Part shown: piece after piece, positions 1 through 11,314 of the stretch
Layout of the letters: each line of letters begins with the position of its first letter
Numbering within the stretch: the stretch's first letter is position 1
Assembly: GCA_002794465.1 (NCBI GenBank)
Contig: MTSL01000053.1
Coordinates: 1-11,314, forward strand
DNA from: Paramicrosporidium saccamoebae KSL3
Lineage: Eukaryota; Fungi; Cryptomycota
Length of the DNA stretch: 11,314 nucleotides
Direction: 5' to 3'
Notes under the pieces: generated by a model
Seen by the model: the letters and a program-made list of their open reading frames with translations, nothing else
Database searches by the model: none
What the model was told of the DNA's origin: nothing
Made by a program: the position numbers and the translations under genes

Positions 1-2823
1 TGGAACATTGAAACCTTGCGTAGGAGGAGCATTGAAATTCTGTGTCGGCGGGGCATTGAAACCCTGCGTTGGAGGGACATTGAAATTCTGAATTGGGGGA
101 ACACCAAATCCTTGTCCTTGCACATGTCCGGGATGTCTTCCGGGAAGCGACGTCTGTTGGGGCTCTGCAGTCTTGAGATTCTCCGGAGCCACATCCACGG
201 CCAAAGTTTGATAAAGTTGTGGTACTGGTCTGATGGGAATATTCATTGTCCGTGTAGCCTGACAGAGACGATCTCCGAATACACTCACCAGATCCGATTC
301 TCCGTTCAACTCGCGCGCATTGCTGAACGAGTTAAAGTACCTTACGGCCACATCCAACAAGCCATTGTTGGCCATAACATATGCATATTCGATAAATTTA
401 TCAGAAATCTCCGGAATGCTCTCCTGGATTGGGGTAGCCTCTTGTGGTGCCAAATATCCAGACACTTGTTCCAGGATTCTCGTCTTTTCGATCAATGATT
501 CAAGCCACAGACCGTATTCCATTGAATTCCGCTCAGGAGCGTTTCGGATGGTCCCGGAGAATACAAGGGAAATGGCTCTGGCAGCATCGCCCGCTGCCAT
601 GTGGCAGATTAGGGCAGGAGTGATGAATTGAGGATTAGTTGCTATGGCAGCCTCCAACCGACCCCCTAGGATGCTGCAGAGTTGGGTAAAGGTAGCTCCT
701 TTGGCATATGAGCAAATGAGAGCCATGATTTCTTCCCAATTGTCCACCAAGGCGTGCTGCACAACATCACTCAAGTCCTTTTTGACAATTCCAGAAACGA
801 GACGGAGATACGGGAAACGGGCCTTTTGGAAGTATATCTGCTGCGTCTTGGCAACCAAAGCATCCCCTCCACAAATCGCCACCAAAAGAGCATCAGAGAG
901 ACGGTCGGCCTTGACACAAAGATCAACGGCTGCCTCAAAATTGCCCAAGATGATAGCACGGGTGATGGTCCGGTCAATCTCGCTGCATTCGGGCCCAAAC
1001 AGTGCAAACGGAACTCCTTGGAACGTACTGCGTCTTTTCAATCCCTCCCCAGAAGAAGAGTGGATCGCCGTCTCTTCTGCGGGTGCCTCTTCAGCGTTCT
1101 GAACAAGCGATTGGAAATCAAACTGATCGCCGCTTTCGGGACTACCAGCTGTACCGAAAAAATCATCAAACTTGCCGCCATCATCAGGCGCATTAAAGGC
1201 CGGCGGGGAGGAGTCAGTGGTTGATGTGTGCACAGGAGCGGGCTTGTGGGCCGATTCTTCTGCCAGTGTAAGCACACGCAACTTCTCGGCAAGCTGTTGC
1301 TGATCGAATCCCAGCAAATTCATAAGCTTTTCTTGGGGATTCGACTCGAACATGACCTTAGCGACGTTCCAGAAAACCGCCTCGCTATCAGACACATGAA
1401 GATTGGGGATTGCAGAAGGAATCTTTTCAGCGCAGTACTCGACCAGCATCTGATTGCTTAGTGCAGCATCGAGTTTGGCTGATTCACTGACAAGCTTCTC
1501 ATTCGTCCCCACATTCACAATGGTGACAATGCGTCCCGAAGCATCTCCCCGGAGCGACGAAAAAGAGACAAGACGCCCTCCAAACGCAAATGAAATACCA
1601 ATGGGACGACGGAGCCATTTTGGGATTTGCACATGAGTAGGTGCGGGTGCTCTTTGGGCCATTCCTGAGGAGGCCATGGCAAAGAAATCCTCAGCATTTG
1701 AGGATTGTGGGGCAGGCCGTCCTCCACCGGACATGAGTTGCTGGAACGAATTGACCTCAACCATGCCTGAGAACGATGCAGTGGAGAAAAGATCGGGGTT
1801 GCGAGGACACCACTGAACATCAAAGAGCCAATTGTCGCTGTGAGTCAGCTCGGCAATCACAGTGCCAGACTTGGGATTCCAACAAATAGACTTGTTGTCT
1901 TTTCCACAGCTCAATAATAATTCGGCATCCTTGGGACACCATGCCATGGACAAAATTCCCTTGGTATGTCCAGTCAGGGTCTACATTGTGAATTCCACAC
2001 AACAAATTACCTTTTCGGGAGCACGGGCATTGCGGAGATCCCACGACATGATAATGGGGTTCTGATCGTCATCAGATGCAACCAGAATCTGGGTTGCATT
2101 TTCGGGATTCCATGCAATGGCAGACATGCCAAACCGTTGTCCGGGAGCTGACAGCTGAAGCACCTCCTTGCGACTCTTCAAGTCCCACACCGAGGTGAAT
2201 CCAGAATTGGATGCCGTAGCCAAAATATGTGGGACTATTCTATTCCAGGCCAAATCAGTAATATCCTCAAGTTTTGAGCTCTTCGTGGCCGAAGGAGAAT
2301 ATGGCTGGCTGAGATTATTCAAATCCCAAAGCCAAATCTAGTAATTAGTGACACTTTGTGATATCCCTACTTCAGAGTCTGTCGCACCAGAAGCTACCAG
2401 AAAAGGTTGGAATGGATTGACTTGAAGACCACGGACTGCTCCATGGTGCGCCTCACAACGGGCAATCAATGCACTTTCGTTGTTGGGCGTCTTGAGCAGG
2501 TCAGCGACATTCCAAAATGACAATGTTCCATCCTCACATCCACCAATAATTACTCCATCTGTTGAGGTGCTATTATGTGCACTCCATGCCAACCGATTGA
2601 ACCGCGATGGCGCTGAGAGGGTCGTCCGCTGTACCACCTCTCCCGTGCTTTTATCATCCAAATTCAGTTCATGGATTTCCAACTCGGCCAGTGTGCTGAA
2701 GGAAGCGTCGAGAGCGCCCGCCAATGTGCCAGTGGCAAGCAATGGCGAGGTAATTTGTGGCGGGCTCCAGGCGACGGCTGCCGTGCGTTTAACCTCTTTC
2801 AATGACATTCGGCTTGGGACCAT
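1..2823 (-). CDS. SEC31: COPII outer coat protein Sec31, 3'-truncated by the window edge; exons 2823-2371, 2337-2011, 1980-<1
   Basis: The N-terminus M..SLKEVKRTAAVAWSP and the WD40 segments FNRLAW, VRGLQVNPFQPFLVASG, IWLWDLNN, GHTKGILSMAWCPKDAELLLSCGKDN and WLFDVQWCPRNPDLFSTASF are Sec31-like. PKWLRRPIGISFAFGGRLV is the Sec31 hallmark, followed by the alpha-solenoid (ITRAIILGNFEAAVDLC) and the start of the Pro-rich region. Removing two GT-AG introns joins all frames. Exon 3 (660 codons) is open to position 1, which is why the ORF track omits it. The start could instead be the second ATG (MSLKEVKR, 2808). Confidence 0.96.
6..101 (-). repeat. Coding 24-nt tandem repeat (4 units, may continue past the window edge) encoding PP-[IT]-Q-[NG]-FN-[VA] in the Sec31 Pro-rich region
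   Basis: CATTGAAA recurs at 6, 30, 54 and 78. Units alternate between ..AACC(T/C)TGCG and ..AATTCTG, giving a 48-nt higher-order period. The minus-strand translation is VPPIQNFNVPPTQGFNAPPTQNFNAPPTQGFNVP. Confidence 0.92.
1981..2010 (-). other. Spliceosomal intron 2 of SEC31 (30 nt, phase 0)
   Basis: Minus-strand sequence GTAATTTGTTGTGTGGAATTCACAATGTAG; removal joins PEK to TLTGHTKGILS, the conserved WD40 GH motif. Confidence 0.93.
2338..2370 (-). other. Spliceosomal intron 1 of SEC31 (33 nt, phase 0)
   Basis: Minus-strand sequence GTAGGGATATCACAAAGTGTCACTAATTACTAG with a CTAAT branch point; removal joins ATDSE to IWLWDLNN. Confidence 0.93.
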
Positions 2824-2925
2824 GCGCCGCGTTAATTATGAGGAAAACAACAATTCTTTTGTTTTTTCATGGAAGTGTGATTGGTTGGAGACTGGTTAAG
2901 TTGAGTGAATAGGCTCAGATGGGGG
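2824..2925. promoter_or_regulatory. Probable bidirectional promoter between SEC31 and the isoprenoid-synthase-like gene, with a CCAAT box
   Basis: Only 102 nt separate the two divergent ATGs. The spacer has an AT-rich tract (about 2832-2870) and TGATTGGTT (2878-2886), which is AACCAATCA on the minus strand, an NF-Y/Hap2-3-5 type site. Confidence 0.55.
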
Positions 2926-4284
2926 ATGATAAACGAAACGAAAGGGGCCAACTATTCTACGGACAACTTGAGCAAAAGATTTGAAGAATTGGGAAGGGTT
3001 GCTCGACCAACAGAAGACTTTAATGAGATTCTGGAGGAAGCCAGAAAGGCTGCGGTGGATTGGATGTCCACATCGGATACGCTAGCAAAAGAGCCTGTAT
3101 ACAGCAGTAACGATCAGTTTCACAATGATCACGATCTTGAACAGGTGAGAAATCTGGCCAGACAAGTGATGCACAAGAAGGGGATAGGAAGAATGGAGCG
3201 AGTTTTCCATGAGCCGGGATTAACAGGGAAGGCTGCTCGATACTTGGGAGTTGGCGTCATGTGGTTGGCATTGAACCGGTGGTCTCATGTCTTTTTGAAA
3301 AGATCGAATCAGAGGCTGGTTGATGCGCAGAAATGGCTGAGTCTCTGTCTGCAATTCGAGTCCGCCTTGAAGCGCTTCTCGGGGTGGCTTTCAAGAGTGT
3401 ATCCTAGTTGCAGTCTTAAGGAGAGGATAAAGGCTATTAGGATGCTGTGGACTGCGACATTTCTCGCTGCCCTATATGGTCGTTTTGAAAACATTAATGA
3501 TACCTCCTTGTTCGCCTGTGCCCTGCTCTATCCACTTGTTGATGATTACCTGGATACTGAAACCAATGATTTGTATCGACAGGACTTTGCGGCCAAGCTA
3601 AAGTCCAAAGTCACATTTAGCAAACCTTCAGGATCCGACTGGTCATCGCCGCACCCCAACTCCAAGCTTGTTGGCGAGTTGGTTGAGCAGGTGATGCAGC
3701 GCTTTATGCTGTCCAGTTCTAATAGACAATTGGCCATCAGTTTGCTGTACTCGCTGATAGATCTGGAGCTGAAGAAGGTCCCAAAAGACTTACTATTTTC
3801 CACCACTTGCAAGGGCGGGTTCACTCTTTGTCTTTTACACATGATGATTGTCGACTCTATTGATATGCACAATATTCAAGTTCTACTTCGCCTCGGCCTT
3901 TCCCTGCAGATGGTGGATGACTTGCAAGATATTCATGAAGACTTGGGCGAAATGACCAATACGTTGGCTACGGATCATGTTTACTCAAGTCCGGATCTCC
4001 GACGACAATTCGCCAGGACAATCAATTTCATCAGATATCGAATATTCACAGGTCTCTATAGGAGACATAAGATTCCCTTTGAAGATGGCCTTAAGATTGT
4101 ATTTACTGAATCACTGGTCTTGCTCTGCATGGAAGCAGCAGTAAATACCCTTTCCCTGCTTTCCCCCGACATTGCTTCCCTCACGCAGCACTGTCAGCTG
4201 TCATCTGCGTTTCTGAAGAAACATCCAATCGAGTTGTCGCTTCATCGAGTCACTAGCCTAATTGTCGCTTCATCGGATCACTAG
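2926..4284 (+). CDS. Uncharacterised class I isoprenoid synthase / terpene synthase-fold protein (about 452 aa, intronless)
   Basis: Long uninterrupted ORF. It contains LLYPLVDDYLD (DDxxD, 3541-3555), TCKGG (K at 3811) and LGLSLQMVDDLQDIHED (second DDxxD, 3916-3930, in the GLxxQxxDDxxD context of trans-prenyltransferases). The first in-frame ATG is 2926; the track's GTG start at 2905 is unlikely in a eukaryote, and an alternative ATG lies at 3064. The fold call rests on motifs only and the substrate is unknown. Confidence 0.72.
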   Translation: MINETKGANYSTDNLSKRFEELGRVARPTEDFNEILEEARKAAVDWMSTSDTLAKEPVYSSNDQFHNDHDLEQVRNLARQVMHKKGIGRMERVFHEPGLTGKAARYLGVGVMWLALNRWSHVFLKRSNQRLVDAQKWLSLCLQFESALKRFSGWLSRVYPSCSLKERIKAIRMLWTATFLAALYGRFENINDTSLFACALLYPLVDDYLDTETNDLYRQDFAAKLKSKVTFSKPSGSDWSSPHPNSKLVGELVEQVMQRFMLSSSNRQLAISLLYSLIDLELKKVPKDLLFSTTCKGGFTLCLLHMMIVDSIDMHNIQVLLRLGLSLQMVDDLQDIHEDLGEMTNTLATDHVYSSPDLRRQFARTINFIRYRIFTGLYRRHKIPFEDGLKIVFTESLVLLCMEAAVNTLSLLSPDIASLTQHCQLSSAFLKKHPIELSLHRVTSLIVASSDH

Positions 4285-4540
4285 TTGAATTGTCGCGTCA
4301 TCGAAACACTAGTAAAATTATCGCTCCATGTAATAAATAGTCGAATTATCGTTTAATGTAACTACTAGTCAAAGCATCGTTTCATCGAGTTAGCAGTCAA
4401 ATTGCCCATCAAGTTGTAGTCAGATCGCCCATCAAGTTAGTAGTCAAATCGCTAATCAAGTCACTAGCCAAATCACTAATCAAGTCACTAGCCAAATCAC
4501 TAATCAAGCCAGTAATCATGCCAGCAATCAAGTCATTAGT
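4234..4540 (+). repeat. Degenerate minisatellite of about 12-14 units whose period shifts from 28 to 24 to 12 nt; overlaps the last codons and stop of the upstream CDS
   Basis: 28-mers start at 4234, 4262, 4290 and 4318 (e.g. TTGTCGCTTCATCGAGTCACTAGCCTAA), with degenerate units at 4346 and 4376. 23-24-mers start at 4402, 4425, 4449 and 4473 (TC(G/A)CTAATCAAGTCACTAGCCAAA). 12-mers of the TAATCAAGCCAG type run to about 4540. Confidence 0.9.
4332..4337 (+). terminator. Candidate poly(A) signal AATAAA for the 2926-4284 gene, inside repeat unit 4
   Basis: AATAAA lies 47 nt after the TAG stop. Confidence 0.45.
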
Positions 4541-4714
4541 TTACTCTAGTCTAGTTATCAGAAAAATAAGTCACATGATACGTTGGTCATTCGAAAGACT
4601 AATTACAGCCTTGCCATTGGCCAGCCGGTGCATAACATAAGCACCTGATTGGACTCCGAGCCAACCGTGGGGTAGCCTCTAATAATCACCCAGTTTCATC
4701 TGCAGAGGCCTCTG

Positions 4715-6073
4715 ATGGATGCACGACGTGCCCCCGATACGTCACACGACCACCTTATGCCAGAAGAGTTTCCCGATAAACCCCCGGTGGTCGGCACACG
4801 ACGTAGTGTACACGACAGTCCGGAACTTGTTTTCGCTTCGCGGGAGGCCCGCGGCGTTCCACAGGAAAGCCCAAATAGGGAGAGGAATAGTTTTTATCGA
4901 CGACAGAGGAGGGAGCGCCTGTCTTCAGCTTCAGAAGCGGAGTCTATTACCGGGGACGACAAGGAGTTCTTGTTCCCCATTGAACGGGACAGCAAACCTT
5001 CAATGAAAGCCAGCTCCTCCCTACAGAGCTGTTCATATTCGTCTTCCCCGCGATCAAGTCACAAAGTGAGGGCCCACTCGGTCTCAGTGACAAATCCCCT
5101 GTGCAAGTCGTCATATGCTTCACTGCCGCAATCACCAGCCACCTCCTTCCTCGCCCAGTTTGCCCAGCCAGATGATTGGAGGGGACAACAGGATGTCGAA
5201 GATGGCGCGATCATTGACAAGTACCGAGTTGGGAGGGTTATCGGCCGGGGAAGCTTTTCGGAATGCAGGGAGGCCATATTCGATGATGGATCCGGAGATG
5301 AGCGAGTCGCCATGAAGATTATTAAGTCAGACAAGACTGAGTGCGAGAGTTTGTCTGACTTTGACAAGGAGCTGGCTGTGTGGCGGAGATTAAGACACGA
5401 TAACATCCTACCTTTGCTCGACTGTATTCGGAGTGATGGAATGAGAATTGCGGTATCTCCGGTCGCAGACAATGGGACCTTGCTGGAATATATCACCACC
5501 CATGGTCCCTTCTCCGAGGCCCAGGCCAAGATTCTTTTCCGACAGATATGCCAAGCAGTGTCCCACATGCACAATGACCACGGGATTGTTCACCGGGACA
5601 TTAAACTGGATAATATTTTGCTAGATAGCCAACTTCGTCCCTATCTGTGTGACTTTGGACTAAGTGAGTGCACTAGACACGATGACGAATTCGATATCCA
5701 TTGTCAGGAGGGCCGATGTCGACGAAGTGAAGGCGAGCTATTCTGTAAAGGCTCTCTCTGGTATATTCCTCCCGAAGAACTGAATCCTGATCTTTTGACA
5801 CGTAGTCCAAAACTGGCGCAGGGAGAGTACAGGAAAAAGGGCGATGTCTGGTCGCTGGGCATTGTTTTGTATGGAATGGTCACTGGGAAGCTTCCCTTTA
5901 CTGACGATTTTCTTCCAAGACTCCAGGCTACAGTCACCACTGGCCAATATCCTCCATTGCCAGAGAGCCTTTCCAGGAGTCTCCACGACCTGATGTCTAA
6001 ATTATTAATTGTGGATGTAGATGATCGCCCATGTATTGCCAAAGTGGTTATGCATGAATGGCTTGGAACATAG
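4715..6073 (+). CDS. Ser/Thr protein kinase, CAMK/CAMKL-like, possibly related to the fungal Nnk1 family (452 aa)
   Basis: All catalytic motifs are present: GRGSFS, VAMKII, HRDIKLDNILLD, DFG, GSLWYIPPE and DVWSLGIVLYGMVTGKLPF. The N-terminal about 165 aa are Ser/Arg-rich and low complexity. PFxDxFxPRLQ and SFLAQF before the domain recall Nnk1-like kinases (from memory, unverified). AATAAA is at 6108-6113. Confidence 0.93.
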   Translation: MDARRAPDTSHDHLMPEEFPDKPPVVGTRRSVHDSPELVFASREARGVPQESPNRERNSFYRRQRRERLSSASEAESITGDDKEFLFPIERDSKPSMKASSSLQSCSYSSSPRSSHKVRAHSVSVTNPLCKSSYASLPQSPATSFLAQFAQPDDWRGQQDVEDGAIIDKYRVGRVIGRGSFSECREAIFDDGSGDERVAMKIIKSDKTECESLSDFDKELAVWRRLRHDNILPLLDCIRSDGMRIAVSPVADNGTLLEYITTHGPFSEAQAKILFRQICQAVSHMHNDHGIVHRDIKLDNILLDSQLRPYLCDFGLSECTRHDDEFDIHCQEGRCRRSEGELFCKGSLWYIPPEELNPDLLTRSPKLAQGEYRKKGDVWSLGIVLYGMVTGKLPFTDDFLPRLQATVTTGQYPPLPESLSRSLHDLMSKLLIVDVDDRPCIAKVVMHEWLGT

Positions 6074-6379
6074 TGGTTGTAATTATTTGAATATATATAG
6101 AGCAAGGAATAAAAAGTTGTTATACTGTCACGGAGTGGGAGATATACCACAGATCAAGTCAGGCGGGAAAGGGGGGGGGGGTTTGTTCACTGCTAATCCT
6201 AGAATAGTATGGATACACACCTCACCGCCCTCAAATACCCAAATAATCAATCCTCTACGTCACAAAGGTATCGTACACTTTAATGAAACTAATTCTTGCT
6301 CTTTCAACAGGCTGCCCTCGATATGCTTCTCGTTTTGGAAAGATGGCATGACTAGGTTAGCGATTGGCCGTTGCATGGA

Positions 6380-7369
6380 ATGAGCCTGACGGTCCTTTTC
6401 TACTCTGCGGCTGCCGTCACTCTCACCTCTGCCGTTCCTCTCTTCATATTCTTTGTTCTTGGTCCGTTGCTCTTTAAATCTCCTCATCAGCCCACCATCC
6501 TCACAGGTCTCGTCTCTCTCGCCGTCGGGTCTCTCCTCGGTGATGTCTTTTTCCATCTCATCCCCGAGATTTTCGCCCTCCGTGAAAACTATTTGCGAAA
6601 TTGCACGCTGATGATGATGGGAGTGTTTGTGTTTTTCGTGGGGGAGCGTGTACTGCAGCACTACCATCAAGGACACGGCCATGGACATATGGAGTTTCGA
6701 AATCAGTCAAATTTTTCCATGATTAGCGACGCTACTCGAGATGTAGAGGGCGAGGAGGAGGTGGAACTAGATATCTTGACAACGCAGATCGAAACGAAAT
6801 CTGCCACTCCTGCCACAATTGACGTAGAACGGTCCTTGGAGGTTACCACCAAGCCTGTGGGACTGTTAGTGCTAACGTCAGACTTTATCCATAACTTTGT
6901 CGATGGGATAGCCATTGGCGTCTCGTTTGCAACGTCCTTTCCCGTGGGATTGTCGACAGCAGCAGCCGTGTTCCTCCATGAAATCCCCCACGAACTAGGT
7001 GACTTTGCCATCTTGCTCGCAGCAGGATATTCTCCCATGACAATTGTAATTTGTAATATTCTGACAACGCTGAGTTCATTTCTGGGAATTGTGGTTGCCT
7101 TGTTCCTGATTGTACTCTATGGGAATGGCGGACTTGCCCAGTCAGATCCAGACCTGGGACCATTTTCCGCCTCTCTCAAGCCCGCCATTCTAGCGCTGAC
7201 AGCTGGCAACTTTCTGTACATTGCACTGGCTGATCTCGTACCTGAACTCTTGCAGAGCTCCCACAAGACCGATGGGGAAGGAGGATCTCGATGGCTTCCA
7301 TGGATACAATACTCTGCATTCCTTGTTGGTGGGACGTCCATGCTTCTCATAAAAATAGTCAGCGATTAA
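6380..7369 (+). CDS. ZIP (SLC39) family zinc/metal transporter, LIV-1 subfamily; the 5' end may be incomplete
   Basis: TM2 reads SLAVGSLLGDVFFHLIPE, there is a His-rich loop HYHQGHGHGH, TM4 reads DFIHNFVDGIAIG, TM5 carries the LIV-1 signature HEIPHELGD (HExPHExGD), and TM7 reads AGNFLYIALADLVPEL. The first in-frame ATG is 6380; an in-frame TAG at 6353-6355 closes the frame upstream. Confidence 0.92.
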   Translation: MSLTVLFYSAAAVTLTSAVPLFIFFVLGPLLFKSPHQPTILTGLVSLAVGSLLGDVFFHLIPEIFALRENYLRNCTLMMMGVFVFFVGERVLQHYHQGHGHGHMEFRNQSNFSMISDATRDVEGEEEVELDILTTQIETKSATPATIDVERSLEVTTKPVGLLVLTSDFIHNFVDGIAIGVSFATSFPVGLSTAAAVFLHEIPHELGDFAILLAAGYSPMTIVICNILTTLSSFLGIVVALFLIVLYGNGGLAQSDPDLGPFSASLKPAILALTAGNFLYIALADLVPELLQSSHKTDGEGGSRWLPWIQYSAFLVGGTSMLLIKIVSD

Positions 7370-7401
7370 AGGATAATCGATTTATCAATCGGAGTTTAGT
7401 T

Positions 7402-8464
7402 ATGCTATTTAGACGGTTTGCATCCACCAAAGTCCACCGAGTACGACCGTTGCGTATTTCTAATCCACGAGGTTTCACTAATACCGGGCGACGGAATTGG
7501 TCCCGAGATATCCCGCGCAGTCCAGAGGATATTCGAATGCGCCAAAGTGCCCATCGAGTGGGAGGAGGTGAATGTGACACCCGTCAAGCTTGTTGACGGC
7601 CGCATCGGAATTTCCCCCGACGCCATTGAGGTGATTCGTCGCAATAAAATTGGTTTGAAGGGACCCCTCGAGACGCCGGTTGGCAAAGGACACGTCTCTC
7701 TAAATCTCACTCTCCGAAAGGCCCTCCACCTTTATGCCAATGTGCGTCCCTGCCAAAGTGTGCAGGGCTTCAAGACAGCCTATGACAATGTGGATCTGAT
7801 GGTGATCCGAGAAAACACTGAGGGCGAATACAGCGGCATTGAACATGAAGTAATGGACGGCGTCATGCAAAGCATTAAGCTGATCACAAAGACGGCATCG
7901 GAACGAATTGCCGACTTTGCTTTTCGGTATGCAGTCAAAGTGGGCCGGCCCAACGTGACAGTGGTGCATAAGGCAACAATTATGAAGGCGTCCGATGGAT
8001 TGTTCCTAAATACGGTCAAGGCGGCGGCGATGCGCTATCCAGAGGTCAAACTAACAGACATTTCCCTGGACAGAGCCTGTTTGCAGATGGTGCAGGATCC
8101 CAGCTTGTTTGCCAAGACTGTCATGGTCATGCCCAATTTGTATGGAGACATTGTCAGCGATCTGTGTGCCGGCTTTATTGGAGGCCTCGGATTGACGCCG
8201 AGTGGGAACATTGGCGAGGAGGGGGCAGTCTTTGAGAGCGTCCATGGTACTGCTCCAGACATTGCCGGGAAGGATATGGCAAATCCTACAGCGCTCCTCT
8301 TAAGCGCCTGTATGATGCTGCGTCACATGGGACTGGATTCCTATGCCGACGCAATTAGGAAGGCCGTACTCAAGACTATTGCCGATGGCACTGCCAGGAC
8401 ACGTGATTTGGGTGGAAATGCCTCTACAACTCTCTTTACACGGGCCGTCTGTGATAACCTTTAA
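7402..8464 (+). CDS. IDH2: Mitochondrial NAD-dependent isocitrate dehydrogenase, catalytic subunit (fungal Idh2 / animal IDH3A type); exons 7402-7440 and 7472-8464, 343 aa
   Basis: Motifs [44 protein letters not shown] and [25 protein letters not shown] closely match the catalytic subunit. The ATG at 7402 gives the presequence-like [13 protein letters not shown], which joins the conserved domain in frame only after splicing. Confidence 0.95.
7441..7471 (+). other. IDH intron (31 nt) with a GAG 3' splice site
   Basis: Sequence GTACGACCGTTGCGTATTTCTAATCCACGAG has a GTAC donor like the UBC9 introns and a CTAAT branch point. The only AG downstream of the donor is the terminal GAG. An alternative donor at 7432 would also be in frame with the same acceptor. 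Confidence 0.85.
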
Positions 8465-8528
8465 ATCAACCACAATATCATCATGACGTCATGTTATTTA
8501 CTGACTCTACAGCTAGTTCCATAAATGT

Positions 8529-9119
8529 CTACTGTGGCTTGTGACGAAGAGCAAATGCCCTGACTTGCTCCTCATACTTTTTCCTGTTTTCCCTGCAACC
8601 GGTTAATATACAACACTCCTGTACCTAAACATGCAGTACATTTCGTGGTTGGCGGGACTCTTCAGGTTGGTTTCGTCAAGGAGCTGTTGAATGCCAACGA
8701 GCAGCTGTCTCAACGTAATGGCCGGTTTCCAGCCATCACCCAGTAGCGACAGACAAACGTATCCCGAGGGGAAAATGTTGGGGTGGGGGATGGGTGGGGT
8801 GAATTGGCCTACAAATTAATGGAGAATCATAATGTGTACATTTGGGCGCCGTGCTAGGATAAGTGTCACTGAACATGACCCTCAGCTTATAGACGCCCCC
8901 TTCCCAAATGCTCTACAAGGTGAGACACGTCCAATAGGTACATTCGCCTTTCCCGGAATACCACATTCCCAGATAAGCATATTCATAGACCCGTCTGCGT
9001 TTGTCATTGGTTTTGCGTAAAAACCCTACCATGAATACCACCACCAGACAGCGTACAAAGGGATGGTCCTTCCTCCATTGTTTTCGCTCCTCTGTTAGTC
9101 TTGTTACCGCAATACTCAT
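8529..9119 (-). CDS. UBC9: SUMO-conjugating enzyme Ubc9 (155 aa); exons 9119-9057, 9025-8942, 8912-8840, 8808-8625, 8592-8529
   Basis: Spliced translation: [169 protein letters not shown] and WECGIPGK are Ubc9-specific, and HPN plus the catalytic Cys are present. Confidence 0.96.
8593..8624 (-). other. UBC9 intron 4 (32 nt)
   Basis: GTACAGGAGTGTTGTATATTAACCGGTTGCAG; removal restores [14 protein letters not shown]. Confidence 0.9.
8809..8839 (-). other. UBC9 intron 3 (31 nt)
   Basis: GTACACATTATGATTCTCCATTAATTTGTAG; removal restores APKC-QFTPP. Confidence 0.92.
8913..8941 (-). other. UBC9 intron 2 (29 nt)
   Basis: GTACCTATTGGACGTGTCTCACCTTGTAG; removal restores IPGKAN-SIWEGG. Confidence 0.92.
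9026..9056 (-). other. UBC9 intron 1 (31 nt)
   Basis: GTACGCTGTCTGGTGGTGGTATTCATGGTAG; removal restores DHPF-GFYAKP. Confidence 0.93.
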
Positions 9120-9148
9120 GCACCCCGGGTTTTCCGGTCCGTTTATTA

Positions 9149-9331
9149 TTAATCAATGATACGTGTCCACTCTACGCCCAAAGAACGGTAGTAAGCGTCG
9201 CGGTGCGCCTTTCGGGGAAGTTCGTAGAAGCGCGACCAGCATTCGGCCCCGATGATGCCCAAGCCAAAGGCGATAGTCATGTGCTTGTAGAACCAGCGGC
9301 GAGCAGAGCCTTCAATTACAGGTGCGACCAT
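9149..9331 (-). CDS. COX9: Cytochrome c oxidase subunit Cox9 (fungal subunit VIIa / animal COX6C homologue), 60 aa
   Basis: MVAPVIEGSARR..IAFGLGIIGAECW..Y..PR...RDAYY follows the fungal Cox9 pattern (AP.I.G..RR; one TM helix with GLG; W; R..FY/YY). The size fits, and the stop is followed directly by AATAAA. Confidence 0.8.
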   Translation of the reverse strand: MVAPVIEGSARRWFYKHMTIAFGLGIIGAECWSRFYELPRKAHRDAYYRSLGVEWTRIID

Positions 9332-9532
9332 TTCGATGATTCAAGCGAGAACTCTGCGGGTAATAGCGTAAAGAGGCGGAGTTGCGTCTCACGACAGCTT
9401 TGATAAAACGCTGCAGTTATACTTGAATTAATTTTAAACTGCAAATTTGCATGCTTGGTTCAACCATAGGGATTTTACTGTGGGGCAGTATATCTACAGA
9501 TCAGTACAGAGTGGGTTGGTAAACGAACAAAT

Positions 9533-9746
9533 AGCATAGCTATCTAGATGCGGGATAGTTGTATAGATTATAGAGTAGCATAGTTATCTGAATTACGGGA
9601 TAGCATAGTTATCTGAATTATGGGAGAGCATGGCTATCTGAATTATGGGACAGCATAGTTATCTAAATTATGAGATAGCATAGTTATCTGGGTTATGGGA
9701 GAGCATAGTTATCTGGATTGTCTGATAGCTATCAGAATTATGGTAC
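9533..9746. repeat. 25-nt minisatellite (6 well-conserved units plus degenerate flanking units), consensus AGCATAGTTATCTGAATTATGGGA(T/G)
   Basis: Units start at 9577, 9602, 9627, 9652, 9677 and 9702 with an exact 25-nt period. Degenerate copies lie at 9533, 9557 and 9727. The units abut, with no unique spacers. Confidence 0.95.
9721..9736. repeat. Perfect 16-bp palindrome TCTGATAGCTATCAGA at the right end of the minisatellite
   Basis: The sequence equals its own reverse complement; checked base by base. Confidence 0.95.
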
Positions 9747-9838
9747 ATGAATTGAAACCGTCAATCATATGCAGACACTTGAACAAAGTCTCCACTCTCA
9801 ACCCCGCAGACTCGCTCATAAACAACGATATTTTTATT

Positions 9839-11280
9839 CTACTGGGACTCGACTTTGGTAGCCGCGGCTTCACGCTTCGACTTGAGATTATTCTTTTCGT
9901 CCAAACGCTTTTGGCGAGAATGCTGCATCTTCTGGTATAGCTTCTGACGCTTCTTACTGAGCATGGACACGGCCAATTCTTTCTGTACTTTTTGCATCTT
10001 TTTCTTCTTTGCAGGCTTGGTGACAATCGGTGCATCAGCAGTGACTGCTTCGGCTGTTTCATCCTCAGATTCGTCAGTGAGATCATCTTCTTCAGTAGAG
10101 GTGAAGGGAGACAGATGAGGGGGGAGGGTGGCACCAAGGCGGTAGTCAGTCATGTCCACCAAAGATGCAGTATTGAGAGAGTCGAATACCCATTGTGGTT
10201 GGAGATATTCGCGTTCAACAAACATTTTGCTCAGAAAGGGACGATCGACGATTTGATGAGTGAGAGAAGGATCGTCTTCTTGGATGGGGCAGGTTCCATC
10301 TTCCTGAGAAAAAGACGCAGTCGCGCCCAGACACTGCAGTACAAAGCACAAGGCCTTGCGAGGCACTTCACGAGACACGAAAATCTTCTTTCCGGACAAA
10401 AGCCGATGGTCACCGTCGGGGAAGATTTCATCAGGGAGAGAGATTTCTGGGAAGGATGACGAAAAGACTACCTCTTGGCCCTCTTCGATAAACTGACTAG
10501 GATACTCCCAGCCGAGACGTGTAAAAAGACGATAGTTGACAAAACGCATCAGTGTCATGTAAAATTCCAAAAATGTAAGCATCACCTTAAAGTCGACATC
10601 AACAGGAACTGGGGTGGTAAACTCGTGAGGAACAACCCAAGTGACTTGCTGTCCCAAGATTTCTGCCTGATAGTAAATTCCCTTGATAGAAATGAACGCC
10701 TTCTTGAGCGAGTCAGTGGCAACAACATAGGATTCGAATTCACGCAGCAACTTTGCGCATTTAAGCGACGTGTCTGCTTGGTGCGAGTCCACATTTGTGC
10801 GGGGCAGAGTGGCAAACAGGGCCAACATGGAAAGTGGGTCATCCAAATCCCTCAGAGCATCCACAAACGACGGATACCGTTCTCTCACCAAGTGATCCAA
10901 CTTGATCACCGGCTTCGTGTTCTTCTCCAACGACTTAATCTTGGCCCACTCGCCCTTTCCCATATATTTGCGGATGCGTCGGTGGAACGATTTTAGCTCA
11001 CGGAACTTTTGCAGGAGCGGCTCGTGGGAAAGAAACTGGATATCCTTGAGGAGATACACAGTTTTCTTGTTGGTTGCGGTGCTGCCGATTTTGTTCTTGT
11101 GCTTGGGGTCGCGGGGATAGATACCCTTCAAGATGCACAGACGACGAAAGTCGCTGAGAGAAAGCTGCAGCTTCTTAATGGCACGGGCTCGTGTAACATA
11201 TTCGACTGCCACACCTTCTTGTCCCTATGAGATGATGAGATACAGTTGGAGGCATATACCTTTTTCTTCAACTTGGTCAT
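9839..11280 (-). CDS. NOP7: Pescadillo/Nop7, 60S biogenesis factor of the PeBoW/Nop7 complex (468 aa); exons 11280-11260 and 11224-9839
   Basis: YVTRARAIKKLQLSLSDFRRLCILKGIYPRDP, YPSFVDALRDLDDPLSML, FISIKGIYYQAEI, the BRCT region QPQWVFDSLN and LPPHLSPF are pescadillo motifs. Splicing the 35-nt intron yields the typical basic N-terminus MTKLKKK-GQEG, in frame with the track ORF. TAG is followed directly by AATAAA (9838-9833). Confidence 0.96.
11225..11259 (-). other. NOP7 intron (35 nt, phase 0)
   Basis: GTATATGCCTCCAACTGTATCTCATCATCTCATAG. Confidence 0.9.
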
Positions 11281-11314
11281 TCTCTCCTACCCCGGTCATG
11301 CCGAACTGTCGATA

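Follow-up and report, generated by a model that had tools for sequence, protein, structure and literature searches.

The window analysed here, 11,314 nucleotides of contig MTSL01000053.1 of the amoeba parasite Paramicrosporidium saccamoebae KSL3 (Rozellomycota), carries on its plus strand a single-exon coding sequence (2926..4284) for P0001, a predicted class I terpenoid-synthase-fold protein recognised from its open reading frame, its homologues, an AF2 model and Foldseek searches. Our preferred reading is that P0001 is a functional enzyme with this fold, that it belongs to a mostly bacterial family, that it carries out prenyl-diphosphate chemistry and that its gene is an ancient resident of the genome, and we hold this reading as a whole with moderate confidence. 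The fold, the family membership and the ancient residency, taken alone, are highly probable.

The list of open reading frames and a separate translation agree on a protein of 452 aa, which runs from the ATG at 2926 to the TAG at 4284. Upstream, an unstranded spacer of about 100 bp (2824..2925) separates the gene from a divergent Sec31-like WD40 gene, the ORF of which starts at 2823 on the minus strand, and this spacer is presumed to be the bidirectional promoter of both genes.

The AF2 model of P0001, built on a 141-sequence alignment, has a pLDDT of 89.8 and a pTM of 0.90. When it was compared with the PDB by Foldseek, every match was a class I fold enzyme (probability 0.9-1.0), and the top matches comprised CrtM, the class IB enzyme BalTS (5yo8), isoprene synthase, squalene synthase, Sat1646, FPPS and OPPS. 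Because these structural matches are weak (TM 0.43-0.53, E of at least 1.8e-3), the structural assignment holds at the superfamily level only. At the second Asp-rich motif, profiles of the family also match IspA, GGPPS and octaprenyl-PP synthase 3tc1 (E = 1.6e-4 for the last), and a weak profile match to CrtM (E = 0.07) aligns LGLaLQvvDDLqDlqED with CrtM LGESLQLINILRDVGED. An earlier note, made from the sequence of this DNA, had proposed the class I isoprenoid-synthase fold, and the proposal is borne out by the Foldseek matches together with the weak profile-level similarity to CrtM and the trans-prenyl diphosphate synthases. P0001 is thus placed, as a predicted all-alpha bundle, in the class I terpenoid synthase fold superfamily (Isoprenoid_Biosyn_C1).

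Two Asp-rich motifs belong to the putative active site. Motif 1, LLYPLVDDYLD (residues 200-210; 3523..3555, plus strand), is seen in the translation, the family alignments and the AF2 model, where it lies at the C-terminal end of helix 193-211, and its Y202, D206 and D210 are invariant. Motif 2, GLSLQMVDDLQDIHED (residues 324-339; 3895..3942, plus strand), is seen in the 141-sequence alignment, the HMM alignments and the AF2 model, at the C-terminal end of helix 314-334, with Q328, D331, D332, D335 and D339 invariant. The HMM alignments pair it with FQxxDDxxD, the second Asp-rich motif in trans-prenyl diphosphate synthases, and with the second motif of CrtM. Translation puts the first Asp of motif 1, D206, at nucleotide 3541 and D331 of motif 2 at nucleotide 3916, so that both motifs, and the 125 codons between them, are where the earlier note had them. 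The two acidic motifs are four helices apart in the model, like helices D and H, and a spacing of about 132 residues is found in nearly all of 165 family members. The description of both motifs as DDxxD stands for P0001, but not for the family, in which position 207 is mostly N and D-N-x-x-D is the norm for motif 1. The alignments show the DDxxD form of motif 1 to be a peculiarity of the P. saccamoebae subclade.

Several basic residues accompany the acidic motifs. R172 (3439..3441, plus strand) is the Arg of a (Q/K)AxR(N)xW motif, is invariant in 141 sequences, stands 34 residues ahead of motif 1 and is a candidate diphosphate-binding residue. The sequence after motif 1, DDYLDTETNDLYRQDF, holds R218 alone and no RR pair, as had been noticed before. 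In the alignments this lone basic residue, 8 positions after D210 (3577..3579, plus strand), is a conserved R in the close clade and a K in bacterial members, the invariant K174 of the bacterial alignment being aligned here by hhalign, and it replaces the RR loop of chain-elongating synthases. K296-G297-G298 (3811..3819, plus strand) lies on helix 289-309 according to the alignments and the AF2 model; K296 is invariant, the first G is at least 90% conserved, and the motif stands in place of KT, 35 residues before D331, again as first read. In total, R172, Y202, D206, D210, K296, Q328, D331, D332, D335 and D339 are invariant in 141 homologues, and since the identity of these sequences to P0001 is only 14-23% outside its own clade, the motif pattern is well beyond chance. 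Even rozellid orthologues that are only 20-29% identical keep this active-site-like residue set.

The family to which these homologues belong is large. A profile search retrieved 766 cluster representatives at E <= 1e-3, and at least 576 matches were confirmed in bacterial contigs (one genome per species). A named member is WP_055666583.1 of Desnuesiella massiliensis, which NCBI calls "class 1 isoprenoid biosynthesis enzyme", and hhalign aligned the rozellid profile with the bacterial profile at 99.9% probability (E = 4.4e-34, 369 columns). The mainly bacterial "class 1 isoprenoid biosynthesis" family that the earlier note had named therefore exists and is homologous, and P0001 can be counted, by profile alignment, as a member of it. 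The family motif set, Y-P-x2-D-[ND]-x2-D, K-G-G and Q-x2-DD-x-QD-x3-D, is present in P0001, which also shares with the bacterial proteins the length class, the two motifs and their spacing, the invariant R, Y, K and Q, and the N-terminal region. The rozellid clade and the bacterial family differ in that they are only 14-23% identical, in that motif 1 is DDxxD in rozellids and DNxxD in bacteria, and in that the rozellid R218, RxLW and KGG(F/L)TL correspond to K, RNVW and KGGxSVLAD in bacteria. A word-indexed protein search with the rozellid profile, constrained by its index, gave no additional members, and a literature search with the NCBI family name and the motif strings found no characterisation of any family member.

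The N-terminal helical region of P0001, approximately residues 38-160 (3037..3405, plus strand), belongs to this shared architecture. It has helices H30-47, H61-85, H99-123 and H134-158 in the AF2 model, and it contains a near-invariant W46 (at least 90% conserved in the 141-sequence alignment) and a P-x-Y-x(3)-Q-x(2)-N-D stretch. About 200 residues do precede motif 1, but they are not the extension that had been supposed: the hhalign alignment with the bacterial profile begins at residues 38-39, and the region is part of the family domain common to bacteria.

Among known enzymes, the trans-isoprenyl diphosphate synthases (PF00348; FPPS/IspA, GGPPS, 3tc1) share the fold and give the best sequence-level matches. 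Both they and P0001 have Gly-x3-Gln-x2-DDxxD-x3-D as their second motif, a Lys on the helix before it, and about 125-130 residues between the two Asp-rich motifs. As they are its closest sequence relatives among solved structures and Pfam, and as P0001 has DDxxD twice, an LQxxDDxxD like FQxxDDxxD and K-G-G at the place of K-T, one could take it for an FPPS, GGPPS or Coq1 orthologue, an ordinary chain-elongating enzyme of this class whose sequence changed rapidly in a parasite. This is very improbable. P0001 matched no curated model of Pfam or NCBIfam, and it had no match to PF00348 (polyprenyl_synt) at E <= 0.1; 8 close and 40 bacterial homologues gave polyprenyl_synt and SQS_PSY sub-threshold only. 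Pfam polyprenyl_synt was matched below threshold in four of the eight close homologues, and the best PF00348 E values, 0.016 among the close and 4.6e-4 among the bacterial homologues, were all under the 27-bit cut-off and reflect the second-motif region only. Of the motifs of trans-isoprenyl diphosphate synthases, P0001 has DDYLD and DDLQD, but R218 stands for RR and KGG for KT, and neither the N-terminal GKRxR nor the GK after motif 2 was found. RR, GKRxR and the post-SARM GK are the IPP and diphosphate ligands of the PF00348 enzymes; because the IPP-binding basic motifs are missing, P0001 is not a standard IPP-condensing FPP/GGPP/polyprenyl synthase, and the view of the earlier note that it is no ordinary FPPS, GGPPS or Coq1 holds. 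P0001 has, moreover, about 100 more N-terminal residues than these enzymes, motif 1 is DNxxD in most of its family, and its homology extends over the full length to a separate family of ~400-aa proteins.

Other branches of the superfamily were compared as well. The canonical class I terpene cyclases (PF03936 / PF19086) were rejected, with no Pfam match and weak structural matches only; the spacing of D331, D335 and D339 (1, 5, 9) fits the terpene-cyclase (N/D)Dxx(S/T)xxxE triad, but the residues differ. Of the head-to-head synthases (CrtM, squalene synthase; PF00494), CrtM 3vjd gave the lowest Foldseek E (1.8e-3). The squalene/phytoene synthase family (PF00494 SQS_PSY), which has motifs of the DxxED and NxxRDxxxD type, was likewise set aside: it was matched in only one of eight homologues and there below threshold (E = 0.053), P0001 has D/Q where the SQS_PSY motif has N/R, and TM did not exceed 0.51. 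The class IB enzymes (BalTS 5yo8/6loo, B. subtilis YtpB) gave the top TM (0.52-0.53, with an rmsd of 6.5 A over about 345 columns), and both they and the P0001 family are non-canonical class I proteins missed by standard terpene-synthase models. Fujihashi et al. (2018, PMC5939612) give the class IB motifs as DYLDNLxD and DY(F,L,W)IDxxED, and P0001 matches the second of these only as D-x3-D-x2-E-D. Membership in class IB was discarded, as DYLDNLxD is absent and sequence similarity is not detectable (10% identity in the structural alignment); P0001 is also about 100 residues longer. Classes ID, IE and IF have class I-like predicted structures, unrecognisable sequences and standalone genes; homologues have been reported from fungi and protists as well as bacteria, and all the reported examples are actinomycete proteins (Abe et al., 2024, PMC11234867). 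The P0001 family is the same type of discovery, a likeness drawn from the published description; the class ID motifs D(N/D), ND and RxxKD have no match in it and, unlike those examples, none of the 80 bacterial loci listed for it is labelled actinomycete.

By analogy with every characterised enzyme of the class I terpenoid-synthase fold, P0001 is most likely a Mg2+-dependent prenyl-diphosphate-ionising enzyme of a new subclass. In the proposed mechanism, D206-x3-D210 and D331-D332-x2-D335-x3-D339, on separate helix ends, would hold a Mg2+ cluster, which would clamp the diphosphate of an isoprenyl diphosphate, and R172 and K296 may assist the binding and activation of the leaving group. Ionisation would then give an allylic carbocation, which could be quenched in a hydrophobic pocket by cyclisation or elimination, as in terpene synthases, or be captured by an acceptor, as in prenyltransferases. 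The Mg2+/diphosphate chemistry, the isoprenoid substrate and the direction of gene transfer are the parts of the proposal that we infer.

Another possibility is that the fold has been kept without isoprenoid activity, so that the protein would bind some different phosphorylated ligand or work without catalysis, perhaps in the assembly of a complex. NDUFAF6, which is squalene/phytoene-synthase-like, is such an assembly factor, for complex I. When the neighbours at 139 bacterial loci (67 of them first) were clustered, neither a recurrent partner gene nor an isoprenoid gene was found; the commonest neighbours were ABC exporters (8 of the 139 loci), followed by ECF sigma factors, PspC, outer-membrane beta-barrel, ROK and enolase-superfamily proteins, and the gene neighbourhoods give no pointer to the function of the family. 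The 80 loci listed include Clostridia, Anaerolineae, Acidobacteriota, Bacteroidales, Thermotogae and KSB1, and, read from taxon names, their hosts look mostly anaerobic. Many such anaerobes make few terpenoids. Some distant family members have export signals, a poor fit with a cytoplasmic prenyl-diphosphate substrate, and motif 1 is non-canonical. The unlinked isoprenoid genes, the hosts, the export signals and motif 1 would all suit a non-isoprenoid role, and the missing recurrent neighbour, the export signals and the DNxxD motif 1 of most members were counted against our own explanation. Such a role nevertheless appears unlikely, as ten acidic or polar residues, placed as in a Mg2+/diphosphate site, do not vary at all between bacteria and eukaryotes, an invariance more typical of catalysis than of scaffolding, and as dN/dS is low (0.08).

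That value compares with 0.13-0.14 for the neighbouring genes. The gene had been called an orphan, which it is not: at least 13 Paramicrosporidium-like genomes carry orthologues, under strong purifying selection. At all eight related loci examined, the gene is in or beside a block of Sec31-like, kinase, ZIP and IDH genes, and at seven related loci it is head-to-head with the Sec31-like WD40 gene. In L001-L005 and L086, whose genomes range in GC from 44% to 66%, the Sec31-like gene is upstream, with the kinase, ZIP and Iso_dh genes next where the contig extends; in L087 the block is kept with two genes inserted, and an ABC-transporter gene lies between the Sec31-like gene and the target. A scan of JGI metagenomes yielded only distant relatives (21-28% identity) besides the contig of P0051 (L100), and no new rozellid loci. 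Within the Paramicrosporidium lineage, the gene of P0001 has been passed on vertically and has long resided in a conserved block of housekeeping genes.

This history bears on the horizontal acquisition suggested by the earlier note, which is plausible from the mostly bacterial distribution but is accompanied by no compositional signal and by no IMG/VR relative. A viral origin was rejected, no relative being found among IMG/VR viral contigs. One might suspect that the gene arrived recently from bacteria, or that bacterial sequence contaminates the assembly, as the family occurs in hundreds of bacterial species and in very few named eukaryotes, and as the published P. saccamoebae assembly needed cleaning of bacterial reads (PMC5701793). 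This is scarcely credible and was rejected on synteny and composition: the gene sits among eukaryotic housekeeping genes on one contig, at least seven further related genomes repeat the arrangement although identity of the target falls to 25%, and GC and GC3 (0.52 for the target) equal those of the neighbours. The rozellid sequences also cluster in a bootstrapped NJ tree, where subclades have 90% and 100% support and the group of all rozellid sequences with P0051 has 87.5%. In the paper on the P. saccamoebae genome (PMC5701793), terms for terpenoids, isoprenoids, sterols or mevalonate do not occur, and the passages on horizontal transfer do not deal with this gene. Transfer from bacteria is plausible, with its direction inferred from distribution, and any such transfer preceded the diversification of the Paramicrosporidium-like clade.

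Eukaryotes beyond the rozellids also carry the family, and their sequences tend to group with rozellid sequences in the NJ tree. One of them, P0123, is on a clearly eukaryotic contig with ZPR1, OGG1, RasGEF, ORC4 and DNA ligase, four more homologues are on transcript-sized contigs with eukaryote-like 3' ends, and all 19 eukaryote-like sequences fall in one NJ group (60% bootstrap). The family could accordingly be ancestral in eukaryotes, or old in a wide eukaryotic group with many losses, and not acquired by rozellids from bacteria. We consider this possible but on the doubtful side, as the bootstrap is just 60% and long-branch attraction is possible, as P. saccamoebae is the sole named eukaryote among the 8 and 11 proteins listed by the name-carrying search, and as the bacterial diversity of the family is far greater. 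Eukaryotic ancestry concerns origin alone and is compatible with the proposed enzyme function.

Returning to that function, the non-canonical terpene synthase classes IB to IF came to light recently through the same kind of signal, in which the structure looks like class I but the sequence is unrecognisable. The P0001 family is a ready candidate for another class because it counts hundreds of members, none of them covered by a curated model or characterised in the literature searched. We tentatively suggest, at somewhat less than even chances, that the family (Y-P-x2-D-N/D-x2-D, K-G-G, Q-x2-DDxQD-x3-D) is a new subclass with an undescribed terpenoid or a new processing of polyprenyl diphosphates, and that the parasite needs the product. 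If true, this subclass would be common to hundreds of mostly anaerobic bacteria and to eukaryotes including intranuclear amoeba parasites. The distribution of the family over apparent anaerobes, the rozellid clade and a few protists makes a clean test case for ancient gene sharing between domains. Conservation is judged here from a dN/dS below that of the flanking housekeeping genes and from the fixed place in a syntenic block. Strict conservation in extremely reduced intranuclear parasites suggests that the product matters to the organism, and, if the new-subclass reading is true, a genome cut to ~3,750 genes would have kept this gene because the parasite needs what it makes.

The target gene (2926–4284, + strand) encodes a protein of 452 aa, for which Pfam and NCBIfam scans matched no model. 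The first AlphaFold model, built with 8 sequences, was moderate (pLDDT 77), and the second, built with 141 sequences, was confident (pLDDT 89.8, pTM 0.90). With both models, the PDB matches found by Foldseek were class I terpenoid-synthase-fold enzymes only, with probabilities near 1, in agreement with the fold call of the earlier note, a first reading of the sequence alone. The matched enzymes are CrtM, the class IB large-terpene synthase BalTS, isoprene synthase, squalene synthase, bacterial terpene cyclases, FPPS and OPPS, and all matches are remote (lowest E = 1.8e-3, highest TM = 0.53). In the AlphaFold model, motif 1 is located at the end of helix 193–211 and motif 2 at the end of helix 314–334, four helices on, a predicted placement that would correspond to helices D and H of the fold. 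Judged from the models, the protein is a superfamily member outside every structurally characterised family of the fold.

Translation places the motifs as first read: D206, the first Asp of LLYPLVDDYLD, at nt 3541; D331 of LQMVDDLQDIHED at nt 3916, 125 codons past D206; and KGG at residues 296–298, 35 residues ahead of D331. About 200 residues do precede motif 1, and the RR pair is indeed absent after it, the stretch there being DDYLDTETNDLYRQDF. Across 141 aligned sequences, R172, Y202, D206, D210, K296, Q328, D331, D332, D335 and D339 are invariant, and position 207 is usually N, with D in P. saccamoebae. The patterns [ML]LYP[YL]xD[ND]xxD and QxxDDxQDxxxD, about 132 residues apart, occur in nearly all 165 members examined.

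The word-indexed search returned only 7 relatives (38–54% identity); the exhaustive profile search returned 766 cluster representatives at E <= 1e-3, 268 of them at E <= 1e-10. The earlier note likened the protein to a mainly bacterial family, and one cluster holds WP_055666583.1 from Desnuesiella massiliensis, which carries that very label, "class 1 isoprenoid biosynthesis enzyme". Homology was confirmed by hhalign, in which the rozellid and bacterial profiles align with 99.9% probability (E = 4.4e-34) over 369 columns, residues 38–435; the supposed N-terminal extension therefore belongs to the shared domain. Scanning bacteria with one genome per species gave at least 576 confirmed matches. 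The 80 loci listed include Clostridium, Acetobacterium, Tissierellales, Clostridioides difficile, Anaerolineae, Acidobacteriota, Aminicenantes, KSB1, Bacteroidales and Thermotogae, hosts that, by their taxon names, look like mostly anaerobes. No isoprenoid gene recurs as a neighbor at 139 bacterial loci, where the commonest neighbor family is ABC exporters (8/139), and the bacterial gene neighborhood is uninformative on function.

Paramicrosporidium saccamoebae is a rozellomycotan, an intranuclear parasite of amoebae, with about 3,750 protein models in its genome (PMC5701793). According to the ORF list and Pfam scan, genes are densely packed across the window, in the order Sec31-like WD40 gene (to 2823, − strand), target, protein kinase, ZIP transporter, NAD-type isocitrate/isopropylmalate dehydrogenase (IDH) and Pescadillo (9839–11212, − strand), the last being 100% identical to a Pescadillo-like protein of this species. 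The Sec31-like ORF runs past the left window edge, and within 1981–2823 it has a break between ORFs 2338–2823 and 1981–2322, apparently a very short intron or a frame change; relatives have gaps of roughly 10–60 nt at or near the matching point. A degenerate minisatellite at 4229–4539 (28-nt units, then 24/12-nt units, 74–92% matches) begins within the last ~18 target codons and takes up most of the 430 bp that separate the target from the kinase gene; part of the C-terminal protein tail (…LSLHRVTSLIVASSDH) is therefore encoded by the repeat. The seemingly empty IDH-Pescadillo spacer contains a 60-aa ORF (9149–9331, − strand) with a weak match to PF02937, cytochrome c oxidase subunit VIc (E = 0.006, under the curated cut-off), and in the related loci L001 and L002 genes of 60 aa are called at the equivalent position. 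Three short ORFs at ~8736–9119 (− strand), one containing …WECGIPGK…, are too short for Pfam; they look like consecutive exons of a putative Ubc9-type E2 conjugating enzyme, separated by short introns.

Contigs of seven relatives were compared for synteny; identity to the target is 38–46% for four (P0004, P0006, P0007, P0008) and 20–29% for three (P0009, P0012, P0013). The target lies head-to-head with the Sec31-like gene in six of the seven, followed by the kinase, ZIP and Iso_dh genes wherever the contig extends far enough. The P0012 contig, L087, keeps the block but carries two inserted genes, one for an ABC transporter and one for a peptidase. In this divergent rozellid lineage (L087 at 5310–9174 and 10826–13228, with L088 and L089), the insertions flank the target gene on both sides and comprise an ABC transporter (ABC_membrane + ABC_tran, twice) and an M1 aminopeptidase. 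Among the relatives, genomic GC lies between 44% and 66%, and the target GC3 (0.52) equals that of its neighbors. In the comparison of the close relatives L001 and L002, the target has a dN/dS of 0.08, whereas the kinase, ZIP and Pescadillo genes have 0.13–0.14. The shared block, GC3, dN/dS and the catalytic-looking residues kept in relatives at 20% identity show that the gene was already in the ancestor of the Paramicrosporidium-like clade as a whole and that it is strongly constrained. With these relatives and their conserved block, it is no orphan.

Outside the rozellids, P0123 lies on a clearly eukaryotic 28-kb contig bearing ZPR1, OGG1, RasGEF, ORC4 and DNA ligase genes, a context unrelated to the rozellid block. 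Contigs of P0016, P0027, P0045 and P0059 are of transcript size; the 3′ regions of P0016 and P0059, the two that were read, consist of non-coding, low-complexity sequence and look eukaryotic in character. In a neighbor-joining tree (200 bootstrap replicates), two rozellid subclades received 90% and 100%, rozellids plus P0051 87.5%, and the group of all 19 eukaryote-like sequences 60%. A search of IMG/VR viral contigs found no relative. Bacterial origin would be the simpler reading since family diversity is far greater in bacteria; the horizontal acquisition suggested earlier is plausible as an ancient event but not as a recent import, given the conserved block and neighbor-like GC3. A single old eukaryotic acquisition fits as well as a rozellid-specific one.

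Family profiles match trans-prenyl diphosphate synthases weakly and consistently at the second Asp-rich motif, including octaprenyl-PP synthase 3tc1 (E = 1.6e-4), IspA and GGPPS; CrtM is also matched (E = 0.07), and polyprenyl_synt is the sole recurrent sub-threshold Pfam family. These matches fit, without proving, the proposed origin from a prenyl diphosphate synthase. The protein does not conform to the class IB motifs (PMC5939612), and comparison by motif description gave no match to those of class ID (Abe et al., 2024, PMC11234867). By analogy, the two acidic motifs with Arg and Lys would be arranged as in Mg2+-diphosphate sites. As the fold and invariant residues imply such chemistry, we propose that the enzyme ionises a prenyl diphosphate in an Mg2+-dependent manner. 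Chain-elongating synthases bind IPP through RR, GKRxR and a GK that follows the second motif; all three are absent here, so this is not an ordinary FPPS, and a terpene-synthase-like or acceptor-prenylating reaction appears more likely than chain elongation. N-terminal export signals occur in some distant members. P0017 carries a TAT-like signal with a Cys after it (Pfam TAT_signal, E = 0.021); P0061 and P0063 have Sec-like hydrophobic N-termini with extensions of ~250–300 residues. Such signals are unexpected for enzymes thought to act on cytoplasmic prenyl diphosphates, and because of them a non-canonical substrate stays in play. No paper characterising the family was found in the literature, and a new terpenoid pathway can be hypothesised. 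What is new is a variant of the class I terpenoid-synthase superfamily that is uncharacterised and unusually distributed over bacteria and eukaryotes.
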